DNA from: a virus
Reading direction: 5' to 3' (one strand)
IMG/VR virus record: IMGVR_UViG_3300023179_000080
Span: 10,284-74,283 of that record
Length of the DNA: 64,000 nucleotides
In this document: one piece after another, positions 1 to 64,000 of the stretch
How positions within the stretch are numbered: position 1 is the first letter of the stretch
How the letters are laid out: each line of letters begins with the position of its first letter
Notes under the pieces: model-generated
The model's input: only the letters and a program-made list of their open reading frames with translations
Database searches by the model: none
Told to the model about the DNA's origin: nothing
Made by a program: the position numbers and the translations under genes

Positions 1-77
1 TCGACGGGGTGAAGAAGCCCCTCTACATCTACAACAGCCAGGCCACCGCGGTGGCTGACATGGCGGCTGCGGGTTGA
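1..77 (+). CDS. 3' end of hypothetical protein (partial)
   Basis: GC3-rich open frame ...DGVKKPLYIYNSQATAVADMAAAG ending TGA at 75-77. Confidence 0.6.
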   Translation, partial: DGVKKPLYIYNSQATAVADMAAAG

Positions 78-87
78 TCCCGCTCGA

Positions 88-161
88 GCGGGGGTAGCTC
101 GATTGGACAGAGCAGCGGACTCTTAATCCGTTGGTTACGGGTTCAACTCCCGTCCCCCGCA
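88..161 (+). tRNA. tRNA-Lys(CTT)
   Basis: Acceptor GCGGGGG/CCCCCGC; anticodon arm GCGGA-CTCTTAA-TCCGT; T loop GTTCAAC. Confidence 0.93.
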
Positions 162-204
162 CTGGACCGCCGGTGTTCCCGGACTGTCACCGGCCGGTCC
201 CCTT

Positions 205-276
205 GCCGCCTTAGCTCAGTGGTAGAGCAACGGTTTTGTAAACCGTAGGTCTCGAGTTCAAGTCTCGACGGCGGCT
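205..276 (+). tRNA. tRNA-Thr(TGT)
   Basis: TAGCTCAGTGGTAGAGC D arm; ACGGT-TTTGTAA-ACCGT; GTTCAAG T loop. Confidence 0.93.
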
Positions 277-310
277 CTGATGAAAGGAATTTGACACACA
301 CTAACAGTAT

Positions 311-388
311 GCCCCTGTACCGGACTCGACTTCTAATCGAGATTACCGTAGCTGGATGACGCAGGTTCGAATCCTGCCAGGGGTGCCA
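311..388 (+). tRNA. atypical D-armless tRNA-Arg(TCT)-like RNA with encoded CCA
   Basis: Acceptor GCCCCTG/CAGGGGT+G+CCA; CTCGA-CTTCTAA-TCGAG; T arm GCAGG-TTCGAAT-CCTGC; only 7 nt where the D arm should be; 19-nt variable region. Confidence 0.75.
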
Positions 389-403
389 CCCCCACCGGGG
401 ACC

Positions 404-475
404 GCGGAGGTAGCTCAATGGTAGAGCCCCAGTTTTCCAAACTGGATGTTGCGGGTTCGAGCCCCGTCCTCCGCT
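404..475 (+). tRNA. tRNA-Gly(TCC)
   Basis: GCGGAGG/CCTCCGC; CCAGT-TTTCCAA-ACTGG. Confidence 0.93.
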
Positions 476-481
476 CACATC

Positions 482-557
482 GGATCAATAGCTCAGTCGG
501 TAGAGCAGCGGACTTTTAATCCGTTGGTCGTGGGTTCGAGCCCCACCTGATCCACCA
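482..557 (+). tRNA. tRNA-Lys(TTT)
   Basis: GCGGA-CTTTTAA-TCCGT; canonical D and T arms; encoded CCA. Confidence 0.93.
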
Positions 558-598
558 CCCCGCCACGACCGGCGGGGGAGACAAAGAGAGAATACACA

Positions 599-892
599 AT
601 GAGCAAGCGATTCCGTACCACAGACATGGACACCACCCCCAACCGCCCAGACACCACCCAGTTCTACACGATGTACGTGGTGCGTGACTCCCACAAGCGG
701 CAGTTCCTCACCCGACGCGCGTACAGCGGCGCCGCGGCACGCGGTGGGTGGGACACCCTGCCGGGGGCACACCTGTTCCAGAGCATCTGGCAGGCGTCCT
801 CGTGCGCCTCGTCGATCGCCCGTCGTAACCCCGGCGCTCGTCGGCCCGAGGTCCGCCCAGTCCTCGTGACCCGCCGCATCCCACGGGCCTGA
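599..892 (+). CDS. hypothetical protein
   Basis: ATG after purine-rich RBS; GC3-biased 97 aa ORF between tRNAs. Confidence 0.65.
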   Translation: MSKRFRTTDMDTTPNRPDTTQFYTMYVVRDSHKRQFLTRRAYSGAAARGGWDTLPGAHLFQSIWQASSCASSIARRNPGARRPEVRPVLVTRRIPRA

Positions 893-900
893 CCCCATCC

Positions 901-962
901 GTCACCCCCGGGTCCGCACCCCACCGGACCGGGCCATCCCCCTCGGCGGACCCGGGGGTGAC
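901..962. repeat. 17-bp perfect inverted repeat (long hairpin)
   Basis: GTCACCCCCGGGTCCGC (901-917) / GCGGACCCGGGGGTGAC (946-962). Confidence 0.85.
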
Positions 963-1000
963 ACCTACTTATCACCGCGCGGACTGGTGCCGCGCACCCA

Positions 1001-1074
1001 CTCCCCGTAGCTCAGCTGGAGAGAGCGGCGGTTTCCTAAACCGCAGGCCGGATGTTCGAGACGTCCCGGGGAGA
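1001..1074 (+). tRNA. tRNA-Arg(CCT)
   Basis: CTCCCCG/CGGGGAG; GCGGT-TTCCTAA-ACCGC; D loop CAGCTGGAGAG. Confidence 0.92.
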
Positions 1075-1107
1075 CCCCACACGAGAGACCGCAACAAGGA
1101 GAGAGAC

Positions 1108-1329
1108 ATGAGTGACATGACACCTGATCGCGCCGTGGGCGCAGCACTGGCCGCGACCGCCGCTGCCGCGAGGGCATGCGAGGAGGCCGCGCTCGTCCTC
1201 CGCGACGCTGGGCGGGAGCCGGATCCCAACTACTCCACCGCGGTGGGGCACCTCGAGCTCGCGGCCGTTGAACTAGCGGCGATGGGCCGGCGGGTCCTGG
1301 GGCACAGCGTGAGACCCCGGGTGCCCTGA
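1108..1329 (+). CDS. hypothetical Ala-rich protein
   Basis: AAGGAG RBS before ATG 1108. Confidence 0.65.
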   Translation: MSDMTPDRAVGAALAATAAAARACEEAALVLRDAGREPDPNYSTAVGHLELAAVELAAMGRRVLGHSVRPRVP

Positions 1330-1655
1330 TGGGGCGGGGGCGCCCCCCATCGCAGGGCCGGCAGAGGGGCTGTATACGGGGTGGGGGGCGCCCCTTCAGA
1401 GGGCCATCGGAGGGCACTGCCATGCCGGGGGGCGCCCCCCATCAGAGTGGCCATCTGAGCCCCTATATGGGGGGCGGGCGCCCCCCCTCTGCGGCATACT
1501 GTGTGGAGGTTCTCTGCGGCGGCGGGCGCTAAGCCCCTCCAAAAATTCCCGGGACACATTTCCCATCCGATTGACCCCTCCCGCCCGAAATTTCCCGGGA
1601 GGATTTCTGGATCCCCGGTACCCATGCCCTCCCCCGGAGGGTGGGGCGCCCACGT
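1330..1655. repeat. GC-rich non-coding region with repeated GGG(G)CGCCC(C) palindromes
   Basis: Palindromes centred at ~1341, 1389, 1433, 1479 and 1647; AAATT(T)CCC(C)GGGA twice. Confidence 0.65.
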
Positions 1656-1719
1656 TTAAGTCCCGCCAGTCCCGCCTCCGTTGTACGGTCTGTCCCATGC
1701 AGTATACTGTCGACCAGTG

Positions 1720-2067
1720 ATGCACATCGAGCCTCCGCACCCCGACCCGTGGGTCACCGCCCTGATCGAGCACCTCCGTTCCGCCCCGCGCAACCTGTGG
1801 GGTGTGGTGCCCCGGGTCACCTGCCGGGACGGCTTCTCCGTGTCGATCCAGGCCTCCCGCCACAGCTACTGTGATCCCCGCACCGACGAGGGCCCGTGGA
1901 GCGCGGTCGAGCTGGGCTACCCGAGCGTGATCGAGCCCCTCATCTGGAGGTGGGCCGAGTCCCCCGGCCGGTGGACCGACACCGTGTATCCATGGGTCCC
2001 GATCGAGGTGGCAGCCGCCGTCATCGAGTGCCACGGGGGAATTGCCGAGAAATCAACCGAAGGTTGA
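1720..2067 (+). CDS. conserved phage hypothetical protein (C.DGFS.S.QAS...YC.PR family)
   Basis: Motifs TCRDGFSVSIQASRHSYCDPR, VELGYPS, TVYPWVP...HGG; promoter TTGTAC..TATACT upstream. Confidence 0.75.
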   Translation: MHIEPPHPDPWVTALIEHLRSAPRNLWGVVPRVTCRDGFSVSIQASRHSYCDPRTDEGPWSAVELGYPSVIEPLIWRWAESPGRWTDTVYPWVPIEVAAAVIECHGGIAEKSTEG

Positions 2068-2119
2068 CACCCCTCGATTTTCTCCCAATATTCTCGAGGG
2101 TCACATCATAGTTATCGAT

Positions 2120-2292
2120 CATGCACCCCCGATACCGCCGCCTCCGCGAATCGATCGCCCAGCTGGGCGACATCGCCTGGGCCGACCGGCGGTCCGATCG
2201 ACCGCCTCACCTACCTCGTCGACGGCCTGGGCCGTCCCAGGAGTGATGAGTCGCTCCTGCGGGCTGCCATTCGCAAGATGCTGGTGGGCTGA
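2120..2292 (+). pseudogene. probable frameshifted small ORF
   Basis: MHPRYRRLRESIAQLGDIAW continues with good codon bias only after a 1-nt shift near 2181 (..PIDRLTYLVDGLGR..KMLVG*). Confidence 0.35.
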
Positions 2293-2298
2293 TCTCCG

Positions 2299-2337
2299 GT
2301 GCAAACCCGGGAGGGTCGGGTGTAGAGTGTATCCATG
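2299..2337 (+). promoter_or_regulatory. early promoter GTGCAA-N18-TAGAGT-N6-ATG
   Basis: Member of repeated motif family. Confidence 0.7.
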
Positions 2338-2622
2338 CTGGACCCCTCGACGATCAGGGACAAGGAAGTTCACCGTGCGGCTCCCACCTATGCCGCCCTC
2401 ACCGCCGCCCTCCGGGAGTTGCGGGACACGGGTCGATTCTACTACGAGTCGACGGGCGAGGGGCAAGTGTTGGAGGCGACTGCTCAACTCGCCCTCGACG
2501 AGCTGGAGGTTGCGATGGCGGAGATGCCCGCCCTCCGCCGGTTCCTCGGGGTGATGCTGATCGCACGGGAGTCGCGCCTCGCTGCCGACCGCCGCCGGGA
2601 GAAGAGCAAGAGCCGGCGATGA
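2335..2622 (+). CDS. hypothetical protein
   Basis: ATG at the fixed distance from the early promoter. Confidence 0.75.
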   Translation: MLDPSTIRDKEVHRAAPTYAALTAALRELRDTGRFYYESTGEGQVLEATAQLALDELEVAMAEMPALRRFLGVMLIARESRLAADRRREKSKSRR

Positions 2623-2808
2623 GGGTAGGTGACGCCCTCGCCCGCCCTGCAGTCGCAATGATCACCCGGGTGGAGGCGGTCCTCACCGAGGGGGGACGGG
2701 CACCGCAGTTGATGATGTTTTCGATGCCACGGCTCGACCTGAGATAAATCTCTTTATTTGCGATGGATTGCCCAAATTCACAGTGGGCATTATATTTAAT
2801 CCACCGAC

Positions 2809-3798
2809 ATGAGCCGTATCCTACGAGAATATATCAAGGGCGTCCTTACAGAAGAAGTGGTCAGCATCCGCCGGGCCGACGGCAGCGAGGGGACGTACGA
2901 TGTCACCTTCGATAAGGCGGGTGGAATCTCTCGCGGTAAGCTGTACAAGTTCTCGAAAGACCAACTGAGCGCGCTCGAGGACTCTCGGGTCAGGGAGTAC
3001 ACGGGCATCTCTGACGCACAGATCCTGGCAAAGATCAGCTCAGTCAAGAAGGCGGGCGGCCCGGTGCTGGCGCCCCTCCCATCCTCCGGATGGCCCTCGG
3101 TCATCGTCGATGCGATGTTGAATTACTGGGGTGACGCGGTCGAGTGGGCCCCCGTCAACCGCACGGGAAAGGGTGAGGCTGCGATGCACCTTGCCTTCGC
3201 GTCGTCCGATGCACACGAGCCCGATTTCGTGTCAGCTGACGGGTCCGTGAAGATGTCGATAAAGCACTTTCAGAACGGCGGTGGCACTGCGAGATCGGGT
3301 GACTCCCCCGCGGTCAAGACCCTCACGATCAAACTGCTCACGACGTTTGACAAGCTCACCGGGTCGAAGCTCATGGGGATGAAGACCGCCTCGGGTGTCG
3401 TCGCACGAGAATACTTGCTCAATGAATTCATGGTGCAGAAGTCGCCGGCCGAGCGGGCCCGTGCGATCAAGAGGGTCGCCGCGGAGGTCAGACCCATCGT
3501 CGACGAGCTGATGACGGAAGTCGCATCAGAGCACGGGGCGATGGGGATCCTCGTCCTCTGCACGGGCAATGCAGAGTGGATGCCCGCCGAGCGCGGCGCG
3601 GAGTTGTTACACCTCGACGCCGTCCGAAATGACCTCCGAGCGCAGTTCTGCTACAGACCCTGGTTGACTGAGAAGCGTAATACGTGGCAGAAAGTGCTGG
3701 ATGAGATGAGCCAAATCACGCCTGCTGCCCTCGGCGGGGCCGCCCCTCCTCCGCCGGCCAAACCCGCACCACCGGGCAAGAAAAGCACGCTTCGCTGA
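2809..3798 (+). CDS. hypothetical protein with N-terminal LREYIK leader; possible PD-(D/E)XK-like core
   Basis: 329 aa; MSRILREYIKGVLTEE; GKGE...EPDF...SIK; ATATTTA upstream. Confidence 0.75.
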   Translation: MSRILREYIKGVLTEEVVSIRRADGSEGTYDVTFDKAGGISRGKLYKFSKDQLSALEDSRVREYTGISDAQILAKISSVKKAGGPVLAPLPSSGWPSVIVDAMLNYWGDAVEWAPVNRTGKGEAAMHLAFASSDAHEPDFVSADGSVKMSIKHFQNGGGTARSGDSPAVKTLTIKLLTTFDKLTGSKLMGMKTASGVVAREYLLNEFMVQKSPAERARAIKRVAAEVRPIVDELMTEVASEHGAMGILVLCTGNAEWMPAERGAELLHLDAVRNDLRAQFCYRPWLTEKRNTWQKVLDEMSQITPAALGGAAPPPPAKPAPPGKKSTLR

Positions 3799-3839
3799 GC
3801 TCTGTGCAAAGGTGACCACCCTCGTAGTAGGGTGGACCC

Positions 3840-4094
3840 ATGATGGACAGCAGACGACCCCTGGGCTTCTACGATCGATACAGTGTCACCGCACCCTCCA
3901 CCTTCCCCCGTGGCTGCCGGGTACGGGTCACGGGTGGGGCATTTGAAGGTGAGGAGGGCATCGTCCTCGACGATGACCCCACACCCCGCCTGCCGGGCAA
4001 CCCGGCAGCGGTCATCTCTCTCCTCAGTGAGGCGTGGCTGGATGAGCCCCTCCGCTTCAACCACCGGGACCTCGCCTGGGCGCCCGCTCCCTGA
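3840..4094 (+). CDS. KOW/SH3-like small protein
   Basis: GCRVRVTGGAFEGEEGIV KOW motif; early promoter at 3804-3833. Confidence 0.7.
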   Translation: MMDSRRPLGFYDRYSVTAPSTFPRGCRVRVTGGAFEGEEGIVLDDDPTPRLPGNPAAVISLLSEAWLDEPLRFNHRDLAWAPAP

Positions 4095-4158
4095 TTTTCC
4101 AGGGACCCTTTAAACTTCTCAGGCCGGAGTCTCTCGACTTACCGGCCTGATCCCTATT

Positions 4159-4611
4159 TCACAGGTGGCTGTCGTCCGGCAGGTTGGCCGACTCCGGATG
4201 GCTCTCATTCCAGGACGCGTCCCCGCCGTGCTTCTTTTGGTACGCGGCGAAGATCTCGGCCGCCGCGCCGGCGCCGATGCCCAGAGCGCCCAGGGCCGAC
4301 ACCGCCATCGGTAGTGTGGACATGTCCGCACCTGATGCTGCTACGATGCCGCCCAGCAGCAGGACCCCCGCCGCCATCACGTTGCCGCCTAGGCCCTCTC
4401 TCAGTCGACGACGGGTGCCTCGGAGACGTCGAGCTCGTGACTCTTTCACCTGGTCACCCAGCGCGTCCTTGAGAGCATCGAGCTGATCCTGCAGCTCTGG
4501 GTCGTCGGCAACGATTCTTTTGACCTCTGCGGGGCTCGGTCCCGACTCGTTGATGACCCTTGAGATTTCTTCCTTAATTACGCGACGAAGCTGTGATAGT
4601 CTGATCCTCAT
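4159..4611 (-). CDS. putative virion/internal protein with LRRVIKEE leader and C-terminal hydrophobic helices
   Basis: MRIRLSQLRRVIKEEISRVINES; GAGGA RBS. Confidence 0.7.
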   Translation of the reverse strand: MRIRLSQLRRVIKEEISRVINESGPSPAEVKRIVADDPELQDQLDALKDALGDQVKESRARRLRGTRRRLREGLGGNVMAAGVLLLGGIVAASGADMSTLPMAVSALGALGIGAGAAAEIFAAYQKKHGGDASWNESHPESANLPDDSHL

Positions 4612-4668
4612 ATTGTTCCTCTTGATGAGCAGTGCTGCTGAGATATATTCCATCACATAAAAAGTTTC

Positions 4669-5130
4669 GTGGGATCGACGTATAGTTATTCCATGCTGTG
4701 GGATCGAGTGGTTCGATATGTCACTGGAGCGCCCGTACCGGGCGAGCTCTTGTACATGCGAGACTTCGGTGCTAGTTGTCCGTTGTGGAAGACGGGAGAG
4801 GGACATGGCGTGATGGGTCGGGTCCCATCGGGTTCGCTGCTGGTCGCCTTGGGGGATGTGACAGATACCCACATCAGAGTCCTAGCACCCTCCGGAACCG
4901 TCGGGTGGATCCACCGCAACTATACCGTGGGCCACCCCCCACCCGGGCTAATCGCCTTTACCGTCAAGGCCCTCGCCCAGCCCGCCCGCAGGGTCATGAT
5001 CCTCGCCGGAGCTTTCCTGTTCGGCGCTGAGATCTTGGGGGTCTCCTCCCCCCGTGACATTGCCACCCCGCCGAGCCACCCACCCCGGGCCCCTGAGGAG
5101 ACACCCCCAGGTCGAGCAGGTGGGCAGTAG
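4669..5130 (+). CDS. SH3-like hypothetical protein
   Basis: IRVLAPSGTVGWIH motif; start uncertain. Confidence 0.55.
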   Translation: MGSTYSYSMLWDRVVRYVTGAPVPGELLYMRDFGASCPLWKTGEGHGVMGRVPSGSLLVALGDVTDTHIRVLAPSGTVGWIHRNYTVGHPPPGLIAFTVKALAQPARRVMILAGAFLFGAEILGVSSPRDIATPPSHPPRAPEETPPGRAGGQ

Positions 5131-5295
5131 ATCTTCCGTGTAGACGGTGCCGTCCTGTATTATACTGAACCTGAGGTGATAGGGTATCTTCTCTATCCGC
5201 AGGATGATGATTGGTGGTCCCTCTGCGGGGACGATTGCGTCCCCCACCCGCAGAGTGTCGACGGTGATCCACCGCATTTTCGTCGACGAACTCAT
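4948..5295 (-). CDS. small beta-barrel hypothetical protein
   Basis: LRVGDAIV..IIILRIEK..FSIIQDGTVY; 3' end overlaps the neighbouring gene. Confidence 0.4.
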   Translation of the reverse strand: MSSSTKMRWITVDTLRVGDAIVPAEGPPIIILRIEKIPYHLRFSIIQDGTVYTEDLLPTCSTWGCLLRGPGWVARRGGNVTGGGDPQDLSAEQESSGEDHDPAGGLGEGLDGKGD

Positions 5296-5350
5296 GTGAT
5301 ATGTAGGAGATCGCAGGCGTTTTTTGTCGACCTGCATACGTATTTGTGTG

Positions 5351-5560
5351 ATGAATAACACCGCTCCCAGCCCATTCGAGGTAGTAGATCGTGAGCTGCT
5401 TGAGGCTGCCCGCAAATATACGGCCGCGGTCCGTGCCGGTGGCGGAGCCGACGCTCTGCCCCGCCTGATGCACGAGTTCCACGCCATCCTAACACGCCAC
5501 GGTTGGACCCATGAAGATTGGGCACGAAAGACTGCGAAGCCGGGTCCAACCGATAAGTGA
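5351..5560 (+). CDS. hypothetical protein
   Basis: ATG 5351; compact gene packing. Confidence 0.55.
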   Translation: MNNTAPSPFEVVDRELLEAARKYTAAVRAGGGADALPRLMHEFHAILTRHGWTHEDWARKTAKPGPTDK

Positions 5561-5592
5561 AAAGTTAGGGACCGCGGTTGTATACTATATCC

Positions 5593-5778
5593 ATGAGGGA
5601 TGGTTACACCCAAGTCCACAATCAAGACCTCGAGATCTTGAAGAAACTTCTCGACGAAAAGATCAGCAAGATTGAGACACTCCTGGGGGAGGCTAGTCGG
5701 GTCGGCGGGGCTCACGATTACTATTCGATGCGCCACAGTGAGCTCGTCGAGATGCGCCGGCGGCTAGTGACGCAATGA
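5593..5778 (+). CDS. hypothetical protein
   Basis: GTGAAA-N18-TATACT-N6-ATG. Confidence 0.7.
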   Translation: MRDGYTQVHNQDLEILKKLLDEKISKIETLLGEASRVGGAHDYYSMRHSELVEMRRRLVTQ

Positions 5779-6095
5779 ACGTCTTCGAACACTCCTTTGG
5801 CTCGTCCCACTACCGCGTCACCATCGTTCCCAAGAGCCACGTCATCGTGGAGCGCTTCGACAACGGCGGCCTGGTCGGCATGCAGCGCTTCGTCCCGGGC
5901 GACCAGGCCGAGTACGACTCCTACAACCTCTCCTACTACGGCCCCATCCTCTCCATCGGGGCCAAGACCATCACCGTCCAGACCACGGGCGGCGGCAAGA
6001 AGATGTTGAAGCCCGACACCTTCGCCTGGCGCAACTGGAACTTCTCCCCCTCCGAGGCGGCTGTCAAGAACTCGGAAACGATGCAGTACATCTGA
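5775..6095 (+). CDS. conserved phage hypothetical protein
   Basis: F..GDQAEYDSYNLSYYGPI..I..KT; strong GC3 bias; ATGA overlap. Confidence 0.8.
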   Translation: MNVFEHSFGSSHYRVTIVPKSHVIVERFDNGGLVGMQRFVPGDQAEYDSYNLSYYGPILSIGAKTITVQTTGGGKKMLKPDTFAWRNWNFSPSEAAVKNSETMQYI

Positions 6096-6811
6096 TGAAG
6101 ACCTTCGACATCGACGCCCTGGTCCCGGACTACAAGGGGTCGTTCCACCTCCCAAAGCATCCCACGGCGGAGCAGAGGAAGATGCACGAGCTGTCCCGCC
6201 GGGTGCACACCACTTTCGGATACGGGTCTCCCCACTTGCGCCCAGGTGTCAAACCCGAGAAGGTGCTGGACTGGCGCCAGCTGGAGCAGAGAACCGAGGA
6301 GCTTCGCTTCAAGTGGAAGTCGGCCTCCAATGCCTACTGGTCTGCCTTGCGTGAGGCGTACGGGAAGAGAAAGAAGCGCGACACCCTCTACATCTTCATC
6401 AACTCGGACTGGCTCGTCTCGTACAAGGGCGGAGACTCCTACAGCTACGAGGACTCTCGAAGCCTCGTCGCGTGTAAGATTGCCGCCCCTCGAGACGGCG
6501 GTGAGTTCAGGGTCCTCAAGGCCGACGACGGAGGACGCCGCATCGGCCGGCTCCTGGCACGGGAGAGGTCATGCCGCGCGGCGTATCAAGTCTACGACCG
6601 AGTCCTGAAGCGTGCCCTGTCGGACAGGATTAGAGTGCATCTGGGAGAGATCCACGAAGAAGTGGGAGATCACCAGCCGTACTACGAACCGCAGGTCTTC
6701 CTCATCGAGAACGGGGGCAGGGTTCGAGTCGCCCAGTCCACGACAAGCGGTGGGATCTTTTGGATCGAAGGCGAAGTTCTGCTCACACCTGGGTCTATAT
6801 CTATAGTGTGA
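6095..6811 (+). CDS. hypothetical protein
   Basis: 238 aa; TGATG coupling. Confidence 0.75.
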   Translation: MKTFDIDALVPDYKGSFHLPKHPTAEQRKMHELSRRVHTTFGYGSPHLRPGVKPEKVLDWRQLEQRTEELRFKWKSASNAYWSALREAYGKRKKRDTLYIFINSDWLVSYKGGDSYSYEDSRSLVACKIAAPRDGGEFRVLKADDGGRRIGRLLARERSCRAAYQVYDRVLKRALSDRIRVHLGEIHEEVGDHQPYYEPQVFLIENGGRVRVAQSTTSGGIFWIEGEVLLTPGSISIV

Positions 6812-7152
6812 AGGTTCCGACTGGGTCTATGTGGAGGGTCGTCGCATCGAATATTGCACCCCATATGTCCCAGTCCTTCAACGGTATCTGGGTGACTCCT
6901 GAGCCCCGACCGCCCATGACCTTCCACCCCGTCGGCGGTGAACACTACCTAGCTCCCGGGACGATCATCGTCGTGGGTGATACAGTGCGTAGAGGCCTGG
7001 AGGGCAATCTGAAGCACCAAGAGTTCGTCCGGGTCTTCTTGCCCTGCGTGGGTTGGGTCAACAGGGTGTACTTCAATGATTCTCTACGACGACTCGAGCG
7101 GGTCGATGACGAAACAACGATCGAGAATGGCACACAGGCAAATGAAAAGTAA
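6808..7152 (+). CDS. SH3-like hypothetical protein (paralog of 20358..20672)
   Basis: VPTGSMWRV...HQEFVRVFLPCVGWVNRVYFN..LERV. Confidence 0.7.
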   Translation: MKVPTGSMWRVVASNIAPHMSQSFNGIWVTPEPRPPMTFHPVGGEHYLAPGTIIVVGDTVRRGLEGNLKHQEFVRVFLPCVGWVNRVYFNDSLRRLERVDDETTIENGTQANEK

Positions 7153-7498
7153 GGGTAACAAGGTCAAGAAGGGCGACGTCTACCTCATGTCGACCGGTTC
7201 CTCGGTCTTCTACATCCGCTCCCAACAGGAGCTGGATGCCCTGTACGAGGACGACCGCCGCCGGGGCGACACGCTTGACTCAGCGGGTGAACCCCGTATC
7301 CACAACCGCCAAGGTCGGATCCACTTCACAGAACCCACCACGGTCATGGTCGTCGGCCTGACCGGTGCACAGTGGGGCTCTTGGTACAACAAGCCCGTCG
7401 GACTGGTGCGAGCAGTTGTCACTTCCGGTCCCTCCCTGGGAAGGGAGGTCACGGTGACGAAGGCGGCATTGTTGGCTTCCGTGCAAAGTCACGGCTGA
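7142..7498 (+). CDS. hypothetical protein
   Basis: GC3-biased ORF. Confidence 0.65.
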   Translation: MKSKGNKVKKGDVYLMSTGSSVFYIRSQQELDALYEDDRRRGDTLDSAGEPRIHNRQGRIHFTEPTTVMVVGLTGAQWGSWYNKPVGLVRAVVTSGPSLGREVTVTKAALLASVQSHG

Positions 7499-7519
7499 AA
7501 GTGGTATAGTAAAACCATG
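7481..7519 (+). promoter_or_regulatory. early leaderless promoter (type example GTGCAAAGTCACGGCTGAAAGTGGTATAGTAAAACCATG)
   Basis: Same geometry at 7706, 7892, 8355, 8769, 9749, 13991, 14204, 15455, 17800, 19130, 35031, 37333. Confidence 0.85.
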
Positions 7520-7678
7520 AAGAACGAAGCCATCTACGAGATCGCATACTACACCCCCAAGGGCAAGCCCGGCCGGAAGCAGGTCCGTCAGTCACGGATG
7601 GTCCAGGAAGCTCGGAAGCTCCACGAGTCCGGGTACCACTGCATCCAGATCTCCGCCTACCCCCTGATCGAGGCCTGA
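7517..7678 (+). CDS. 53-aa hypothetical protein (not in ORF track)
   Basis: MKNEAIYEIAYYTPKGKPGRKQV...LHESGY; directly behind early promoter. Confidence 0.7.
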   Translation: MKNEAIYEIAYYTPKGKPGRKQVRQSRMVQEARKLHESGYHCIQISAYPLIEA

Positions 7679-7693
7679 CCCCCTTCGGGGGTC
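7677..7693 (+). terminator. GC hairpin with TTCG tetraloop
   Basis: GACCCCC-TTCG-GGGGTC right after the stop codon. Confidence 0.5.
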
Positions 7694-7741
7694 TCCCCCG
7701 AACCAGTGCAAAGTTCAACCGCAAAGTGGTATAGTTAATCC

Positions 7742-7909
7742 ATGGACATCATCAAGTATCGCATCACCTACCGCGACGCCATGGGCATGCCTGGGTTCAA
7801 GGATGTGCTTGCATCCCAAGTTTACAGGGCAGTGCAGAACCTCACCGACAAGGGTTACACCATGGTTGTAATCAATCCTGAGCCTCACATTGTGCAAAGT
7901 CATTCCTGA
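7742..7909 (+). CDS. 55-aa hypothetical protein (not in ORF track), paralog of 7517..7678
   Basis: MDIIKYRITYRDAMGMPGFKDV...LTDKGY; behind early promoter. Confidence 0.7.
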   Translation: MDIIKYRITYRDAMGMPGFKDVLASQVYRAVQNLTDKGYTMVVINPEPHIVQSHS

Positions 7910-7927
7910 AAAGGGTATAGTAGTCTC

Positions 7928-8350
7928 ATGAGCACACACTCCTACATCGGCATCCAGAATGACGAAGGCTCCATCCACGCGATCTACTGTCACTACGACG
8001 GCTACCTCGAAGGCGTCGGCGCGGACCTCCTCCAACACTGGTCGGACCCGGAGAAGCTGGGGCGGCTCATCGATCTGGGAGACCTCTCGGGCCTCGGTGA
8101 CGACCTAGACACCACCCAGGCCTATGAGCGGGACTTCGGCGAGTCGAACGCCGGTTGCCGAGGCTTCTCCGACCTGGAGGAGCTTCGCTTCGAGGCCATG
8201 GGTGCGTACTCCTACGTCCTCACCCCGTCCGGTTGGATCTACTCCAACAACGGGGAGCGGTTCCGTCCCTTCCCGGCTGCCTTCGTGGCCAAGTATGCTC
8301 CCCAGCCTGAGCAGCTCTCCCTCCCGTTCCCCGCTGCCGAGCAGCACTGA
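7928..8350 (+). CDS. conserved phage protein (IYCHxDGY family)
   Basis: MSTHSYIG..IYCHYDGYLEGVG..L..GDLS. Confidence 0.8.
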   Translation: MSTHSYIGIQNDEGSIHAIYCHYDGYLEGVGADLLQHWSDPEKLGRLIDLGDLSGLGDDLDTTQAYERDFGESNAGCRGFSDLEELRFEAMGAYSYVLTPSGWIYSNNGERFRPFPAAFVAKYAPQPEQLSLPFPAAEQH

Positions 8351-8390
8351 GTCCGTGCAAAGTCACGATTGAAAGATGTATACTGAGAAC

Positions 8391-8765
8391 ATGATCAAGA
8401 ACGCCATCACGATCAAGGACCTGTCCAACACCTACCTCCACGCCAAGTTCAACGAGGTGGTCACCCTCTTCCGGGAGCTCAGCATCGCCACCGGCCTCGG
8501 TGCCGACGTCCTCATCCTGGAGGAGTTCGGCACCACCTTGGTCCAGAACTCGTGGAACGATGACGGGGGCTTCTACGTCCGTTACCGCCTCCATCCCCTG
8601 TACTCCCACATGCCCAAGCTGGTGGACGCCTCTCGGCTGGCCCAGGTCCGCTTCGCGGGCATCTTCGGCAAGTCCCAGTTCAAGGTCGACTTCGAGAACC
8701 CCGAGGACCGCAACGGGAACATCACGGTGTCCGTGGCCACGTGCTCTCACTCCATCGGCGACTGA
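8391..8765 (+). CDS. hypothetical protein
   Basis: Early promoter; GC3 bias. Confidence 0.75.
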   Translation: MIKNAITIKDLSNTYLHAKFNEVVTLFRELSIATGLGADVLILEEFGTTLVQNSWNDDGGFYVRYRLHPLYSHMPKLVDASRLAQVRFAGIFGKSQFKVDFENPEDRNGNITVSVATCSHSIGD

Positions 8766-8804
8766 GCGGTGCAAAGTTCAACGTGGAAAGTGTATACTGA
8801 ATCC

Positions 8805-8963
8805 ATGGAACACGACGAGTTCAAAGACGACTGGCAGTACCTTCCATCACCTGAAGAACACACTCGGGAGTGCTGGGAGTGGTTCAGGGACATGATTGAA
8901 GATCGCCCGCATGCTGGACGGACAGTGACTGACGCTGTACGATTCCTACAGCTCGCTGTATAG
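8805..8963 (+). CDS. hypothetical protein
   Basis: Early promoter at 8769. Confidence 0.6.
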   Translation: MEHDEFKDDWQYLPSPEEHTRECWEWFRDMIEDRPHAGRTVTDAVRFLQLAV

Positions 8964-8971
8964 TTAATCGC

Positions 8972-9142
8972 ATGAAGACACACCTAAGCAAGTTATTCAG
9001 AGATTCTCGCGGTGCCACGATGGTCGAGTACGGCCTCATGCTCGCCCTCATCCTCGTCCTTGGATACATCGGCTATACACAGCTCGGCGCAAAGGTCAGC
9101 AAGGCCGGCAGCGACGCAACCGGTGCATTCGGCAGCCACTGA
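8972..9142 (+). CDS. flp: Flp/Fap (Tad, type IVc) pilin, 56 aa (not in ORF track)
   Basis: MKTHLSKLFRDSRG|ATMVEYGLMLALILVLGYIGYTQLGAKV...: prepilin G-1, E+5, Y+6 Flp motif and hydrophobic helix. Confidence 0.85.
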   Translation: MKTHLSKLFRDSRGATMVEYGLMLALILVLGYIGYTQLGAKVSKAGSDATGAFGSH

Positions 9143-9148
9143 CAGACC

Positions 9149-9460
9149 ATGAAGAAATTCTTCATAGCATCATTTCTCGTAGTAGCCTCTTGCGGAGACG
9201 ATGTTCGGCCCAAGAGCATCGATCCCATTGGGAGCAAGGATGCCTCTTTCGCTTACGTTGATTCCGGTCCGGTGGATCCTTGCGACCCACCTGTGGAAGG
9301 CTGTCCGTGCCTCGACGTGGGTGTTGGTGAACAGTTTTATTGCGGCGTTGTCTATCGAACCAGCGGCGATCATGTCGATTGTTCGAAGGGCTATCGAACC
9401 TGTCAAGATGACGGTGGGTGGGGTCCATGCCTGGGCGACACGGTCTGGGCAGGTGATTGA
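9149..9460 (+). CDS. Cys-rich lipoprotein, myxobacterial type
   Basis: Lipobox VVAS-C; EGCPC...CSKGYRTCQDDGGWGPCLG. Confidence 0.75.
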   Translation: MKKFFIASFLVVASCGDDVRPKSIDPIGSKDASFAYVDSGPVDPCDPPVEGCPCLDVGVGEQFYCGVVYRTSGDHVDCSKGYRTCQDDGGWGPCLGDTVWAGD

Positions 9461-9479
9461 CGTATTATCTATTGTTTAC

Positions 9480-9527
9480 GCAAAAACAAAAAGAAAGGAT
9501 ATCGGCCTTGTGCCGTAAGTTATTCAG
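9480..9527 (+). mobile_element. 48-bp IS200/IS605-family LE/RE fusion remnant (PATE-like scar)
   Basis: TTTAC|GCAAAAACAAAAAGAAAGGATATCGGCCTTGTGCCGTAAGTTATTCAG|; left part matches the left end and right part the right end of the tnpB element at 15746-16928. Confidence 0.85.
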
Positions 9528-9552
9528 CATCAAGAATATGCTGAGTGAAGGT

Positions 9553-9777
9553 ATGCCCTCATACTCGGGATTGAGGACGATGCCTCAGGACGATCCTGAG
9601 CAGAGTTTCTTGCGTCAGACGCTTGCAGCAAATCAAGGACAAGAGGAAGTCGTCGTCCTCAAGGTGTCCCACCGGGTGGAAGACCCAGCTCTCAAGGCTG
9701 AGCTCCTCCGTCCCCGTAACATTGACGATTTTTTGAGTAACGCTGGGGGTGCAAAGCACCGCGGCGATGGAGTATAA
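9553..9777 (+). CDS. hypothetical protein
   Basis: ORF; start uncertain. Confidence 0.5.
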   Translation: MPSYSGLRTMPQDDPEQSFLRQTLAANQGQEEVVVLKVSHRVEDPALKAELLRPRNIDDFLSNAGGAKHRGDGV

Positions 9778-9784
9778 CTGTTAC

Positions 9785-9967
9785 ATGATCATCTTTCAAG
9801 TCTCTCCCGAAGACGTCACACGTAGTTCGACTCTCGACAAGAACGACATCGGCAAGTGGTGTTTCACCGCAAACGGTTGCGTCATGGGGTTCTTTGATAC
9901 CCGTGACGAAGCCGAAGACGCTCTGTCTCGCCGACGTGTCCATCACATGAATGCGGAGTACCGATGA
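9785..9967 (+). CDS. hypothetical protein
   Basis: Early promoter at 9749; GFFDTRDEAE motif. Confidence 0.7.
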   Translation: MIIFQVSPEDVTRSSTLDKNDIGKWCFTANGCVMGFFDTRDEAEDALSRRRVHHMNAEYR

Positions 9968-10218
9968 GAGGCGCCGTCTCAATTAAGAAGATCGACAAAC
10001 ACGGATGGTTGGGTAGGACCCTGCATCCTGAACCTCGCCACGAAGGTAGGATGGCTCTAGTCGAGTCAATCGAAAAAGTTGATCTGGACGAGGACGACAC
10101 TGTTGACTACTATCTGATTCGAGCAACCACCCTTACGGGTGAACGTCTCGAGCTGATGGAACATGAGATTGAATGGTTGGGCCCAGATTCTGAGCAGCCC
10201 GGATATACAACTGTTTGA
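9964..10218 (+). CDS. hypothetical protein
   Basis: ATGA overlap. Confidence 0.65.
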   Translation: MRGAVSIKKIDKHGWLGRTLHPEPRHEGRMALVESIEKVDLDEDDTVDYYLIRATTLTGERLELMEHEIEWLGPDSEQPGYTTV

Positions 10219-10221
10219 GTT

Positions 10222-10509
10222 GTGTTTATTTTTCATGTCACTCGAGTTGATCTTCCAGACTGGGATGAATACATCGATTTTGTAATGGTTGCACCGACGG
10301 CTGAAGTCGCCAAATATACACACCCATCAGCAAAAGACGCAAACATCTACAAGTGGTCTGATGAGACCCAGTCTTGGGTCTATGTTGACACAGGCAACTA
10401 CGCTCCACACAATGGGTGGGTAGATCCCAGTAAAGTCGGCGTCAGACTCATAGGGATAGCTCACGACGTCACTACACGAATAATCACGACAAACTACAGA
10501 TCAGGATAA
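10222..10509 (+). CDS. hypothetical phage protein
   Basis: DWDEYIDFVMVA...HP...W..V.VRLIG.A pattern. Confidence 0.65.
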   Translation: MFIFHVTRVDLPDWDEYIDFVMVAPTAEVAKYTHPSAKDANIYKWSDETQSWVYVDTGNYAPHNGWVDPSKVGVRLIGIAHDVTTRIITTNYRSG

Positions 10510-10511
10510 CA

Positions 10512-10703
10512 ATGGCAATTAAGAAAGAAATTCTCGACCTCGATAGCCTCATCGCTCGTGTCAAATACACTGAAATGTCAGCCTCACTTCGTGCTGAGCT
10601 CCTTGAAGCACTGGACGCATTCCGCGCTGTGAGAGATAAACAAACACCCAATCACGCTGCTACGACCTCGCACGAAGCTAATGTTCGTTCTTCACGTAAA
10701 TAG
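10512..10703 (+). CDS. hypothetical protein
   Basis: AGGA RBS. Confidence 0.55.
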   Translation: MAIKKEILDLDSLIARVKYTEMSASLRAELLEALDAFRAVRDKQTPNHAATTSHEANVRSSRK

Positions 10704-10941
10704 CTGGGGGTTTCATTAGTGACCGCTGACTGAGATCGTCGCCCACCCAAGTGACCAATTCACCCAACACGTACGTGCCCAAGTCCCTATAGACTTCGTA
10801 CACAACGTCACCCTTTAAGACACGAAATTTGCGCGATCCATCAAGCTGTTCTTCGACCGTAAGGACAAGAACGAGTTGATCTCCTTCCCAGATGAGATCG
10901 CCTTGGCGCACGACGGCCATGGAGAGCCAATTGTCCTCCAT
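10678..10941 (-). CDS. small beta-barrel hypothetical protein
   Basis: VRQGDLIW..LVLVL..FRVLKGDVVY; ATACTTA upstream. Confidence 0.6.
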   Translation of the reverse strand: MEDNWLSMAVVRQGDLIWEGDQLVLVLTVEEQLDGSRKFRVLKGDVVYEVYRDLGTYVLGELVTWVGDDLSQRSLMKPPAIYVKNEH

Positions 10942-10980
10942 GGCAATAAGTATCAAAATCGCTAACGAACTTGATTAAAA

Positions 10981-11193
10981 ATGAAGATGCGAAGTATTCA
11001 ACCAGGTCAAACTGTCACGCTCTCCGAACAAAACGAATCCGCCGGGCTAGCAGATGATATTCTGCCCAAGACCGGGTCCAACAAGTTTACTCCTCAGATG
11101 GTTGGGACTGTGTTGGAGACTCGCACGTTTGTTCGTGTTATTGTAGGCACGACAGTCGGGTGGATCGATGAGACAAAGATCAAGATGGCATAG
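10981..11193 (+). CDS. SH3-like small protein
   Basis: IQPGQTV...VGTVLE..VRVIVGTTVGWI. Confidence 0.65.
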   Translation: MKMRSIQPGQTVTLSEQNESAGLADDILPKTGSNKFTPQMVGTVLETRTFVRVIVGTTVGWIDETKIKMA

Positions 11194-11334
11194 CCGAGAT
11201 TCGATTGATGGCTACTATCATCCACGCTTTGGTCATTCTATCACAGGCTGTTGCGGTCGTGGGTGCAGCGGTCGCGTGCGGCATCATCTTGATGTCGTTT
11301 GCTGAAACATTAGATCACCGTGTACGGAGCAAAC

Positions 11335-11577
11335 ATGACGACACAAAACGACCCAAATAAACCCAAGGTATCAATATTCACTTACGTCGCGACTAAGCTA
11401 TTTGCAGCAAGCTTGGTGCTAGCGATTAAATCTTTCATCGCAGAGTTTGCATGGAACTTGGGTGCTGGGGCACTTTTTAGCCTACCCAACATCAGTTTTA
11501 AAACTGCTTTTGCATTAGTGCTGCTGAGTGATGTACTATTCAAGGGAGTCACGAAGAGCATACCCGAGCTCGAATAA
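11335..11577 (+). CDS. small membrane protein
   Basis: Two hydrophobic segments, WN..LF.LP.ISF..AF. Confidence 0.65.
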   Translation: MTTQNDPNKPKVSIFTYVATKLFAASLVLAIKSFIAEFAWNLGAGALFSLPNISFKTAFALVLLSDVLFKGVTKSIPELE

Positions 11578-11604
11578 TTAGTTTCTTGTCGCATAGTTTA
11601 AACT

Positions 11605-11829
11605 ATGCGGAGAACGATCGACACTCCGTATTTTCGACGAGGGGATCTCGTTTCGTGGGAAGAATTCGATGTTGATAGCTTCAGCTCAGTCCCTAAGATA
11701 GGGATACTGCTGAGGTTCTACGAAGACTTCCAATACGAGACTCACGCTTTTGAAGTGTTGTTGACTACGGGTGACGTAGTGTACAAGGTGCTGCCCCTCG
11801 ACGATCTTGAAGTTTTATCTTCTGTGTAG
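11605..11829 (+). CDS. SH3-like small protein
   Basis: FRRGDLVSW..IGILL..EVLLTTG. Confidence 0.65.
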   Translation: MRRTIDTPYFRRGDLVSWEEFDVDSFSSVPKIGILLRFYEDFQYETHAFEVLLTTGDVVYKVLPLDDLEVLSSV

Positions 11830-11858
11830 AATCACATGTTGTAGTATAATTTGTCGTT

Positions 11859-12218
11859 ATGGCTCTTACGCCGGGTGAGATACAGCTTCTGCAGAGAGAA
11901 GTTGAGCATCTTCGAGAAGAAAACTTGACTCTAAGGGGAATGTTGGCCCGCTCGACAGCGTCGTGCTATTACTGCAGGCTTCCAGCCGGAAAAACGTCTG
12001 AATGCTCCCGTGGGTTTCCAGGTTGTCTCAGGATGGAAGATGCCATTCACGATCCCGGGTTCCTTGCGGGTGAGACCATCACCGCCGATGACGACGTCTT
12101 TGATAGACCCACGGTGCCTGACCTTGTTGCCCTCGACGCAGGACCATTCAAGAAGATCCCAGACACTGGTGTCTCAAGGATCGATCTCCACAATATTGAC
12201 CCTGATGAAGATGAATAA
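11859..12218 (+). CDS. hypothetical Zn-binding/coiled-coil protein
   Basis: CYYC...C.RGFPGC; TATAAT upstream. Confidence 0.65.
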   Translation: MALTPGEIQLLQREVEHLREENLTLRGMLARSTASCYYCRLPAGKTSECSRGFPGCLRMEDAIHDPGFLAGETITADDDVFDRPTVPDLVALDAGPFKKIPDTGVSRIDLHNIDPDEDE

Positions 12219-12402
12219 GATGAAAGTATACGCAATCGACGAAGGTAAGAAGCCCAGCCGCATATTGGTCATGGTAGAATCAAGCGCGACCGAGAAGCCG
12301 CGGTGTGTAGCAGCAGTTCACACGAGTGAGGCTTATCTTGCGATTAAGAGGCTGATGGAAAGCGAAAATTCATCGATCGTACAGCATACAGTATATACAT
12401 GA
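12211..12402 (+). CDS. hypothetical protein
   Basis: Fills the gap between adjacent genes. Confidence 0.5.
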   Translation: MNKMKVYAIDEGKKPSRILVMVESSATEKPRCVAAVHTSEAYLAIKRLMESENSSIVQHTVYT

Positions 12403-12638
12403 AGCATCTACTCAGTGTCGTCGCAGCAGCTTTCTTCGCATCTCTCTCTGGATGCGCAGTCCGAGGACCGGTCGTTTACGACCCGTATTACACGCCGCAA
12501 CCACGTTACTATGGCAGCTATTACTCACAACCAATCGTCGTTCCCGTGCCTTCGCAAGTGATCGCAGTCCCAGGTCATGTCTACGTTAGACCGGGCTGGG
12601 GTTACCGTGCACACGGCGGTCGCGGATGGCGTCATTGA
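12399..12638 (+). CDS. Pro/Tyr-rich lipoprotein
   Basis: Lipobox LSG-C; YVRPGW..GWRH tail. Confidence 0.7.
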   Translation: MKHLLSVVAAAFFASLSGCAVRGPVVYDPYYTPQPRYYGSYYSQPIVVPVPSQVIAVPGHVYVRPGWGYRAHGGRGWRH

Positions 12639-12648
12639 GTTGTAGATC

Positions 12649-13029
12649 TTGACTACGTTTGACTATGGTATTGGGATGCTACAGATCCCAGAACGTGGTT
12701 TCTACGTCTACAACGAAGTAAAGTACGAAGAGTCAGAGAAAGCTCGATTGGGTAAAGCCTGGCAACGGGCCACCGGGATGGAGCCGGCAAGGGAGCCCAA
12801 TCTCGAAAACCTCGATGACCTACAGGTAATCTTCTGCACGGGCACAGAAGAAGTACACCATCAGTGGTGGCCGCGATATTTTGGCAAGAACTGGAAGCCA
12901 CTATTGTGGATCTGCGAGGAGCTGTCGGGTCGCCTACAGACCGAGTGGGATCGATACGAAACAAGCCCGATTCCGTATGAGATCCCACCGTATAAACCGC
13001 CACGCAAACGTGGTAGAAATAAACTATGA
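12649..13029 (+). CDS. hypothetical protein
   Basis: 126 aa ORF. Confidence 0.6.
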   Translation: MTTFDYGIGMLQIPERGFYVYNEVKYEESEKARLGKAWQRATGMEPAREPNLENLDDLQVIFCTGTEEVHHQWWPRYFGKNWKPLLWICEELSGRLQTEWDRYETSPIPYEIPPYKPPRKRGRNKL

Positions 13030-13265
13030 GTGAGAAGATCAACAAGGTCTGTATCGACAATCTGACGTCTTTTCTTGCGGACGGCGAGACTTTCACGAGT
13101 CTACACGGTTGCACAGTGCAGCTTTATTCGACACCCGCGCTACACGCGATCTGCTCAGGAGACAATGGGGTCATACCGGCAGAAACGTATGACCTGACAG
13201 ATCCAAGCCATCTGCGAAAGTTGGCAGACTTAATCGAGAGCATCCCGAAAGACATGAGACAATGA
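13026..13265 (+). CDS. hypothetical protein
   Basis: ATGA overlap. Confidence 0.6.
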   Translation: MSEKINKVCIDNLTSFLADGETFTSLHGCTVQLYSTPALHAICSGDNGVIPAETYDLTDPSHLRKLADLIESIPKDMRQ

Positions 13266-13435
13266 AACTGAAGAAGAGAGTGAAGTTCTTCCTCGCGACC
13301 GCTGCGTTCTGCGCAGCGGTCGCTCCGATCGCGTACCTTTCAACCCATGACAAGGTATCATTCTATCTCTGGGTTGTGAGTTCAGGATCACTCCTCCTCC
13401 TTGCCGTGATTGCCCACGCAGAGAATCAAAGATGA
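13262..13435 (+). CDS. small membrane protein (not in ORF track)
   Basis: MKLKKRVKFFLATAAFCAAV...; ATGA overlaps on both sides. Confidence 0.6.
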   Translation: MKLKKRVKFFLATAAFCAAVAPIAYLSTHDKVSFYLWVVSSGSLLLLAVIAHAENQR

Positions 13436-13698
13436 TCTATCTTGTGCTTCTCGGTCTATTCGCAATCGTGCACATCATCTCACCTGCACAGGCAAAGATA
13501 GCGACTCATTTGTTGGCCCGAGGTTTTCTGTTCCCGGTTGTAACATTTGTGCTTGGTACGGTTGGGTGGGGAGTCGTCAACCTGTTTACGGATTTCTCAC
13601 ACCTTGATGCCATGAATTGGCTCTACTGTTGTTCATTCTTCGGTCTCCCGGGAGCTGCCATCATCGCTTGGAGGCTACTTGACTCTGAAAATTCGTGA
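13432..13698 (+). CDS. membrane protein
   Basis: Three hydrophobic segments. Confidence 0.65.
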   Translation: MIYLVLLGLFAIVHIISPAQAKIATHLLARGFLFPVVTFVLGTVGWGVVNLFTDFSHLDAMNWLYCCSFFGLPGAAIIAWRLLDSENS

Positions 13699-13780
13699 GT
13701 GACAAATTGTCACTTGTTGAAATTGACTTTCAACAAGCAGACCCTGTGCAAAGTTTGCCCTGACTGAGGTACAGTGAATC

Positions 13781-13984
13781 ATGTCCTGGATCATCCAATA
13801 CACGCAGCCCAACGGGCGCACGGTCACCCGCAACACCTTCGCCAACACGGCGGAGGAGCTCCAGCCCGCCGTGGCCGAGCTGCGCCGGCGGCACTGCTAC
13901 ATGATCGAGCTCATCGCCCGGGCACCTGGGGCAGGCATCCCGCGGAAGTGGCTCGACGACGACATCATGTGGCCACGGCGCTGA
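13781..13984 (+). CDS. hypothetical protein
   Basis: Early promoter at 13746. Confidence 0.7.
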   Translation: MSWIIQYTQPNGRTVTRNTFANTAEELQPAVAELRRRHCYMIELIARAPGAGIPRKWLDDDIMWPRR

Positions 13985-14026
13985 AAAGTCGTGCAAAGTT
14001 CGAACCGAAAGAGGTATACTAGAACC

Positions 14027-14203
14027 ATGAACAACATCAAGATCGGCGACAAGGTGGTCCTCGGTGCGGTCAACGGCCTCGGTACCGGGATCTTCACGGT
14101 CCTAAAGGTGTACCACGGGGACCCGATCCACAAGCTCCTCGTGCAGGGATCCAACGGCCACGTGTGGTCGGCTCGGATCGAGGGCATCCGGGTCGTCGGG
14201 TGA
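14027..14203 (+). CDS. SH3-like small protein
   Basis: IKIGDKVV; early promoter at 13991. Confidence 0.7.
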   Translation: MNNIKIGDKVVLGAVNGLGTGIFTVLKVYHGDPIHKLLVQGSNGHVWSARIEGIRVVG

Positions 14204-14239
14204 GTGCAAAGTCCCACCTGAAAAGGGTATAGTTAGACC

Positions 14240-14974
14240 ATGGCAATCACCAAGACTTCCTACGACAGCAAGACGGGCACCACTGTGGAAGAGACCTATT
14301 TCGCAGGTCGAGTGATCGAGGTCCGCCACTTCACGGAGACCCGCAACTGGTCGTCCACCCTGGACTACTCGGACTACCGCTCCACGGAGTGCACCGAGGC
14401 CCTGGTCTGGCTGGGCACCCACAACTTCCCTCCTTACAGGAACACGACCAAGTCCGACCTGCGGGTGAACACGGGCTGCCTCAGCTCGGACGCCCACGGG
14501 ACTCGTCGCGACCTGGAGTTCTTCGAGCAGTTCGCCTGGGTGGACTGCACCAACCTCTTCTCGGACCGCAACGGCTTCGCCCTGTCGGCCGCCGTCGACG
14601 TGAGCCAGACGGATGGCTCGGAACCCCTCCTATGGGCCAACTACATCGCCTTCCAGGCGTACATGGCCGCGAAGGCCGAGGCCGCCGCCAAAGCCGCTGC
14701 AGAGGAGGCTCGCATCGCCCGTGAGGAGGCCGCTGCCCGAGCAGCTCGCAAGGCCAAGCTGGCCGCCAACCGTGCCGCCAAGGAAGTGCCCCTCCGCGCT
14801 GCGGCGGAAGCCCGCCTCCGTCAGGCTCCGGCCAAGGGCACCACGGTCACCGTGGATGGCTTCACCGGCCGGGTCTTCTGGGCCGGGGTCAACAAGTTCC
14901 GGGGCAACTTCAAGGCTTCCTACGGGGTCAAGGATGCCCGGGGCACCGTCCGGTGGGTGGAGATACCTGCTTGA
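14240..14974 (+). CDS. hypothetical protein with Ala-rich coiled coil and C-terminal SH3-like domain
   Basis: Early promoter at 14204; G.TGRVFW...GVKDARG...WV. Confidence 0.8.
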   Translation: MAITKTSYDSKTGTTVEETYFAGRVIEVRHFTETRNWSSTLDYSDYRSTECTEALVWLGTHNFPPYRNTTKSDLRVNTGCLSSDAHGTRRDLEFFEQFAWVDCTNLFSDRNGFALSAAVDVSQTDGSEPLLWANYIAFQAYMAAKAEAAAKAAAEEARIAREEAAARAARKAKLAANRAAKEVPLRAAAEARLRQAPAKGTTVTVDGFTGRVFWAGVNKFRGNFKASYGVKDARGTVRWVEIPA

Positions 14975-15453
14975 ACCCGCAGTTCCTTGCAGCGATGGCT
15001 GAGACAGCGTCGGGCATCGTCCTATCCGTGCGGAAGACGACAGACCGTGAGGCACGAAGAGGCCTCCTGAGCCTCCTGCTCACCCTATGCAGGGGGATGC
15101 AGGACGTCGCCCCGAGGAACGCCTCAACTCGTGCACAGGCAAGAGCTCACAAGCTCGGTCTGGGTGACCTGAGAGTGTACAACTTCTATGACGGTGCTCG
15201 GTTCCCGGGTGGACGTAAAGCATCGATGATGCACTGGGAGCATTGGAAGCCAGCAGTGGACCTCAGAAATGAGATCCTTGCACTGACAAGCCCGACTCCC
15301 TCTGCTGTGGAGGGTATCCTCAAGAATGCCCGGATTTGTTGGATCCTCTTGGAGGAGGCTGCATTCCTCAGGAAGCTGGGTCATAACACAGGTAGAGCCG
15401 ACCCCGCAGAGTCCTACAAGGCGGCGGGGATAGAGCTGGCATATCCTTGGTAG
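14971..15453 (+). CDS. hypothetical protein, possible HNH-like (beta-beta-alpha) fold
   Basis: HWEHWKP...ICWI..EE...L...RY-like tail. Confidence 0.55.
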   Translation: MNPQFLAAMAETASGIVLSVRKTTDREARRGLLSLLLTLCRGMQDVAPRNASTRAQARAHKLGLGDLRVYNFYDGARFPGGRKASMMHWEHWKPAVDLRNEILALTSPTPSAVEGILKNARICWILLEEAAFLRKLGHNTGRADPAESYKAAGIELAYPW

Positions 15454-15490
15454 TGTGTAAAGTCTCATCGAAATACGGTATAGTAGAACC

Positions 15491-15724
15491 ATGAACAAAG
15501 ACGCTCTCAAAATTGCTCTGGCACTGGAAGCTTCTGCGCGGCTCGTCGAGTCGGGTCGCAAAGACGTGGAGGTCCATTTCACAGAAGCTGAAGTGTTGTG
15601 GAGCGCGGCAGAATCCTTGGGTCTCGAAAAGGTGGTCGACAGCTACCTCTTTGGCTGGCAGATGGAGTCACGTAAGGCTGATTGTACAAATGCCGGCGTC
15701 GTCCCTGCTTCAAACATGAACTGA
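15491..15724 (+). CDS. hypothetical protein
   Basis: Early promoter at 15455. Confidence 0.7.
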   Translation: MNKDALKIALALEASARLVESGRKDVEVHFTEAEVLWSAAESLGLEKVVDSYLFGWQMESRKADCTNAGVVPASNMN

Positions 15725-15745
15725 CATGTGTGCAAAGTTCGGCCG

Positions 15746-16928
15746 CTGAATAACTTACGGCACAAGGCCGTAAGGTTCGAGGGTAGTCTTGCCTTCATCG
15801 ACTTTACCCTTTAGGGACTTCAGCTCGGATGATTGTGTCATCCTTCGGCCCTTCCTGCGAATCTCTTTCTTCACAGGATCGATCTTTGGGCGTAATGCGA
15901 TGTTGAAAGCTGCATTTACGTCCGCATGATCAATGTGTTCACAGTGCAAACAGTGAAACACTTTTCCATTTCTGCTCTCTTTATCAACTACTCCGCAACG
16001 AGAACATGAAGTTGATGTCCAAGCAGGATCAACAACATTCAACTCGACACCTTGCTCCTTAGCCTTGTAAGTGAGAAGCATTCTCACCTGATAGAATGGC
16101 CAAGAGTTCAAGGTGTGATTTCCTTGTTTACGGTACTTCTTCGTACAATCTTTTCTAATCCCAGAAAGATCTTCTAGCTTAATTCCAACTCCACTTTTCT
16201 TTGCTTCTTTGACTATTTTAGTTGTGATCTTGTGAATCGCATCAGTCGTCTTCCTTCTCTCACGATCCTTGATCTTCTTCAGCTGTGACCACTGCTTCTT
16301 CTCTTGCAGGTTCTGCCTGATATTCTTATACTTCTTCTTCAAGAAAGGAATCTGTTTTCCAAACTTCTGAACCTTGCCTGTAAGCGGATTTGCCACAACA
16401 ATGGAGTGAGAAGTTGAGTTAAGATCGATGCCGATGAAACTTTTAGGTTCATCGGCCTGTTGATCGGGGAAAGTCACGGAAACATAAGCCCATTTCTGAT
16501 CAATCTCGACTTGATTGAGTTTTGTCCAACCAGAAGGAAACCAACAGCGAAATTCTGCGTTGAGGCTTGGAATTCTTATTTTTCTAGTTTCTAGATCAAA
16601 CTTTAGATTTTGACCAGGAACAGTTAGCTTCACTCTCTTCGGGTTGATTGATTTGATCTTCTTGTTCAGTCCATATTTTCTAACGATCTGATTAGCAATC
16701 TCAGATTTTAGGCCAATGTGTTTGACGACTTTTGTTGAGACAAGACCATTTTCAAGAGCAAACTGCGCAACTTTAACTGCCTTCTCAAAGAGAGAAGAAT
16801 CAAAGTTCACACCATGCTTTACCTTGAACGTCTTGATCATCTCCATGATAAGTATCTTTACTTAAGAAAAATTTTAACAAAAATTCATGATATGGCACAA
16901 GGCCGATATCCTTTCTTTTTGTTGATGT
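15746..16928 (-). mobile_element. IS200/IS605-family (IS1341-like, tnpB-only) insertion sequence
   Basis: AT-rich island; subterminal hairpins CGGCCTTGTGCC at both ends; LE guide AAAG with TTTAC target; RE guide GAAC with TCAG end. Confidence 0.85.
15755..16846 (-). CDS. tnpB: TnpB RNA-guided endonuclease
   Basis: RuvC I GIDLN, RuvC II LEDL, TSTSCSRCG..CLHC Zn finger, RuvC III HADVNAAFNI. Confidence 0.93.
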   Translation of the reverse strand: MEMIKTFKVKHGVNFDSSLFEKAVKVAQFALENGLVSTKVVKHIGLKSEIANQIVRKYGLNKKIKSINPKRVKLTVPGQNLKFDLETRKIRIPSLNAEFRCWFPSGWTKLNQVEIDQKWAYVSVTFPDQQADEPKSFIGIDLNSTSHSIVVANPLTGKVQKFGKQIPFLKKKYKNIRQNLQEKKQWSQLKKIKDRERRKTTDAIHKITTKIVKEAKKSGVGIKLEDLSGIRKDCTKKYRKQGNHTLNSWPFYQVRMLLTYKAKEQGVELNVVDPAWTSTSCSRCGVVDKESRNGKVFHCLHCEHIDHADVNAAFNIALRPKIDPVKKEIRRKGRRMTQSSELKSLKGKVDEGKTTLEPYGLVP

Positions 16929-16965
16929 GTAAAGCATAGTGTGGGACCTCAGGGTGGAAAATGTG

Positions 16966-17235
16966 ATGGGTGCCTATTTCAACCGCAGCGGCAAAATATT
17001 CCTCGGCCTGATGGGAGTTCAGCTCCTCAGTGCGATCTACGATGCATACAGACAATCAGCCGACGCAGCTGCGAATCCGACTCGCGACATGGATGATGAA
17101 TCAAAAGTCCTGTACTATACACTGCTGCAGTTCCGCCGCAATGATGATTGGTCAGGCTACAACAAGTTCTGCGATCAATGCACTCCCCCCGTTCCCATGG
17201 ACGAGCGCCTTCGTATGTGGGAACGCCTTGCTTGA
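16966..17235 (+). CDS. hypothetical protein
   Basis: ORF downstream of the IS; its promoter is split by the IS. Confidence 0.6.
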   Translation: MGAYFNRSGKIFLGLMGVQLLSAIYDAYRQSADAAANPTRDMDDESKVLYYTLLQFRRNDDWSGYNKFCDQCTPPVPMDERLRMWERLA

Positions 17236-17336
17236 GTCGTTGACAGTGAAAGGGTACACTGAGAGTATGAGAGTATGAGAGATCTGAGCTTCAGCGACTT
17301 CCTCCACAACATCTCGGTCCGAGAGGACGGTGGCCA

Positions 17337-17558
17337 ATGACCTGGGACTACCGCGTCCTGTCCCGGACCACTGCGTCGGGCGGGGAGACCTGGTTGGGCA
17401 TCTACGAGGTCTACTACGACGCAGACGGCAACCCCGTGAACTGCTCGGAGACCGAGGTGTCCCCCTACGGCGAGACTCTGGAGGAGCTCCTTGCCGACCT
17501 GAAGAGGTTCACTGCGGCAGTGGAGAAACCCGTGCTTCGGTGGGAGGACTTCACCTGA
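17337..17558 (+). CDS. conserved phage hypothetical protein
   Basis: MTWDYRV...IYEVYYD..G...P.GETLEEL..DL..AVEKPVL. Confidence 0.8.
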   Translation: MTWDYRVLSRTTASGGETWLGIYEVYYDADGNPVNCSETEVSPYGETLEELLADLKRFTAAVEKPVLRWEDFT

Positions 17559-17594
17559 GCGCAGAGTCGATCATGAAAGAGGTACAGTAAGGAC

Positions 17595-17795
17595 ATGGAT
17601 AAGATCAACAAGTTCTTCGACTCAGACTTGCCTGGTGTCTTGCTCATCATGGGCGGGCCGCTCCTCGCAGTGATGTTTGTTGCCCCAGATGCTCGGACGG
17701 GTGTCACTGCAGTCGGGGTCGCGTGCACTATTCCCTTCATTGCTGCGATCGTCTTCCGCACTGTGCTGGCAATCGTTGGGAGCGAAGATCGCTGA
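17595..17795 (+). CDS. small membrane protein
   Basis: AAGGA RBS; two TM segments. Confidence 0.65.
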   Translation: MDKINKFFDSDLPGVLLIMGGPLLAVMFVAPDARTGVTAVGVACTIPFIAAIVFRTVLAIVGSEDR

Positions 17796-17835
17796 CCCAG
17801 TGCAAAGTCGCCCTCGAACGTGGTATGGTTAACTC

Positions 17836-19053
17836 ATGATAGCGATTGTGAAGGACGGGCGCCGGCCCATCAAGATGTGGGTCGAGGGTGTTCCTGTCGA
17901 AGAGCAGGCCGTACAGCAGCTCGAGCGGATTGCAGCTCTTCCCTTCGTCGGCCCGCACGTGGCAGTGATGCCCGACGTGCACCTGGGCAAAGGCGCGACG
18001 GTGGGCTCTGCGGTCCCGACGTCGGGTGCGGTGGTGCCCGCGGCGGTCGGAGTCGACATCGGCTGTGGGATGATCGCCGTGCGCACGTCGATGACGTCGC
18101 ACGATCTGCCTGATGACCTGTCGGGCCTGCGATCGGCGATCGAGGCCGCGGTTCCCCACGGTCGAACGGACGACGGAGGTCGCCACGATCGAGGCCGGTG
18201 GGGTGACGTGCCTGACACGGTGGCTTCGGTTTGGACGGACCTCCAGCCCGGTTGGCAGCGGATCCTCGAGAAGCACCCGAAGGTCCACGGCCGGTCGGGA
18301 GTCACGGCGGAGCACTTGGGCACGCTGGGGACGGGCAACCACTTCATCGAGCTGTGCCTCGACGAGGCTGACCGCGTCTGGGTGATGCTGCACTCGGGCT
18401 CGCGAGGGGTGGGCAACCGCATCGGCTCCTACTTCATCGAGCGTGCGAAGGAGGAGATGAAACGGTGGTACATCAACCTGCCCGACCAGGACCTTGCTTA
18501 CCTGCCCGAGGGCTCGCAGCTCTTCGGAGACTACGTTGAGGCGGTGGGTTGGGCTCAGGAGTACGCATCTGCCAACCGCCAGCTCATGTTGGCGGCTGCC
18601 GTCCGCGCGATGAAGGGCCACCTCCGGCCCAAGTTCGACCTGACGGACGATGCGGTGAACTGCCACCACAACTACATCTCCAAGGAGCACCACTTCGGCG
18701 AGAACCTGTGGGTGACGCGGAAGGGTGCCGTGTCGGCACGCGCCGGCCAGATGGGCATCATCCCGGGTTCCATGGGAACGCGGTCGTACATCGTCCGGGG
18801 CAAGGGCAACGCGGACTCACTGTGCTCGTGCTCGCACGGTGCGGGTCGCCGGATGTCCCGAGCAGAGGCACAGCGGACGTTCACGCTGGCGGACCACCGT
18901 GCTGCCACGGAGGGTGTCGAGTGCCGCAAGGACCGCGAGGTGATCGACGAGACGCCCGCCGCGTACAAGGACATCGATCAGGTGATGGCAGCGCAGGCCG
19001 ACCTCGTCGAGGTCGTGCACACGCTCAAACAAGTGCTCTGCGTGAAAGGCTGA
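17836..19053 (+). CDS. rtcB: RtcB RNA ligase
   Basis: MPDVHLGKG, VGVDIGCG, LGTLGTGNHFIE, HSGSRG, HNY, SCSHGAGR, DETPAAYKDI. Confidence 0.97.
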   Translation: MIAIVKDGRRPIKMWVEGVPVEEQAVQQLERIAALPFVGPHVAVMPDVHLGKGATVGSAVPTSGAVVPAAVGVDIGCGMIAVRTSMTSHDLPDDLSGLRSAIEAAVPHGRTDDGGRHDRGRWGDVPDTVASVWTDLQPGWQRILEKHPKVHGRSGVTAEHLGTLGTGNHFIELCLDEADRVWVMLHSGSRGVGNRIGSYFIERAKEEMKRWYINLPDQDLAYLPEGSQLFGDYVEAVGWAQEYASANRQLMLAAAVRAMKGHLRPKFDLTDDAVNCHHNYISKEHHFGENLWVTRKGAVSARAGQMGIIPGSMGTRSYIVRGKGNADSLCSCSHGAGRRMSRAEAQRTFTLADHRAATEGVECRKDREVIDETPAAYKDIDQVMAAQADLVEVVHTLKQVLCVKG

Positions 19054-19165
19054 TGCAATCGAATCGACCGTCCAATGAAAAGGACGGTCGAATTTTGCTG
19101 AATATTCTCATGCCATTCGTGTCCCACAAGTGCAATGTCAACCATCCCCGTGGTAAGGTGTTCTC

Positions 19166-19504
19166 ATGATGCGTGAATGTATCGAATGCGGTTGTAAGTT
19201 CGACCCCAACTCCCCCGCCAAGCGTCGTGCCGGCGGCCTCATCACCACGTGTGCCGAGTGCTCCGACGAGCCCGCGGTCAAGTACCTCGGCCTCGCCAAC
19301 GGCGACGGCAAGCAGGCGTCGGTCACGGTACTTGCCTTCTCGTCGACCGCCGATCGTGAGCGCTACTCTTCCTTCTACCGAAATAATGCCGGCTACCATC
19401 GTGGTCGCAGTTGTCAACTGGGTGCTCACCTATCCACCGACCCAGGTGTACACTTTCGCACTATTTCTCAAGACTCTCCTCGCAATCACAAAGGCCGCCT
19501 TTAG
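19166..19504 (+). CDS. Zn-finger hypothetical protein
   Basis: CIEC...CAEC; early promoter at 19130. Confidence 0.75.
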   Translation: MMRECIECGCKFDPNSPAKRRAGGLITTCAECSDEPAVKYLGLANGDGKQASVTVLAFSSTADRERYSSFYRNNAGYHRGRSCQLGAHLSTDPGVHFRTISQDSPRNHKGRL

Positions 19505-20264
19505 TCTGATCAAGTTGTTTCAGCTTTCGTGAAGCCCACATTCGTTTTGAATTACAACTTTTACACAAGCCATTCACGCGCGGCGGCTTTCTGGTGACAA
19601 TCTTAATTTTTGTTACAATTTTATTGCAATCCTTGCAGTTGTAACTAAATTCTTCTGTATTGTTGTGGGATCTTCCAGCTTTATCGGCGCGCTCAATCAA
19701 AGAATTAGATATTTTCTTCTTGGTTTCTTCAGAAATTATCCTCTTTTTTCCTCTGTGACATGCAGCTAATCTTTCGATCCGTAAAGCCTTTTCTTCTTCC
19801 GAATATGCACCCCAGCGAGATCTTGTCTGTTCTGCCAGCTTTGCTTTTGCTTCTGGATTTGAAAACTGACGTTTTGCAGCTTCACTGATTTTCTTTTTCG
19901 TTTCTTCGGATAGCTTGATTCCCAATCTTGCCTTGCTCATCTTTTCTCTTGTCTCTTTTGTGGGATTAATCCCACCCGCTCCTCCTTCGTTCATGTTGTA
20001 AAGAATGATTCCTTCAGAAAGCTTTTGCTTGATCAGCCTGTGCTCTTCGGCAAATGCTTCTGCTTCAGACTCATGTTCACTCACAACTTCAAAGGTGAAG
20101 TTTTCAACACCGTGTTTGTGAATTGCAGCATGAACAACTTGTCGAAAAGATTTCCTGTGCTGATCTGCAACAAAATGTCCTTTTTTTCTTGATTCAGGAT
20201 CTTTCGTTTTTCCGACATACTGTTTGCCGTTTACTAGGCATGTTATAACATAAACATAGTTCAT
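19461..20264 (-). CDS. GIY-YIG homing endonuclease with NUMOD3 repeats
   Basis: YVYVIT..NGKQYVGKT..R...H; YNMNEGG; SEETKKKIS repeats; AT-rich. Confidence 0.9.
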   Translation of the reverse strand: MNYVYVITCLVNGKQYVGKTKDPESRKKGHFVADQHRKSFRQVVHAAIHKHGVENFTFEVVSEHESEAEAFAEEHRLIKQKLSEGIILYNMNEGGAGGINPTKETREKMSKARLGIKLSEETKKKISEAAKRQFSNPEAKAKLAEQTRSRWGAYSEEEKALRIERLAACHRGKKRIISEETKKKISNSLIERADKAGRSHNNTEEFSYNCKDCNKIVTKIKIVTRKPPRVNGLCKSCNSKRMWASRKLKQLDQTKGGLCDCEESLEK

Positions 20265-20357
20265 GCATATAAGTATGTGTACGGCAACAAAACAGGATAC
20301 CATAGGGGATAATATGCTGTTGTCAGTATATACCGCCACCAACCATAAGGGGCGCAT

Positions 20358-20672
20358 GTGAATCGAGTCCCTTCGGGTTCACTGTGGCGTGTCCGGAGCG
20401 CGTGGCTGCTCCACACAAAGGACACCGAGATGTTCACACGTGAGCTGATGGGCTTCACCCTGCCTGAGCCAGCGATCCTCAACAATCCCGAGAACAGATT
20501 CGTGCGGATATCTGTCGGCACGGTCCTCCTGGTGGGGGAGACCGTGAATCGCTCGACAGGTACGGACTTGCAGCGACATCAACAGTTTGTCCACGTCCTC
20601 ATGCCGCAGATGTGTTATCTCAACCGCTCGTACTTCAACACCGGCATGGACACGCTAGAGAGGATCTCATGA
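20358..20672 (+). CDS. SH3-like hypothetical protein (paralog of 6808..7152)
   Basis: VPSGSLWRV...HQQFVHVLMP..LNRSYFN..LERI. Confidence 0.7.
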   Translation: MNRVPSGSLWRVRSAWLLHTKDTEMFTRELMGFTLPEPAILNNPENRFVRISVGTVLLVGETVNRSTGTDLQRHQQFVHVLMPQMCYLNRSYFNTGMDTLERIS

Positions 20673-20935
20673 GAGGCAGTAAGATGGCTGAGAAAAATGT
20701 GAAACTTGTAGTGCCCCTGGTGAGGTCACGGCACGTTGACGAAGTGATCAGGGAAAGAATCGGTGATTTCATTTCCAGATGGGACCCAGACAGGACAATG
20801 AGCGCTGAGGCTTTCATCAGCTATCTCGTGCACAGCACCGATGCATGGGAAGAACTCTCGCGGTGGCGCATGGAGGCAAGGACTGAGGGACTCAGGCGCT
20901 ACGAGATGTCCAAAGATTACACACCAAACTTCTAA
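20669..20935 (+). CDS. hypothetical protein
   Basis: ATGA overlap. Confidence 0.6.
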   Translation: MRGSKMAEKNVKLVVPLVRSRHVDEVIRERIGDFISRWDPDRTMSAEAFISYLVHSTDAWEELSRWRMEARTEGLRRYEMSKDYTPNF

Positions 20936-20990
20936 TCTGTAACTAAAAGTTTAAACTGGCGTAACACGACATGCAATAATTACTTTCATC

Positions 20991-21794
20991 ATGAAGCGTT
21001 ACGCCTGGTGCAGCGACATCCACATGGACATCTCGTGGCTTCCCTTCCTGAAGCGCCTGTATGCCATGAACCTCGAGCGCGCCGGGGCTGACGGGCTCTT
21101 CCTCACGGGGGACGTATCTTCGGGACCGTTCATCGAGTCCGACCTTGCCTTCATCGCGAAGCACTTCAAGGGACCTGTCTACTTCGTGCTCGGCAATCAC
21201 GACTACTATGGCCGCCACATCGAGTCGGTCCACGACGATGTGCGCAGAGTGTGCAGGAAGCACTCGAACCTGCACTGGATGACAGATCAAGACATCGTGT
21301 CCCTCGAGGAGGACGTCGCGCTCATCGGTACCGAGGGCTGGTATGACGGCAGGCTCGGACTGCCCGACCACCTGCGCTGGACCCTGGATCGCGCCGTGGT
21401 GATTGACTTCTTTCACATGTCCTCCATGGAAGAGCGCATTGAAGCCTGGCGCGCCATGGCAGACAGGTCTGCCGACATCATAGGTGAACGCCTCGAGCGA
21501 GCACTACAGACCCACAAGACAGTGTACATCCTCACTCACTTCCCACCGTGGGGTGAGGCCACGACTGCCTCGGGCACGAAGCAGGCAGACTTTTGGTTGC
21601 CCTACAACACGAACTTCACACTGGGCCAACGGATTGAAGAGGTGATGCAGGGGCGTAAGAAGAAGCGCTGCATCGTGCTTGCTGGTCATACCCACTATCC
21701 ATGCAGAGTCCGTGTCAGCAACTCTGTGGAGTGCATGGTTGCTCGAGCAAAGTACTTCGGAGAGATTCGACCCGAAGAGACACTTGTTGTATAA
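20991..21794 (+). CDS. calcineurin-like metallophosphoesterase
   Basis: SDIH, TGDVS, VLGNHDYY, THFPP, GHTH. Confidence 0.93.
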   Translation: MKRYAWCSDIHMDISWLPFLKRLYAMNLERAGADGLFLTGDVSSGPFIESDLAFIAKHFKGPVYFVLGNHDYYGRHIESVHDDVRRVCRKHSNLHWMTDQDIVSLEEDVALIGTEGWYDGRLGLPDHLRWTLDRAVVIDFFHMSSMEERIEAWRAMADRSADIIGERLERALQTHKTVYILTHFPPWGEATTASGTKQADFWLPYNTNFTLGQRIEEVMQGRKKKRCIVLAGHTHYPCRVRVSNSVECMVARAKYFGEIRPEETLVV

Positions 21795-21823
21795 CTTGCG
21801 GCTTGCATGTTATTTTTCTCTCT

Positions 21824-22153
21824 ATGAAGAAGAGCAAACTGCTAAAGATGATCCGCGGTCTTGAGAATCAGGTTCTATTTCTCAGATCAAGAATCGAATT
21901 TCTTGAGGAAGAAAATGACAAGCCTTCTCCCGTGCTGGAAGCCACAATTAGACCTGTGACACCAGTGTCACAGCTTGAATGGCCTTCAGACAGAGTTCGT
22001 AGCCGCTGCGGATCTTGTGGAATTGAGAGAGCAGAGATGCTCGATAGATGCCAGAAGTCTGATTGTCCGTTTGTGCCGCAACAGTCCCGAGACTCAACGG
22101 GAACTCCACACTACGTCGATCTATTTGAGACTACATGTAATACTCAAATTTAG
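21824..22153 (+). CDS. hypothetical protein (coiled coil + Zn finger)
   Basis: CGSC..C..DCP. Confidence 0.6.
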   Translation: MKKSKLLKMIRGLENQVLFLRSRIEFLEEENDKPSPVLEATIRPVTPVSQLEWPSDRVRSRCGSCGIERAEMLDRCQKSDCPFVPQQSRDSTGTPHYVDLFETTCNTQI

Positions 22154-22277
22154 ATCCCGATGTTGTGGGTGTCGTTTGACAGAGGCCATGCTAGCATGAT
22201 CGTAAGAACCGAAAATTCATTCGGTCAGCACACGATGATCTTATACACCGCGGTGCTGGTGTGAAATATTACCCGCA

Positions 22278-22553
22278 ATGCGACTTTTCCCACCAGTAGG
22301 AAGTCTAGTGTGTCTCAAAATAAATTTTGAGCCAACCCTGTACGATTGCTGGGATTCAAGCGCAAAAAATATTGGTTCTTTTTGCTATGCAGATCTCGGC
22401 GTAGTTCTCCAAACTGGTAGCTATATTGTCCCGTACGAAGAACTTGATGATCTCACTGAAGATCTTCCGAAGACCCGTGACGCAATTAAAGTCCTCACTT
22501 CACGAGGGATCGTGGGGTGGACACACGTCGAATACCTGAGAGTCATAACATGA
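22278..22553 (+). CDS. SH3-like small protein
   Basis: PVGSLV..DLGVVL..IKVLTSRGIVGW. Confidence 0.7.
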   Translation: MRLFPPVGSLVCLKINFEPTLYDCWDSSAKNIGSFCYADLGVVLQTGSYIVPYEELDDLTEDLPKTRDAIKVLTSRGIVGWTHVEYLRVIT

Positions 22554-22744
22554 ATATCAACGATTTTAACCCACTGCAAGTTGAACAAGAGGGTGATACC
22601 GGGAGATGGGTCCTGTACATTGCTGATCCTCGACAACCTGATCTTTCATTCGTAGTTTTTCACCGTGGGACAAAAGAAGACTGTGAGATGCTCAAAGAGT
22701 TTGGGAATGAGCTCTTGCAAATTAATCTTGCGTTGTCTAGTTGA
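22550..22744 (+). CDS. hypothetical protein
   Basis: ATGA overlap. Confidence 0.6.
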   Translation: MNINDFNPLQVEQEGDTGRWVLYIADPRQPDLSFVVFHRGTKEDCEMLKEFGNELLQINLALSS

Positions 22745-22779
22745 AAAGTACCATCTGAATTGACTAGTATGCTAACACG

Positions 22780-23799
22780 ATGCTTGGATCAGGGTTGACT
22801 TCGGTCGTAGGGTTTGTGGGAATCATCGGCACTAGCCTATTCTCAGTTTGGGCTGTGTTGCGTTACATCTTGCTGGGGACGTATCGTCTTAGTGGTGATA
22901 CATCAAAGCGGATGATCGATAAAATCATGAAAGATTCATCTTGGAAGTGGGTACTGTCGGGTGAACTTGTTGAACCGCCACGATACCCTGAGACCTTTGA
23001 ATCGATCGTCATCATGGGCGGAGCTCCGTTCTTCTTTGCAAGAAGTGAACGTTTGCTCACAGCAGGGTGGAAAAGCAAGGAAGACGTTAGTTCGATCATC
23101 TTCCTGCGTTGGCAGAGAAAAAAAATTGAGACGATCTTGTCAAGCAAGATCGGATACGGAAACATCCCAATCTGCGCACTCACGCCAAGCGACCCTGATC
23201 GATTGGGTGAATTGACACCTGATCCTGATGCACGAGTGTATCTAAACGAAGGGTCTTACGAGGACATCGAAGAAGACGTTCGAAAGCTTGTCAACGGTGA
23301 GATCAATAAGACAAGTTGCCTGTTGCATGGTGCTCCAGGTAACGGTAAGTCTCAATTTGTCAAGTACCTCGCCAAGAAATACACTCTGCCGATCTATGTG
23401 GTCTATCTGAACCCAGACTATGACAATCTTTCGGTGGCACGCATGTTCTCTGAGATTCCGCGGAGGTGTATCGTTTTGATGGAGGACTTTGACACCCTAT
23501 TCACCGGTCGTGACTGTTCTATGAAGAATGACCAGGTGCGATTTACCTTCGACGCTATCATCAACGCACTTGATGGTGTGCACAATGATTATCGGGGTGT
23601 CGTTTTTGTCATGACTGCAAACGACGTCAGCAAGATTGATGACTCTCTCAAGAAGAGACCTTCACGGTTCAAGTATGTTCGTGAATTCTCAAATCCTGAC
23701 AGTAGTCTACGTATGAAGATCCTAAACGACGAGACTGCTGTCAAAGAGACTGAAGGAATGACTCTTGATTCTGTGTTTTCATACAGCTCGAATCTTTAG
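22780..23799 (+). CDS. membrane-anchored AAA ATPase (BCS1-like)
   Basis: N-terminal TM; Walker A GAPGNGKS; Walker B MEDFD; INALDG; KRPSR. Confidence 0.88.
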   Translation: MLGSGLTSVVGFVGIIGTSLFSVWAVLRYILLGTYRLSGDTSKRMIDKIMKDSSWKWVLSGELVEPPRYPETFESIVIMGGAPFFFARSERLLTAGWKSKEDVSSIIFLRWQRKKIETILSSKIGYGNIPICALTPSDPDRLGELTPDPDARVYLNEGSYEDIEEDVRKLVNGEINKTSCLLHGAPGNGKSQFVKYLAKKYTLPIYVVYLNPDYDNLSVARMFSEIPRRCIVLMEDFDTLFTGRDCSMKNDQVRFTFDAIINALDGVHNDYRGVVFVMTANDVSKIDDSLKKRPSRFKYVREFSNPDSSLRMKILNDETAVKETEGMTLDSVFSYSSNL

Positions 23800-23869
23800 A
23801 GTCCCGATGAAGATACCAATTGCGATCGACACAACGATCATATTTGCCAAAAGCATGGAATAGAATCTA

Positions 23870-24259
23870 CTATATGTCCAGCGTCTTTGGATAGCCTTTT
23901 TCACCCGGGCGTTTTGGTCTCTTACCAGCACGTCGACGTGCCCAAATATTTGCCCACAACCCGCGCTTCTTCTTTTTGCCCTCTGAGACAGGCACTGTTG
24001 ACTGCGTGAGGGTCTGGATTCCTTGCGAGGCTTCATGGTCAGTCTGCGGTTCTAAATACCCAAAGACGTCGTTAAGATCTGTGTAGGCTCTCATGATTTT
24101 AGCCTGCACCCACGAAGGAAGCTCATCCTCACAGTTCAACATGTCCAACATCATTTCAGTGATGTCATTGAGACGATGTAGTTGGCTCATTGCCATTCCA
24201 CCCTCATGGTCTTCTTCACCCCAGCCCCAATCTTTCTTCTCGTTAATGCTTTTCTTCAT
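23870..24259 (-). CDS. conserved myovirus hypothetical (putative virion) protein
   Basis: DHEGGMA.SQL...LPSWVQAKI; GLWANI..RR..G..KGYP. Confidence 0.75.
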   Translation of the reverse strand: MKKSINEKKDWGWGEEDHEGGMAMSQLHRLNDITEMMLDMLNCEDELPSWVQAKIMRAYTDLNDVFGYLEPQTDHEASQGIQTLTQSTVPVSEGKKKKRGLWANIWARRRAGKRPKRPGEKGYPKTLDI

Positions 24260-24280
24260 GGTAAAACCATAACTATTATA

Positions 24281-24730
24281 ATGGGACTAGAAAGTACTAG
24301 ATCCGATTCAACAGGGTTGTTGCTCATCTCGAGCGTCGTCTTTGGTACATGTGCTACACTATTGAGAAAATTAGCCGCAGGCAAGATTCACCCATTCCAA
24401 TTTGAGGCAATTACCGGTACGACCCATGCGATCATTGGGTGGGTTTGCTTGTACTATGCAGTATCCAACAACCTCGTGGGAGAACCACGGGGTCTGGGTA
24501 TGTTGTGGGCAATGCTTCAAGCCATCTTTAGCTGTGCAATGGGAATATCATTCATGTACATGCTTCGTGCCGGCGCCGAGGTCGGATATTCATCAACCAT
24601 TAGTTCCACTGCAATGACTGCTCTTACGATACTCGGATCTCGTTTTATACTGGGGGAGGTCCTGACACCCAGGATGCTGTTAGGGGCAATCATAATGATT
24701 GTTGGTGTGGCCATCGCAACCTTCAAGTAA
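24281..24730 (+). CDS. EamA/DMT-family membrane protein
   Basis: 5 TM; ILGEVLT...LGAIIMIVGV. Confidence 0.75.
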   Translation: MGLESTRSDSTGLLLISSVVFGTCATLLRKLAAGKIHPFQFEAITGTTHAIIGWVCLYYAVSNNLVGEPRGLGMLWAMLQAIFSCAMGISFMYMLRAGAEVGYSSTISSTAMTALTILGSRFILGEVLTPRMLLGAIIMIVGVAIATFK

Positions 24731-24742
24731 TACTTAAAGTCC

Positions 24743-25189
24743 ATGAGTAATAAACCCTCCAAGTTACGAAGAATATTCAGCGAGGCACTGGATGAGGAAG
24801 CATGGCTGCCCGGGCGATGGTATCCTGATGGAGACCCAGTCGACCCCGACGAGATCGAGCTGATGGGGACCGACGGACTCGGGAAACCTGTTGAAGAAGA
24901 CGATGACCTCAACGAAGGTGTTCGTCTCACGGTCGATAATTTGCGTCGTACCACTTTCGACGTGGTCCAACGGAAATTCCCAGAGTTCGCTGCACAACTC
25001 ACGGGGAAATACGGGCCCCGGAGTCTTGCCACAGCGTCATTCGCCCTTGCTAGCCAAGGCTTCCTCGGCGGTAATGTTCCGCTCGTAGCATTCGCAGAGC
25101 GTGACCTCCCGATCGCTTATTGGGACGGAGACATGATCCGATACAACACTAGTACTTCTCTTGCTTCTGCCGTGGAGGACGCTCCTTGA
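24743..25189 (+). CDS. putative virion/internal protein
   Basis: LRRIFSEALDEE; ATACTTA upstream. Confidence 0.7.
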   Translation: MSNKPSKLRRIFSEALDEEAWLPGRWYPDGDPVDPDEIELMGTDGLGKPVEEDDDLNEGVRLTVDNLRRTTFDVVQRKFPEFAAQLTGKYGPRSLATASFALASQGFLGGNVPLVAFAERDLPIAYWDGDMIRYNTSTSLASAVEDAP

Positions 25190-25479
25190 GGATCACGATA
25201 GGAGAATTGAGGCAGATAATACGCTCTGTCCTGCTAGAGGGCCCACCGGGTGCATCGGGCACAGATCCGACGAAAGCCGATGGATTTTATCCGTATGAGC
25301 TTGAGCGCGGCACAGACATATTTGGATTCAAGCCCAGTTCCCCAGGTGACAAGGGTGATAATCCCATGCGGCCCGAGGACCCCGAAGAATACATCGGCTT
25401 CAAGACCAAGGGTGTTAGACCCGACGACGCCGCTGCGGAAGCAGCCCCACCGCCCGTGGGCGGAGAACCTCCTGCATAA
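25186..25479 (+). CDS. putative virion/internal protein
   Basis: (M)RITIGELRQIIRSVLLEG leader. Confidence 0.7.
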   Translation: MRITIGELRQIIRSVLLEGPPGASGTDPTKADGFYPYELERGTDIFGFKPSSPGDKGDNPMRPEDPEEYIGFKTKGVRPDDAAAEAAPPPVGGEPPA

Positions 25480-25532
25480 GCGTCCATGTTCTAAGTGTGT
25501 ACTCTTTCTTGACGCTTGTTTATGATTGTTCT

Positions 25533-25724
25533 ATGCTGAGCATTAGAGATTCAAAACATGTTGTCAAGAAGGTCGCATCGAAATCGTGGGAGATTGCCCG
25601 ATCTCCCAGGGTGGTGTCGTTCCTAAAGCTTGGAGTTGCACTGATTGGGGTCGTGCACGCGGTCGAGGAACTGCTGGAGACCCCGAAGAGTGGGAAGATT
25701 CCGATCGGTTTTCGAAAAGAATGA
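25533..25724 (+). CDS. hypothetical protein
   Basis: GTGTAC-N18-TATGAT-N6-ATG; C-terminal PIGF motif. Confidence 0.65.
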   Translation: MLSIRDSKHVVKKVASKSWEIARSPRVVSFLKLGVALIGVVHAVEELLETPKSGKIPIGFRKE

Positions 25725-25748
25725 TCCGCTGTGCTGCATATATAGATC

Positions 25749-26792
25749 ATGACCTCAATCTTGCGGGAAGCTCCGTCTAAGACTAAGAAACTGTATGACG
25801 ATCTAGCAGAGATAAAAGCTGCATTCAGATACTCAGACACCAGCCTGTGGAAAGAAGCAGGAATTGCTTATCGAAACCTTGAAGAAAATCAAGGTGACTC
25901 TGGTATGAGTAACTTTGAGAGACTTCCGCAAAGTGTGCAGGATAGAATAATAAGCTCTGTGGGCGGAGGGCACACGTTTTACACGCTGGATCGAATTTGC
26001 TACGATGAAATAAAACCTGAACCAGAGATCTTGCGCTCATATACCGACGTGCACAACAGTAAGTTTCGAAAGCCTGGTGCTCTTGAAGCTCTGAAAAATT
26101 CATTTCTCAACATTGATAAGACACTGCGCGCCTATATCAAGGGGATGGGTACAGCACAAGCAACTCTCGATAAAGAATTTGAAAAGAAGGCAGAGGAGCC
26201 ACCAAATTCTATCCTGGGCTCTTTCGCATTCGCCGAGGAGAGAGAGGATGTTCCCTTTGAGAAGGACAATGCAGAGGAAAAGAAGCTCTATTCCGGCATT
26301 GAAAAACACATCTTTGACAACATCCCCCTCAATGATGAGAGATCCAAGCTGATCAAGAAGATCCTCGACAAGGGACAATATAAAAAGTTGTTCAGGGAAC
26401 CCAGGGGTCGAGCGGTCTACCGGGGGATGAAAGTCAGCGAAGCATGGCTAAAGAAGGCCTTGAAGTTGGGCAAGAAGGACACCCTCAAGCGGAAGGGAAG
26501 GGCTGAGGCGTCTTTTACCTTCACACCGCGTCGTGGTGATGCATCATCATGGGCATCAGATCATTACGCTGCAGAAGAATTTGCATTCGAGGGGTCAGAA
26601 GATGGGTTCTACGGTGTGATTCTTCACGCCCTGAGCGAAGATAACGCGGGAAGACTCTTGGACTTCAAAAATCTCTACGACTTAGGCGATCTCGGTGAGT
26701 ATCAGCACGAGAGTGAAGTGATTGGCTTCGGCAAGATCAAGGTCTACAAGATAGAGTGGTCATCTATGGACATAGGCGAGGATGATTATTGA
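25749..26792 (+). CDS. ADP-ribosyltransferase (R-S-E class)
   Basis: VYRGM, SSWAS..A..FA, HESEVI. Confidence 0.7.
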   Translation: MTSILREAPSKTKKLYDDLAEIKAAFRYSDTSLWKEAGIAYRNLEENQGDSGMSNFERLPQSVQDRIISSVGGGHTFYTLDRICYDEIKPEPEILRSYTDVHNSKFRKPGALEALKNSFLNIDKTLRAYIKGMGTAQATLDKEFEKKAEEPPNSILGSFAFAEEREDVPFEKDNAEEKKLYSGIEKHIFDNIPLNDERSKLIKKILDKGQYKKLFREPRGRAVYRGMKVSEAWLKKALKLGKKDTLKRKGRAEASFTFTPRRGDASSWASDHYAAEEFAFEGSEDGFYGVILHALSEDNAGRLLDFKNLYDLGDLGEYQHESEVIGFGKIKVYKIEWSSMDIGEDDY

Positions 26793-26801
26793 TAGCAATT
26801 C

Positions 26802-27194
26802 CTACTCGATATTTCTTGAGGCCTTAGCAGCCTCGACAATTGTACCTCTCACGACTGCTGAGGCATTCTTGAATTTCTCCGCGTCTTCGCGGACATTGGG
26901 GTTGTAAGCCTGAAACGAGTCTCCATGGCCTATCCGTAGGTGACACTCGTTCACGTCCATACACAGGGTGATGAAATTGCTCGGGTCGAGCTCGAGCTCG
27001 GGGTGGAGATGAAAGGGTCTAACATGATGGACCTGGGCTCGCTTGTGTGACCCACAGGCAGCACAGTAAGGATTGTCGTCTAGGTGTTTCTCCCGTGCTT
27101 GCCTCCACTTGGGAGACCGAGTTAGTTCCTTGTGTTTCTCTCGTGCCTCAGAGTAGGTCCTACGTGCCACATGTAAAAGTTTAGATAAGAACAT
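26802..27194 (-). CDS. HNH endonuclease
   Basis: CAACG..QVHHVRPF..N.ITLC...CH..GH. Confidence 0.88.
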   Translation of the reverse strand: MFLSKLLHVARRTYSEAREKHKELTRSPKWRQAREKHLDDNPYCAACGSHKRAQVHHVRPFHLHPELELDPSNFITLCMDVNECHLRIGHGDSFQAYNPNVREDAEKFKNASAVVRGTIVEAAKASRNIE

Positions 27195-27258
27195 ACATGT
27201 AACTATTATTTGTATTCTAAGAATATTCTACAGTATATTGTAGAACAAGTGATGATAT

Positions 27259-27332
27259 TGCGCGGTAGCTCAGCTGGTAGTAGCAGAGAGCTGTTAACTC
27301 TCGGGTCGCAGGTTCGAGCCCTGCCCGCGCAG
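27259..27332 (+). tRNA. tRNA-Asn(GTT)
   Basis: TGCGCGG/CCGCGCA; GAGAG-CTGTTAA-CTCTC. Confidence 0.92.
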
Positions 27333-27345
27333 CTAGGAGTTTTGA

Positions 27346-27588
27346 ATGCCTAAGGTAAGAAATGTGCTTGATAAAGCAGAGACCCCTCTACCACAGCTTC
27401 AGCAAGCACTTGCTGAGCTTAAACCGGGTCAAGTGATCAACATCAACAACACAAAAGAAGAGATCATGAGGACAAGAGAGAATCTGACTCGCATGAGACA
27501 TGAGATTCCGGGCGCTGACGATCACATTGATTACATCGAAGCGCTTCTTCTTGCTGAGGCAAACGGCAAATTGCAGTTCAAGCCTTGA
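27346..27588 (+). CDS. hypothetical protein
   Basis: AGGAG RBS; lies between tRNAs. Confidence 0.65.
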   Translation: MPKVRNVLDKAETPLPQLQQALAELKPGQVININNTKEEIMRTRENLTRMRHEIPGADDHIDYIEALLLAEANGKLQFKP

Positions 27589-27598
27589 ACTGATCATT

Positions 27599-27688
27599 GG
27601 AACGGTGTCCGAGTGGTCGAAGGAGCACGATTGGAAATCGTGTATGCGGTGACGAATCGCATCGAGGGTTCGAATCCCTCCTGTTCCG
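27599..27688 (+). tRNA. tRNA-Ser(GGA)
   Basis: CACGA-TTGGAAA-TCGTG; long variable arm. Confidence 0.93.
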
Positions 27689-27791
27689 CCCTAGGCAGGG
27701 GCGCATTCCCTGTCAGCATGCAAAACAATACTTATTGAAGGTGAAATCTCCCATGCGCGGGAGAAAGTAACCACCTCTTTATGAGCCAAAC

Positions 27792-27986
27792 ATGCCGACC
27801 TACGAGTACAAGTGTGAAACTTGCAGTGCTATTTGGGATGAGATACAGTCCATCAAGGACGATCCAATCGAAGTGTGCCCGAAGTGCAGATTTTCGAGCG
27901 CAAAACGCCTCATATCTGGGACATCATTCGTCCTAAAGGGCGGAGGTTGGGCGTCTGATCTCTATGGTAGCAAGACTTCAACCTGA
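27792..27986 (+). CDS. FmdB-family zinc ribbon protein
   Basis: MPTYEYKC..C...CPKC..RLIS..FVLKGGGW..D.Y. Confidence 0.9.
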   Translation: MPTYEYKCETCSAIWDEIQSIKDDPIEVCPKCRFSSAKRLISGTSFVLKGGGWASDLYGSKTST

Positions 27987-28772
27987 AATCTTGTTCCCTT
28001 TCTTTCGAGTAGACCTTGACGCTGGGTGTGATGGTTGACGAATAGCATGTAGCAGTTCTGCATCTTGAGAACCAAATACATTCTTGACTCCGCCCGTCTT
28101 TTGATCGAAGAGCACCATGTATCCACCATGACTCATGGTGAGAGGTTTTGAGAGCTTTGCCATAAAGTCGAACTTTGACGTAAGGGGAGCCTGAGCATCA
28201 AACCAGTCTGGAAGTACAAAGTTTGAGACAGATACCCTTGTTCCATTCTTCGTTGTGATCTCGTATGAGTCATTCTCGACTGGATCACACGCCTCGTAGG
28301 CAACCATTCTGCCATCGTACATGTCACACCAGAGGTTGACATTGGGATCGCAGTATGCCTCAATGATCTCATGTGAGAGGACACAGGCAATAGATAGTGA
28401 GCCGTGGAGAACTGACCCTCCGCCGCCGAGTACGGGCTTAGTGAACACGCGGCCCCAAATTTTTCCGTCGGGCGTCTCTGTGTGATAGCCTAGCGCACCG
28501 GCCTGGTCTGGGTTGTCCATAATGATGATTGGATATCCCACGGACTCGGGCTGGTTGACCACGATCTTCCAGGCACCGCGGAGCCACATTGGAGCCACAT
28601 GGGACCCGAGCTGGGTCGTGCACGCCTCCACCATTAACTGTAGGTCGGGGTCCTTGATTTGGGTCGACTTGTTGATCACATTGATCGTTGGCGTAATGGA
28701 ATCGACAGCAAGTGGTTTGCGTGTGACTACCTGTGTGACTGCATTGGCGATCGCCTTGAATATGTTTGCCAT
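27978..28772 (-). CDS. zincin-like metallopeptidase-fold protein
   Basis: GALGYH, SHEIIE..DP, EACDPVE, VSNFVLP.WF. Confidence 0.7.
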   Translation of the reverse strand: MANIFKAIANAVTQVVTRKPLAVDSITPTINVINKSTQIKDPDLQLMVEACTTQLGSHVAPMWLRGAWKIVVNQPESVGYPIIIMDNPDQAGALGYHTETPDGKIWGRVFTKPVLGGGGSVLHGSLSIACVLSHEIIEAYCDPNVNLWCDMYDGRMVAYEACDPVENDSYEITTKNGTRVSVSNFVLPDWFDAQAPLTSKFDFMAKLSKPLTMSHGGYMVLFDQKTGGVKNVFGSQDAELLHAIRQPSHPASRSTRKKGNKISG

Positions 28773-28793
28773 GGCCGTATATATCTCCTTGAT

Positions 28794-29498
28794 TCAAGTA
28801 GTTTGGTCACGAAGCGCTTGAAGTAGCGAGGGTGGAACACCCCGTGGCGGGTCGTTCACGGTAAGACCGAGTTGCGTAGCAAAGTCCTTGACGGCTTTTA
28901 TCGACGCTGGTCCCCAGACACCGTCGACAGCAATCGTGTATAGACCTAGTTGTTGTAATCTCTGCTGCGCCTCAGTCAACGTCGCAGAATCCCACGCGAC
29001 GGGATAGTCGCTGATCACAAAGTTTGATCCATCAACGGGAGTCGTAAACAGCTGTCCCTCTGCTTGCCGGCGGTTATATAGACCCGGGACAGTTACAACT
29101 GCCCCATTGACGCGTGCTTTACTCCATTCGAGTAATCGTGCTGGAACAGAATCGAAGTCAGAAGAGTTCACTGCGCGAGCGACTCCGCTGTTTGAGTAGA
29201 CGCCCACGCCACAGTTGAAACCGAAGCTGCATAGTGCGTCGAATTGGTTCTGATTAAGTTCGACTGTAATGTGTGACTTGATTGCAGTCTCACATTTCCT
29301 CACATCGGCTGCCAAGATGTCAAGTGCTTGGTCTTTGCTGATCTCGACACCTTGAGGGAAATTCTCGCCCTGTTGTATTAGATGCCCAACTCCGATGGTC
29401 CAGAGTCCCGCAACGTCTTTGTAGGGCTTCAAGATGCATCCTTCCCACTTTGCAATGAAATCCAAGCCTTCGCGAGAAATTGTGAGTTGATCGTTCAT
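28794..29498 (-). CDS. GH24 lysozyme (endolysin) with C-terminal peptidoglycan-binding domain
   Basis: WEG..YKDVAGLWTIGVGH, QNQFDAL.SF.FN.G, GL.NRR..E; Q.L..LG...VDG.WGP. Confidence 0.92.
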   Translation of the reverse strand: MNDQLTISREGLDFIAKWEGCILKPYKDVAGLWTIGVGHLIQQGENFPQGVEISKDQALDILAADVRKCETAIKSHITVELNQNQFDALCSFGFNCGVGVYSNSGVARAVNSSDFDSVPARLLEWSKARVNGAVVTVPGLYNRRQAEGQLFTTPVDGSNFVISDYPVAWDSATLTEAQQRLQQLGLYTIAVDGVWGPASIKAVKDFATQLGLTVNDPPRGVPPSLLQALRDQTT

Positions 29499-29589
29499 GT
29501 TTGTAAATATCATCGAGTAATCCAACAAATAAAATTCTGTAATTGGATAGTGCAAAGGTCTCTAAACTTGTTTTACTCTTAAAGAGACA

Positions 29590-29949
29590 ATGGCTACCGA
29601 TAAGAAGATGCTCAATAACGCCGCGCTGATTGCTGCGGGCGATCGAGACAGAAGAGTAGATCAACGAACTTTCCTGCTCGGTGCGATTGGACTAAGAAAC
29701 GATGACGTTCTTGTTTCTTCGCGAAATGTTCCGGGTCGAGATGTGGTTCCTGACCACCACGCCGAGGCACGCCTTTCCCGCAAATTGACACCGGGGTCAA
29801 CGGTGTGGGTTGCAAGAGTTGCGAGACGGGATGGATCGTGGGCCATGGCTCGACCCTGCCCCGGGTGCGAGATAAGGCTTAGATCTTCGGGTGTGAAGAG
29901 AGTAGTGTACACGATTGGCCCTAACGAGTGGGGAGTCATGGACCTATGA
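29590..29949 (+). CDS. cytidine/dCMP deaminase-like protein
   Basis: HAE...ARPCPGC..GVKRVVYT. Confidence 0.85.
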   Translation: MATDKKMLNNAALIAAGDRDRRVDQRTFLLGAIGLRNDDVLVSSRNVPGRDVVPDHHAEARLSRKLTPGSTVWVARVARRDGSWAMARPCPGCEIRLRSSGVKRVVYTIGPNEWGVMDL

Positions 29950-30326
29950 GGATCTTGATCCTTGATGACGATGCGGCGAGGCACACGACGTTTAGTTCCC
30001 TGTATAAGGGACACGAAATTGCGCACGTCTATAGATTCAAAGAATTCGTGTCGTGTTTAGAGCACTCTCCGCAGTGGGATCTTGTTCATCTTGACCACGA
30101 CCTCGGAGACTCGTCTGCAGCAGACACGTACATTGATGGATTTGGCTCACCTCAGTCATACAACGGTTTTCACGCAATGCTAAAATTGTGTGAGTTACCC
30201 ATCGATTCCCGACCAAGACAGGTAATCATTCATAGTGTAAATCCTGCTGGGGCTCAAGCGATGTTAAAATACTCACATAGCCTTGGGATCAACACAACGT
30301 GGAAGCCGTTCAGCGTTTCAAAATGA
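29946..30326 (+). CDS. cyclic-phosphate-processing receiver-domain protein
   Basis: ILILDDD..R, LDHDLG, G......L, IHS.NP.G...M. Confidence 0.8.
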   Translation: MRILILDDDAARHTTFSSLYKGHEIAHVYRFKEFVSCLEHSPQWDLVHLDHDLGDSSAADTYIDGFGSPQSYNGFHAMLKLCELPIDSRPRQVIIHSVNPAGAQAMLKYSHSLGINTTWKPFSVSK

Positions 30327-30544
30327 AAAAAGACAACGTTATCTCGATCGTCGATCGAGTAGAATCTTGGAAAGATGTTTACACCTCACCGGGAGGCGAC
30401 GTATATGTGCGGGCTTCAAGCCATGGCCGTGTTACGATCATCCCCAGCAGCGGAAAGTGCGTAACTCTGCCTCTTGTCGAGAGCATCAACATGCTCTCAA
30501 AAATCGCTGATGGAATTTCAGGTGCTATGGATTTGATCAAGTAG
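30323..30544 (+). CDS. hypothetical protein
   Basis: ATGA overlap. Confidence 0.6.
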   Translation: MKKDNVISIVDRVESWKDVYTSPGGDVYVRASSHGRVTIIPSSGKCVTLPLVESINMLSKIADGISGAMDLIK

Positions 30545-30580
30545 TGCAATCTCGCTGTAAAGGGTAGTAAATAATAAATC

Positions 30581-30688
30581 ATGCTAAAGCTAAAAACGTC
30601 AATCATCATACTAGGGGTCGCAGCGCTTGCTGCAGTCGGATATTTCGTGTATAAGAACAAAGAGACTTACAACAACAACGACAGCTGA
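30581..30688 (+). CDS. 35-aa membrane peptide (not in ORF track)
   Basis: MLKLKTSIIILGVAALAAVGYFVYK; GTGCAA promoter-like site at 30544. Confidence 0.45.
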   Translation: MLKLKTSIIILGVAALAAVGYFVYKNKETYNNNDS

Positions 30689-30705
30689 AAAAGAGAGAAA
30701 AGAAT

Positions 30706-31041
30706 ATGAAGAAGAACAACAAGAAGAACTCCAATCGCTCTTACAACGTAACTTTCGATCTACCAGACATTGTCGACATGGAAACTCTCTCCTACGCGGG
30801 TGATGACGAGTTGAGTCGAAGGCTCGCACACCTCAACGGTGAAAAAGAGCAAGTCCAGAACGAAGGGTACGACGCCAAGCTCTGGGAAGTCGAGATCGCG
30901 TACGTGCAGAGAGAGTTGAAGATCAGGAACGCTCGTCGGGTTGCTCATGATGAATACCTCAAGGCGAATCCCGAGCCCAACTACTACGAGCTTACTTACG
31001 TTCCAAACTATGACGACGGACCTGCTGATGCCTTCAACTGA
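30706..31041 (+). CDS. hypothetical protein
   Basis: [15 protein letters not shown]. Confidence 0.7.
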
Positions 31042-31051
31042 AGAGGCCGTT

Positions 31052-31876
31052 ATGCGACCAACGAAGGTTAGCACAGTTTCTCAACAGTCACCCGCACAAG
31101 TCGACACGATCAGCACATACTTGAAAGAGCTGAAAGTGTATCCACAGCTGAAACACCCTGAAGTTGTTAGCCTCTTTCAGGCCTATGAAGCAGGGGGAAC
31201 TGAGGGTGATAAGGCAAGAAAGAAGCTGGTTGAGTCGAACCTCCGACTTGTGATCTCGATCGCAAAAAAGCAGAAGGGGCACAACATCCCTCTAGAAGAT
31301 CTAATCCAGGAGGGCAACCTGGGACTCCTCAAGGCTGTCGAGCGTTTCGACTGGAAGAAGGGGTTTAGGTTCTCCACTTACGCGACGTGGTGGATCAAGC
31401 AGGCCATCAGTCAACACGTTCTGAAGCGGAAACGAATGATCCGTCTCCCAGCCCACGCTGCAGGAATCCAGCGTAAGCTGATGCAGGCTTCAAAGGAGTT
31501 CCGCGATACCAACGGTTCAGATCCGACTCAAGACGAGCTTCTGAAGCTTGTCGACGCGTCTGAAACTGTCGTCAAGGCAACGATCGCGTCCAGCAACAAC
31601 GTTGTTTCTCTTAGCCAAACTGTCACTTCTGATCCAGATAGCGGTACTTTGGGTGACAGGCTTGAAGACATTGATCACCGGAATGATCCATTTTATAATG
31701 TTTCTTCTAAGGAATTGCTTGGTATTGTCAAGTACGTGCTATCCACTCTTACTGAGAAAGAAGCTGCAATTTTGAAGTTGAGATTCGGAATTTTTGATGA
31801 AGACATTGATCGATCACAATACATGTTGACGGCTGAAGACACTGCTCAGCTTGAAGCGGGCACGTTGCATGATTGA
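31052..31876 (+). CDS. sigma70-family RNA polymerase sigma factor
   Basis: [54 protein letters not shown]. Confidence 0.93.
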
Positions 31877-32114
31877 AAGTATCACGTATTTTTTGCTGTT
31901 GATCATCCTGACTGGATGCAACATTTCTGTTTATCTGATGTGCAGAAAAATGTTGCGCTTGCTCGAAGATGCGATGCTGCACACAGATAGCGCAAAGCAC
32001 AGTATCGAAACTATGCTCGGGCATGATCCCACAAGCGGTCTCAACACTAGATTGAATGAATTGCAGAAAATGAAATTTTCTTACATGCGCACAAATTCGG
32101 GAGGACAACAATGA
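31869..32114 (+). CDS. membrane-anchored hypothetical protein
   Basis: N-terminal TM. Confidence 0.55.
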
Positions 32115-32389
32115 ACCAGCAGAAATCAACAGCATACGCCACAGTCTCAGATGAGGGTGTCAACTATCGTGAGATTGCAAGCATGATGACTGAAATCGGC
32201 TTCAAGATGAACCACTCTTCTGCACGGAACTACGTGCTTCGAGTAATGAAGAAATTTGCAGAAGCGATCAACAAGGAGTGGAATCTTGAGATACATCCAA
32301 CAAAACTTGATAAGATAGTTAAGACGCCACAATTCCAGTCTGCTATCTGTGACATCTTGCAGACCCTGGACGCACATGAGAAAAGATAG
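32111..32389 (+). CDS. HTH-like protein
   Basis: NYREIASMMTEIGFKMNHSSARN. Confidence 0.7.
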   Translation: MNQQKSTAYATVSDEGVNYREIASMMTEIGFKMNHSSARNYVLRVMKKFAEAINKEWNLEIHPTKLDKIVKTPQFQSAICDILQTLDAHEKR

Positions 32390-32395
32390 GACAAA

Positions 32396-32782
32396 ATGAG
32401 ACTACAAAAGAAAAGTTTGTCAAGGGTCACCCTCTCAGACCTGCTACGCCGAAAACGCTCAAATCTCCAGAGATTCCTGAAAGAGTCAGGGATCGTAACC
32501 TACGAGCTACTTGTTTCGAGGTGCGCTTCTATGGGTGTTGTTCCTCCCAGCGAGAAGGATTTTCTGGACGCAAGAGGCAATCCAATCATCCACGACGTCT
32601 CTTCTCCCACTGAGGGTATTGTTGTGCTCGAACCACCCCCAGTGTCCACAGAAGAAAAAGTTGAGATGGTGTCGACGCAAGACGTGCATGGTTCAAGTGA
32701 ACCACTAGAAGCAGAGCCAGCAACCGTTTCTTTCAACGGCAAGAAGAAGCAGAAGAAGAATTTGGCAGAAAATTCTCCATGA
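32396..32782 (+). CDS. hypothetical protein
   Basis: AGGA RBS. Confidence 0.65.
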   Translation: MRLQKKSLSRVTLSDLLRRKRSNLQRFLKESGIVTYELLVSRCASMGVVPPSEKDFLDARGNPIIHDVSSPTEGIVVLEPPPVSTEEKVEMVSTQDVHGSSEPLEAEPATVSFNGKKKQKKNLAENSP

Positions 32783-32909
32783 TTTATGTGTTCACAAGTA
32801 CTACATTGGATCTCTATTTAACCAAAAAGACCCGTTGTGGTATAGTTACACAACACTCTCAAGTTCGTTGAAAAATCATCAGCGATTTTGAGCATATTCA
32901 AGGAGAAAA

Positions 32910-33467
32910 GTGATGACGAATCTAGCTACAGTCCTGGCGGTGGTGCTCCACCAAGTGGAACCCACTATCGTAGAGGACCGGCTCAAGCTCGTTGCGGAGG
33001 ACATGGACACTGTTGTTAAGACTGAATTTGAAAACGGCACCATGAAGAGTGGAATCTCCCACATAGACGCACTCTCGATGCTCGCAGCGGCAGTCACCAT
33101 TGAATCGCACTTGAGCGAATCAGTTGAGAACTGCAAAGCAGTCGGTGACGGCGGACGTTCCGTCGGTCTCGGCCAAGTAATGAACGGCCCAAACTGGGAG
33201 GGTCACACTCGCAAGGAGATCTGCTCGAATCGCAGGCTTCAGCTTACCCTTGCTCTGCATGTGATCGATCGCTGTTGGGCGGGCACACCCCAGGCAGATG
33301 CTGCCTTGAGGTGCTACACATCGGGAGACTCGAAGAAGAATTCGTATGCTGCAAGAGCTGAGTTTGCTGTCTACAAGAAAGCGCGGGCAGCGCTTGACAA
33401 TTCATCAGCAAAATCCCCAAAGATCATAGTTGAAAATTCTGGGATAAAGCTTGCAAATAATCCGTAA
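32910..33467 (+). CDS. lysozyme/transglycosylase-like protein
   Basis: AVTIES...GDGGRSVGLGQV...ALRCY.SG. Confidence 0.65.
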   Translation: MMTNLATVLAVVLHQVEPTIVEDRLKLVAEDMDTVVKTEFENGTMKSGISHIDALSMLAAAVTIESHLSESVENCKAVGDGGRSVGLGQVMNGPNWEGHTRKEICSNRRLQLTLALHVIDRCWAGTPQADAALRCYTSGDSKKNSYAARAEFAVYKKARAALDNSSAKSPKIIVENSGIKLANNP

Positions 33468-33505
33468 TGTGTGAAAAGTGAAGACCGACGTGGTACAGTA
33501 TAACC

Positions 33506-33724
33506 ATGAGGTACGCAACGACCACGTCGGTCTTCCTAACGATAATGTTCCTTGTTGACGGTGTACGGGCAGGCGATGCTCAATGTGCTACCGTCAAGGA
33601 CCATGACCTTCGCATGGCATGCTATGCCTTCTCCGAAGGTCGGATCTCGTGGTGCGAGTTCATCAAGGACCACGACGCTCGCGTGATGTGTCGGATTCGA
33701 GTCGACAGCAAGAAGGCTCACTGA
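33506..33724 (+). CDS. secreted small protein with C..IKDHD.R..C repeats
   Basis: Signal peptide; two repeats; early-type promoter at 33471. Confidence 0.7.
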   Translation: MRYATTTSVFLTIMFLVDGVRAGDAQCATVKDHDLRMACYAFSEGRISWCEFIKDHDARVMCRIRVDSKKAH

Positions 33725-34236
33725 TGTCTGCTGAGTACTCCTGTAACTCCGACGAAGTTGTCAATCGTTTCCCAGAGAAGTTGTTTGATTCGCTCATCGG
33801 CGGAACCTACGACTTCTACGGTGTCGATGGCAACACTTTCTGCATCGGAGTCAACGGAGCGCGGATGGCACTCGAGGCGGTGGCAGACCCGAGTGACGGA
33901 TACCGCTCGTATTTCGGATGCTTCACCACAGGTGAGCTGGGTAAGATCTTCTTCACCCAGCCCGTTGCACGAGTACAGCTCATGGAGGGTGGGCTCTCTG
34001 AACGCACCTACTCGTGCGGATGCACGAATCGATATGATAAACGTCAAGCTAACTGCAATGAATGCCTTCGCATGGCAAAGGACAACTTCAACGGATGGGT
34101 GCTCCGAGACATCGACACCGGCCACGAATGGCTCACCATAGGCACTGACCACGGTGATGACTACTACCCTTGTTTCACGTTCAGGTATACCCCTGACAAA
34201 TCTCAAGTGATCAACCTCGATGAAGCGAGTGAATGA
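33724..34236 (+). CDS. hypothetical protein
   Basis: DPSDGYRS...GTD..DDYYP.F motif. Confidence 0.75.
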   Translation: MSAEYSCNSDEVVNRFPEKLFDSLIGGTYDFYGVDGNTFCIGVNGARMALEAVADPSDGYRSYFGCFTTGELGKIFFTQPVARVQLMEGGLSERTYSCGCTNRYDKRQANCNECLRMAKDNFNGWVLRDIDTGHEWLTIGTDHGDDYYPCFTFRYTPDKSQVINLDEASE

Positions 34237-35015
34237 CTATGCAAACTGAACAGATGAGCACGACTACCACAACTACCACTGACACGATCGGCAACATCAG
34301 AGCGACCAAAGATCAGCTAAAGATCATCAGCCGCCTCGCACTCCAGAGAATCATGTCATCTGAGGCTCTGCAGTATCTACGTAAGCACTCTGCCGACGCT
34401 GTGTCATCTCAATTCCTCTCTGACGCCCCAGAAAAAGAAATCTCTCTGTACTTCTCGCTCGCGTCAGACAGGGAACGGACGAGTTACTACGGTAACTCCG
34501 TGTGTGAGATGAGCATGAAGTGGCTGCAGAGTCCCGATGAGATTGTCGACCTCGAGGGCAATGCGTGGAGCACTTACTGCCTCGTGATGAATGTCACCCT
34601 CGGTTCTTTTTACAATATTCCCTACAAGTCATTCGAGGCTCGCGCGGAGGTCATTCAAGCGTGCACTGAGCTATTCGAAGAGATCAACAGTCTTGCTCCA
34701 GAGCCCGTTCGTGTGTTGACACTCAACAATGAAGAACGAATTGTGCGTGATGAGACACAGCGTGTGGCGAGGATCGGTCATACACTCGCCGACATGTTCG
34801 TTCGAGAGCACCGAGTTTTTCGTCGTGGACTTCGAATCGGCGGCCGCGGCAAACCCGTCCCGCGCGAGATCGTGAATGCAATCACAGGTATGAAGCCCGG
34901 GACTTATGAGTTCACAACTGAAGAAGGTTCTCGGCGGCGACCCGTCCGCCGCCAATACACTCTCAAGGTCCCCGTGAATGATTCGTGGCTTGCAACTCTA
35001 TCTCGCTCCCGCTGA
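34233..35015 (+). CDS. hypothetical protein
   Basis: 260 aa; ATGA overlap. Confidence 0.7.
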   Translation: MTMQTEQMSTTTTTTTDTIGNIRATKDQLKIISRLALQRIMSSEALQYLRKHSADAVSSQFLSDAPEKEISLYFSLASDRERTSYYGNSVCEMSMKWLQSPDEIVDLEGNAWSTYCLVMNVTLGSFYNIPYKSFEARAEVIQACTELFEEINSLAPEPVRVLTLNNEERIVRDETQRVARIGHTLADMFVREHRVFRRGLRIGGRGKPVPREIVNAITGMKPGTYEFTTEEGSRRRPVRRQYTLKVPVNDSWLATLSRSR

Positions 35016-35066
35016 GATTCAACATCAGCAGTGCAAAGTAACCCATCATGGGTATAGGGTGACAAT

Positions 35067-36404
35067 ATGGAAAGCGTGATTGAGATCCTTGAGGCACTTG
35101 AATCTGACAACTCCCGTAACTTCAAGGAGGAGTTGCTCTCAGACAATCGAAGCAATGATCTACTGAAGAGAGTCTTCGTCGCCGCGGGAGATCCGTACAT
35201 CAACTTCTACGTCTCCAAGTTCAAGATGCCGCCGGCGGGCGGCTCTGACGACGACGATAAAGTTGTGAGCGACTTTATCGACAACCTGTATACGCAATTG
35301 TCGACTCGGTCTGTGACGGGCAATGCTGCAAAGGCATTGGTGAACGACTTGTTTGCCAAGATGACCAACAGTCAGCAGAAGTGGTGTCTCCGCATTCTTC
35401 TACGCAACCTGCGTGTGGGTGCATCGGAGTCACTGGTCGAGAAGACCTGGCCTGGTGCGATCGCCAAGTTCTCAGTCCAGCTAGCAGAATCACTCTCTGC
35501 TCGTCACGAGGCGGGCAAGGGCATCGTCTTGACTGACGACATCGAGTATCCCGTTCGAGTCGAACCCAAGCTTGACGGTCTCCGGTGCATCGCGATCAAG
35601 CACAACGGCGCGGTCACGATGTTCACACGCAGCGGGTCGGCGATCGAGACTCTTCCCACGATCAAGGCAGCACTCGAGTCTGCTCCGTGGGACGATTTTG
35701 TTCTTGATTCGGAAGTTATGGGCTCTGACTGGAATGAGTCAGCTTCCGTTGTGATGTCGCACAAAACTGCGAAGAATGACGGCAACATGAAGATGCACGT
35801 CTTTGATGCCATGGCCTTCGACGAGTGGCATGATCAGGAGTCGACCTCAGAATTGACGGAACGGGTCGAACTAGTGAAGGAGTTGGTGTCCACAGTGGAC
35901 GACGAGCATGTTGTCGCCGTGGAAGGCAAGACCGTCATCAATCAGGCGGAACTCATGACCTTCTACTCGAAGACGATGGAGAAGGGCTACGAGGGGATCA
36001 TGATCAAGGACGTCAAGTCTCCATACGTCTTCAAGCGATCTGACGCAGTGCTTAAGCTCAAGCCTGTGAACACCTACGAAGGCGTGATCGTGGGTAATTA
36101 CGAGGCCACTCGTGGATCGAAGCGTGAGGGGTTGTGGGGCGGTTTCCAGGTCCTGATGCCCAACGGCGTCGTGACCCGAGTGGGCGGAGGCTTCTCTGAC
36201 AAGTTGAAGGCAGAGATCGACATGGATCCAGAGGCGTGGATCGGCAAGATCGTGGAGATGGAAGGTCAGCCCGATCCCCTCACAGCCGACGGTCTCACTG
36301 CCGATGGCCGCGTCAGATTTCCTGTGTTTGTTAGGGTTCGTGATTCCCGTGATGTTGACAGCAAGGTGATCGATGCCTACAAGAACTACTCGGCTAATAA
36401 CTAA
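35067..36404 (+). CDS. lig: ATP-dependent DNA ligase
   Basis: EPKLDGLR, LDSE, FD, EGIMIK, KLKP, VGGGFS, RFPVF. Confidence 0.95.
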   Translation: MESVIEILEALESDNSRNFKEELLSDNRSNDLLKRVFVAAGDPYINFYVSKFKMPPAGGSDDDDKVVSDFIDNLYTQLSTRSVTGNAAKALVNDLFAKMTNSQQKWCLRILLRNLRVGASESLVEKTWPGAIAKFSVQLAESLSARHEAGKGIVLTDDIEYPVRVEPKLDGLRCIAIKHNGAVTMFTRSGSAIETLPTIKAALESAPWDDFVLDSEVMGSDWNESASVVMSHKTAKNDGNMKMHVFDAMAFDEWHDQESTSELTERVELVKELVSTVDDEHVVAVEGKTVINQAELMTFYSKTMEKGYEGIMIKDVKSPYVFKRSDAVLKLKPVNTYEGVIVGNYEATRGSKREGLWGGFQVLMPNGVVTRVGGGFSDKLKAEIDMDPEAWIGKIVEMEGQPDPLTADGLTADGRVRFPVFVRVRDSRDVDSKVIDAYKNYSANN

Positions 36405-37185
36405 CGCAGCAGTGCTCACGTTCATCACTGTCACGGCCGCTACTGAGGCGGCCAGTGAAGTCGATTCATGCCTGTTGGGAATGCGACGGGTGCGAGGCAG
36501 TGCGCTTGATCAAAGCGAGTACATCGGATACCTACAGGACACGACCTGCACTTCGTGGATAAACACCGAATTCCCTGCCCGTTGTGCACATTTCAATCGT
36601 GATGCTTGGCTCAAGATCACAGCCAAGCTCAATCGTAAATCGATGGACTTCTGTATGGACGTGTATGAGTGGCCCAATCGTCAGGGAGTCGACCCGCTTG
36701 TGTACGTCGATTACTATGATGCTGTGAATGCATGCACAGCGCTCGGCAAACGTCTGTGCACTGAGGACGAGTGGACGTTTGCCTGCGAAGGTGAGGAGGG
36801 ACGTCCCTATCCTTATGGATACGATCGCGACGCGGCTGCATGCAACATTGACCGTGGCTGGATCCAGCCCGATGTCACGAAGCTTGTGGGCAACGGATCG
36901 TCGACCAAGACTCAAGCAGAACTGCGACGTCTGTGGCAGGGTGAACCCAGCGGGGCTCGAGCAACTTGTGTGTCCCCATTTGGGATCCAAGACATGACGG
37001 GCAACGTCGACGAGATAACTGAAAATTCGCGAGGAACAGGTTACAAGTCAATCCTGAAGGGTGGCTACTGGTCAGTCGTTCGCAACAGGTGTCGGCCGTC
37101 AACACGTGTGCACAACGAGTGGTTCCGCTACTACCAGCTCGGATTCAGGTGCTGTTCTGCCCCATTAGGACACCATTCTACTTAA
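36373..37185 (+). CDS. FGE-sulfatase (SUMF1)-domain protein, myxobacterial type
   Basis: FCMDVYEWPN, GKRLCTEDEWTFAC, YPYG, SPFG..DMTGNVDE, GFRCC. Confidence 0.85.
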   Translation: MPTRTTRLITNAAVLTFITVTAATEAASEVDSCLLGMRRVRGSALDQSEYIGYLQDTTCTSWINTEFPARCAHFNRDAWLKITAKLNRKSMDFCMDVYEWPNRQGVDPLVYVDYYDAVNACTALGKRLCTEDEWTFACEGEEGRPYPYGYDRDAAACNIDRGWIQPDVTKLVGNGSSTKTQAELRRLWQGEPSGARATCVSPFGIQDMTGNVDEITENSRGTGYKSILKGGYWSVVRNRCRPSTRVHNEWFRYYQLGFRCCSAPLGHHST

Positions 37186-37368
37186 TCGGGTTATTCTGAG
37201 GCCATCTGAGGGTCTTCGGGGGCCAACAAGAATGGGGTCGACGGACTATAAGGTGCTGCTGTGCAGCATTTGTGCACAGCAAATTGTGATCGACAATTTG
37301 TCGTAGACGATTGTATTTATTTTGACGACACCGTGCAAACTCACGGTCCTCCGTGGTAGGGTATACTC

Positions 37369-38673
37369 ATGATGACACCTTGTGACACCGAGTTCAATCT
37401 CGACCGGCACCTCATCTCGTTCCTACAGGACAACCCGTTCTTTGCGGAACTGAGCCGCCACATCCACAAGTCGCCCACCAAGTCGATCCCGACGGCGGCA
37501 GTTGCGTTCAACGAGAAGACCGACGAGCTCACCCTCTGGTGGAATCCCGAGTTCTTCGGCAAGCTGTCCCAGTGGGAAGTCCGTGGCGTGCTCACCCACG
37601 AATTCTACCACCTCGTGTTCGGCCACCTGTACGGCCGCCGGCGCAATCCGCCCAAGCTGTGGAACGTGGCGACCGACCTGGCCATCAACTCGATCATCAT
37701 GGGATCTGCCAAGAACGGCAGCCGCCTCGATGGCGATCGCCCGCTTCCCGAGTTCTGCCTCATGCCCGGCGTGATGCCGAAGCATCCGGAAGGCCGCGAT
37801 TACACCGACGAGGAGAAGTCGGCGATGCCGCTCGCGGCGGTGATCGCGAAGCTCCCGACCATGCAGGCGTCGGAGTGGTACTTCGACAAGATCAAGCAGG
37901 AAATGCAGGACCAGCCCGACAACGGCATGGGCCAAGGCGAGGGCAGCCTCGACTCGATGGACGACCACAACGGTTGGGACGAAGTCCCGGACGAACTCCG
38001 CGAGTACGTGGAAGGCAAGGTCAAGTCGATCGTCGAAAAAGCGGCGAAGCACGCCGACTCGCAGGCGAACGGCTGGGGTAACATCCCGGCGGACATGGTC
38101 GACGCAATCCGCAAGTCGGTGTCGTCGGTCATCAACTGGCGCAATGTGCTACGCCAGTTCGTCGGTTCGCTGGTCCGCGGCGGCCGTAGCACCTCGATCA
38201 AACGCATCAACAAGCGTTACCCCTACATCCACCCGGGAGTGAAGCGTGGCTACGAGGCGAAGCTCCTCATTGCGATCGACCAGTCGGGCTCGGTGAGCAA
38301 CGAGATGCTCGCAGAGTTCTTCGCGGAGCTCGGGTCCCTCACCAAGAAGGTGACGATCGACGTCCTTCCGTTCGACTGCGAGGCCCATGACAAGGACATC
38401 TACACGTGGCGCAAGGGTGCGAACATCCCGGGCAAGCGAGTCCGCGGCGGCGGCACGGACTTCAACGCTCCCACTCGACTCGCCAACGATCCCAAGAATC
38501 GAGGCCGGTGGGACGGATTTTTGTGTCTCACGGATGGGGAAGCTTCTGCGCCTATTCCTAGCCGAATTAAGCGGGGGTGGGTCCTTGGCAAAGGTTGTAA
38601 ACTGCTCTTCAAGACGGACGAGATTCAGGTCCACATGACGGACCAGAAGGCCGCAGAGGGTGCCTGGCGCTGA
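37369..38673 (+). CDS. DUF2201 metallopeptidase + vWA domain protein
   Basis: LTHEFYH, WNVATDLAIN, DQSGS, GGGTDF, LTDG. Confidence 0.9.
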   Translation: MMTPCDTEFNLDRHLISFLQDNPFFAELSRHIHKSPTKSIPTAAVAFNEKTDELTLWWNPEFFGKLSQWEVRGVLTHEFYHLVFGHLYGRRRNPPKLWNVATDLAINSIIMGSAKNGSRLDGDRPLPEFCLMPGVMPKHPEGRDYTDEEKSAMPLAAVIAKLPTMQASEWYFDKIKQEMQDQPDNGMGQGEGSLDSMDDHNGWDEVPDELREYVEGKVKSIVEKAAKHADSQANGWGNIPADMVDAIRKSVSSVINWRNVLRQFVGSLVRGGRSTSIKRINKRYPYIHPGVKRGYEAKLLIAIDQSGSVSNEMLAEFFAELGSLTKKVTIDVLPFDCEAHDKDIYTWRKGANIPGKRVRGGGTDFNAPTRLANDPKNRGRWDGFLCLTDGEASAPIPSRIKRGWVLGKGCKLLFKTDEIQVHMTDQKAAEGAWR

Positions 38674-38700
38674 TCGGCAGCGGAGTCAAATCGACCCTAG

Positions 38701-38730
38701 GATCGGGAGCAAAGCTCCCGATCTTCTTTT
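38701..38730. terminator. intrinsic terminator between convergent genes
   Basis: GATCGGGAGC-AAA-GCTCCCGATC-TTCTTTT. Confidence 0.8.
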
Positions 38731-39979
38731 AAAAGAGGTCCACCTGCGCCCAGAGGTCGTGGGTCGCATTCGTTGCTCCGCTTATCTCGCAGCGCAGGGA
38801 GATCTTGTCAAACTGCGCGAGGTCCACTGAAGAGTCATAGTACCGTGAGGCCAGGATGCCATCAGTGATTGTGCCTGTTATGGCAGTATCGACTCCATTC
38901 TTCATGACCACCACCTTGGTGGTGTTGCCCACACCGGGGCCCACCGAGGACGACACGAACAGGCCGAAGCAGACTGATTTCTGTTGGATCGCGTAGTAGT
39001 TGATGTTCGAGTCAGGGTACTGATAGAAGGTCCTGCCACCGATCGACTGTGACGCTTGGATGGTGCTTGCACCGGGCATGAGGTACACGGAAAAATTGGG
39101 AGTGAGGCCCGTGTTTGTCATTGATCCGATGGTTCCGTACCACAGAGTGGTGGGATAGACGTAGGTGGTGAAGTTCTTTCCCGCTGCCGTCTTGTTCACG
39201 AGGTCAGTCCCAGGACCAAGCTGGATCGAGCCTGAGCTTTGGCAGATATCTGCGGTCGTGCCGAATATGGTGGATGTCCTAAACTGGACCTGGCCAGACG
39301 AGTTGTCCACCTCTGCGCCGTAGAACGTGCCAGGTGATGTGGAAGAGCCTGACACGTACAAGTTGATGTCTCGAGTGGTGATCGCGCCTGGGCCCGACAC
39401 GTAGATCCCACGCTTCGACCCACTTCCCGCTGACAGAACGTTAATCGTTAGGCCTTTGAGAGAATTGAACGTGAAGCTGGCTGCTCCGAGGGAGCCTGAC
39501 CCGCTGCAGTGTGCACCGTACACGTTCGAGGTGCCACCGGGGGTGTCGCCGGCAGCGGCATTGTTGACGTTGATCACTGAAGGCCTGACCTTCGAGGTGA
39601 CCGATGTGGTGCCGGGGAAGGCGATGCCCGTGAGGTTGTGATGGTCATTTGATGTGAGGTTAAGCGTGATATCCTCCAGCCTGCAGTTCTCTCCCATCGT
39701 CCACAGTGTTGTGTTCCCGAGGACCCCCGTCATCTGAAGCGTCGTGGTCTGTGTGCTCATCCCTCGTAATGCGGTGCCGTCCTTCATGGTGATACCGCCG
39801 GCGAGATTATACGTTCCGGGTGACACCCAGATGGTGTCTCCTGACACTGAGGCTGACACAGCGGCTGCGACTGTCTTGAACGGTGCCTCACCCGGGCGGC
39901 CCGTCGAATCGTTACCGTAGATATCATCGACCTGTAGGACACGCCCAAACTTCGGGGGAGTCGTTATTAAGTAAGACAT
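38729..39979 (-). CDS. beta-helix (pectin-lyase-like) tail fibre/spike protein
   Basis: GND..G....PFKTV.AA...GDTIWV.PGTY. Confidence 0.75.
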   Translation of the reverse strand: MSYLITTPPKFGRVLQVDDIYGNDSTGRPGEAPFKTVAAAVSASVSGDTIWVSPGTYNLAGGITMKDGTALRGMSTQTTTLQMTGVLGNTTLWTMGENCRLEDITLNLTSNDHHNLTGIAFPGTTSVTSKVRPSVINVNNAAAGDTPGGTSNVYGAHCSGSGSLGAASFTFNSLKGLTINVLSAGSGSKRGIYVSGPGAITTRDINLYVSGSSTSPGTFYGAEVDNSSGQVQFRTSTIFGTTADICQSSGSIQLGPGTDLVNKTAAGKNFTTYVYPTTLWYGTIGSMTNTGLTPNFSVYLMPGASTIQASQSIGGRTFYQYPDSNINYYAIQQKSVCFGLFVSSSVGPGVGNTTKVVVMKNGVDTAITGTITDGILASRYYDSSVDLAQFDKISLRCEISGATNATHDLWAQVDLF

Positions 39980-39989
39980 TCTCTTCTCC

Positions 39990-42011
39990 TCATGTTATGT
40001 ACCACCCACCACCCAACTTGATGAAAGACATTGAGCCGTAGTTCGTGGAAATTTTGGTACCAAGCGCGTCGTCGATAGTGTCTCCGCCGCTGCCCGACAC
40101 CTCTAGGACGTACGCATTTGGAACTGAATCTCTCCTCTTCACCACGGTCTGGAATCCATCGGGTGCGCCTGATGGAAGATTGAGGACCGTCACGCTCGCC
40201 GCCGGCTCCACAAGGACGAATCCTGTGAGCGGCGCCGTGAACGGCCCGGCGCCGGAGAAAGATCGGGTCGACCAGCTCATTGTCCCCGAGAATGATCCAC
40301 TCAAGCCGGATAGAGACACGATGGATCCACTCGTGACGAGGTCTCCACCCAAGAGAGTGACAGCGGGTGTCGAAGATCCACGAGAATTCTTGGATCCGCT
40401 GACAAAGAAGAATACATCAGAGCCCAAGGTGCTGCAAGACCGCATCTCGCTGTCAAATGAGATTGGTCCACTTACAAATAGTGTGCTGCTGACCTCTAGA
40501 GACGCTCCGTATAGCACAGCCCCGTGCAACTCAGCAGTTCCGCTAACAACAAGATCTCCACCAAACATTGCAGATCCGCGATTGGATGTGCCAGCAGACC
40601 CTGCAGAGCCGCTCACGTAGAAGAACACATCGGAGCCCAGTGAACTAATTGGGTTCATCTCGCTGTCGAACGCAGTTGTCCCGCTGACCCTCAAGGTTCC
40701 GTAGATGTCAATCTCGTCACCGGTGATGTATGAGCTTCCGCTGATGACAACGTCACCTCCAAAGAGGGCCACACCTTGGGTGGAGGTGCCGGCAGATCCT
40801 GCAGAGCCGCTCACGTAGAAGAACACATCGGAGCCCTTGTCAGAGGGAGATGTGACAACTCCGTATTCGTCAAATCCACCGACAAATGCGACTGATCCTG
40901 AGGTATAGACCGATCCTGTCACGGAGCTATTGAAATAAGATGGACCACTTCCTCCACCACTGCCGGACGATGGAGATGGAACGGCAGCGCTGACGATCCA
41001 ATTGTTTGTTGTTGAATCCAACGTAACTGTGCACACAGAATATGGATCCGTGACAACGAAGGGACCCGCGGCACCATTGAAAGTTCTAGCACCATCAGTC
41101 AAAGTCAGTGAATTACCGACACTTAGACTACCAAGAACATCGGCAAACACCAGCGTTCTACCACCCACAACAGGAGGCGCAGCATTAGCCTCACGAAGAT
41201 ATGGAAGATCAGGCAATGTAACTGTGCACCCACCGGATGCCACAGCAAGCTCTACCGAGTAATTTGCCACCGAGTGATCACACTGAAATGTGCTACCCGT
41301 GACCCTCTCCTGCTGGGCATACTGCAATCCACCAGCGATTTGAACCATCGTCTGGTTGCTGTTTCCGTAGCCGTTCGACCATGATGATCCATATCCTGTA
41401 CGAATCGCCCTCCTGCCGACGGCCGCAACCTCAACACCATATTGGGCATCAATAAAATTTTGGTATGCCCTCCTGCCTTCCCAGTCGGTACCTAACCACA
41501 TGTCACGGATGCCATTGCCTCCGTCTATGCGGTATCCTATGGCTGTGTAATGATCTAAAGGAGCATCTCGGTCGGGATTGACTGTCAATCGACCATATCC
41601 ACCATCAGAACCCCTGAATGTTATCGTTGGGCATCTGATGAAGGCCGCGCTGTTGTTTGAGAAAAAGTTATAAGCTCCATCTATGTCGATTACTTGACCA
41701 CCGACAACACCTGATCCGGATGCGAGGAGGCTTCCCGTGATTTGGGTGATTCCACTGCCGCCGCCACCACCTCCGCCGCTGCCCTGAGGGCCTTGAGCTC
41801 CCTGTGAACCCTGTGAACCCTGTGAACCCTGTGAACCCTGTGAACCCTGTGAACCCTGTGAACCCTGTGAACCCTGTGAACCCTGCGGCCCCTGGTCACC
41901 TTGGGGTCCCTGTGTACCACCACCTCCCCCGCCGCCCGATTCATAGCGCGGGGGTGGGCGGAAGTATGAATAAGTTTTTCGAAACCGCTCTGCGTCTCTT
42001 TCATTTGCCAT
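39990..42011 (-). CDS. tail fibre-like protein with collagen repeat and [11 protein letters not shown] repeats
   Basis: (GSQ)9; three GSDVFF.VSGS..FGGD.V.SG repeats. Confidence 0.8.
41800..41885. repeat. 9-bp tandem repeat (CCCTGTGAA)x9, encoding collagen GSQ
   Basis: Direct reading. Confidence 0.95.
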
Positions 42012-42116
42012 GTGCTTTTCTCACTATACCAAGTAGGCTATACAAAATGACAGTTGCATTATAAATAAGTGCCACTGCCCAAAAGCGTTCAGTTTTTGGG
42101 CGGCAGGAGAATAACA

Positions 42117-42353
42117 ATGAAGCTAGTTACAATCGCAACACTAATCGCTACTTTCCTCGTCGCTTGCGACACTGCAAGGGTTGAAGTGCCCGAGGCAGGC
42201 CTCACGGTTCCATCGGCTTCTGCCTCGGCAGTTCCAGTCCCTGTCGTGTCTGCCTCTGCAGCCGTGGTGGTCGACTCAGGCCCAGTCGTGGTCGTTGATG
42301 CATCGGCTCCCGTCGTCGATGCTGCAGTTGCAGTCGATGCAAGCAAGAAGTGA
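42117..42353 (+). CDS. small lipoprotein (DAG/DAS-rich)
   Basis: AGGAG RBS; lipobox LVA-C. Confidence 0.75.
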   Translation: MKLVTIATLIATFLVACDTARVEVPEAGLTVPSASASAVPVPVVSASAAVVVDSGPVVVVDASAPVVDAAVAVDASKK

Positions 42354-42474
42354 TCAGTGAACAAATGGTGTGGGTCTATGTAGTATAGACTTGCATCTGT
42401 GGCCCCATCGACCATCAGCTAAGTCATCACTTTTTCACAGTGAAAAACTGGGGGCAGCACCCAGTGGGGTCGCC

Positions 42475-42969
42475 ATGGAAGACAAAAAGATCATCAATAG
42501 CTTTACAGACGCTGCAGGATATGGATTTCTATCAAACTGGTATCCTGCATCGATTTGGGTCGATGGCAAACAGTACAAGACTGTCGAACACGCATATCAA
42601 GCCCACAAGACTCTTGATGAATCTACTCGAGAATTGATCCGTAATGCGGGGACGCCCAACGATGCAAAGCGCCTTGGGCATTCTATCCAAGTCAGAGACG
42701 ATTGGGATTCTGTAAAACTCGACCTCATGAGGCAATTCATCAAGAAAAAGTTTGAGAGCCCATTCCTTGCGACGAAATTGATCGCAACAGGCGACGCAGA
42801 GTTGATCAACGAAAATAGATGGAATGATAGATTTCTGGGCGTATGCCGGGGAGCTGGGTTGAACTGGTTGGGGAGGGTTCTGATGGAGGTCCGGACTGAG
42901 CTTCTAAAAGAACAACTTGAAGATAAGAAAATTTTTGAGATTGATGACAGAAATCAATCTGCTGTGTAA
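42475..42969 (+). CDS. NADAR (YbiA-like) protein
   Basis: FLSNWY, TVEHAYQA.K, AKRLG, KF, L.ATG, G.NWLG..LM.VR. Confidence 0.92.
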   Translation: MEDKKIINSFTDAAGYGFLSNWYPASIWVDGKQYKTVEHAYQAHKTLDESTRELIRNAGTPNDAKRLGHSIQVRDDWDSVKLDLMRQFIKKKFESPFLATKLIATGDAELINENRWNDRFLGVCRGAGLNWLGRVLMEVRTELLKEQLEDKKIFEIDDRNQSAV

Positions 42970-42980
42970 GATTGCGTAGC

Positions 42981-43379
42981 ATGGCGCGTGTGAAGCAGGT
43001 CATCGTTGTGCGACGAGACTTGAAAATGAGACGGGCAGAGTTGGCGTCTTTGATCGCAAAGACTGCGGTCAAGTTTTTTCTCGATTCAGATGAATCTGAT
43101 GCGGGTAACAAGATCACAATCAACATGTCACCAATTGAAGCACAATGGGTTTCTGAGCTCAACCCCTCGTTCATCGTGCTCGGTGTCACGTCATATGACA
43201 AGATGGAGAACGTCTTGTTTGCTGCTGAAACAGCTGGGCTACCCGTCTACCGAGTGACGTCATCCCGTTTCTACACAGATGATAAGAGCGGTGTAGAAGA
43301 ACAGACACTCGCAGCTGCGATAGGACCAGACGAATCGTCAACGATTGACACAATTACTGGGCGACTCAGGTTGTTGTGA
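42981..43379 (+). CDS. Pth2-fold protein (degenerate peptidyl-tRNA hydrolase)
   Basis: KQVIVVRRDLKM...AIGP...ID.ITGRLRLL. Confidence 0.8.
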   Translation: MARVKQVIVVRRDLKMRRAELASLIAKTAVKFFLDSDESDAGNKITINMSPIEAQWVSELNPSFIVLGVTSYDKMENVLFAAETAGLPVYRVTSSRFYTDDKSGVEEQTLAAAIGPDESSTIDTITGRLRLL

Positions 43380-43413
43380 AAAGTAGTCACACTACGGTGT
43401 ATCTTCTATTCAT

Positions 43414-43492
43414 GCCCACGTAGCCCAACCGGCAGCATGGCAAGGAATTTAAAATTCTTAAAGTGTGGGTTCGAATCCCACCGTGGGTACCA
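43414..43492 (+). tRNA. tRNA-Leu(TAA), short variable loop
   Basis: GCCCACG/CGTGGGT-A-CCA; AGGAA-TTTAAAA-TTCTT; promoter at 43376. Confidence 0.85.
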
Positions 43493-43531
43493 AATCTAAC
43501 CATCTAGCGTTGAGTATAGTATAGTATAAAA

Positions 43532-43606
43532 CCGCCACAATTGTCCGGTCGACGTGCGAAGCCTTATAAGCATTGCGGCCCGGTTCAACTCCGGGGTGGC
43601 GGACCA
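43532..43606 (+). tRNA. atypical tRNA-Ile(TAT)-like
   Basis: CCGCCAC/GTGGCGG-A-CCA; T arm CCCGG-TTCAACT-CCGGG; loop CTTATAA; weak D and anticodon stems. Confidence 0.65.
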
Positions 43607-43662
43607 AATATTCAATCTCCTTATAATTGTATAGTAATACCTATTACTGTCATTGAGGAGCT

Positions 43663-44181
43663 TTGAGAAAAGTCAAGATAAGTCTAAAGCGTGGTGTGAG
43701 ACAGTGGTCATTTACAATCTATGACACTGTTGAGTCTGCCATATACCTGAAGACTGAACCCATCACTGACCTTGAGACCCCAGATTATCGTCGAACGATA
43801 ACTCTTGAGAGGGGTGAGAGTCTCGAGGCAGAGTGGCTTGGGTCAGAGTGGATATACGACTATGACACTCGCATCATCGACGGGACAGAGAGCGGTGACC
43901 CGCGAGGATTTGTCAAGTACGAAAAAGTACGGATGGGAAAGATCACACCCGTCAAGGGCCTGCAGCGGGAGACGATTTATCTTGAGCTGTACAGCGGGTG
44001 GGTGTCTGGGGGTACCATCCTGTGGAGTAAAGATGGCACTCAGGGTGACATCAGAATAACTCCGATAAAAGGTAGGTCCGTATCTAAGGTAGATTTTGCC
44101 AAAGTATTTGCTGACCATCCACCTGAAGAGGACGAAGATCCGGCAGAACTATTCAAGGACGTGCCGGCAATTCTCAATTGA
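43663..44181 (+). CDS. hypothetical protein
   Basis: GAGGAG RBS before TTG. Confidence 0.7.
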   Translation: MRKVKISLKRGVRQWSFTIYDTVESAIYLKTEPITDLETPDYRRTITLERGESLEAEWLGSEWIYDYDTRIIDGTESGDPRGFVKYEKVRMGKITPVKGLQRETIYLELYSGWVSGGTILWSKDGTQGDIRITPIKGRSVSKVDFAKVFADHPPEEDEDPAELFKDVPAILN

Positions 44182-44751
44182 TCAGACAGGGTCTTCGCTT
44201 TGATGATTCACTTGGCGTGCGATGATTTTAACGTCTGGGAAAATGCGCTGGAGTGCTGCGACGGCAGCAACATTCTTAGCAGAATCGTCAAAGAACTCGA
44301 TGAGGCTTAGGTCACCCGCCGCGGCGCGGAGGGCGACGTAATCTGCCTTGCGTTGTGGGTTTGAATCCGCGAGTGCGATTACCTCGATGCGTGGTAGCCC
44401 AATCTCATCCATGAACTGGTGGACGGGATCCTCGACTGCTCGAGCCGTGAGGATCACGACTTCACTGCCCTTCGCCACGATGCTCTTGAGGATCTTTACG
44501 GTCCACTTGATCTCTTGAGGGTCGGCGAGTCGTGAGAAATCGCTGAAGTCGAACTTATCACCCGGTTTCTCTTCGTAGACCGCAAACTCGCCCGGTGTGA
44601 GGGAGAAAGCTTGCCCACTCGAGTCTGTCACATAGATCATCGATCGGGTCTTGACTAGTGTATCATCAAAGTCGAATATCCGAAGTTTACGACCGGGATA
44701 TCCCTCGACTATCACACTCCTGATGTATTCTTTCAGTAACCGACGGTCCAT
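44182..44751 (-). CDS. HAD-superfamily phosphatase with LKEYIR leader
   Basis: FDFDDTL, ILTAR, K, FFDD. Confidence 0.85.
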   Translation of the reverse strand: MDRRLLKEYIRSVIVEGYPGRKLRIFDFDDTLVKTRSMIYVTDSSGQAFSLTPGEFAVYEEKPGDKFDFSDFSRLADPQEIKWTVKILKSIVAKGSEVVILTARAVEDPVHQFMDEIGLPRIEVIALADSNPQRKADYVALRAAAGDLSLIEFFDDSAKNVAAVAALQRIFPDVKIIARQVNHQSEDPV

Positions 44752-44767
44752 GGTCTCTAAGTATGCG

Positions 44768-47104
44768 TTAGCGCTGGACCGCACGGCCGTCAAAGTACGG
44801 TAGAGATGACGTCACTTCGGTGCTGAGGTTTTGTGAATTTGTGCTATACGGATCTACCTTGACAGAGAATATCTTACCGATCCCCCTGCTGTCAGCTGTA
44901 TATGACTGTTTCACGAAATTCACTTCGACCGCTGGGTCTCCGACTACGGGGGTCTTTTTTGGTGAAACGGGCAATTTCTTCAGCATCGCGATGTTTGCCT
45001 TGAGACCCTTTTTCTCGTTGTGGGAAGTTGCATCGCCGTCCAGAGGGTCTGTCTTCACGCTGACGAATTTAGTGTATTGGCGCTGTTCTAACATGTCCCT
45101 GAACTGCCCGAATCTGTCTCGCCTGAATATGGTCTTCGAGTGTATCGGCAGCGCGCTGACCATGCCGTATTTCCATCCGCGGATGACGGGCGAAATGCCG
45201 AACTGGAAGCTTGAGTAGCGTGAGACACTGTTTTCGTCCTCAACACTGGTCACGTATTTGTCGCTTTCCCTGGGGTCGACAGCCGTTCCCCTGAACTTTG
45301 GGTATGCGTTGTATCCTATCCTCCCGGGTGCTGAGAAAGAATCTGGATTTTTGATACAATCCCACGTCAATATTGATACTTGGCTGATCCAGGCTGCAAA
45401 TCCACCTTGCGGCGCACCATAAGTTGGATTCGAAGCGCTGAGCATTAAGCTTAGCGTGTAGTTACCCGGGTAATAAACATTGGAGCTTGTTACGGGAGAT
45501 GAAACAAGTCCCTTTCGCATAACGGGTCTAGCGCCCGAAGGATCCTGACTGGGAAATTCATAGAGGTAGTTAGCCTGTGTCCTATCGACGATCACATCAA
45601 TATCGGACAGTTTGGCATAATTGCTATTGGCGTTTGTTATTCGAACAGTCAGATTTACATCATCGTGCAATTCGTCCTTTGCCACTCCGCGTTCATACGC
45701 AAAAGTCCAAGGCAGACTGCTCTCTATTCTTATTCTTGCAGGATATAAATAGGGTTCTGCTGAATTTCTTAAAACCAAGACCGCAGAACGTGCATCATCG
45801 TAATGATATCCGGCAAAAGCTCCCGGGAATGCTTCAAAAGTTACTATCGATCTCCCTTCTTCGTCGACATTGTATCCCGTGGGTGCTGCCGTCCCGCTCA
45901 CAAAAGTGCCGGGCTGGCTTCCGTTGAGAGATAGGGAGTAATCAACCGTCAGGCCGCTTGATGAGAAAGTAAAAGTTCCCGACAAGGAGGGGTCGGCGCC
46001 ACTGTCATGTGCATCATAGACCGTTACGCCGGGTATGAATGAAGCTGAGTAAGAGCTAGATCCGAGTCCGGGTAGGGGCACGATCTTAGAGTAATCGAGT
46101 CCAACATTGTTGAGGTCCCCGAAACCATACAGGAATTTGGCCATGTCGACGTCGGGCATCGTACCCGTCAACAACATGATCCCTCCGTCACCTGCTTTTG
46201 TCGACAGATCGATATCACTTGGTATAAGGTACGAATACCCAGTGCCAGGTTGATACGCTGATCCCGTTGCTATCCACCCTGATGAAAGGTTCTTTAGGAG
46301 ATTTTTCCCGCTCTTGTTAGAGTCTGCGGGTGTTAATCTACCGGGTAGTAGAGGATACAAGTTTGCTCTTGTTCCATTTTTTTTGCTAGTTAGAGTTTTA
46401 AATGGATAATCTCCGGATACTCGCACAGTTCCGTTCGTTGTATACTTTGAGTTAGACGTGTATCCAAGAGCATCATCAAGATTAAGAAATCTTACTGTGG
46501 GTTGATACTTGCTGTCATAGGGATATGACCAAGTCCAAGTATTGTCAACGAGTGGATCTTCCCCCGACTGCCTTGGGGTCTGTGCACCATTGAATATGAC
46601 GTATTTTGTCTTGTCGGGAGACACTGTACTTCCTGACGGACTCAAGAAGTACTTCTCATTGCTGTCGTCGTCTAGTCTCCAGAAACTTGCCTTGTCAGCA
46701 AGAAGTATGTTGTCGAAAGACGGCGGGCAGCTGTCATAATAACGCTCGTCATCATCATAGCACTGTGATATCCTGAAGCTCATTGAGACTCTATCGCGCC
46801 ACGGTGTTAAACGGAATGACAATGATGGATTGTTGATGACGTCTTCAGATCCGTATGTCGAATCAAGTGCGGGTTGATTATTAGAGAAAATTATGCTGAA
46901 AGCTTTTCCACGCGAGCCAGTGATGAAGTAAGGGATTAGTCCGGGTGCCTCGATCCTGCTGAGCATCGTTCCAGTAACGTAGTCATCTTGCATTGTGCCA
47001 TAGAAGGACGCTGCGTAACTGATGTCAAACTGATCCAACACGGGCTCATTCCCAACTGCGTCCTTTATCGCATCTGTGAAAATAAGATCTCTATAGTGAA
47101 TCAC
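44768..47104 (-). CDS. virion structural (baseplate/tail-associated) protein
   Basis: Structural operon; IRGWKYG...FRRDRFGQFRDMLEQR. Confidence 0.7.
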   Translation of the reverse strand: MIHYRDLIFTDAIKDAVGNEPVLDQFDISYAASFYGTMQDDYVTGTMLSRIEAPGLIPYFITGSRGKAFSIIFSNNQPALDSTYGSEDVINNPSLSFRLTPWRDRVSMSFRISQCYDDDERYYDSCPPSFDNILLADKASFWRLDDDSNEKYFLSPSGSTVSPDKTKYVIFNGAQTPRQSGEDPLVDNTWTWSYPYDSKYQPTVRFLNLDDALGYTSNSKYTTNGTVRVSGDYPFKTLTSKKNGTRANLYPLLPGRLTPADSNKSGKNLLKNLSSGWIATGSAYQPGTGYSYLIPSDIDLSTKAGDGGIMLLTGTMPDVDMAKFLYGFGDLNNVGLDYSKIVPLPGLGSSSYSASFIPGVTVYDAHDSGADPSLSGTFTFSSSGLTVDYSLSLNGSQPGTFVSGTAAPTGYNVDEEGRSIVTFEAFPGAFAGYHYDDARSAVLVLRNSAEPYLYPARIRIESSLPWTFAYERGVAKDELHDDVNLTVRITNANSNYAKLSDIDVIVDRTQANYLYEFPSQDPSGARPVMRKGLVSSPVTSSNVYYPGNYTLSLMLSASNPTYGAPQGGFAAWISQVSILTWDCIKNPDSFSAPGRIGYNAYPKFRGTAVDPRESDKYVTSVEDENSVSRYSSFQFGISPVIRGWKYGMVSALPIHSKTIFRRDRFGQFRDMLEQRQYTKFVSVKTDPLDGDATSHNEKKGLKANIAMLKKLPVSPKKTPVVGDPAVEVNFVKQSYTADSRGIGKIFSVKVDPYSTNSQNLSTEVTSSLPYFDGRAVQR

Positions 47105-48825
47105 GGAATGTACTCCTTGTTGGCTTGAACGTACGAGCCGTAGAACGTGATGTCAATTGACCCCGTGTTGAACTGCACGTCATGACCAGCGTTATTTGGG
47201 CTTTCATTGAAATATGAGTACTTACCCACAGTAGCTATTCCCACCCTTGCATTGGCTGTGCTGGTGATATCGGCATCAAATCCGCCTGATAAAGCGGGTC
47301 GAGTCTTTGCAGCTGCAAGCAACATTTTTTCGCCCGGATATACGAGGTATGGAGAATTCTTTTTGGCGCTGAAAACTGAGTACCCTTTGGTCAAGAATTG
47401 GATGTATCCCAGTGTGGGATTGTATCGTTCGTACCTGCCGGGTGTCGCCAAATTTTCAGCAGCAATAGTCTTACCCCTTGCAATGACATCAGAGATCAAA
47501 GCGGGATCTTGTATTGCATATTTGTAGGGGTTAGGGGCACTTTGATAATCACCCTGTGGTACAACATACTCGCCTCCAAATATTGACCCTCCACTTGGAG
47601 CAAATCCCGTTTGTCCGCGACCGATTGTATCGATTGACACCAGAGTGTACCAGCTAGAATCTAGATACGGGCTAGTGAATATTGATCCTGATCCCGCAGC
47701 GTCAAGCGATGAATTTACATTGGATGCTGTCACCCAAGTCACTCCGTTGATTACTCCGTACTCAAGACTAGCTACTAATCCATTAGAGACACTAGGGGTC
47801 GACTTGAACAGAATGCTTCCCGTATAGCTGTCGTTTTCATCGTGTTTGACGACTGCTGTTACGTTCCCTGACATCGATCCAACTATACCATTTACGCATA
47901 GAAACATATTTCCTCTCTGCGGCACGGAGAACCACTCGTAGGTCGGTTGTAGATCTTTTTCATGGGTTACTAAATCAAAGCTGATCAAATCGCGTATTGA
48001 CCCTGTGCCGTATTTTTTCTGTGAGAAGATCGCAAAAGTGATACCGGGTCCGCCAACGTTGCTAAAAAACGGAGCGTGGACCGAGCTTGATAGTAGTGTC
48101 GCTCCCAAATACGTGAACCCCTCCTTAGAAGAAGTAACAAGACACGCAGTCGTTTTGTCGCAGAACCATCCGGGCCCAAGACACATGGGCACTTGGTATA
48201 CAATCTTTTCAATTAGAAATGGATTTTCGATCGGTATCGTGAATAACTGATCTTCAGTTGCATCATAGTCAGGATTCCTGCTAACTGACTTGGGCAAATC
48301 CTTGAATTGCAAACTTGACTTACTCTCATTGAAGGCACTCTGTATTTGACCGACATAGACGTTTATTTCTCCCGATGATTGTGACCAATAATTGGTTGCA
48401 CTATTGTCCGTCTTTCGGTGTAGATCTAGGCTCCCCGACGCGACGGGATTACCAAATGGATCAAATCCCACCCAATCTTCAAGTATTGCAGATCCTCGAG
48501 TCGACTCTGGCCACGGAAGAGCCACAGTTCCTTCTGCGTCAGTTCGAATTGCGACCTTGTCGAATGGACCGACAATGTCACTTAGTGCTTTTTGTGGAAT
48601 AGACCAGGTCCCGTTATTGACATCTAGGTAGTAGATGCTGCTAGAATTCGAAAGCATTCGAGTCACGCTAGTAACAGGTATAGACAGTTTTATCTGCACC
48701 TTGTTTCTAAGCGCACTAGTGAATCCATTAAGTTCACCGACTGTACTGATTGAGCCGGTAGCATAAAACGGGTCGGTACTACCTTGCTCGAATTGCTTAT
48801 CTTCAACGAACGGGTTGATGCTCAT
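47101..48825 (-). CDS. virion structural protein
   Basis: Operon context; PFLIEKI, SPYL..PGEK. Confidence 0.7.
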   Translation of the reverse strand: MSINPFVEDKQFEQGSTDPFYATGSISTVGELNGFTSALRNKVQIKLSIPVTSVTRMLSNSSSIYYLDVNNGTWSIPQKALSDIVGPFDKVAIRTDAEGTVALPWPESTRGSAILEDWVGFDPFGNPVASGSLDLHRKTDNSATNYWSQSSGEINVYVGQIQSAFNESKSSLQFKDLPKSVSRNPDYDATEDQLFTIPIENPFLIEKIVYQVPMCLGPGWFCDKTTACLVTSSKEGFTYLGATLLSSSVHAPFFSNVGGPGITFAIFSQKKYGTGSIRDLISFDLVTHEKDLQPTYEWFSVPQRGNMFLCVNGIVGSMSGNVTAVVKHDENDSYTGSILFKSTPSVSNGLVASLEYGVINGVTWVTASNVNSSLDAAGSGSIFTSPYLDSSWYTLVSIDTIGRGQTGFAPSGGSIFGGEYVVPQGDYQSAPNPYKYAIQDPALISDVIARGKTIAAENLATPGRYERYNPTLGYIQFLTKGYSVFSAKKNSPYLVYPGEKMLLAAAKTRPALSGGFDADITSTANARVGIATVGKYSYFNESPNNAGHDVQFNTGSIDITFYGSYVQANKEYIP

Positions 48826-50132
48826 AGGTTTGCCGTAATCTTACAATCTCTCTCGACATATTCATAGAGGCTGGGACTAATTGGTCTAACTACCTCAATT
48901 TCGCCTGCTATATAAGCTGCAGATCCCGTGATGTGTGTTACGGGTATCAAAGACGGATACTGGACAAGCTGAGGAACGTGCGGCTTTGACTCAAGATCGT
49001 CGAATTCAGTGAAAGTTGTTGAGCTAAATGCTGCTGCATCGCGGGCATTTAGGGTCTTTCGCGTAAAGAGTCTCTTACTTGATCGAATATTGCCAAAGGC
49101 AATTGAATCAGTGCCCAGTGTTGAATCATCATACGTGTATCCGCTTGTTGCCGCTTTTTGTCGATCCGTCACATACGTGTCTGATTTTTCATTACGCATG
49201 GCTTCCAAAGCTTTCTGCAATGGATCAATGCTCACACCAATGTAATACACTCGATAGGAGTTACGAACTCTATCTGCGTCTTCGAATGGGTCGAGATGGT
49301 TTTCTTCGAGTGACAAATACCCGATTGAAGACTTGAGAGCAACTGACACACCTCCAGCAGAAAAATTTATCATCTCTACCGCGTCAAGAAAGTGCGTCTT
49401 TTCCTGCTTGCCGGGATGAAAATAGTCTAACGAAAGTACTTGATCGCTGGCAGATCTAAAATTCGAATTTCCGGCGCTAAATTCTCCCTTAAATGATCTG
49501 GGTTCAAATGGGAAGTTGATCGACAGGTTGGTGATAACAGATCTGATCGGGAAAGGTTCAATTATACCATTGGTGATGTAATTCGCTGATTCGTTAGAAT
49601 CATTCGTAACAACGGGATATGTTACCTTTGTCGGGTCTCCGCCTGATCTAATGAACTTGACAGGATCGAACGTGTCAATTTCGAAGTACTTGTCAGGGTC
49701 AGTGAGGCTAGACTCTGTAGCGCCGAAGAACGTGTTATCAAACAAGTGACCAGGTGTTCCAGCAGATATCTTGTAAAATCCTGCTGTCCAGTGCTTTTCC
49801 TCCCTTATCTCTACGCCGTTTCTATAGATGTCGACGCTCGATGAAGCAAAGATATCGATTGAGGGATCTAAAATTGCACGTGAATTGCCACTTGGGTCGA
49901 TCACATTTGTGATCGTGGGATAGCGCTTCGGGTTGCTCGGTGTAGCGGGCCTTGGTGCAGGAGTTCTAGAAAAAAATCCCACTGCAGAAGACCCAGTGGG
50001 TAATAGACTCTTGGCCTCAAAAGTGTCTAAGAACGTGTTCTTTTTCTTTATCGCTATCTGTTCAGGGGTGTTGAAAAAATTGCCTTCGAAGGTGATGGAT
50101 ATGTTTTGTGATATGTCACTTTTGCCTGGCAT
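48822..50132 (-). CDS. virion structural protein
   Basis: NGIIEPF.IR, GTDSIAFG; operon context. Confidence 0.7.
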   Translation of the reverse strand: MPGKSDISQNISITFEGNFFNTPEQIAIKKKNTFLDTFEAKSLLPTGSSAVGFFSRTPAPRPATPSNPKRYPTITNVIDPSGNSRAILDPSIDIFASSSVDIYRNGVEIREEKHWTAGFYKISAGTPGHLFDNTFFGATESSLTDPDKYFEIDTFDPVKFIRSGGDPTKVTYPVVTNDSNESANYITNGIIEPFPIRSVITNLSINFPFEPRSFKGEFSAGNSNFRSASDQVLSLDYFHPGKQEKTHFLDAVEMINFSAGGVSVALKSSIGYLSLEENHLDPFEDADRVRNSYRVYYIGVSIDPLQKALEAMRNEKSDTYVTDRQKAATSGYTYDDSTLGTDSIAFGNIRSSKRLFTRKTLNARDAAAFSSTTFTEFDDLESKPHVPQLVQYPSLIPVTHITGSAAYIAGEIEVVRPISPSLYEYVERDCKITANL

Positions 50133-50133
50133 G

Positions 50134-53100
50134 TCAATATTTCCTGAATGATCCAACTATCTGTTGTAACAATAAGCTATCGTCAATCGTCTGCTTCATG
50201 CCCACATAGTTTCCGTCATGGCGATAAATGTTCTTGTGCCTCTCAAGCATGTGTGACTCTACTACAAAGTTTGCTCCCTTGAACCGTGTCTTGCTTGGAA
50301 TCAGCTGATCGATGAAGGTCGAGATAGTTCCATCGAACCACCGGTAAAACTCCATGAATTTCCTGAAATCCATCTTGTCAGAGAATCGGTTGAAATAAAC
50401 ATCTTGCAATATTTCAAGATCAGGATAGTCGGGTGAGAACATGAGTTCGGGACGCCCTAAAGCGTCATTCATGACATCGTACGAAGCGAACATGTTGACG
50501 ATATCTTTGTCGAGCGAATCAACAAGTGAAAATTCGATTGATAGTCGAAGGTCATCCTGAGGTTCTTCGCTAAGAAACATGAGCTCACTTGAGTATGAGG
50601 GAACTGGGACTGCCCACGGATTCTCATCAAGGTTAGTCTTTTCGCTGAAGCTCCTGACTCTAATCTTGTCGTCCGTCGATACCTCGTCAAATTTAGTGGC
50701 AAGATGGCTATATGAGAATATATCACCCACGACAACCTCGGTGCCCGAGGTGAATCCTGTACCACTGACTGCCATACGAGTCTGCGTGAAATCTAAAAAC
50801 TCAATGTTTCCTAGAGAATCTGCAATTCGTTGGGGTTGCTTGGTCAATGTGTCGAGTCTAAGCTTTTCAAAAGAACCCGAGACATTCTTGACGAAGTTGT
50901 AGTTTTTCTTGGGATCCGCAACTCCCCAAGAACTTGGGTTCCTGACGTGCTCTTTCCACTCCTGAATAGACATATCTTTCGACCAGAACTTGAGATGTGA
51001 CACCCACCCTGCATAGTCTGTCACTCTTGCTATGTCATCTACATTGAGCGTGTCATTCAGGTGCTTGTATGCAATTGACACGGGGATGCTTTGTCCTCCA
51101 CCTATTGCAATATAGCTTCCCGATGCATTGTATGAGGCCCCATAAGACTGAAAGACGTTTGTGGGAGTAGTTCCTGCAATCTCGTCAAAATACTGTTGTG
51201 TCGTGTACTCTTCAATGATGCTTCCGTCGTCGGTCTTTGCAATTCGCAAATAATACGAAGATGAAACTTCGGATCCAAAAGAGTCATTGCGGGCTCTTCC
51301 GAGTGCGACATTCCATGTGTCACCATCAAATATCCCTGATCCGCTTAGAGGCACCGTCAGTGTTAGCAGAGGCGCGGAGGCGTCGATACCTGGTCTTAAA
51401 AAGGCCTGCACTTTTGCTGGGACCTGCGGGTATTTTGTTGCGGGAGTAGCAATCACATTCACAATCAAGGCCGGATCAAATCCCGCGGCGCTGCCTGTGT
51501 TGAATATCCTCAAAAGTGACTGTCTTCCGTGCTGATCAGCAATTGTGCTCAGCTTCTGCTGGGGTATCTTGTAGACGGCTTCTACGTTCCAAGACCCAGA
51601 AGTGAATAGTCCGTCAGAGGGTGACGTAGTCCCTACTCTAACGCTGGGAGCAACGCTGTACACAAACGTGCCGTTGGGATCGGGAAATCCAGGCTCAACC
51701 CTTGAAGATGACAGAGGTGTTGTAATGATTAATGCGTTGGGTTGCATGTCGATAAATGCAAAAGGTTCCCTGCGCGTTTCCCTTATTGTCGTGAGCTGTT
51801 TAGTAGTCGGCCCGCCATATTCTCTGACACGCATGTTTACATCAGGATCAATTCCTATCGTCCTTAGGAAAGATTTGATGCTATGCTGTGTGCCCTTAGA
51901 CTTCAATATATCTTTTAGATTCACCATTGTTCTTCTTAGCAAAAGAGACTGTATCTTCTTCAATGGTGACCCTATGTTATCAAATCCGTCGACGTAAGCT
52001 CCTTCAACGAATTGCTCTGTTGTAGTATGCGTAAAAAACTTAGGCAGATGCAATCCGTAGTCTTTTAGTATGTCTTCAAGAAAATTATCAGGGACTGTGT
52101 CATAGTTCTCGTAAGTCACGGTCCTAAGATTCTTGTAAGAATCGATGTAAACTTTTATTTCATCAAAGAATTTTGCCCAAACATACAAGAATGTCAGAAT
52201 AATCTGTACTGATCCCTTTACACCCTGGCCTGGTATTCCATCACCGCCGTAGGGTGCTCCACCGCTACCTTCAGGGCTTGAAAATCCATCTTGAGCTGCT
52301 CCTTCAAGTAGATAGTGTTGTGGTATTAGTTTGATGATGTTGTTGGGATTTGCTTTATCGTAATTTAAAGCAGACGTAAGCAATTGCAAGTTGAAGCTTT
52401 GTACGTCAGGATGTGATGGGAATAAAACAACTTTGAAGTCTTCAGACTCATTAATCAGAATATTCTGGGGGTCAACTCCAGCATTCAGATGCAGTGCTTC
52501 GTTAAAATTGTTGATGTAGGCATGTAAAGAATTGCCTGAACTATCAAGGATTATTGCACTGGTCGTGGGTGAGGAAGAGAAAGTGCCTGATGGTTCGTTG
52601 AATCGATAGTAAAGCTTCAAGCTTGGCGTTGCGTATAATCCGCGCGTAGAATACAGCACTTGTGTTGCAATATCTCTTACGTCATGGAACAACCTAAGCT
52701 CATCGATTGATCCACTGTAGGTCTGAGCTGGGTTTATGAGTGTGGGGCCGTCATAAAATGAGCTTCCCGATCCGATCAAGAAGTCTGCGTTGTCGATGTC
52801 AAGTTTCTGGAAGTTGATGAAGTTTTTGCTAGTTTGAGTTAGGCTTTCATTCACAAAAAACTGTAAACAATCTTCTCTAAAGTCTTTCTTGTTCAATGAC
52901 ATACACACATGGTTGTACACACCTTTCGTAAGTGTACCCGATACAGAATTTCTGTATGCGCCGCTTGTAACAGTGAACACTCCTACGACTTTGTCATTTG
53001 AAATTGTGGGTTCAAGATAGAATGTTAATCCCATTGAAGGGACAGTCGATTTTTGAAAAACCACTTGAGTGTCATTAGCATATTTTGCTGGTCGTACAAG

Positions 53101-53655
53101 AGCCTCTATAGTGAAAGAAGAACGAGGGTCTTGCGGATTGATTACGACTTCGCCTTGACTATTTTTTGCTATGCTGGGATACAATACACCGGATTTATCT
53201 TTTACACCAATCCACGTCCCGAGATGTGGGTTATAACCATTGCTGGGGTCTTCATTGACTTGTGTGCCGCTGAATTGCAGTGCTCCGCTCCAGCGCGGAA
53301 ATCTATCATAAACGTATCTTTCAAATCCTGTAAGTTTTTCTAAGAAATCTTCGACTTCTTTTTTAGATCCATCGAACGGGTACCCGTTGATTATGTTGTT
53401 GAATGCCTCATTTACTTTTACTTCTGCCGAAGAGAAAAAGCAATGATTTTCAAATTTGCTCCAATCTACATTTAGCTGCTGTGTGCTTTTAAGTGGTGCA
53501 TCGACTGGATCATACTTAAACGAGCTAGTGCTATCGATGTTAGAATTGACCAACTCTGAGTCGTTGCCTTGCCTAGAAGAAAAGACGGGGCGACTATCGA
53601 ATCTGACAGCTTTGTAATAGCTTGGGACGTATATTGATCTTGGTCTTGTTGTCAT
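50134..53655 (-). CDS. baseplate/tail protein with LamG-like domain
   Basis: F.NHCFFSSAE.KVN.AF; SGSIDELRLF..LYYRFNE; KSKGT..SI; VESHMLER. Confidence 0.8.
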   Translation of the reverse strand: MTTRPRSIYVPSYYKAVRFDSRPVFSSRQGNDSELVNSNIDSTSSFKYDPVDAPLKSTQQLNVDWSKFENHCFFSSAEVKVNEAFNNIINGYPFDGSKKEVEDFLEKLTGFERYVYDRFPRWSGALQFSGTQVNEDPSNGYNPHLGTWIGVKDKSGVLYPSIAKNSQGEVVINPQDPRSSFTIEALVRPAKYANDTQVVFQKSTVPSMGLTFYLEPTISNDKVVGVFTVTSGAYRNSVSGTLTKGVYNHVCMSLNKKDFREDCLQFFVNESLTQTSKNFINFQKLDIDNADFLIGSGSSFYDGPTLINPAQTYSGSIDELRLFHDVRDIATQVLYSTRGLYATPSLKLYYRFNEPSGTFSSSPTTSAIILDSSGNSLHAYINNFNEALHLNAGVDPQNILINESEDFKVVLFPSHPDVQSFNLQLLTSALNYDKANPNNIIKLIPQHYLLEGAAQDGFSSPEGSGGAPYGGDGIPGQGVKGSVQIILTFLYVWAKFFDEIKVYIDSYKNLRTVTYENYDTVPDNFLEDILKDYGLHLPKFFTHTTTEQFVEGAYVDGFDNIGSPLKKIQSLLLRRTMVNLKDILKSKGTQHSIKSFLRTIGIDPDVNMRVREYGGPTTKQLTTIRETRREPFAFIDMQPNALIITTPLSSSRVEPGFPDPNGTFVYSVAPSVRVGTTSPSDGLFTSGSWNVEAVYKIPQQKLSTIADQHGRQSLLRIFNTGSAAGFDPALIVNVIATPATKYPQVPAKVQAFLRPGIDASAPLLTLTVPLSGSGIFDGDTWNVALGRARNDSFGSEVSSSYYLRIAKTDDGSIIEEYTTQQYFDEIAGTTPTNVFQSYGASYNASGSYIAIGGGQSIPVSIAYKHLNDTLNVDDIARVTDYAGWVSHLKFWSKDMSIQEWKEHVRNPSSWGVADPKKNYNFVKNVSGSFEKLRLDTLTKQPQRIADSLGNIEFLDFTQTRMAVSGTGFTSGTEVVVGDIFSYSHLATKFDEVSTDDKIRVRSFSEKTNLDENPWAVPVPSYSSELMFLSEEPQDDLRLSIEFSLVDSLDKDIVNMFASYDVMNDALGRPELMFSPDYPDLEILQDVYFNRFSDKMDFRKFMEFYRWFDGTISTFIDQLIPSKTRFKGANFVVESHMLERHKNIYRHDGNYVGMKQTIDDSLLLQQIVGSFRKY

Positions 53656-53661
53656 GTTGAC

Positions 53662-55167
53662 TTAGACTACTCTGAAGTTGGGAGACGATGCGGGATATCT
53701 TGTTTTTATTCCATTCCTATCTATCAATATATCAATCGTGTAAGAATGGCCCGAGGGTAAGCAACTTGTATCAAATTTGAAGAACATCCCCTTGCTATCG
53801 TTAGAGACAAGAGTTGATTTTTTGTCCTCGTCGAATGGTATCAATATTTCGTCCGTCACAGAATTTCTGATCTGATAATAAGCATTTTTAACGACTATAC
53901 CGGGAAGTTCAACAGGCAATCTGACGACTTTTACGTATGGGGTAGTTTGATCAAATATGTTTAACCGCGCAAATGCTAAGTCTCCTTGTGTGTATTGCTC
54001 TGAGACATTATTGACGCTTACGGTGAATCTATCTGTAGACCTTGCAGAAGTGCTGGATGGTAGATTAAACTGAAGCACACTCCCGGTTGCGTACGGGACG
54101 GTCTTATCAAGCGACATCCACACAGGAGTCAGCTTGACACTGCCCGAAATTGACAGTGAGTTAGCAATATACTGATCTGATCTTAAGACGGTTACATCAG
54201 AGTAGTACGTACCTGATACAAAAGCTGTGCTTGGTGCGTCATAGGAATACTGGGATCCCGTAAAATATTGCGTATAGCTTCCCAGTGAAGAAGTTGCAGT
54301 CAACATCAAGAATAAGCAATTAGAGCCCAGTACTGCTGCTTGATTACTTCCTGACGTCAAGTTTTCTAATGAGTCACCGATGTAGTTGTATAGAACTATC
54401 CGTTGTGCGTGGTTGAATGATAGGTTTGGTGTATCGTCTCTTATTGAATCATCAAATCCGAATACTAGCTGTGGATGTTTCCTTTCATCAAAAGCACTTC
54501 TGCTTGCAAATCTTTTGACAAAGTAAGTCTTCTGATCTGCTTCTAACTGAGAAGCAAAAGACAATCTAAACCCGCTGTCGGGCAGTTCTTTTGATAGAGT
54601 TGCAGATACTATAGCAGTCACATCGATCAAGAGATCTTCTGTGCCCGTCTTGAAAGTCTGTGTGACTTCAGTCACAGGTATGTTGGGAGAAGATGTAATG
54701 TAGTCGACCGAGGAAGTAGAGAACCCGCCCGCGCTAGCACCAGGTGCTATCCAATTCACACCAAATGAAGAGGAAATCCAGTTACACGCGTCTTTATCAG
54801 AGTAGTATGAAACGTCTCTTCCCACTCCTTCGTCAAAAGACGCAGATAGTGGGAACAAGCTCAGCACAAAGTTGGCTGGGGTCGGTTGTCCTCCATAGAC
54901 ATCGTGCAATTTTAGCTTGCACCAGAAACTTTGTTTGTTTATATCGATTTGGTTATCTCTTACAAGTTCTCTCAGGGGATCCAGATCAAAGTGCAACAGT
55001 GCTCTTGATTTTTCAGTATTGGGAATCGATCCGCTAAAAGAAGCTCCGTAAAGCTTGAATACGTCTAAAGTGCCAGCATTTCCCGTATTGCTTACGGTCC
55101 TTCGGGTATTCGATACAACTTTATCAGTGATGTATGAATCTTTGTCAGCTTTGATGCTTTTAAACAC
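53662..55167 (-). CDS. virion structural protein (DNRLRE-like N-terminus)
   Basis: ADKDSYIT..SRALLHFDL..FDEGVG..F.TGTEDL.IDVT. Confidence 0.75.
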   Translation of the reverse strand: MFKSIKADKDSYITDKVVSNTRRTVSNTGNAGTLDVFKLYGASFSGSIPNTEKSRALLHFDLDPLRELVRDNQIDINKQSFWCKLKLHDVYGGQPTPANFVLSLFPLSASFDEGVGRDVSYYSDKDACNWISSSFGVNWIAPGASAGGFSTSSVDYITSSPNIPVTEVTQTFKTGTEDLLIDVTAIVSATLSKELPDSGFRLSFASQLEADQKTYFVKRFASRSAFDERKHPQLVFGFDDSIRDDTPNLSFNHAQRIVLYNYIGDSLENLTSGSNQAAVLGSNCLFLMLTATSSLGSYTQYFTGSQYSYDAPSTAFVSGTYYSDVTVLRSDQYIANSLSISGSVKLTPVWMSLDKTVPYATGSVLQFNLPSSTSARSTDRFTVSVNNVSEQYTQGDLAFARLNIFDQTTPYVKVVRLPVELPGIVVKNAYYQIRNSVTDEILIPFDEDKKSTLVSNDSKGMFFKFDTSCLPSGHSYTIDILIDRNGIKTRYPASSPNFRVV

Positions 55168-57019
55168 TGGACACTGCCTTTCCAATGATGTTCACGTCGG
55201 GATATCTAATCTCAAAGATCGATCCATCTGGGGGATAGATTATTTGATTTCGAGTATTCAGGTCTGGGTCAAAAATAGTGCTTGAATAATCACGATTTGC
55301 TACTGTATTAGAAAGATTGTTGAATTTAACGTTATCTACAGCTATTACCCCTGATCTGCTGAAGATCGTCGATATGACGTCGGATATCACAATCGGCTGA
55401 TTGATTTGCATATTCGTAACATCAAACTGCTTTTTCAAGTCAGTTATTATGTTTTGTATGACAATGCTTTTGTTCAAAGACGGATCAACGACAATCGAAA
55501 ACTTTAGTTCAAGATTTATTACAGATGCATCAAAGATATCAACTGCGTCAGATATCATTCTATAGGCATTCAGATATTTCTTTAAATTAATCTTCAGAGT
55601 GTCGGGCGACGCAGTAAGTTTTGAATTTGCGTCCCTTGATATAATGAATAGTCGGGCTGCCAATGGATTGTCGGGATTGCTAGTTACTAAAGCTCTGAAC
55701 ACTCTTCCAAAGTTGCTCGGTAGAGTGTACACTCTTGCAAGTAGATCTTCCCGCGTTACAATTCTTTCTTGAGCATTTTTAGTTGCCGGTGCAAGTGCCA
55801 ACAGTGCGTCCGTCGATGGTGCATCATCACCACCTGCAGACGGACTCGGATTTGAAGCTTCAACAGAATTTCTAACCTGCAACTGTTGACCAGGGCTCGG
55901 GTTCAGCGGAAAATTTATATTGAGCACTGTTATATTTCTAACTGAATTTGCGGATACGTTGTGAGATAAGCCACCACCGTACCTGTAAGTTACGCTGTAA
56001 GTTGTATTTGCAGTCGCTGCACCCAACGTCGAAGTCTGCAAAAGTTTTTGTGGGTTTACTGCAACTCTTGAGAAAGTCTGAGAAAAGGGAAGAGGTATCG
56101 CAAATTCAGATGGGTCCGGGACTATACCTGAATTTATGCTGTCAGCGGACCCTCCGCCGAATGTCATGCTCGTTGTTCTACTTCCCAATGCAACTTCAGT
56201 TATGAATCTGTATGGAGCAGGTATTACTTTAAGTGAATCTTTCACCAAATTATTGTCACCAGCAGAATTAAGCACATTCTTATACACAACGTCATTAGTC
56301 AAAGTCTCAACTTCATAATAGATGTTGCCGTATCCGTCAATAACGTTGATTATCTGCGTAACGTCAGGGTTAGAAAGCTGCACACGTCTAAAGGGAATAA
56401 AGTCTCCGATTGCAAAAGATTCTGTAGTCTGCGATCCAGAAGTAGCGCGGCCCGATTTCTTCAATATCTTAGACACCAGGCTTCCTGCTACCCTCCTACC
56501 ATTTGATACCGCTACATCACTTGCTAACACGACAGATCCCGACGCGTCATAATCCCAAAATTGCACATTTTCTAATAGTGTGAATTCAGTTCCGTTTGAA
56601 GACCTTACACTGGTACCGTCTAGTATCGTGGGTATCAACGCGGGATCGGGTCTAAGCGATCCATCATCAAGTAATGGTACCTCTACGTAGAAATCAATGT
56701 CCACTATCGAAGCAGAAGCACCCGTTACTTTAACACCTGAATTTCTGAGTATCGTTTGTATACTGGACGTTTCGACTGCTGTGTCCGCATTCAATTCGCC
56801 GTGCAGATGATCCAGATAGAAAGACATGTTGTCACCAATGTACGCAGCCATGTCTAGTAAAAGTCCACCCATCGATGCTTCAGAAAAATCCTGTATTCTA
56901 TCAGGGTAATATTGTCTTGCGTAGTCTAGAAGCACAGTTCTGAATCCATCAAAATCTCTTGCTAGATAATTTCTTTGGCGGACATTGGTCAGAGATACTT
57001 TGTTATTTATTAGGGCCAT
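55160..57019 (-). CDS. baseplate wedge subunit (T4 gp6 / baseplate J-like)
   Basis: YLARDF..L..YA..YYP...DFSE.S.GG..LD.AAY.GD; Q.RIVT.ED. Confidence 0.88.
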   Translation of the reverse strand: MALINNKVSLTNVRQRNYLARDFDGFRTVLLDYARQYYPDRIQDFSEASMGGLLLDMAAYIGDNMSFYLDHLHGELNADTAVETSSIQTILRNSGVKVTGASASIVDIDFYVEVPLLDDGSLRPDPALIPTILDGTSVRSSNGTEFTLLENVQFWDYDASGSVVLASDVAVSNGRRVAGSLVSKILKKSGRATSGSQTTESFAIGDFIPFRRVQLSNPDVTQIINVIDGYGNIYYEVETLTNDVVYKNVLNSAGDNNLVKDSLKVIPAPYRFITEVALGSRTTSMTFGGGSADSINSGIVPDPSEFAIPLPFSQTFSRVAVNPQKLLQTSTLGAATANTTYSVTYRYGGGLSHNVSANSVRNITVLNINFPLNPSPGQQLQVRNSVEASNPSPSAGGDDAPSTDALLALAPATKNAQERIVTREDLLARVYTLPSNFGRVFRALVTSNPDNPLAARLFIISRDANSKLTASPDTLKINLKKYLNAYRMISDAVDIFDASVINLELKFSIVVDPSLNKSIVIQNIITDLKKQFDVTNMQINQPIVISDVISTIFSRSGVIAVDNVKFNNLSNTVANRDYSSTIFDPDLNTRNQIIYPPDGSIFEIRYPDVNIIGKAVSSV

Positions 57020-57053
57020 CGGTTGTGTCTCTTAGCGATAAGTAGAATTTCTG

Positions 57054-57524
57054 CTATATTACATACAAAACAATTTGTAGACCTTTTCCGAAAGCTCCGA
57101 ATGAGGGTACGTTGTATTTGATATTGACTCTTATGACACCAGTGTTCTTATTCTCTAGATTATCTATTTGAGAACTAAACGTCTCAAGTTCTATATACGG
57201 CATCCATCTCCCAACAGCATCCCTTATTCTAGTGATGGCTTGTGTATCAAAATCATCCTGAGACACTAGATCTGTTGTCAGGGGTTTTAGATTGGCTCCA
57301 AAGTCGTATAGCCCTAATCTCTCTCCCCAATTTGTCAAAAGAAGATTTCGGAGGTTGTCTGCCATCTGATCTTCAATACTGTAGTTCATTGCAAATATCC
57401 CCTCCGATTTACTGCCCAACTCTAGGGGCGTTTTTATGCCGAAGGGAATTGCAGACGTAGCAAGAACTTCAGAAATTATCTGATCTTGTGTTTTACCAAC
57501 ACTTTTGAAGCTATACGTTGCCAT
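57054..57524 (-). CDS. baseplate wedge protein (gp25/GPW-like)
   Basis: NLRNLLLTNWGER..DFGANL..RWMPYI. Confidence 0.88.
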   Translation of the reverse strand: MATYSFKSVGKTQDQIISEVLATSAIPFGIKTPLELGSKSEGIFAMNYSIEDQMADNLRNLLLTNWGERLGLYDFGANLKPLTTDLVSQDDFDTQAITRIRDAVGRWMPYIELETFSSQIDNLENKNTGVIRVNIKYNVPSFGAFGKGLQIVLYVI

Positions 57525-57582
57525 AAGTCTAATTATAGGTGTAAGCAACTTAGACCCACGATTCTGGTGGGCATTGACTTCA

Positions 57583-59649
57583 TTACGTTATCTTTGACTT
57601 GCTGCTTATAGTTGATACTGCAGCTGACACTGAAACCTTAGCTGTACTAATTGCAGTATTTACTGCTTGAGCAGGCGTCGCGACGGGAGGCAATGCACTC
57701 GATAGTCCTTGTATGAAAGTATTGATTGCGTCGATCTGAGCCTGTAGACCGTTTATTGCATTCGTGGTCTCTACCGATTTGGCAGCAGTAACAAGTGGTC
57801 CAGCAGCAGGATTCGGGCTTGTAGGTGAAGAGATTGAAGTGTTTGATCCTCCACCTGAAGATCTTCCCGTCACATTCGCAGCTGTGAGGGGTGTTGGGGC
57901 CCCGGGCAAAGTTAAATTCCCACCAGCTAAAGAAAGTATACCAGAAGAAGCATTGATCACTATCGCAGTCCCGCCTATTGCTATTGTGCTTGAATTCAAG
58001 TCTATCACAATGGCTCCTCCCCCGATAGAGACACGATTTGAAGATGCATCAAAGACTGCTAAGTTGTCTGCAATATTTACTTTTTTACCGCTAACGTCAA
58101 GCACTTGCAAAGCGCCCGCTCCGCCGCCTCCAAAAGTTATTTTGTTCGATGAGTTGTCAAAGACGCTAAGAGCTGTATCTACTTTGTCGCTGCCTATGAT
58201 TGCAGATCCGTTGTTGGGCAGAGGAGCGATGAATCGATTGTTTCCTGAATCAAGAGTCAACAAAGCTTTGCTTGTGTCTACTGCGTCTTTATTTTGACCA
58301 ACAGAGAATACGCGATCTTTAGACGTGCTGACAACGACATCACCATTTTGTTTGAGCATCAATGATGCCCACTTATCAGCATCGTTGATCTCTTCTTTTA
58401 TATCAACGCCATCAGGAGATTGCTTGATGTTAAACCCGGTTGAAATTAGCTCAACATCTGAACGGCTGATTGCGCGGATCTTGTCACTCTTCAGGATTAT
58501 TGAAGCATCACCTGCTGCTCCGTCAGTTATTGAAAAGTCTTTATTGTAGTCAGATAAAGAAAAATTTGCATCTGTATTAGTTCTTTGAGATATCAAAATT
58601 CTGCTTCTGTCATTCTTAAGGTCAGGATCTCCTTCACGGATCGATAAGCTATCGGGTGATTTGTTAAGCTCTTTCTTTATGAAAGAACCCTTTGTCTTTC
58701 CTCTAACGTCTCGAATGCTTGTAGTGTCTGAAGACTTACCAAAAGTTTCGTCAGTTTGGCCACGACCAGCAACTAAATCTATAGATCCAGCAGACCCTCT
58801 AATGTCTTTTTTTGGATATACCTGTATCTTTGTTTTTGAAAATCGGTCTAAGTCTGTGACAGGGTCTGAATACTCTGCAAGAGGACCCGTTCTGTCTGTG
58901 CCCAACACGACCAACGTGTTATTTGTGCCCTCTAAAACAACGTCACCGGGTCTAGATCTAAATCTGGGAACCGACTCATATGTCGTGACTCTTGAAGCAT
59001 CGGTGCTAGTAACCAATTTTTCAAATACGTCTTCATCATCGCTGGGGAGTGTTGGACTGTGCTGACTCGTGATTCTATCATCGTCTATCTGAACGACGGG
59101 AGCGTTTCTAAGCTCATGCCATGCGTATGAACTGTCATTGATAGACGATTCATTTTCGTGCCTTTCAAAAGTAGTTGGGAAATAGCTAATTTCTGAATTT
59201 CTAGTGCTGGGGTGAGCGTGATTGACATCGTCGGCAACTGAGGTTTCAATAATTCTACAAAACCAATAAGCGACATCAGACTTATTTGAGGCGGGGCTTT
59301 CCAATAGTGTCCAGACTGCCTCGCCTGGCTTGCAGGGTAAAGACAGATGCGAAGGAAAAAATGGAAAAACAAAAAGAGGATCAGAATTTTCACCGACCCT
59401 TTTTGCTATAATCGTATTTCGGGGAAGCACGTCTGCGTACTTCATATTTGTGATTCCCAGTGATTGCCAGTACGTTTTTCTCTTTTCGTCTTTACAGTCA
59501 TTTGTGGGATCAGATATCACTTCTAGAACGACCATTCTAACGAAGTGTGGCAGTTGATCGGGTATAAATCTTTGTTCAGATTCTCTGCTACTCAGTGTTC
59601 CTTCAGAGAACCTTTTTATGTTGTTAGATATTGAATCTTGAAACTTCAT
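57583..59649 (-). CDS. baseplate hub/spike (gp5-like) protein
   Basis: PFFP.HL.LP.KPGE.VW; GDVVLEG.NN; beta-repeat C-terminus. Confidence 0.7.
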   Translation of the reverse strand: MKFQDSISNNIKRFSEGTLSSRESEQRFIPDQLPHFVRMVVLEVISDPTNDCKDEKRKTYWQSLGITNMKYADVLPRNTIIAKRVGENSDPLFVFPFFPSHLSLPCKPGEAVWTLLESPASNKSDVAYWFCRIIETSVADDVNHAHPSTRNSEISYFPTTFERHENESSINDSSYAWHELRNAPVVQIDDDRITSQHSPTLPSDDEDVFEKLVTSTDASRVTTYESVPRFRSRPGDVVLEGTNNTLVVLGTDRTGPLAEYSDPVTDLDRFSKTKIQVYPKKDIRGSAGSIDLVAGRGQTDETFGKSSDTTSIRDVRGKTKGSFIKKELNKSPDSLSIREGDPDLKNDRSRILISQRTNTDANFSLSDYNKDFSITDGAAGDASIILKSDKIRAISRSDVELISTGFNIKQSPDGVDIKEEINDADKWASLMLKQNGDVVVSTSKDRVFSVGQNKDAVDTSKALLTLDSGNNRFIAPLPNNGSAIIGSDKVDTALSVFDNSSNKITFGGGGAGALQVLDVSGKKVNIADNLAVFDASSNRVSIGGGAIVIDLNSSTIAIGGTAIVINASSGILSLAGGNLTLPGAPTPLTAANVTGRSSGGGSNTSISSPTSPNPAAGPLVTAAKSVETTNAINGLQAQIDAINTFIQGLSSALPPVATPAQAVNTAISTAKVSVSAAVSTISSKSKIT

Positions 59650-59655
59650 TTTTGA

Positions 59656-60012
59656 CTACCCACCGATCTTCTTGAACATCTCTTCTGGGTCTATCTCTGG
59701 GTCGTCTTTCTTTTCAGATTTAGAAACTAGTTCAGCAAGACGTATGATCTGGTCATTGGCCTTGCTCATCCTCTCAATGTAAATGGCCAATGTCCTGCCG
59801 TGAATTGCATGTTCGGCACTCTTGTCTTGAACTATATCTACGAGTTGATTAAACAAGACGTATGAGTTCTGACGATCTGTGATTGCATTCTCGTAGATCT
59901 CCTTCCAGAGCTTCTTCTTCTTGTCAGATACACCGTCTATCTGCTCGAGAAGTTCTCCGAAATCCTTGATCTTACTTTCAACTGTTAGCTCAGAGTCTGC
60001 CTTGATTCCCAT
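59656..60012 (-). CDS. conserved phage hypothetical protein
   Basis: WKEIYENA..DR...YIERMSKANDQI..LA. Confidence 0.75.
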   Translation of the reverse strand: MGIKADSELTVESKIKDFGELLEQIDGVSDKKKKLWKEIYENAITDRQNSYVLFNQLVDIVQDKSAEHAIHGRTLAIYIERMSKANDQIIRLAELVSKSEKKDDPEIDPEEMFKKIGG

Positions 60013-60019
60013 GAATAAA

Positions 60020-60832
60020 TTATCTTGCGTCTTTTGAATCTGTCTTGTGCTTTTTGTAGTGTCGCCTAATAGACTGCATGACTGTCGTTAATTGCTTTGG
60101 AGACAAGCCTGAGAGCTCACGCATATACAAGAGCACTGCACTCTTGTTTAGTAGATCAATGTCGTCAATGTTCTCAAAGATCGTGATGATAGAATTTATA
60201 CAAGCTAATTCGTTTTCGGTTTTCACCTTAGACCGAATATCGTAAAGCAGCTCAACCGTGTGTTCAACAGAGTCGACAGCATCGATCAGTGCATCCTGTG
60301 GGGGAAGACATTCATGCTCCTCAATGATGAGTGTTTCATATGCTGTAAGAGATGTTGGATCGTCTAAGCTCACACTTCTCTTTGCACGTTGTGCCTTGTG
60401 CTTTGTCTTGATGATAAGCCAATTTTTAGCAACGACGTTGAAGTAAGAGAATGCGTTGGTACCTCTCGAGGCATCGAACTTGTGGATTGTTTCAAATAGA
60501 AAGTTTACGCAATCATTCTTGAGCTCGTCATATGTGTGATGCATACCAGTGAACTTGTGAATGTTGATGAGATTCTCGACTAGCTTCTCAAAAGCGGGCA
60601 TTATCTCTTGAACGTAGAGACGATCTCTTTCTTTCTTCACAATTTCAGACTGAAATTTGACGATTGCGGTCTGTGTGTCTGTGTTGAAGTATAACTTAGG
60701 GTTGGTTTTCTCTGTCTTCTCTTTGATCTTACTGTCATCAAGAATATCATCAAGAATGTCAGGAGAGTTGCCCTTTTGTTTCTTAGATCTTCCTCTTCTT
60801 TTAGCTGTTGCTGTCTTTTGAATCTGCGTCAT
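60020..60832 (-). CDS. phage late sigma factor-like protein (gp55-like region 2)
   Basis: YF...AI..AFEKLVENLI...KFD..RG..AFSYF..VAKNWLI. Confidence 0.7.
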   Translation of the reverse strand: MTQIQKTATAKRRGRSKKQKGNSPDILDDILDDSKIKEKTEKTNPKLYFNTDTQTAIVKFQSEIVKKERDRLYVQEIMPAFEKLVENLINIHKFTGMHHTYDELKNDCVNFLFETIHKFDASRGTNAFSYFNVVAKNWLIIKTKHKAQRAKRSVSLDDPTSLTAYETLIIEEHECLPPQDALIDAVDSVEHTVELLYDIRSKVKTENELACINSIITIFENIDDIDLLNKSAVLLYMRELSGLSPKQLTTVMQSIRRHYKKHKTDSKDAR

Positions 60833-61151
60833 TGTCTTCTTCTTCTGTTGGTGTCTCCTCGTCTTCCGTGACACTATCCAGCAGCTTTGCGACTGCAGCC
60901 ACAGATTCTTTGGCAGTTGCCATATCTGATACTAGCTCTCTGACTATTGGGTCATCAGAGAAAAGTTCGATTTTAGTCTTTTTGTCTATTATATCATGTT
61001 GTGCATTCAGGATGATTATTGAGCTTTGAAGTGCTTCGTCGATCTCTTGAAGTCTTCCCATCAGCTCAAAATTCCTTCCTATGCTTCTGATGCATAGGAG
61101 GGTCGACCCTCCCGTGAGCAGGGTCAATAATATACACAGAGCTATCAGCAA
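60801..61151 (-). CDS. membrane-anchored coiled-coil protein
   Basis: N-terminal TM; FSDDP. Confidence 0.65.
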   Translation of the reverse strand: MLIALCILLTLLTGGSTLLCIRSIGRNFELMGRLQEIDEALQSSIIILNAQHDIIDKKTKIELFSDDPIVRELVSDMATAKESVAAVAKLLDSVTEDEETPTEEEDNDADSKDSNS

Positions 61152-62311
61152 AGAAACTCTCCGAGTTTGTTAGTATACATTTTTTCAATCTCCTGCAGTG
61201 AATAGCTTGATCTTAGCTTCTCACCCAGTCCCCTTGCCCACTCAGACGGAATACTGTTGTTAGATCTAAACTTGACGATCTTCTTCTTGAAATCGTCTTC
61301 AGAAGGCGTAGCCCACCTTGATCCCGACATGAAGATCTTGTTGTCGACCCTTGAGCTGTGTATCGTGTCAAGCTTATAGTCGACTTCGATAAATTTGCCC
61401 TCTGACAAAAAATCAACGTGTCCTGACCACCCCGTCGTGATAACGGGCAGATCAGAAGCTGCAGCTTCAAGAATCGGAAGACCGTACCCTTCGCCGCGGG
61501 TCAAAGAAACAAGAGCTTTGATCTGTGGGTGTCTATATAGAGAAGCTACTTCGTGATCAGATAATTCACCATGCAAAAGATGGATTCTTGGGTACATTCC
61601 TTTGCGAACTTCACGGATGAGTGCTTCTAGTGTCTGGGTCACTATCTTGCGATCGATCGTTGTATTACGACCAGAGTTGGTCTTGACAACTAGACCCACA
61701 TCACGATCATCCTTGAAAACTTCGCAAAACCACTTGATCGTATAGAAGATGTTCTTTCTATCGTTCTCTGGATTATTCCCTGTTATTTGGCCGAATAGAA
61801 GGAAATTGAATTTAGTCGACAATTCTAGAGTGTCAATCGTTGTACTCTGGCGGTCAACGATCGCTTCGCTGTAGGACTCTGGGATGACATAGAGCGGCTT
61901 CGTTACGTTCCCAGATGACGTTAAAGAAGAGGCTGAATGCTTAGACGGGACGATCACGGCATCCATGTCATTGCAGTTTTTGATCCAGCTGGGATTGCAG
62001 CGGTCTGTCTCAATTGCTGCGGTGATACCTATATTTTTACGCCCTAATCTGGGATCCCACTCATTGGGAAGCTGAAGCTGTAGTGTTACATCGTAGATTT
62101 TTCCCGTAGGGTCAACGGTCTTGTCCATTATTCTTCCGACTAGACCGTTGCAACCCTGGTGATTAATTAGCCACGGTGTATCACCCCACGGAAGAGCCTG
62201 GAATGATACATCAAGATTTGGTTGATTCAATAACCACTGGGAAACTTGTCGGGCATGCACACCATACCCTGACTGCGTTAGAACAGGCCCCCGCATTAGA
62301 ACACTTTTCAT
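61145..62311 (-). CDS. GT4 glycosyltransferase
   Basis: SGYGVHAR; RKN; RGEGYGLPILEA..PVITTGWSGH. Confidence 0.9.
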   Translation of the reverse strand: MKSVLMRGPVLTQSGYGVHARQVSQWLLNQPNLDVSFQALPWGDTPWLINHQGCNGLVGRIMDKTVDPTGKIYDVTLQLQLPNEWDPRLGRKNIGITAAIETDRCNPSWIKNCNDMDAVIVPSKHSASSLTSSGNVTKPLYVIPESYSEAIVDRQSTTIDTLELSTKFNFLLFGQITGNNPENDRKNIFYTIKWFCEVFKDDRDVGLVVKTNSGRNTTIDRKIVTQTLEALIREVRKGMYPRIHLLHGELSDHEVASLYRHPQIKALVSLTRGEGYGLPILEAAASDLPVITTGWSGHVDFLSEGKFIEVDYKLDTIHSSRVDNKIFMSGSRWATPSEDDFKKKIVKFRSNNSIPSEWARGLGEKLRSSYSLQEIEKMYTNKLGEFLC

Positions 62312-63555
62312 AGCTCTTTACACTCCCAGTGGCCGCCCTTGCGAGCCTTGAATTCATCGATGGTTTTCTCTAGAGTCCTGTCCCACTCTGACACGACTTT
62401 ATTCACGTCATATTCTATTTTTGCTCTCGCGCGTGCTTTTGCGCCGAGTTCAGCTCTCTTCTGGGGTCCCATATCGTACATTTCTACAAAGGCCTTCTTT
62501 AGCGTCTCGTGCGAGACAAAGTCTTCATAGATGTAAGGTACCATGTGGTTGCCTATCAACGTTCGAACGTCGGGGTTCAACCCAATTCCGTATTGCTCTC
62601 CAGTTTCTGGATTTTCAACTTGTCGAGTCAGGCCGCCCGTCTTGATTGCAATTATTGGTTTACCGCACATCATCATCTCTAATGTGGGCAACCCGAATCC
62701 CTCGTTGCAGCTTCTGTTGACTATCGTGTCTGATACATTGTAGATGAGTGACATCTGCTCAAAGTTAATTCTATCTTTTGAGAAGACGACACTGTCTTTT
62801 ACACCCAACATATCGATTACCTGATATAGATTGGTGCCCTCTTGGTCAAGAGGATCAGTGTGCATAATCAACGTTGCTTTGCGATGACCGTATTTGGCAG
62901 ACAACTCGTCCACAAACAATTTCCACGAAGTCAAGATATCACTTGGCATCTTTCTTCTAGCGTTACGAGAGACGTAAAGACACACAAAGTGATCGAGCCT
63001 TTCAGGACCAAGCAGCATGCTCTTGAATTTTAGAACTTCGTTCTGCGGTAGCGGCTTATAGAGGTCTGCAGGAACTGCGTGGGGAATGTAGTTAGTCTTT
63101 TCAGGAAATCTTTCCTTGACCATTTCATAGGTCGGATAATTGATGCAGTTCACTAGGTCCGTTGCTTCGTAGAGTGGACGATTGAATTCGGGCCACGGAG
63201 GGTTGTCCCACAAGTGCCAATAAGCAATTGGGCAGACCTGGTGGATCTCGTCTTCCATCTCCCAAGCCCAGATGAAGAAACGGGGATCGGTGAAGAGCAC
63301 TAGAGCATCAGGCTTGACCTGCGCAAGAGTCTTACGTAATAGTGCCTTGTTTCCGAATCCGTCGGTGGGTTTGATTATGAAGTCGGGATTGACAACGACT
63401 GTATCGTAATTGTCGTGTTTCATTGCACCTCCAAAGCAGCGAAATGAATACTTTCCCGTGTTCACAAGTCCCGTGATGAGCCACCGTGCTTGCGTTCCTA
63501 CTCCGGAAGTCGAAAGCGGATGGTCACTAAGAAATAATATCGTCTTTTTGCTCAT
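62308..63555 (-). CDS. GT4 glycosyltransferase
   Basis: SDHP..SGVG; RN.RRK; NEGFGLPTLE.M.CGKPII. Confidence 0.9.
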   Translation of the reverse strand: MSKKTILFLSDHPLSTSGVGTQARWLITGLVNTGKYSFRCFGGAMKHDNYDTVVVNPDFIIKPTDGFGNKALLRKTLAQVKPDALVLFTDPRFFIWAWEMEDEIHQVCPIAYWHLWDNPPWPEFNRPLYEATDLVNCINYPTYEMVKERFPEKTNYIPHAVPADLYKPLPQNEVLKFKSMLLGPERLDHFVCLYVSRNARRKMPSDILTSWKLFVDELSAKYGHRKATLIMHTDPLDQEGTNLYQVIDMLGVKDSVVFSKDRINFEQMSLIYNVSDTIVNRSCNEGFGLPTLEMMMCGKPIIAIKTGGLTRQVENPETGEQYGIGLNPDVRTLIGNHMVPYIYEDFVSHETLKKAFVEMYDMGPQKRAELGAKARARAKIEYDVNKVVSEWDRTLEKTIDEFKARKGGHWECKEL

Positions 63556-63607
63556 TGGTTCTATATTACGATAAATCGAAAATGTCGTAACAAAGTGAAG
63601 TCTTTTA

Positions 63608-64000
63608 TCATGTACAGTGGACAGTACCCTTGTATTCACACCATTGACATGAGTCTCTATTTTTAATGACAAGCCCCTTCTTTACAGACGTGACCATGTT
63701 GTTCACGACTTTTAGAGATCTCTGTACGGGAACTTCGCCCAAGGAGACAGCAAACAGCTCGCAGTGGTTGCCTTGCTTTGCAGACTTTTTAAGAATAACA
63801 AATGCACATCTGATGTCCTTGAACGGAACATCGGGATGCTTCTTACTCCAATAGTTCTTGTATAGAGCCAGCTGGTATTGCTTGGTTACGTCTTGCTTTT
63901 GTTCTCTAAACCACCCTCTATTAGAGGTCTTCCAGTCAATGATCCAGTACAGGTCCTCCCCACGTTTTCCTTTGCACTTGATCACGCCATCGATGAATCC
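63608..64000 (-). CDS. PD-(D/E)XK (Cas4/RecB-like) nuclease, 5'-partial
   Basis: G.ID..IIDWKT, QLALY, C.WC...C. Confidence 0.85.
   Translation of the reverse strand, partial: GFIDGVIKCKGKRGEDLYWIIDWKTSNRGWFREQKQDVTKQYQLALYKNYWSKKHPDVPFKDIRCAFVILKKSAKQGNHCELFAVSLGEVPVQRSLKVVNNMVTSVKKGLVIKNRDSCQWCEYKGTVHCT

What the first reader, a model, noticed from the sequence alone, without database searches (positions are those of the whole stretch)
311..388. tRNA-Arg(UCU)-like RNA with no D-arm and an Arg-type D-loop relocated into the variable region
Seen: an intact acceptor stem with CCA, an intact T arm and a perfect anticodon arm (UCU). Only TACCGGA lies between the acceptor and anticodon stems. A 19-nt variable segment contains AGCTGGAT, like the D-loop of the neighbouring normal tRNA-Arg (CAGCTGGAG). 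CCGG (320-323) can pair with CTGG (352-355). Known: the D-loop GG contacts the T loop, and A20 is an ArgRS identity element. Inference: a topologically rearranged tRNA that rebuilds the elbow from the variable side. It could decode AGA while evading tRNA-cleaving defences, or act as a tRNA mimic or decoy.
Basis: partly seen in the sequence, partly recalled or inferred. Interest (0 to 1): 0.8.

Follow-up and report, generated by a model that had tools for sequence, protein, structure and literature searches.

The report
Phage arginine tRNA with rewired D-arm
This 78-base phage gene is very probably a working arginine tRNA (it reads AGA) whose D-arm pieces come in a different order along the chain from the universal cloverleaf, a layout shared by more than a hundred phage sequences, missed by a standard tRNA finder and not described in any paper I could search.

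Summary
Window 311-388 has an intact acceptor stem with CCA, a T arm and a UCU anticodon arm. Only UACCGGA precedes the anticodon arm, and 19 nt follow it.

It is not a decaying pseudo-tRNA. Pattern scans of viral contigs gave 99 distinct sequences with the same layout, and all helices covary.

It is 321-323 (CGG) paired with 346-348 (CCG). This is a D-stem whose 3' strand lies before the anticodon arm, while its 5' strand and the D-loop (U13 A14 G15 .. G18 G19 A20) lie after it.

- Twelve different fully paired triplets occupy this helix.
- The tertiary 15-48 pair covaries (A-U 90, G-C 7; the window has G351-C360).
- Members with arginine anticodons keep A20. Members of the same scaffold with isoleucine anticodons have U20 and A73. 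Both match the bacterial identity rules.
- AGA is the commonest arginine codon in the window's long ORFs.
- ARAGORN of 99 members, and five cultured phages carry the gene unannotated.

Charging and the 3D fold are inferred, not shown. Any link to host defences is untested. This scan has found the same family before on other DNA, and I found no paper describing it.

The parts
311..317 (+). Acceptor stem, 5' strand (positions 1-7), GCCCCUG
   Evidence: Pairs with 378-384. In 99 homologues all 7 pairs show changes on both sides and 98.7% of cells are paired.
318..319 (+). U8 A9
   Evidence: UA in 98 of 99 homologues. A9 is invariant and T8 nearly invariant in alignment A1.
320..323 (+). 3' strand of the rewired D-stem (equivalent to positions 22-25): C22 C23 G24 G25. 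C321, G322 and G323 pair with G348, C347 and C346. C320 faces U349 as a conserved Y-U mismatch (13-22).
   Evidence: Pair 12-23 is kept in 91/92, 11-24 in 90/92 and 10-25 in 77/92. Twelve distinct fully paired triplets occur; 0/2000 shuffles reach the observed values. Tool count on A1: 97.5% paired, four Watson-Crick types per pair.
324..324 (+). A26 equivalent, joining the D-stem strand to the anticodon stem
   Evidence: One base (A or C in most members) in all 92 members with a 7-nt linker.
325..341 (+). Anticodon arm: stem 325-329/337-341, loop CUUCUAA 330-336, anticodon UCU at 332-334 (C35 = 333, U36 = 334)
   Evidence: All five stem pairs covary. The loop was fixed by the search patterns, so its invariance carries no information.
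342..345 (+). Connector AUUA (takes the place of positions 44-45), running from the top of the anticodon stem to the foot of the D-stem
   Evidence: Length is 3-5 nt in 88 of 99 members and 8 nt in 10. No conserved pairing.
346..349 (+). 5' strand of the rewired D-stem (positions 10-13): C10 C11 G12 U13
   Evidence: Same as for 320-323.
350..359 (+). D-loop equivalent: A14 G15 C16 U17 G18 G19 A20, then U G A (the last A is taken as the A21 equivalent)
   Evidence: T13, A14, R15 and G are nearly invariant in A1. GGA occurs in 94/99; the other five read AAGGGA. The same AAUUGGAU loop is found in ordinary phage tRNA-Arg(UCU) genes of the same contigs. A20 occurs in 94/99 Arg members against 2/17 non-Arg members.
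360..360 (+). C48 equivalent, tertiary partner of G15 (351)
   Evidence: 15-48 covaries: A-U 90, G-C 7, other 2 of 99; 0/2000 shuffles reach the observed value.
361..377 (+). T arm: stem 361-365/373-377, loop UUCGAAU 366-372
   Evidence: Four of the five stem pairs covary and 98.6% of cells are paired. The loop was fixed by the search pattern.
378..388 (+). Acceptor stem 3' strand 378-384, discriminator G73 (385), encoded CCA 386-388
   Evidence: The discriminator is G in 53, A in 35 and U in 11 of 99; CCA is encoded in 57 of 99.
88..557 (+). Same-strand tRNA array holding the gene: Lys(CUU) 88-162, Thr(UGU) 205-277, the rewired Arg 311-388, Gly(UCC) 404-476, Lys(UUU) 482-557
   Evidence: ARAGORN and Rfam. 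Gaps of 33 and 15 nt to the neighbouring tRNA genes.

Best explanation
Window 311-388 encodes a functional phage tRNA-Arg(UCU) that reads AGA. It has every structural element of a class I tRNA, but the block 'D-stem 5' strand + D-loop' (positions 10-21) sits after the anticodon arm instead of before it.

Proposed mechanism, steps inferred unless marked:
1. The RNA is transcribed with the surrounding same-strand tRNA array, and its ends are processed like those of its neighbours. CCA is encoded.
2. C321 G322 G323 (equivalent to 23-25) pair with C346 C347 G348 (10-12), forming a 3-bp D-stem stacked on the anticodon stem. This pairing is shown by covariation.
3. The strand leaving that stem forms the usual core and elbow contacts: U8-A14 (318-350), G15-C48 (351-360; shown by covariation), and G18 G19 (354-355) with the T loop. 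This gives an L shape.
4. A20 (356), C35, U36 and G73 let the host ArgRS charge it.
5. It supplies decoding capacity for AGA, the phage's commonest arginine codon, especially in its low-GC structural genes.

Why the wiring differs is unknown. It may be a neutral rearrangement that spread among phages, or it may protect against an enzyme that needs the ordinary D-arm.
For: Conservation:
From these I extracted 99 distinct sequences with the same layout.
- On MAFFT alignment A1, 96.5% of cells are paired against 64.2% shuffled. The covariation score is 0.851 against 0.219 shuffled, and 0.10-0.17 when partners are slid by 1-3 columns; 0/500 shuffles reach it.

Rewired D-stem:
- Columns were anchored on the acceptor end and on the UAR motif, not on complementarity.
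- Pairs are kept in 77/92, 90/92 and 91/92 sequences, with 12 distinct fully paired triplets such as CGG:CCG, CUC:GAG, ACC:GGU, CAC:GUG and CCU:AGG.

Tertiary core: 15-48 is A-U in 90 and G-C in 7 of 99. U8, A9, A14 and G18 G19 are near-invariant.

Identity elements:
- A20 is present in at least 94/99 Arg(UCU) members, and the discriminator is G or A in 88/99.
- The same scaffold with Ile-type anticodons (UAU, GAU, CAU) has U20 in 14 of the 16 by the script's parse (often U21 too), and A73 in all 16.
- Both match Table 1 of Giege and Eriani 2023: bacterial Arg = A20, C35, U/G36, A/G73; bacterial Ile = A73, U20, U21 (PMC9976931).

Context:
- The gene lies inside a tRNA array.
- Only 4 of 99 loci also hold an ordinary tRNA-Arg(UCU).
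- In one 25-tRNA array (L143) the element sits between tRNA-Thr and tRNA-Ile with gaps of a few bases.

Demand: AGA is 162 of 588 arginine codons (28%) in 26 long ORFs of the window, and 14-20 of 22-32 in the baseplate-region ORFs at 53662-59649.
Against: - No expression, processing, charging or structure data exist for this gene or any homologue I could find. The one RNA-seq lead, PAK_P3 sRNA2, turned out to be a different RNA.
- The D-stem is only 3 bp.
- The 10-25 pair is unpaired in 15 of 92 members, in two sub-classes (UGG..GCA and GCC..AGC).
- Covariation counts are over sequences, not independent events.
- The anticodon loop and T loop were fixed by my search patterns.
- The window's sequence is part of model R1, so its 80-bit score is by construction.
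It does not say which part.
Confidence: 0.8

Rival explanations
1. One reading: a truly D-armless tRNA in which CCGG 320-323 pairs with CUGG 352-355, enclosing the anticodon arm, and the relocated GGA rebuilds the elbow.
For: The pairing is possible in this sequence and appears in its MFE structure. In 83-85 of 92 homologues positions 22/23 (Y, C) could pair with G19/G18.
Against: - G18 G19 never vary, so the two outer pairs carry no covariation.
- The two inner pairs are at or below shuffle expectation (54 vs 59.0; 29 vs 33.1).
- When position 23 becomes A or G (7 sequences), G18 stays G while position 12 changes to keep 12-23.
- GG cannot both pair with the linker and dock on the T loop.
Confidence: 0.04
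2. A tRNA-like decoy or mimic that is not used in translation. It might soak up an anticodon nuclease or another tRNA-binding host factor, or act as a regulatory RNA.
For: The unusual wiring is almost confined to phages. Of 57 pattern hits in 596 billion bases of cellular genome contigs, only 7 loci hold true members. All 7 are on MAG contigs, and 4 of them hold 7-25 ordinary tRNA genes within 8 kb. Phage tRNAs are known to counter tRNA-targeting defences (van den Berg et al. 2023, PMC10264068, title seen).
Against: - A decoy for an anticodon nuclease needs no synthetase determinants outside the anticodon loop. Yet A20 and G/A73 are kept with Arg anticodons, and U20(U21) and A73 with Ile anticodons.
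- The acceptor stem and CCA are intact.
- The element replaces, rather than accompanies, the ordinary tRNA-Arg(UCU) in 95 of 99 loci.
- AGA is the phage's top arginine codon.
Confidence: 0.1
3. A working tRNA, but Y-shaped like mitochondrial D-armless tRNAs. The CGG:CCG helix merely lengthens the anticodon arm, and the GGA segment makes no elbow contact.
For: The 321-323/346-348 helix is collinear with the anticodon stem in secondary structure. E. coli translation can accept an artificial D-armless tRNA (Edelmann et al. 2024, PMC11551756).
Against: The full canonical tertiary set is conserved where a Y-shape would not need it: U8, A14, G18 G19, the covarying 15-48 pair, and a near-invariant A just before position 48. 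A20 must sit at the outer corner of the L to be read by ArgRS (PMC9976931).
Confidence: 0.05
4. A decaying pseudo-tRNA produced by a local rearrangement.
For: ARAGORN does not call it. The direct repeat UACCG (318-322 and 344-348) could look like a rearrangement scar.
Against: There are 99 distinct homologues in unrelated AT-rich and GC-rich phage contigs, with compensatory changes in every helix. The UACCG repeat is simply the two self-complementary strands of the CGG:CCG stem, and it is replaced by other complementary triplets elsewhere.
Confidence: 0.01

Closest known systems
Canonical class I bacterial and phage tRNA-Arg(UCU) (Rfam RF00005; for example the ordinary tRNA-Arg(UCU) genes at L057:6838-6914 and L102:2658-2731, and the window's own tRNA-Arg(CCU) at 1001-1076)
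   Same: - 7-bp acceptor stem, discriminator G/A and CCA.
- 5-bp anticodon stem with the CUUCUAA loop.
- 5-bp T stem with the UUCGAAU loop.
- U8 A9.
- A D-loop sequence of the Arg type (AAUUGGAU / AGCUGGAU) with A20.
- The R15-Y48 pair.
- The Arg identity set A20, C35, U36, A/G73.
   Different: The order of segments along the chain differs.
- Canonical: 8-9 | 10-13 | 14-21 | 22-25 | 26 | anticodon arm | 44-48.
- Here: 8-9 | 22-25 | 26 | anticodon arm | connector | 10-13 | 14-21 | 48.

The D-stem is therefore not a hairpin. It encloses the anticodon arm, has 3 rather than 4 pairs, and there is no separate variable loop.
D-armless mitochondrial tRNAs, for example mammalian mt-tRNA-Ser(AGY) and nematode mt-tRNAs (reviewed in PMC4394434; structure paper PMC9427863 listed)
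   Same: There is no D hairpin between the acceptor and anticodon stems. A short linker joins the two. Some metazoan mt-tRNA-Ser also carry a UCU anticodon.
   Different: Those tRNAs have lost the D-loop and the D/T-loop contact, and they need adapted synthetases and EF-Tu. This RNA keeps G18 G19, A14, the 15-48 pair and A20, only elsewhere in the chain. It must work with an ordinary bacterial translation apparatus.
Circularly permuted tRNA genes of Cyanidioschyzon merolae (from my own knowledge; not checked in a paper here)
   Same: The order of tRNA parts in the gene departs from the cloverleaf order.
   Different: There the 3' half precedes the 5' half, and processing through a circular intermediate restores a normal cloverleaf. 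Here the acceptor ends are in the normal place and the mature RNA itself would be rewired.
tRNAs with novel cloverleaf proportions (8/4 and 9/3 acceptor/T branches; Mukai et al. 2017, PMC5389517)
   Same: Non-standard tRNA architectures found by mining genome and metagenome data.
   Different: Those change helix lengths but keep the cloverleaf order. This one keeps the 7/5 lengths and changes the connectivity.

Membership tests
tRNA, general (Rfam RF00005) | Score at or above the family's gathering score | tested here: met
   44.6 bits against a gathering score of 29, model positions 1-71.
tRNA, general (Rfam RF00005) | Acceptor stem, anticodon arm (U33, purine 37) and T arm with the UUCGAAU loop | tested here: met
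   Read directly from the sequence. Covariation in all three helices.
Canonical cloverleaf (class I tRNA) | D hairpin (stem 10-13/22-25 with the loop between them) lying between position 9 and the anticodon arm | tested here: not met
   Only 7 nt lie between the stems. cmscan aligns 0 nt to the 11 hidden D-arm model positions.
Canonical cloverleaf (class I tRNA) | Variable loop of 4-5 nt between the anticodon and T stems | tested here: not met
   19 nt in the window, and 17-34 nt in the family.
Bacterial tRNA-Arg identity set (A20, C35, U/G36, A/G73; PMC9976931 Table 1) | The four determinants are present | tested here: met
   A356 follows G354 G355. C333 and U334 are in the anticodon and G385 is the discriminator. 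Family-wide, A20 is present in at least 94/99. That A356 occupies the spatial position of A20 is an inference.
Bacterial tRNA-Arg | Charged with arginine by ArgRS and used on the ribosome | not testable with these tools
   No charging or expression data were found.
Rewired phage tRNA family (model R1 built here; same family as earlier notes of this scan) | Linker strand 23-25 pairs with strand 10-12 placed after the anticodon arm; then UAR..GG(A) and Y48 | tested here: met
   C321-G348, G322-C347, G323-C346 and G351-C360. R1 gives 80.0 bits, but the window is part of the seed. Other members score 58 bits or more and ordinary tRNAs 38 or less.
D-armless mitochondrial-type tRNA | Loss of the D-loop and of the D-loop/T-loop interaction elements | tested here: not met
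   G18 G19, A14 and the covarying 15-48 pair are retained.
Y RNA-like YrlA (Rfam RF02553) | Score at or above the gathering score | tested here: not met
   26.1 bits against 69. The match spans the T arm of this gene and the D arm of the next tRNA.

The most novel reading that the evidence does not exclude
Phages use a natural non-cloverleaf tRNA in ordinary bacterial translation. The D-arm is block-transposed, yet the L-shaped core is rebuilt. The design is used for the rare-codon readers Arg (UCU, CCU, ACG, UCG) and Ile (UAU, GAU, CAU). It persists because it makes the tRNA invisible or resistant to a host or phage enzyme (nuclease, modification enzyme or defence sensor) that needs the contiguous D hairpin, while ArgRS or IleRS, EF-Tu and the ribosome still accept it.
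Probability: 0.2. Interest if true: 0.95.

Novelty: new variant of a known kind. Interest (0 to 1): 0.82.

Why it matters
[quoted passage not shown] A widespread, covariation-supported family with a different chain topology, working with unmodified bacterial synthetases and ribosomes, would be a natural counter-example.

- **tRNA folding.** It gives a test of which tRNA features are topological and which are merely spatial.
- **Annotation.** It points to a blind spot in gene finding: ARAGORN called 0 of 99 members, and the gene is unannotated in five cultured phages. Phage tRNA repertoires and codon-compensation analyses therefore under-count Arg and Ile readers.
- **Engineering.** It offers a ready-made scaffold for orthogonal tRNA design.
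- **Phage-host conflict.** It provides a handle on whether phage tRNAs are shaped by tRNA-targeting defences.

Tried and rejected
1. **Megablast of window 1-1100 against cultured phages.** It found only ordinary tRNA matches and no close relative of this phage.
2. **RNAalifold on the 99-sequence alignment.** It predicts only the three ordinary helices.
3. **PAK_P3 sRNA2.** Chevallereau et al. 2016 (PMC4933390) describe an abundant late small RNA between two phage tRNAs that shares 11 nt with host T loops. I suspected it was a member and would give expression evidence. Model R1 finds no member in that region. The sequence is a different, longer tRNA-like RNA, so I dropped this lead.
4. **HNH homing endonuclease as a carrier.** An HNH gene abuts the element in SOVA965, PAK_P2 and SSBI34. 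By blastp, only 5 of 99 metagenomic loci have a related ORF within 300 nt. There is no general link at this sensitivity.
5. **A class II (long variable arm) reading.** The 19-nt segment can form only about 2 pairs on its own, and nothing covaries.
6. **Literature.** Eight full-text searches and look-ups in seven papers found no description of this layout. The review of non-canonical tRNAs (PMC7609411) does not contain the words phage, virus or permuted.
7. **Not done.** I did not run tRNAscan-SE (not available) or any 3D RNA modelling.

Full report
**What is there.**
The window is bases 10284-74283 of a 74-kb IMG/VR viral contig that CheckV rates 23% complete. It carries baseplate, tail-fibre and DNA-ligase genes, so it is a fragment of a large tailed phage.

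At the left end lies a same-strand tRNA array: Lys(CUU) 88-162, Thr(UGU) 205-277, Gly(UCC) 404-476 and Lys(UUU) 482-557, with Arg(CCU) further on at 1001-1076. Between Thr and Gly, Rfam's general tRNA model finds 311-385 at 44.6 bits. It does so only by aligning 0 nt in place of the 11 hidden D-arm model positions and treating 16 nt as an insertion. ARAGORN finds nothing there.

- acceptor stem 311-317/378-384, with G385 and CCA;
- linker UACCGGA, 318-324;
- anticodon arm 325-341 with UCU;
- a 19-nt segment 342-360 containing AGCUGGAU;
- T arm 361-377.

**It is a conserved gene, not a relic.**
A first scan of viral contigs kept the linker, the anticodon loop and the T loop. It found five loci in AT-rich contigs with the same layout and different stems.

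A second scan released the linker and found 57 loci. A third released the whole D region, fixing only CUUCUAA, a UAR triplet and GGUUCGAAUCC. Parsing all the loci gave 99 distinct sequences with an acceptor stem, anticodon arm and T arm in the same arrangement.

On a plain MAFFT alignment (A1), the three ordinary helices, two D-stem pairs and the 15-48 pair are 96.5% paired, against 64.2% after shuffling. The covariation score is 0.851, against 0.219 shuffled and 0.10-0.17 with slid partners. No shuffle in 500 reaches it. This refutes the pseudogene reading.

**Which extra helix is real.**
I defined columns by anchors that do not depend on complementarity: bases 3-6 of the linker counted from the end of the acceptor stem, and the four bases ending in the U of the conserved UAR motif.

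With these columns, linker bases 4-6 pair with the three bases before that U:

| Pair | Kept |
|---|---|
| 12-23 | 91/92 |
| 11-24 | 90/92 |
| 10-25 | 77/92 |

Twelve different fully complementary triplets occur, including CGG:CCG, CUC:GAG, CGC:GCG, ACC:GGU, CAG:CUG, CAC:GUG, CCC:GGG, CCU:AGG and CAU:AUG. No shuffle in 2000 reaches the observed counts. In the window these pairs are C321-G348, G322-C347 and G323-C346.

Its two outer pairs exist in most sequences only because GG never varies. Its two inner pairs are at or below shuffle expectation. It also breaks in the seven sequences where linker base 4 is A or G, although the 12-23 pair is maintained there. RNAalifold predicts neither short helix, so this conclusion rests on covariation alone.

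**Reading the anatomy.**
The linker strand runs straight into the 5' strand of the anticodon stem, so it occupies the place of canonical positions 22-25 and 26. The strand after the anticodon arm occupies the place of positions 10-13. It continues as U13 A14 R15 N(1-2) G18 G19 A20, which is a D-loop. In ordinary phage tRNA-Arg(UCU) genes from the same contigs the D-loop has the same sequence, AAUUGGAU.

The last base before the T stem behaves as position 48. It is U when position 15 is A (90 sequences) and C when position 15 is G (7 sequences, including the window's G351 and C360). Two of the 99 are exceptions.

U8 A9, A14 and G18 G19 are near-invariant. So all the pieces that build the tRNA core and elbow are present. 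Only their order along the chain has changed, from 8-9 | 10-21 | 22-26 | anticodon arm | 44-48 to 8-9 | 22-26 | anticodon arm | connector | 10-21 | 48.

That these pieces assemble into the usual L shape is my inference. It rests on textbook tRNA geometry: U8 and positions 46-48 lie next to the top of the D-stem, and 44-45 lie next to its foot. It has not been shown.

**Evidence that it is charged according to its anticodon.**
Model R1, built from A1, separates members (58 bits or more) from ordinary tRNAs (38 bits or less). It also finds the same scaffold with CCU, ACG and UCG anticodons, all arginine, and one with UAU.

A further scan excluded C at position 35, which removes every arginine anticodon. 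It returned 17 distinct members, 16 of them with isoleucine-type anticodons (UAU, GAU, CAU). Their D-loop segment mostly reads GGU(U) instead of GGA, and all 16 have A73.

| Group | A20 present |
|---|---|
| Arg(UCU) members | 94/99 (the other five read AAGGGA) |
| Non-Arg members | 2/17 |

These sequences are related to one another, so the Fisher p of 7e-13 overstates the independence of the counts.

The pattern matches the experimentally defined bacterial identity sets: Arg = A20, C35, U/G36, A/G73; Ile = A73, U20, U21 among others (Giege and Eriani 2023, PMC9976931 Table 1). A nuclease decoy would have no need to keep synthetase determinants outside the anticodon loop. This is the main argument for a real translational role.

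**Demand and context.**
- AGA is the most used arginine codon in 26 long ORFs of the window (162 of 588, 28%). It dominates in the low-GC structural genes, for example 20 of 32 in ORF 55160-57019.
- The 74-kb contig holds no ordinary tRNA-Arg(UCU) and only this one rewired gene.
- Across the family, only 4 of 99 loci also have an ordinary UCU tRNA within the fetched region.

**Distribution.**
- The same pattern hit 57 places in 596 billion bases of bacterial and archaeal genome contigs. Only 7 of those loci hold true members. All 7 are on MAG contigs, and 4 of them hold 7-25 ordinary tRNA genes within the 8-kb locus. The design is essentially phage-borne.
- Cultured phages carry it with no feature annotated under it: Stenotrophomonas SOVA965, Pseudomonas PAK_P2, Salmonella SSBI34, Listeria LPML1 and Streptomyces Comrade. 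All five are confirmed with R1 at 71-77 bits.
- BLAST matches point to further carriers, including Agrobacterium Atu_ph04 and Limnohabitans DC31.
- ARAGORN called 0 of the 99 members.

**Prior knowledge.**
I reached the rewired-stem reading before consulting the scan's earlier notes. Those notes show that this family has been reported many times in this scan on other DNA, with the same reading and also without a literature precedent. One note records that part of a similar claim 'fell' on later checking, without saying which part. I therefore keep shown and inferred steps apart.

My own eight full-text searches found no description. A 2024 paper states that all known bacterial tRNAs are cloverleaves (PMC11551756).

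**Verdict.**
- The best explanation is a functional AGA-reading tRNA-Arg with a block-transposed D-arm (confidence about 0.8).
- The reason for the rewiring is open.

Noticed in passing
L204-L229 (viral contigs), e.g. L211:7053-7112, L216:4622-4683: The same rewired scaffold carries isoleucine-type anticodons (UAU, GAU, CAU). The relocated D-loop mostly reads GGU(U) instead of GGA and the discriminator is A73, matching the bacterial Ile identity set. One member has a UGA anticodon.
   Followed up: partly
L085:8157-8235, L067:10111-10183, L081:944-1017, L036:5121-5197, L038:9822-9902, L031:5734-5812: Rewired tRNAs with the other arginine anticodons (CCU, ACG, UCG) sit in the same phage tRNA clusters as UCU members. 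L081's copy lacks the GG motif.
   Followed up: partly
window 1329-1489: Four copies of the GC-only palindrome GGGGGGCGCCCCCC, about 46 nt apart, just downstream of the tRNA-Arg(CCU) region. Their function is unknown; they could be terminator-like or a repeated protein-binding site.
   Followed up: partly
window 1-64000: The composition is a mosaic. GC falls from 64% at the left end to 41-45% at the right. Neighbouring long ORFs alternate between about 0.41 and 0.66 GC (for example 15755-16846 at 0.42, 17836-19053 at 0.66 and 19461-20357 at 0.41).
   Followed up: no
L203:42345-42478 (Pseudomonas phage PAK_P3, annotated sRNA2): The abundant late 'sRNA2' of PAK_P3 is not a member of this family. 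It looks like a different long tRNA-like RNA: GCTGTGT ... GGAGG-TTCGATT-CCTC A ACACAGC, about 115 nt (record 86305-86419, overlapping the annotated sRNA2 at 86344-86477), lying between tRNA-Tyr and tRNA-Gln.
   Followed up: partly
L125:~440-540 and L140:~170-270 (viral contigs): These are tRNA-like genes with a UCU anticodon loop and a long hairpin in the variable region (class II-like). They are unlike both ordinary tRNA-Arg and the rewired family.
   Followed up: no
L060:2463-2999, L200:2087-2452, L201:2097-2456: An HNH endonuclease gene directly abuts the rewired tRNA in three cultured phages (SOVA965, PAK_P2, SSBI34). Only 5 of 99 metagenomic loci show a blastp-detectable relative within 300 nt.
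   Followed up: partly
window 311 and 384; alignment A1 columns 1 and 89: The first acceptor pair is a G-U wobble in the window and in 31 of 99 family members. That seems an unusually high share for position 1-72 (my impression; not checked against ordinary tRNAs).
   Followed up: no
L022, L026, L056, L077, L079, L085, L089 (and Ile members L211, L216-L225): A sub-class has 4-6 extra bases ending in GAAAAU/GAAAUU between A20 and the T stem. It often also has an 8-nt linker (UAGYCG.., UAACCG..). The extension occurs in both Arg and Ile members.
   Followed up: no

Follow-up and report, generated by a model that had tools for sequence, protein, structure and literature searches.

The window considered here, a 64,000-nt stretch of a viral record, carries two adjacent genes that encode a pilin of the Flp class and a small Cys-rich lipoprotein. 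We put at roughly 0.6 the probability that they form a two-gene envelope cassette, built by a phage from two separate host genes and acting on the envelope of the infected cell. Both genes are intact copies of cell-surface genes of the probable host that, unlinked in the bacterial loci examined, were joined by the phage as a tight two-gene unit. The coordinates of all features, including those of the bacterial tad locus used for comparison, are given in Table 1.

Table 1. Features of the phage two-gene unit and its surroundings (numbered from the first nucleotide of the window) and of the tad locus on contig L002 of a Myxococcales metagenome-assembled genome (numbered on that contig).
Feature	Position	Strand	Basis or remarks
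Source record, IMG/VR IMGVR_UViG_3300023179_000080			74,283 bp, linear; the window is bases 10284-74283
Full promoter family member (GTGCAAAGT...N...TATACT)	8769..8798	+	Pattern match
Degenerate promoter copy: CTGTAC, 18-nt spacer, TATAGT	8935..8964	+	PWM; predicted function
Flp (Tad / type IVc) prepilin gene, 56 aa	8972..9142	+	HMM, homologs, profile
Pilin leader, 14 aa, ends RG	8972-9013	+	
Mature pilin, 42 aa, starts ATMVEY	9014-9139	+	
Pilin stop TGA	9140-9142	+	
Spacer CAGACC, 6 nt	9143..9148	+	No Shine-Dalgarno-like run
Small Cys-rich lipoprotein gene, 103 aa	9149..9460	+	Signal peptide, lipobox, homologs
Lipobox VAS-C, Cys15 codon	9191-9193	+	
Lipoprotein disulfide-type domain, aa 41-100	9269-9448	+	Cys45, 52, 54, 65, 78, 85, 94
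L002 tad locus: pilin	3284-3463		
L002 tad locus: Peptidase_A24	3520-4059		E 1.6e-15; directly 3' of pilin
L002 tad locus: TadE	3987-4565		
L002 tad locus: 573-aa gene			Between first and second TadE-like genes
L002 tad locus: second TadE-like gene	6301-6807		

The record has a completeness of 23% (CheckV) and is a fragment of a much larger, uncultured tailed phage. Its phage nature follows from its status as an IMG/VR virus record and from PHROG matches to baseplate wedge subunits, a tail fibre, an ATP-dependent DNA ligase, RtcB, and a sigma factor; further PHROG matches are to an HNH endonuclease, a TnpB-type transposase, and glycosyltransferases. The GC content of the window is 51%. At the DNA level, region 7000-12000 has no match among GenBank phages, and the pilin has none there in a tblastn search at E<=1. 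In IMG/VR, no pilin relatives were retrieved with either a single-sequence or a profile query, the two genes upstream of the pilin have no relative, and the searches found no sister phage showing the empty site. Directly downstream of the two-gene unit lies a 45-bp end-fusion scar of the IS200/605 type, which points to local DNA traffic.

The translation of the first gene reads ...DSRG/ATMVEYGL... (the slash marks the predicted cleavage point) and continues into a hydrophobic helix; the 56-aa ORF with the prepilin motif RG/ATMVEYGL, pointed out in the initial annotation, is thus found at 8972..9142 (+). By definition (PMC12075869), a Flp prepilin has 50-80 aa and starts with a short leader whose last residue is Gly; xxxxEY and some 20 hydrophobic residues come next. 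In the phage protein, 56 aa in all, the leader ends in Gly, and ATMVEY is followed by GLMLALILVLGYIGY. The search with the Flp HMM, proposed as a check in the same annotation, yields a match of the phage pilin to the Pfam family Flp_Fap (PF04964) with E 3e-6, though its score of 27.4 bits is below the gathering cut-off of 32.2. The pilin from the tad locus of a Myxococcales metagenome-assembled genome (MAG) likewise falls under the gathering cut-off, with 28.0 bits, and hence the low score is a trait of the lineage. No match for the phage pilin was found in NCBIfam and PHROGs.

A large protein collection contains 23 homologs of the pilin, 22 of them with PF04964. Among the best ones, identity reaches 90% (BLASTP local alignment) and E-values go down to 1e-21, the closest being P0001/P0179 with 90% identity. 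The phage pilin retains all 16 invariant and nine near-invariant columns of the family, whose members vary mostly in the leader and towards the C-terminus (last ~14 residues). When the family profile is compared with PDB, it matches the solved Tad pilins 8u1k (Caulobacter PilA, E 7e-5) and 8u2b (an Flp family pilin, E 7.5e-5), and the alignment begins at residue 1 of their mature chains, which supports cleavage after Gly14. This Caulobacter PilA also has a leader of 14 aa, and its C-terminus points outward (PMC11067988). Judged by its sequence, the phage ORF is a genuine Flp prepilin of the major type, and we infer that its product is processed and polymerised.

The nearest pilin in species-representative genomes, P0005 with 78% identity, comes from contig L002 of the Myxococcales MAG, where a second Flp-like ORF and a zinc-ribbon/FHA protein are encoded upstream of it. 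From RG to the C-terminus, 40 of 44 residues are identical in the two pilins, and in the pilin tree, which is built from 61 columns and mostly unresolved, the phage copy lies within the clade of the tad-locus pilin of the MAG. DNA identity over these 44 codons is 86%, with 13 synonymous and five non-synonymous differences, and the comparison yields dN 0.052, dS 0.563, and dN/dS 0.09 relative to a MAG gene that may not be the allele of the actual host. Nucleotide homology to L002 is restricted to positions 9008-9142 (86.7%) and ends with the ORF. Third codon positions have a GC content (GC3) of 72% in the phage copy versus 97% in that of the MAG, whose contigs have a GC content of 65-68%; this shift argues for residence in the phage rather than for an assembly chimera. 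The latter was considered and rejected, the homology being ORF-limited, the codon use shifted, and phage promoters lying on both sides. Before the pilin tail, the only residue changes are V33I and G40A, while the other two of the four are in the outward-pointing C-terminal tail, which the natural variant P0004 shares without change. These four differences from the MAG pilin may be neutral or may be the whole point. Taken as a whole, the comparison identifies the pilin as host-derived and kept by selection.

The second gene starts 6 nt after the pilin stop, exactly as had been claimed (TGA at 9140-9142, ATG at 9149). The protein consists of an n-region MKK, a hydrophobic core FFIASFLV, the lipobox V-A-S-C15, a Pro-rich linker, and a Cys-rich domain; thus, a charged n-region, a hydrophobic core, and a lipobox within the first ~35 residues can all be read directly from its sequence. 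Across the 38 aligned family members, no variation is seen at the lipobox Cys15, at four other Cys, and at one Gly, and at least 90% of the members have Cys45, Cys52, and Cys54. All invariant and near-invariant columns are present in the phage copy, as is the family pattern C-x6-CPC ... C ... C ... C ... W-G-x-C within a domain of ~60 aa. Five close homologs have E-values from 1e-28 to 1e-41 and identities of 56-81%, with 73-81% for P0024/P0195 and P0025/P0196. Pfam and NCBIfam provide no usable match for the lipoprotein, and PHROGs none at E<=0.01.

A cut-off of E<=1e-3 retrieves 226 representatives of the lipoprotein family from a library of 1.8 billion proteins. Of those listed, about half are proteins of ~100 aa with the same layout as the phage lipoprotein. 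The others are up to 1,784 aa long and contain the module once, at the extreme N-terminus (residues ~10-110); besides, in two larger proteins, one of them P0045 of 3,251 aa, the module is matched as internal repeats. When eight large module-bearing proteins were compared with Pfam and NCBIfam, PA14/GLEYA domains were found in two (P0042, P0087) and a weak, sub-threshold CarbopepD_reg_2 match in one, while five had no Pfam match. The AlphaFold2 model of the phage lipoprotein has pLDDT >90 at residues 41-100 and features a long beta-hairpin. The fold search with this model gave a best E of 1.6 for Foldseek against PDB, and no chain with Z>=2 among 48,161 in VIA-align. The Atlas clusters nearest to the lipoprotein are unnamed and mostly from Myxococcota; a link to MopE-like copper proteins (Atlas score 0.77) was too weak to use. 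Based on these comparisons, the lipoprotein belongs to a mostly myxobacterial family without a Pfam or NCBIfam model, and the epithet "myxobacterial", given to it in advance, agrees both with these clusters and with the occurrence of an ortholog, P0029, in the Myxococcales MAG.

P0029, a full-length ortholog (136 bits), comes from the MAG to which the tad-locus pilin belongs. It was recovered by profile search, as a single-sequence scan of the genome contigs for the lipoprotein gave nothing. For the core of the phage lipoprotein, identity is 71%, pN 0.20, and pS 0.93; as synonymous divergence is saturated, no dN/dS ratio is given. Its GC3 of 52% is fully phage-like, that of the pilin less so. 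The stronger divergence of the lipoprotein and its more phage-like codons suggest that the two genes were captured separately, at different times.

In the bacterial loci examined, the two genes are unlinked. The gene for P0029 is part of a 96-kb contig; it is flanked by genes for an EamA transporter and a glutaredoxin-rhodanese protein, and genes for an FMN dehydrogenase, MacB/FtsX, a metallophosphatase, and MFS lie in the wider surroundings. The glutaredoxin-rhodanese neighbour recurs in genome G094, and thus the lipoprotein gene is an ordinary chromosomal gene. A lipoprotein match was obtained in 17 of 151 genomes of the order to which the MAG belongs. In G001, G094, and G114, the lipoprotein gene and three or four Flp paralogs are located on different contigs or megabases apart, and the pilin is absent from five high-GC (65-72%) metagenome loci carrying the lipoprotein. 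Since the genes are unlinked in all bacterial loci examined, the phage has itself assembled the pair. Still, the "cassette" could be mere adjacency, as bacterial Tad systems show no tie to the family of the lipoprotein.

The position of the two genes among the transcription signals of the phage bears on when they are expressed. The promoter pattern GTGCAA-N17-19-TAnnnT has 17 matches in the window, compared with 0.9 expected, and 15 of them are on the plus strand. At 13 of these 15 sites, exactly 6 nt separate the -10 element from an ATG, which suggests that the promoter family gives rise to leaderless or near-leaderless messages. The sites precede small genes, RtcB, the DNA ligase, and the HNH gene, and therefore mark a class of non-structural genes. 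The TATAGT element that the initial annotation had noticed upstream of the pilin is present at 8959-8964, 7 nt before the pilin ATG; rather than being a stand-alone -10 element, it is the -10/start half of this 15-member promoter family. The stretch between the -10 element and the pilin ATG, TATAGTTAATCGCATG, equals TATAGTTAATCCATG of the family member at 7706, plus one extra base. The -35 position reads CTGTAC, with three of six matches to GTGCAA, and the PWM score of the putative pilin promoter is 1.3 versus 14-39 for the family, placing it at rank 49 of 64,000 positions. Due to this poor -35 half, the level and timing of pilin expression are uncertain.

The full family member at 8769 is located upstream of a 52-aa ORF ending at 8963, so that read-through from this site into the pilin gene is possible, and the pilin gene would be served either by a weak promoter of its own or by such read-through. 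No canonical sigma-70 promoter is seen around the two-gene unit, and no terminator-like site between or after its genes. We infer translational coupling of the two genes. Both genes belong to a plus-strand block of non-structural genes and use the promoter/start geometry of this block; given this location and geometry, they are probably made together with replication-type genes and not with virion genes.

As to the machinery needed by the pilin, the statement that there are no other Tad genes holds for the whole 74,283-bp record (~23% of the genome): Peptidase_A24, TadE, T2SSE, T2SSF, and Secretin are all absent at E<=0.1, while the controls respond. Lacking Tad machinery in this record, the pilin must depend on the peptidase and the Tad machine of the host. 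The host of the phage is uncultured; it very probably is a member of Myxococcota, and probably a freshwater myxobacterium. Under the cassette reading, the phage prepilin would be inserted into the inner membrane of the infected cell, cut after Gly14 by a host A24 peptidase of the TadV/CpaA type, and polymerised by the host Tad machine, alone or mixed with the host pilin. The lipoprotein would be made from the message that also encodes the pilin and, after lipidation, would move to the envelope; it is built only of a lipid anchor and the Cys-rich module that heads many large myxobacterial proteins. In this way, the phage probably re-dresses the surface of the infected cell.

What the phage gains from this can be suggested only tentatively. 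We lean slightly towards the supply of authentic subunits, by which the Tad pili would keep working, be it for adhesion or for prey contact of the Kil type; this reading is favoured by the near-identity to the MAG pilin and by strong purifying selection. We know of no reason, however, for a phage to need working Tad pili. A second pilin copy, expressed ectopically, does enter the native Kil pilus of Myxococcus (PMC12075869).

Somewhat less probable, but a serious contender, is a change of receptors leading to superinfection exclusion, as suggested in the initial annotation. The phage pilin would then replace or dilute the host pilin, and phages that bind the pilus, those of its own kind included, would fail to adsorb, while the lipoprotein would mask a second receptor from inside the outer membrane. 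There are precedents for each part: prophage-encoded FimU in the type IV pilus of Pseudomonas blocks tip-binding phages, and PilA-like genes are found in virulent phages as well (PMC12952977); phage T5 makes a small lipoprotein, Llp, early, blocking FhuA (PMC9586334; bioRxiv 10.64898/2026.03.26.714494). The pairing of a pilin with a lipoprotein also suits such a "surface" theme, and two of the four residues at which the MAG pilin differs are in the tail, which, given the outward C-terminus of Tad pilins (PMC11067988), would be exposed, and which, along with the leader, is the variable part of the pilin family. However, the tail is the same as in the natural variant P0004 and may simply be the allele of the true host. 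Among phage FimU proteins, diversity is high (PMC12952977); the phage Flp pilin, in contrast, is strongly conserved, with dN/dS 0.09. Moreover, as long as host expression continues, host subunits would remain on display in mixed filaments, and the lipoprotein has neither a PHROG match, exclusion lipoproteins included, nor a structural match.

Interference with the host pili is improbable. According to this explanation, the phage pilin would be dominant-negative or would titrate the prepilin peptidase or the platform, shutting down the Tad pili, much as has been suggested for truncated PilA-like proteins of phages, the proposed effect of which is to inhibit assembly (PMC12952977); an over-expressed small membrane pilin could also saturate the peptidase. 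But the phage pilin is full length, D11, G14, A15 through Y20, and the hydrophobic core are all kept, and V33I and G40A are the only changes before the tail, while a blocker would be expected to lose conservation of the assembly interface. The suggestion of the initial annotation that the pilin "poisons" host pili finds no support in these data: the retained invariant positions, the mere four differences per 44 residues from the tad-locus pilin, and the dN/dS of 0.09 form the pattern of an authentic assembly-competent subunit, not of a dominant-negative one.

Even more doubtful is the assumption that the two genes are passenger DNA, that is, recently captured host fragments with no role in the phage. 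In that case, one would have to explain why synonymous differences prevail over non-synonymous ones (13 versus five), why codon use has moved toward that of the phage, why the homology is trimmed exactly to the ORF and accompanied by the phage-type -10/ATG geometry, and how genes of separate host loci came to be joined at 6 nt with both frames intact and key residues kept, although large phages do pick up host genes and the downstream IS200/605-type scar (45 bp) is a sign of local DNA traffic. Finally, a chance resemblance, with the ORF encoding a small hydrophobic phage membrane peptide and not a pilin, might be invoked in view of the Pfam score under the gathering threshold and of the lack of PHROG or NCBIfam matches, but it has almost no standing against 78-90% identity to proteins named Flp pilin by their sources, the equally low score of the ortholog from the tad locus (28.0 bits), and the match of the family profile to solved Tad pilins.

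The pilin and the lipoprotein might, rather speculatively, act as one "surface swap" device of a virulent giant phage, early in infection. The anchor-only lipoprotein would compete for the docking or export site of the many large surface proteins bearing the same module, some of which have sugar-binding domains of the PA14 type. The adhesin coat of the host would thereby be stripped or reshuffled, and the Tad pilus would at the same time be restocked with phage pilin. Should this unlikely scheme be true, competitors could be excluded, or prey-contact or attached behaviour could be turned into a state favouring phage production.

Apart from the mechanism, the two genes provide a firm clue to the host of an otherwise unplaceable large phage, as two independent host-derived genes lead to the same freshwater Myxococcales lineage. 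They also add the Tad/Flp class, here in a giant phage of the virulent type, to the recently shown strategy of placing phage subunits in host pili. The 490-bp cassette offers a small test system for phage reprogramming of a Tad/Kil-type pilus, and could also reveal the role that the widespread N-terminal Cys-rich lipoprotein module plays in the surface proteins of myxobacteria. This is not a new principle, as phage-borne pilins are already present in the literature, and the function suggested here is read from sequence; the new element is the coupling of a pilin to an unlinked host lipoprotein gene. In the literature consulted, we saw no earlier case of a pilin-lipoprotein pair in phages.

Several known systems share features with this pair. 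Like the cellular Flp pilins (PF04964, 8u1k, 8u2b, P0005), the phage protein is small (56 aa) and has a 14-aa leader, the G/xxxxEY junction, and a single amphipathic helix; it differs from them in having no Tad machinery nearby, phage-like codons, and a phage promoter/start arrangement. The P-FimU and PilA-like proteins of Pseudomonas and Xylella phages are also phage copies of a host pilus subunit that depend on the host machine. However, they are type IVa proteins with globular domains, are very diverse, and have been shown to block adsorption, whereas the pilin considered here is of the Tad/Flp type and conserved, and is known as a sequence; in the respective study (Sztanko et al., Cell Rep 2026; PMC12952977), neither Flp nor Tad is mentioned. 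The closest parallel by class comes from the Vibrio harveyi prophages phi345 and phiGANI1709, where a gene for a Flp-family pilin has been found in a phage genome, likewise in silico (PMC12482185, mSphere 2025). In contrast to our case, those phages are temperate, the genes were described as homologs of virulence factors at 41% identity, and neither a link to a lipoprotein nor an analysis of selection and origin was reported (PMC12482185).

The lipoprotein resembles Llp of phage T5 (PMC9586334) in being a small phage lipoprotein destined for the envelope of the host, with its gene located among non-structural ones. No similarity of sequence or fold to Llp was detected, and the protein described here is a copy from a host family with seven Cys in the mature domain, so the resemblance would be a functional analogy only.

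On the host side, the Kil system of Myxococcus xanthus is a Tad-like system of a myxobacterium that includes several Flp pilins and has FHA proteins associated with it (PMC8460266, PMC12075869). KilP has 97 aa compared with 56 aa in the phage pilin; in the host-type locus L002, as in the Kil system, an FHA protein is encoded next to the pilins.

A promoter family, with the pattern GTGCAAAGT-N-(G)GTATAGT in the window, precedes non-structural genes of the phage, including those for RtcB, DNA ligase and HNH, and many small ORFs (see the table for positions). Of the 15 exact members, 13 have their start ATG at a distance of exactly 6 nt past the -10 element and, because of this spacing, the sequence implies that mRNAs of these non-structural genes would be leaderless or near-leaderless.

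Just upstream of the cassette formed by the Flp prepilin and Cys-rich lipoprotein genes, a 140-aa phrog_1987 member and an ORF of ~125 aa have GC content of 61–64%, far exceeding the window mean of 51%, with GC3 of 84–93% and near host-like codon use; these two genes may be more recent acquisitions. Immediately 3' of the lipoprotein gene, a stretch of ~45 bp corresponds to the two outer ends of the tnpB element, reverse-complemented and fused at their common hairpin core, GGCACAAGGCCG, and looks like a solo-end mini-element or a deletion scar.

Coordinates of the features discussed in the text (L060 and L061, bacterial loci)
Feature	Location	Strand	Basis
Promoter family members	window 2299, 3804, 7481, 7706, 7892, 8355, 8769, 13746, 13991, 14204, 17800, 19130, 35031, 37333	+	pattern match in window
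Weaker promoter family members	window 5557, 15455, 17559	+	pattern match in window
phrog_1987 member and ~125-aa ORF	window 7928-8765	+	GC and GC3
tnpB-end-like stretch	window 9487-9530	+	comparison to the regions 15715-15790 and 16870-16945
tnpB element	window, about 15730-16930		outer ends matched at 9487-9530
Large glutaredoxin-rhodanese protein	L060 10130-12343	-	convergent to lipoprotein gene
Large glutaredoxin-rhodanese protein	L061 2-1492	+	convergent to lipoprotein gene
Host tad locus	L002 (Myxococcales MAG contig) 1819-7833		gene content

In two bacterial genomes (G001, G094), the Cys-rich lipoprotein gene is convergent with a gene for a large glutaredoxin-rhodanese protein, an adjacency that possibly links the disulfide-rich module to redox chemistry, or is a mere conserved neighbourhood.

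Ahead of the pilin gene, the host tad locus encodes a zinc-ribbon/double-FHA protein and also has another Flp-like ORF; the peptidase is followed by a TadE-like, a 573-aa and another TadE-like protein. By analogy, this layout recalls the Kil system of Myxococcus, which is FHA-rich and has minor-pilin “tip” sets (PMC8460266, PMC12075869).

The 90%-identity clusters of 55-aa pilins also include two long proteins, P0182 (602 aa) and P0184 (1153 aa, annotated as isoleucyl-tRNA synthetase), probably gene calls fusing an adjacent gene with the pilin ORF, and hence hinting that ileS adjoins some bacterial pilin copies.

Follow-up and report, generated by a model that had tools for sequence, protein, structure and literature searches.

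PATEs were defined by Dyall-Smith et al. (2011, PMC3119063), who also described "terminal-only" versions of 52 bp arising from repeat-mediated deletion between near-terminal palindromes. In Haloquadratum, deletions between repeats of 22 bp and 19 bp have brought HqIRS46 and the IS1341-type ISHwa23 down to 52 bp, and for HqIRS46 full and deleted alleles were found at the same site in two strains, with four such pairs described (PMC3119063). These stubs were proposed to represent an inactivation route for such elements, and their mobility was left open in that account (PMC3119063). Gene-less derivatives of IS605 elements in Geobacillus stearothermophilus are presumed to be mobilised in trans (Meers et al. 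2023, PMC10055086). In IS608 of Helicobacter pylori, 19 nt separate the left site TTAC from the hairpin foot downstream of it, the left guide (GL) AAAG abuts that foot, and the right site follows the right hairpin after 10 nt (He et al. 2011, PMC3201880). Reconstituted IS608 transposition used two hairpins together with both guides, and the robust LE+RE synaptic complex was lost when GR or CR was removed (PMC3201880).

The DNA analysed here (the window) is a stretch of 64,000 nucleotides from a phage record of 74,283 bases (IMGVR_UViG_3300023179_000080). At 9480-9527 it carries a 48-nt stub that has the same anatomy as the haloarchaeal terminal-only PATEs and is no new kind of element. As in Haloquadratum walsbyi, where ISHwa23 is a tnpB-only element of ~1.5 kb, the parent is of the IS605 type; the H. 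walsbyi stubs likewise are ~50 bp long with one palindrome, have neither inverted terminal repeats nor a target duplication, and occur at several sites (PMC3119063). They are preceded by a targeting sequence of 4-6 nt (PMC3119063), a place taken here by TTTAC. On the other hand, the carrier is a large freshwater phage rather than a haloarchaeal chromosome, the repeat measures 12-15 nt rather than 19-22 bp and the stub 48-49 nt rather than 52 bp, and no full/deleted allele pair was found at one site, compared with four for HqIRS46 (PMC3119063). What sets the present case apart from the haloarchaeal ones is the large-phage carrier, together with the fact that a phage sharing the same IS encodes a TnpA whose element has a matching hairpin. 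The PATE-like elements of G. stearothermophilus are similarly protein-less and share LE and RE with tnpB elements, but they keep both ends and often the guide RNA, whereas the stub has neither a second hairpin nor a guide-RNA scaffold (PMC10055086).

The stub also recalls REP sequences, the partners of RAYT (TnpA-REP) proteins, in its single short hairpin, the conserved tetranucleotide at the 5' foot and its relation to IS200/IS605 ends. The foot tetranucleotide of REP sequences is GTAG. Unlike them, the stub has a low copy number (one copy in 74 kb) and apparently derives from a specific IS nearby, and the record, which is estimated to be 23% complete, yielded no RAYT gene or other Y1 transposase.

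Anatomy of the stub and its parent element

The features of the stub and of the full-length element in the same window are as follows.

9475-9479, plus strand: TTTAC, target or left cleavage motif, outside the element; presumed TnpB TAM
9480-9527, plus strand: 48-nt terminal-only one-hairpin derivative of the tnpB IS; nt 1-35 of LE joined to the last 13 nt of RE
9480-9493, plus strand: LE linker, 14 nt, whose first 8-9 nt are the sole strongly variable part of the family
9494-9497, plus strand: AAAG directly 5' of the hairpin foot; putative left guide tetranucleotide (GL), judged from its position only
9498-9502, plus strand: GATAT, letters read directly
9498-9522, plus strand: chimeric hairpin, with LE 5' arm (GATAT + C), loop CTTGT and RE 3' arm GCCGTAAG
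9503-9514, plus strand: 12-nt core CGGCCTTGTGCC, common to LE and RE, where the LE and RE similarity arms overlap; proposed recombination joint
9515-9527, plus strand: RE tail GTAAGTTATTCAG, ending in TTCAG, with the right cleavage motif TCAG 8 nt from the hairpin foot
15746-16928, minus strand: full-length 1183-bp tnpB-only IS200/IS605-family element, the parent type, ending in TTATTCAG
15755-16846, minus strand: tnpB, 363 aa; Pfam Cas12f1-like_TNB, E = 9.4e-21
15759-15770, minus strand: RE copy of the 12-nt core, 1135 bp from the LE copy
16894-16905, minus strand: LE copy of the 12-nt core, found by pattern search
16929-16933, minus strand: TTTAC target of the full-length copy, directly preceding the element

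Every segment that the earlier note had read in the stub (TTTAC, linker, AAAG, GATAT, CGGCCTTGTGCC and GTAAGTTATTCAG) was recovered in its place, and repeat pairing together with exact 27-mer and 25-mer matches bore out its assignment of the left part to LE, the right part to RE and the junction to the 12-nt hairpin core. The first 35 nt of the stub match LE of element 15746-16928 and the last 25 nt are identical to its RE, the two overlapping in the core. In the repeat search, 9469-9517 paired with 16891-16939, the LE of the minus-strand IS, over 49 nt at 88% complementarity, and 9503-9528 paired with 15745-15770, the RE, over 26 nt at 100%. The LE 27-mer at 9488-9514 recurs exactly at 16894-16920 and the RE 25-mer at 9503-9527 recurs exactly at 15746-15770; with three mismatches allowed, each gave two matches, compared with none in 100 shuffles. 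A search of the full 74,283-base record for the core, with at most one mismatch, found three occurrences, namely in LE, in RE and in the stub. The core copies of the full element lie 1135 bp apart, and 1183 - 1135 gives 48, the length of the stub. Of the 14 linker positions, 3 differ between the stub and the resident full copy.

The full-length IS lies ~6 kb from the stub in the same phage record. The TTTAC that had been noted for it is present at LE; it occupies 16929-16933, however, and the first base of the element itself is 16928. Against Pfam OrfB_IS605, the TnpB of the window scored 23 bits, under the cut-off of 30.5. The IS has a GC content of 0.41 compared with 0.61 in its flanks, and that of the stub is 0.40, near the IS value, compared with 0.54-0.55 in the flanks of the stub.

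Minimum-energy folding of the hairpins as single-stranded DNA gave GATAT(C)GGC-CTTGT-GCCATATC, with a bulged C, for LE and CTTACGGC-CTTGT-GCCGTAAG for RE. In the stub, the LE hairpin contributes the 5' arm and the loop and the RE hairpin the 3' arm; the minimum-energy fold of this chimera pairs only CGGC with GCCG (4 bp) round the loop CTTGT. The target lies 18 nt from the hairpin foot, AAAG stands directly 5' of the foot and TCAG follows 8 nt 3' of it. This arrangement resembles IS608 in the TTAC-like target (here T-TTAC) and in the AAAG abutting the foot, while the right cleavage tetranucleotide 3' of the RE hairpin is TCAG here and TCAA in IS608 (PMC3201880). IS608 differs from the stub, whose only hairpin is chimeric and in which the 5' arm of RE and the right-guide bases are absent. 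The RE hairpin 5' arm and the preceding GAAC, by its position the putative right guide of the full element, are deleted, so that of the two-hairpin, two-guide set of a TnpA-competent IS200/IS605 element only one hairpin and the LE-side AAAG are present. Also missing from the stub are tnpB and, apart from its last ~25 nt, the presumed guide-RNA (omega RNA) region.

At 48 nt, the stub is too short for a transposase gene, and its ends are related to an IS605-type element. It carries one palindrome near a terminus, compared with one at each end in typical PATEs. It has no inverted terminal repeats (the 5' end GCAAAAAC is unrelated to the reverse complement of the 3' end TTATTCAG) and, sitting 3' of TTTAC, no target duplication, and on both counts it falls outside MITEs. 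It lies in an intergenic spacer, where it is most likely inert DNA. The stop codon of a two-gene unit (8972-9460) is 15 nt upstream.

Copies in other phages and alleles of the site

Copies were searched for by exact-pattern scans, and duplicates were merged before sites were counted. The RE 17-mer matched 3 loci in viral contigs and the RE 24-mer 6 loci in metagenome contigs. The LE 17-mer matched 7 loci in viral contigs, four of which (L008, L010, L011 and L012) lie inside GC-rich coding DNA and were dropped as chance matches. An RE 23-mer pattern had no match in 185,579 prokaryote species genomes, no TnpB relative was confirmed among 332 candidate stretches in cellular genomes, and a TnpB scan of viral contigs yielded nothing beyond the known G001 copy and its duplicate. 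The search for further copies in relatives that the earlier note had proposed thus gave five sites of the one-hairpin form (hereafter minis) in four phage contigs, namely the window, L006 (the same as L015), L016 and L019 (both in one contig of 15.7 kb) and L018. It also gave three sites of full-length copies, namely the window, G001 (a complete 298-kb phage, with a second record of the same site) and L014. None of the three full-length sites coincides with any of the five mini sites.

TTTAC directly precedes all eight copies, the flanks being otherwise unrelated and unduplicated, and all eight end in TTCAG, right after which the flanks diverge. In the alignment of the five minis, identity runs from TTTAC to TTCAG and the junction is the same in all. 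Variable columns are concentrated in the first linker columns (5 of 9, compared with 2 of 40 elsewhere; Fisher p = 0.0012), and the five minis carry four different linkers. The linkers of full-length LEs vary as well (ACATCAAC and ACGCTAAC). CATC follows TTCAG both here and in G001 and is absent from the other six copies, so the element ends at TTCAG. A similarity upstream of TTTAC (CTAT at 9469-9472 and the flank of the full copy) was likewise not found in the other six copies and was set aside as chance.

The L016 and L019 minis are 100% identical at two sites ~11.5 kb apart, in a 15.7-kb contig without any other match to the RE 24-mer. Other mini pairs are 90-94% identical but have unalignable flanks, which indicates that the minis are much younger than the phage lineages carrying them. 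The full copy of the window is 92% identical to those in other phage contigs over ~1190 bp (92% with G001), and G001 and L014 share 99.6% identity. Given that these copies are 92-99.6% identical across phage backbones that barely align, and AT-rich in GC-rich flanks, the family appears to have spread recently across diverged phages. The core is repeated in both near-terminal palindromes over 12 nt in the window copy and over 15 nt in the G001 and L014 copies.

These comparisons bear on whether the stub might be a phage hairpin with a function of its own, such as a terminator, a regulatory site or a REP-like sequence, that merely resembles IS ends. Its intergenic position and the conservation of the non-linker part among contigs would fit such a role. 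Yet the similarity extends beyond the hairpins at both IS ends and has its limits precisely at the IS boundaries TTTAC and TTCAG, the GC content is IS-like and not flank-like, the orientation of the minis relative to neighbouring genes varies between sites, and neither a promoter-like or terminator-like site nor an Rfam family was found over the stub. We regard a phage-own hairpin as highly improbable, and this reading as close to refuted.

Several observations concern the positions of the minis relative to genes. At three of the five mini sites (L015, ~1471-1524; L018, reverse strand, ~1472-1524; L019, ~1471-1524), the terminal TTCAG is exactly where a long opposite-strand ORF (of 86, 222 and 181 codons) ends. 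The complement of TTCAG, CTGAA, supplies a TGA stop, and without the element the complement of the target, GTAAA, would supply an in-frame TAA; the change in the last codon is synonymous (CTC/CTG for Leu, GTC/GTG for Val). With a stop in the same frame and a synonymous last codon, insertion at the G-TAA-A stop of a convergent gene would be silent for the protein. The same stop replacement was seen for a 55-codon frame at the full-length site L014. The L018 and L019 minis, from two diverged phage contigs, occupy the same gene slot, between the stop of a gene with a NUDIX motif (read by eye from the alignment) and the start of a gene of ~340-390 aa, with flanking proteins ~25-51% identical (tblastx). 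They lie 87 nt apart relative to the NUDIX C-terminus and look like independent insertions in one slot.

No full or empty allele of the site at 9480, the forms that the earlier note had proposed to look for, was found in phage records, viral contigs or contigs of public runs. A blastn search with 8900-10100 yielded no hit among 50,697 phage records, and the viral-contig scan gave no relative of the upstream 103-aa protein. At the other mini sites, the NUDIX protein beside L019 had no relative in viral contigs or in G000, G001 and G002. The phosphoesterase-like gene flanking the L006 mini is present in G001 (64% amino-acid identity over the gene, tblastx; 63% over a stretch in L021), but the gene upstream of it differs in G001, so there is no homologous spacer there. 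Contigs of four public runs (X1, X2, X5 and X6) were compared over 8500-17800; since contigs drop rare variants, they are silent on minor alleles. X1 and X2 contigs showed the same structure as the window, with no joint skipping the 48 nt or the IS and no insert at 9479/9480, while X5 gave only fragments of other organisms and X6 nothing.

The same contigs bear on chance similarity or an assembly artefact as the source of the stub. X1 contigs break inside it, at 9498-9511, as an artefact might, but such breaks are expected from a repeat longer than the assembler's word. One X2 contig (record 10, 9434-10435, 0 differences; X2 is possibly from the source sample) spans the stub with 41 nt on its left, and the same structure is found in four other contigs, so the join is not an assembly artefact. 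Moreover, an assembler would hardly collapse a 1.2-kb element across a repeat of only 12-15 nt, and the shuffles, which gave no match, argue against chance. We consider this explanation to have a negligible probability.

In addition, at least four X1 contigs share the 3' end of the stub (window 9473-9527) and then run into different DNA, and X1 and X2 each contain one such flank that belongs to the L018 phage. These differing flanks indicate that several stub carriers co-occur in these lake samples. For annotation, the stub accounts for an otherwise odd AT-rich 48 nt in a spacer and marks a repeat that breaks metagenome assemblies.

Probable origin of the stub and possible mobility of the one-hairpin form

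The anatomy of the stub, the presence of its parent family and the recurrence of the form at five sites are direct observations. On these grounds, 9480-9527 is very probably a terminal-only PATE that originated by core deletion of a tnpB-only (IS1341-type) IS, a judgement that leaves aside where the event took place. The interior of the IS would have been deleted between the two direct copies of the core in the LE and RE hairpins, presumably by slipped mispairing or short-homology recombination between the repeats. Such a deletion would spare the TTTAC target, the linker and AAAG guide of LE, a single chimeric hairpin, and the RE tail that ends in the cleavage motif TTCAG. Against this explanation count the linker differences from the resident full copy and the fact that no full or empty allele was found to record the deletion event at 9480. 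The earlier note had also held that relatives carrying the sequence without any associated IS would refute its reading; three mini-bearing contigs do lack a full copy, which weighs little, as they are fragments of 15.7-27.6 kb and the IS family occurs in related phages. The deletion as a route to PATE-like mini-elements, offered there as a possibility, has been in print since 2011 (PMC3119063). Our analyses suggest that this route, described from haloarchaeal chromosomes, also operates on the TnpB elements of large freshwater phages.

Where the collapse took place is a separate matter. The earlier note had proposed that a second IS copy collapsed at this very site by recombination between its hairpins. 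The anatomy fits a direct-repeat deletion, and the parent family lies 6 kb away. As to the place, the linker differs at 3 of 14 positions, which means that the stub did not arise from a recent sibling of the resident full copy, and the collapsed form recurs at four further sites in other phage contigs, an identical pair of which shares one contig. Arrival in collapsed form may thus be just as likely. The two readings lead to the same predicted sequence, since the parent has no sizeable direct repeat other than the hairpin core; the G001-type LE and RE have 15 nt in common, so either parent type should give this product. With no deciding allele found, we place collapse at 9480 and arrival in collapsed form at roughly even odds.

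Some evidence leans towards collapse in place. The four linkers among five minis suggest several origins. The missing second hairpin and right-guide position also favour it, in view of the loss of the robust two-end complex from IS608 when GR or CR is removed (PMC3201880), as do the in-place core deletions witnessed between two strains in Haloquadratum (PMC3119063). The near-invariance of the minis outside the linker fits young relics but also ongoing constraint, through function or mobility.

An alternative is that the 48-nt form is itself mobile, having been made once or a few times by core deletion and then moved 3' of TTTAC by a Y1 TnpA acting in trans, from phage or host, so that position 9480 received a mini and never held a full copy. 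We give this somewhat less than an even chance. The identical L016/L019 pair in a contig with no other RE match is what such movement would produce, minis occupy more sites than full copies (five and three), and the linker of the window stub is unlike that of the resident full copy. The Haloquadratum authors voiced the same suspicion over six strain-specific 52-bp ISHwa23 insertions (PMC3119063). In the bulged-C register, moreover, a T>C change in the 5' arm of L018 would replace a T.G by a C-G pair, although this is weak evidence, given that the minimum-energy fold does not use that register.

A candidate mobiliser is present in G001, which carries the same tnpB-only IS and also encodes a Y1 TnpA of 146 aa (PF01797, E = 2.2e-37). 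Its tnpA lies in an IS605-like element (L020, G001:C1:61760-65125), head-to-head with a 393-aa ORF presumed from position and length to be a second tnpB. The tnpA-side end of this element reads AAAG followed by ATACGGC-CTTGT-GCCGTAT, with the same loop, core and AAAG foot as the tnpB-only IS. The element bears end hairpins (core CGGCCTTGTGCCG at one end, GTCACGGC-CTCGT-GCCGTGAC at the opposite one) similar to the hairpins of the tnpB-only IS, which lies 10 kb away in G001.

Against mobility of the 48-nt form, the single hairpin retains, by position, the left guide only, whereas IS608 needs GR and CR for a robust complex (PMC3201880). The four linkers point to several origins rather than a burst from one master, and no TnpA was found in the 74-kb record, itself 23% complete. 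A further-reaching version would have the one-hairpin form as a working TnpA substrate, with the left guide alone sufficing contrary to the IS608 model, spread among co-infecting freshwater phages by phage-borne TnpA and accumulating as TnpB-proof scars; we consider this unlikely. Whichever way the stub came to 9480, core deletion is the preferred account of how the form itself was made. The five stubs, the three full copies and the phage-borne TnpA with its matching hairpin constitute a natural test set for whether a one-hairpin stub can be moved by TnpA and whether collapse is an escape from TnpB-enforced retention.

Predicted escape of the stub site from TnpB cleavage, and other repeats of the window

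TnpB cuts where the TAM abuts a guide match, the guide being read from the DNA just past RE, and it restores the element at emptied donor sites (Meers et al., PMC10055086); TnpB cleavage was also described by Karvelis et al. (2021). The earlier note had proposed that the stub site is immune to such cleavage, and the logic is sound as an extension of this published biology. Since 48 nt now stand between TTTAC and the former flank, CATCAAGAATATGCTG, a TnpB with a guide for that flank would be unable to cut. The stub itself has no guide RNA, so immunity would matter only against co-infecting genomes with a full copy at the same site. A limited literature search found no work linking terminal-only stubs to TnpB avoidance. 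On the further-reaching version of stub mobility given above, a precisely excised site would be cut again and refilled by TnpB homing, while a collapsed site would be invisible to the guide, and the stub would be the only allele both accessible to a TnpB-protected site and stable there.

Other repeats were seen in the window. The full-length IS with its target (15746-16933) lies inside one of ~9 promoter-like repeats, a family spanning 7481-17850, with the layout GTGCAAAGT ... TATAGT ... ATG ahead of small plus-strand genes; the flank just past RE includes the GTGCAAAGT box. At 41755-41927, tandem repeats of 9 nt (CCCTGTGAA and variants, 13 registers) probably encode a Gly-X-Y-like repeat on the minus strand. 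Finally, repeat families at ~100-1100, 27280-27335 and 43468-43492 resemble T-arm and anticodon-arm sequences of tRNAs, which suggests a putative tRNA gene cluster at the start of the window.

Follow-up and report, generated by a model that had tools for sequence, protein, structure and literature searches.

The DNA analysed here carries a 1183-bp tnpB-only element that sits between the -35 and -10 boxes of a phage promoter, and its TnpB is predicted to be guided to that same promoter in uninterrupted form. The explanation that best covers the whole case, to which we assign a probability of roughly 0.7, is an IS608-type insertion into a promoter spacer, mobilised in trans, whose TnpB acts in homing at the uninterrupted site. 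The element itself is a well-documented example of an already known element type; it can be read to the base, and it lies in a phage.

Genomic Context and Outline of the Element

The window, meaning the whole stretch of 64,000 nucleotides that was analysed, is the final 64 kb of a 74,283-bp IMG/VR virus record with an estimated completeness of 23%. Its genes include tail fibre and baseplate proteins, a DNA ligase, and an HNH endonuclease. A composition scan of the window shows a sharp drop in G+C content to about 40% at 15.7–16.9 kb, compared to 53–60% in the surrounding DNA. Judged by its ends and its coding content, the segment at 15746–16928 is a tnpB-only IS200/IS605-family element with IS608-type ends. 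The features are as follows.

15746–16928, minus strand: tnpB-only IS200/IS605 element (1183 bp), delimited by sequence, composition, identical ends at eight other sites, and a 92%-identical copy in a related phage
15755–16846, minus strand: tnpB coding sequence (363 aa), including the stop codon at 15755–15757
16929–16933, minus strand: target TTTAC, the TnpA cleavage site CL (TTAC plus a further T) and predicted TnpB TAM, present at 9/9 independent sites and in a 58%-identical relative
16889–16914, minus strand: left-end recognition module, with GL AAAG at 16911–16914 and an imperfect hairpin at 16889–16910
15746–15778, minus strand: right-end recognition module, with GR GAAC at 15775–15778, a hairpin at 15754–15774, and CR TCAG at 15746–15749
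15746–15885, minus strand: predicted omegaRNA scaffold within the tnpB 3' end
15730–15745, minus strand: predicted 16-nt guide template CGGCCGAACTTTGCAC, directly 3' of the element, placed by its position relative to the right end
16848–16855, minus strand: ATACTTAT motif, 1 nt before the tnpB ATG and within the left end, a candidate phage-type promoter or initiation motif
15730–15735, plus strand: -35 box GTGCAA of the split promoter, from promoter-family alignment and a position weight matrix
16937–16942, plus strand: TAGTGT, the -10 box of the split promoter; in silico deletion of the element brings it to a distance of 18 nt from GTGCAA
16966–17235, plus strand: 89-aa ORF downstream of the split promoter, with a leader of about 20 nt containing a Shine-Dalgarno-like GGTGGA, in contrast to the genes behind other promoters of the family
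9480–9527, plus strand: 48-nt left-end/right-end fusion, with TTTAC directly before it at 9475–9479

Ends and Cleavage Sites

Read along the minus strand, the locus consists of ...GCTTTAC, the cut, ACATCAAC AAAAAG, the guide AAAG, the left-end hairpin, tnpB, the guide GAAC, the right-end hairpin, TTATTCAG, the second cut, and CGGCCGAACTTTGCAC. The left-end hairpin (GATATcGGC-CTTGT-GCCATATC) is imperfect and has AAAG directly 5' of it, with cleavage 18 nt 5' of the hairpin foot. The right-end hairpin (CTTACGGC-CTTGT-GCCGTAAG) has GAAC directly 5' of it and contains the tnpB stop codon, and the element terminates in TCAG 8 nt past the hairpin. The window has three copies of a hairpin core, GGCCTTGTGCC: one at each element end and one at 9504–9514. 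There are no terminal inverted repeats, and the flanks of nine insertion sites (listed below) show no target duplication.

IS608 is cut on the left at an external TTAC, 19 nt 5' of the hairpin foot, for which the guide is an AAAG adjoining the 5' side of that hairpin; on the right it is cut at an internal TCAA, 10 nt beyond the 3' side of the hairpin, for which the guide is GAAT (PMC3201880, PMC5934647). As far as sequence can tell, the pairs AAAG/TTAC and GAAC/TCAG obey this rule (AAAG/TTAC, GAAT/TCAA), the right pair keeping the IS608 pairing through a compensatory change, A>G in TCAA matched by T>C in GAAT. The original prediction had described both pairings, AAAG with TTTAC and GAAC with TCAG, and relatives bear it out by covarying: an autonomous element in the related phage G001 pairs CAAG with TGAC, two 58–60%-identical elements pair GATC with TCAG, and tnpA-tnpB relatives pair GAAC with TCAG 10 nt beyond the hairpin. 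The T at position -5 of the target exceeds what the AAAG/TTAC pairing specifies.

Independent Insertion Sites

Scans with a right-end 24-mer, together with contigs of sequencing runs, yielded seven sites beyond the two copies in the window.

G001 (also G002 and a JGI twin): full copy, 92% identical, 5' flank CTTTAC
L019: full copy, 5' flank TTTTAC
Runs X3/X4: full copy, 5' flank CTTTAC
L007: fusion, 5' flank TTTTAC
L020: fusion, 5' flank GTTTAC
L023: fusion, 5' flank ATTTAC
L022: fusion, 5' flank GTTTAC

Across all nine independent sites the flanks are unrelated, yet TTTAC stands immediately 5' in 9/9 and the 3' end reads ...TTATTCAG in 9/9; the fusion at 9480–9527 of the window likewise ends in TTATTCAG and thus has the same boundaries as the full element. 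The claims of an element with deducible ends and of a TTTAC/TTAC target are therefore both upheld, with eight further sites agreeing on the coordinates, while the role of TTTAC as TAM is itself a prediction. Because the first 6–8 nt after TTTAC vary among copies, a left boundary 6–8 nt further in was considered and rejected: it would give the promoter a 24-nt spacer and leave the TTTAC at a fixed distance unexplained.

The occupied allele is spanned at both junctions, with no differences, by contigs of a second independent study (X2 records 11 and 13), which shows it to be a genuine insertion that extends beyond a single sample.

The Split Promoter

The window contains a family of at least 18 plus-strand promoter sites of the form GTGCAA(AGT)-18 nt-TA(T/G)(A/G)(G/C)T-6 nt-ATG, which lack a Shine-Dalgarno sequence; the family is of the leaderless type, GTGCAA-N18-TATAGT. 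Deleting 15746–16928 in silico gives GTGCAA-AGTTCGGCCGGTAAAGCA-TAGTGT with an 18-nt spacer, so the insertion is seen, by alignment to this family, to separate the -35 from the -10 box of a family-type promoter, the two now lying 1.2 kb apart. As the 18-nt spacer arises only with the TTTAC boundary, it provides a second, independent confirmation of that boundary.

We built a position weight matrix from 14 family members and scored 127,922 positions. The restored site scores 19.7 bits and ranks 18th of 127,922 (family range 17.5–39.1 bits; best non-member 12.1 bits), while the two halves of the occupied promoter score 7.0 and -36.6 bits. The restored promoter had been called a perfect family member. 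It does consist of GTGCAA-18 nt-TAGTGT and belongs to a real family, but its -10 box is weak, its score is at the low end, and it carries TCA in place of the ATG common to all other members, as well as GCA instead of the usual TGG before the -10 box. No other exact GTGCAA-N16-19-TAGTGT occurs in the window, and the TAGTGT -10 box is unique in the family. The next in-frame ATG, at 16966, is the first plausible ORF start and lies behind GGTGGA.

The left end of the element provides no substitute promoter half, and gene 16966 has very probably lost the function of its dedicated promoter. Read-through to this gene may come from the family promoter at 15455, running antisense through tnpB. The weakness of the restored promoter and its missing family start codon weigh against a high cost of the insertion or a great importance of the site. 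The 89-aa ORF and the other flanking ORF have no relatives in IMG/VR or in the complete related phage G001, so an orthologous uninterrupted locus cannot be found through them.

TnpB

The TnpB protein matches the Pfam family Cas12f1-like_TNB (PF07282; 9e-21) and, weakly, OrfB_IS605, and its best relatives of solved structure (PDB matches) are Cas12f and TnpB proteins. The RuvC residues D141, E225, and D309, whose intactness had been claimed, and a zinc finger (C281/C284/C299/C302) do not vary among 27 homologues, the most distant of which are 45% identical. In the alignment to a solved Cas12f, AsCas12f, E225 and D309 fall on the RuvC Glu and Asp. Comparison of the tnpB codons to the 92%-identical G001 copy reveals 46 synonymous and 29 non-synonymous differences, with 19 and 3, respectively, over residues 200–320; on these counts the nuclease is under purifying selection in two diverged phages.

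Similarity to ISDra2 TnpB is marginal (E = 1e-4). The best match in GTDB species genomes is only 30% identical, and hence no host can be inferred; in a large protein set, the nearest named cellular relatives are archaeal (47–50% identity). The wider TnpB clade is encoded at 73 IMG/VR loci, and a search for 10-mers shared up- and downstream of the distant TnpB relatives, intended to place their ends, was uninformative. TnpB proteins P0002–P0007 are 81–91% identical.

The ATACTTAT motif before the tnpB ATG is conserved in the G001 copy. It also occurs just before the ATGs at 20276 and 10953 (both minus strand), and ATACTTA precedes the ATGs at 44764 (minus strand) and 24730 (plus strand).

Predicted OmegaRNA, Guide, and TAM

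The last 53 tnpB codons contain no synonymous changes, where about 8 would be expected. The sole variable spot is a hairpin at 15827–15843 that differs between the window and G001 copies by two compensatory pairs (GGATGA/TCATCC against GGACGG/CCGTCC). In a four-sequence RNAalifold consensus there are 24 pairs, 8 of them with compensatory changes, and in one helix the terminal UUCAG is bound to a CUGAA located some 75 nt before it. The best-supported scaffold core is the last ~78 nt (15746–15823), closed by this CUGAA...UUCAG helix. The single-sequence fold has a z-score of -3.7, and the last ~80–140 nt of the element exhibit covariation typical of omegaRNA. A permissive Rfam scan of 15000–17500 returned only a chance snoRNA-like match below threshold. 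With the tnpB stop codon placed within the right-end hairpin, all of the scaffold is coding, and the data fit a predicted omegaRNA scaffold contained entirely in the coding 3' end.

The guide length of 16 nt is assumed from ISDra2, whose TnpB and omegaRNA were reportedly studied in Karvelis 2021. With this length, the template CGGCCGAACTTTGCAC corresponds, as reverse complement, to the -35 box GTGCAA and the next 10 nt of the spacer; the predicted guide thus includes the promoter -35 box, as originally proposed. Near matches to the guide in the window fall only in sibling promoters, at 7706 (2/16 mismatches) and at 13746 and 13991 (3 mismatches each), and none of these has TTTAC. The TAM followed by the target does not occur anywhere in the 74-kb record, and the occupied site carries TTCAG where TTTAC would stand; TnpB would accordingly be predicted to recognise only the uninterrupted promoter. 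The right-end TTCAG would protect the occupied site, as is usual for such elements.

Fusions of the Two Ends

At 5/9 sites, the element is represented by a fusion of 48–49 nt in which the two ends are joined at a shared 11-nt core. The fusions retain AAAG and lack GAAC, so their right cleavage site would be unguided. From this structure, recurrent deletion between the two direct core copies seems a likelier origin than a miniature element that transposed. One contig carries two identical fusions (L020, L023), an arrangement that is also compatible with miniature-element transposition. In the fusion scars TTTAC and the old target are 48 nt apart, which would protect these scars from the TnpB of a sibling.

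Transposase and Spread among Phages

No match to PF01797 (TnpA) was found in the element or in the whole 74,283-bp record. The absence of tnpA in cis defines the tnpB-only subgroup. That no tnpA is present, as first stated, holds only for this 74-kb fragment, estimated to be 23% complete, but the complete related phage G001 (297,894 bp, with terminal repeats) does encode a TnpA (PF01797, 2e-37), and its element has the same hairpin core. The G001 tnpA is divergent from a 393-aa tnpB whose product is only 35% identical to the window TnpB; the left-end hairpin core of this autonomous element is identical to GGCCTTGTGCC, its guide is of the AAAG type, and it lies 11 kb from the 92%-identical G001 copy of the window element. 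The simplest reading of this arrangement is that the tnpB-only element is probably mobilised in trans by the Y1 TnpA of a phage-borne autonomous tnpA-tnpB relative.

L019 and L022 share stretches of 65–70% identity with G001, and a 1173-aa structural protein is 54% identical between G001 and the source phage, which places all found copies in one freshwater jumbo-phage group. We infer that the element belongs to a small IS family circulating in this clade. The IS is 92% identical at the nucleotide level between phages whose backbone structural protein is only 54% identical, and its full copies occupy different loci with different, unrelated guide sequences; this points to recent movement between phages by transposition. 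On this evidence the spread between phage lineages is transposition, not homing.

Search for the Empty Allele

The empty allele, in which the joint is predicted to read GTGCAAAGTTCGGCCG and then GTAAAGCATAGTGT, had been proposed as a check in relatives and was not found. Neither IMG/VR nor the JGI metagenome contigs contain the predicted empty-site 22-mer, and no joint across the element occurs in contigs of four sequencing runs, which drop rare variants and are therefore silent on a minority empty allele. A megablast search of 14700–18000 against GenBank phages gave no match. With no empty allele found, the silencing of gene 16966 and the cutting of IS-free siblings remain extrapolations from the known TnpB homing mechanism.

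Proposed Mechanism and Alternatives

The reading we prefer is the standard one for IS605-type TnpB elements, here applied to a phage. The homing mechanism has been published for bacterial IS605 elements (PMC10055086, PMC10690162). The element entered as single-stranded DNA 3' of TTTAC, within the promoter spacer. The omegaRNA would be read from the tnpB 3' end through the right end into the flank and would be made together with TnpB. The TnpB-omegaRNA complex would then recognise TTTAC followed by CGGCCGAACTTTGCAC, a combination intact only in the uninterrupted promoter, and would cut genomes that had lost or never had the element, either sister copies after excision or co-infecting siblings. 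Recombinational repair could copy the element back into the cut site.

The main rival is that the element is a passive passenger, a recent neutral or slightly harmful insertion whose TnpB and RNA have no consequential activity during infection and which persists because it is young. We regard this as unlikely, though it is the alternative that must be taken most seriously. It would account for the missing empty allele and the lack of tnpA in the record, for the insertion having split a weak promoter before an orphan 89-aa ORF, and for the collapse of 5/9 sites to 48–49-nt remnants, which indicates that elements are often lost. However, TnpB is under purifying selection between diverged phages (19 synonymous versus 3 non-synonymous differences in the RuvC half), and the omegaRNA region shows nucleotide-level constraint with compensatory changes. 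The occupied allele is also present in two independent studies, and the phage-type motif before the ATG is conserved in both copies.

A much less probable alternative is a domesticated regulator, in which TnpB and its RNA would bind phage promoters to regulate a cassette regulon rather than cut them. TnpB-derived RNA-guided transcription factors are known (PMC10705468), the 10 TAM-distal nt of the guide are the conserved GTGCAAAGTT box common to many promoters, and the promoter at 7706 has only 2/16 mismatches to the guide. The D/E/D residues are nevertheless intact and invariant, unlike those of the known nuclease-dead regulators; the near-cognate promoters lack TTTAC and have their mismatches in the TAM-proximal seed; and both transposon ends are intact, with other copies carrying unrelated guides. 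Chimeric joining of a low-G+C mobile element into a phage contig, suggested by the sharp G+C drop and by source-run contigs that stop near the repeat ends (X1 records 1, 4, and 5), can be dismissed, since contigs of the other study cross both junctions without differences and the boundaries match the TnpA cleavage sites to the base and restore the 18-nt promoter spacer.

Homing at the uninterrupted promoter could be extended one step further. Possibly, the element family is adapted to jumbo phages and acts as an RNA-guided gene drive among co-infecting phages, with its own TnpA, a phage-type start motif, a guide directed at the uninterrupted allele, and fusions that, having shed the nuclease gene while holding TTTAC and target 48 nt apart, would represent drive-resistant alleles; we offer this only tentatively, well below the homing reading itself.

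Comparison with Known Systems

The element shares with IS608 the single-strand 'peel and paste' design, insertion 3' of TTAC, an identical left guide AAAG, a right guide/cleavage pair under the same pairing rule, and subterminal imperfect hairpins with an extrahelical base, and it likewise lacks terminal inverted repeats and target duplication. The cleavage distances are 18 and 8 nt here compared to 19 and 10 nt in IS608. It differs in that it lacks tnpA, has TCAG/GAAC rather than TCAA/GAAT at the right end, has a constant fifth target base (T) at all sites, and is carried by phage genomes.

ISDra2 and the Geobacillus IS605 elements, which stand for tnpB-only (IS1341-type) elements with TnpB-omegaRNA homing, resemble it in having a TnpB with RuvC D/E/D residues and a zinc finger and, as predicted here, a structured RNA across the tnpB 3' end and right end. 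In them the flank templates the guide, the TAM is the transposon target motif, and right-end sequence shields the occupied site (Meers 2023, PMC10055086), as is predicted for the present element. Homing has been shown for those elements and is a prediction for this one; here the tnpB stop codon is located within the right-end hairpin.

Phage-borne TnpBs are known from megaphages (PMC12607003) and from cyanophage A-1(L) (bioRxiv 10.64898/2026.02.14.705889), and a 2026 review lists co-infecting phages as theoretical targets of 'transposon non-restorative homing' (PMC13565253). As in these phages, TnpB is predicted to target a sibling's element-free allele. The difference is that the two ends, target motif, and guide can all be read here, together with a matching TnpA that a phage encodes; moreover, the A-1(L) copy is identical to host copies, while members of the present family are so far known from phage-like contigs only. 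The element is thus a fully readable natural phage TnpB element, with base-level detail for both TnpA recognition modules, target/TAM, guide, candidate trans transposase, and several decay products. It offers a convenient system in which to test whether TnpB homing occurs between co-infecting phages, until now no more than a proposal, and adds a 363-aa TnpB with a predicted TTTAC TAM from a clade with few characterised members. The understanding of how such elements work is unchanged by this case.

The predicted outcome, in which an element-free competitor would be cut and repaired from the carrier, is that of the phage homing endonucleases (T4 Seg/Mob and an intron endonuclease in jumbo-phage competition, cited in PMC13565253). 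In contrast to these, recognition by the element would depend on an RNA guide and a TAM instead of a protein, and because the transposon ends are kept, the element could also reach new sites.

Probable deletion derivatives of the element and an autonomous relative

Five of the nine insertion sites of the tnpB-only element in the window and related freshwater jumbo-phage contigs are fusions of 48-49 nt, in which the left end of the element is joined to the right end at a shared 11-nt hairpin core:

Window 9480-9527, with TTTAC at 9475-9479
L007:4520-4567
L020:2585-2632
L023:5610-5657
L022, minus strand

One 15.7-kb contig carries two identical fusions. Because the right guide GAAC is missing from the fusions, they are probably deletion scars rather than mobile miniatures. 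TnpB would also be unable to cut them. In an internally deleted relative at L073:1201-1724, a 57%-identical tnpB retains its first ~183 codons, which are joined directly to the final ~60 nt of the omegaRNA/right-end region, with the terminal sequence AAATTCAG.

An autonomous IS605-type element is present in G001, the complete 298-kb relative (L015:1400-3080, corresponding to G001 ~63.2-64.8 kb), and encodes a 146-aa TnpA (PF01797 match, 2e-37) and, in divergent orientation, a 393-aa TnpB. The hairpin core at its left end is identical to that of the window element. Its right end has CAAG/TGAC. A clear TTAC was not found at the expected distance in its left flank, the closest fit being TTAT.

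Promoters and the predicted guide

The promoter family to which the split site belongs has a fixed geometry, GTGCAA(AGT)-18 nt-TATAGT-like-6 nt-ATG, without a Shine-Dalgarno sequence. It comprises at least 18 copies in window 2299-37333, each on the plus strand with a small gene behind it, and its matrix scores are separated from background by a clear gap. Examples are as follows:

Window 7481, 7706, 7892, 8355, 8769, 13991, 14204, 15455, 17559, 17800 and 19130, plus strand

The family promoter at 37333 precedes a gene for a 434-aa HNH endonuclease (window 37369-38673, plus strand; PHROG 1314, 1e-48), a candidate second selfish nuclease in the same genome as TnpB.

As the conserved -35 box lies within the predicted 16-nt guide, sibling promoters are near-cognate to it:

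Window 7706-7721, 2/16 mismatches
Window 13746-13761, 3/16 mismatches
Window 13991-14006, 3/16 mismatches

None of these three sites has TTTAC on its 5' side.

Other insertions of this IS family may also lie inside promoter-like sequences, since the -35 variant GTGTAAAG contains the complement of TTTAC. When the L023 and L022 fusions are removed in silico, the restored junction reads GT/GTAA or CT/GTAA (slash at the junction), followed by 18 nt with GTGG at the end and then a TAGTAT or GATAGG box.

The motif ATACTTA(T) occurs 1-8 nt 5' of the ATG of tnpB and several other genes:

Window 16848-16855, minus strand, before tnpB
Window 20269-20276, minus strand
Window 10946-10953, minus strand
Window 44757-44764, minus strand
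Window 24730-24737, plus strand

Potentially a second promoter or start motif of phage type, it may drive tnpB as well. In the looser form ATANTTA-N1-8-ATG, the pattern is found 14 times versus 3.6 in shuffles, an excess due in part to early -10 boxes.

Relatives of TnpB

Protein relatives of TnpB (window 15758-16846) include metagenomic copies at 81-92% identity. The nearest named cellular relatives, at 47-50% identity, are archaeal (Thermoplasma, Methanosarcina, Thorarchaeota and Parvarchaeota), whereas the promoters of the carrier phage are of the bacterial -35/-10 type.
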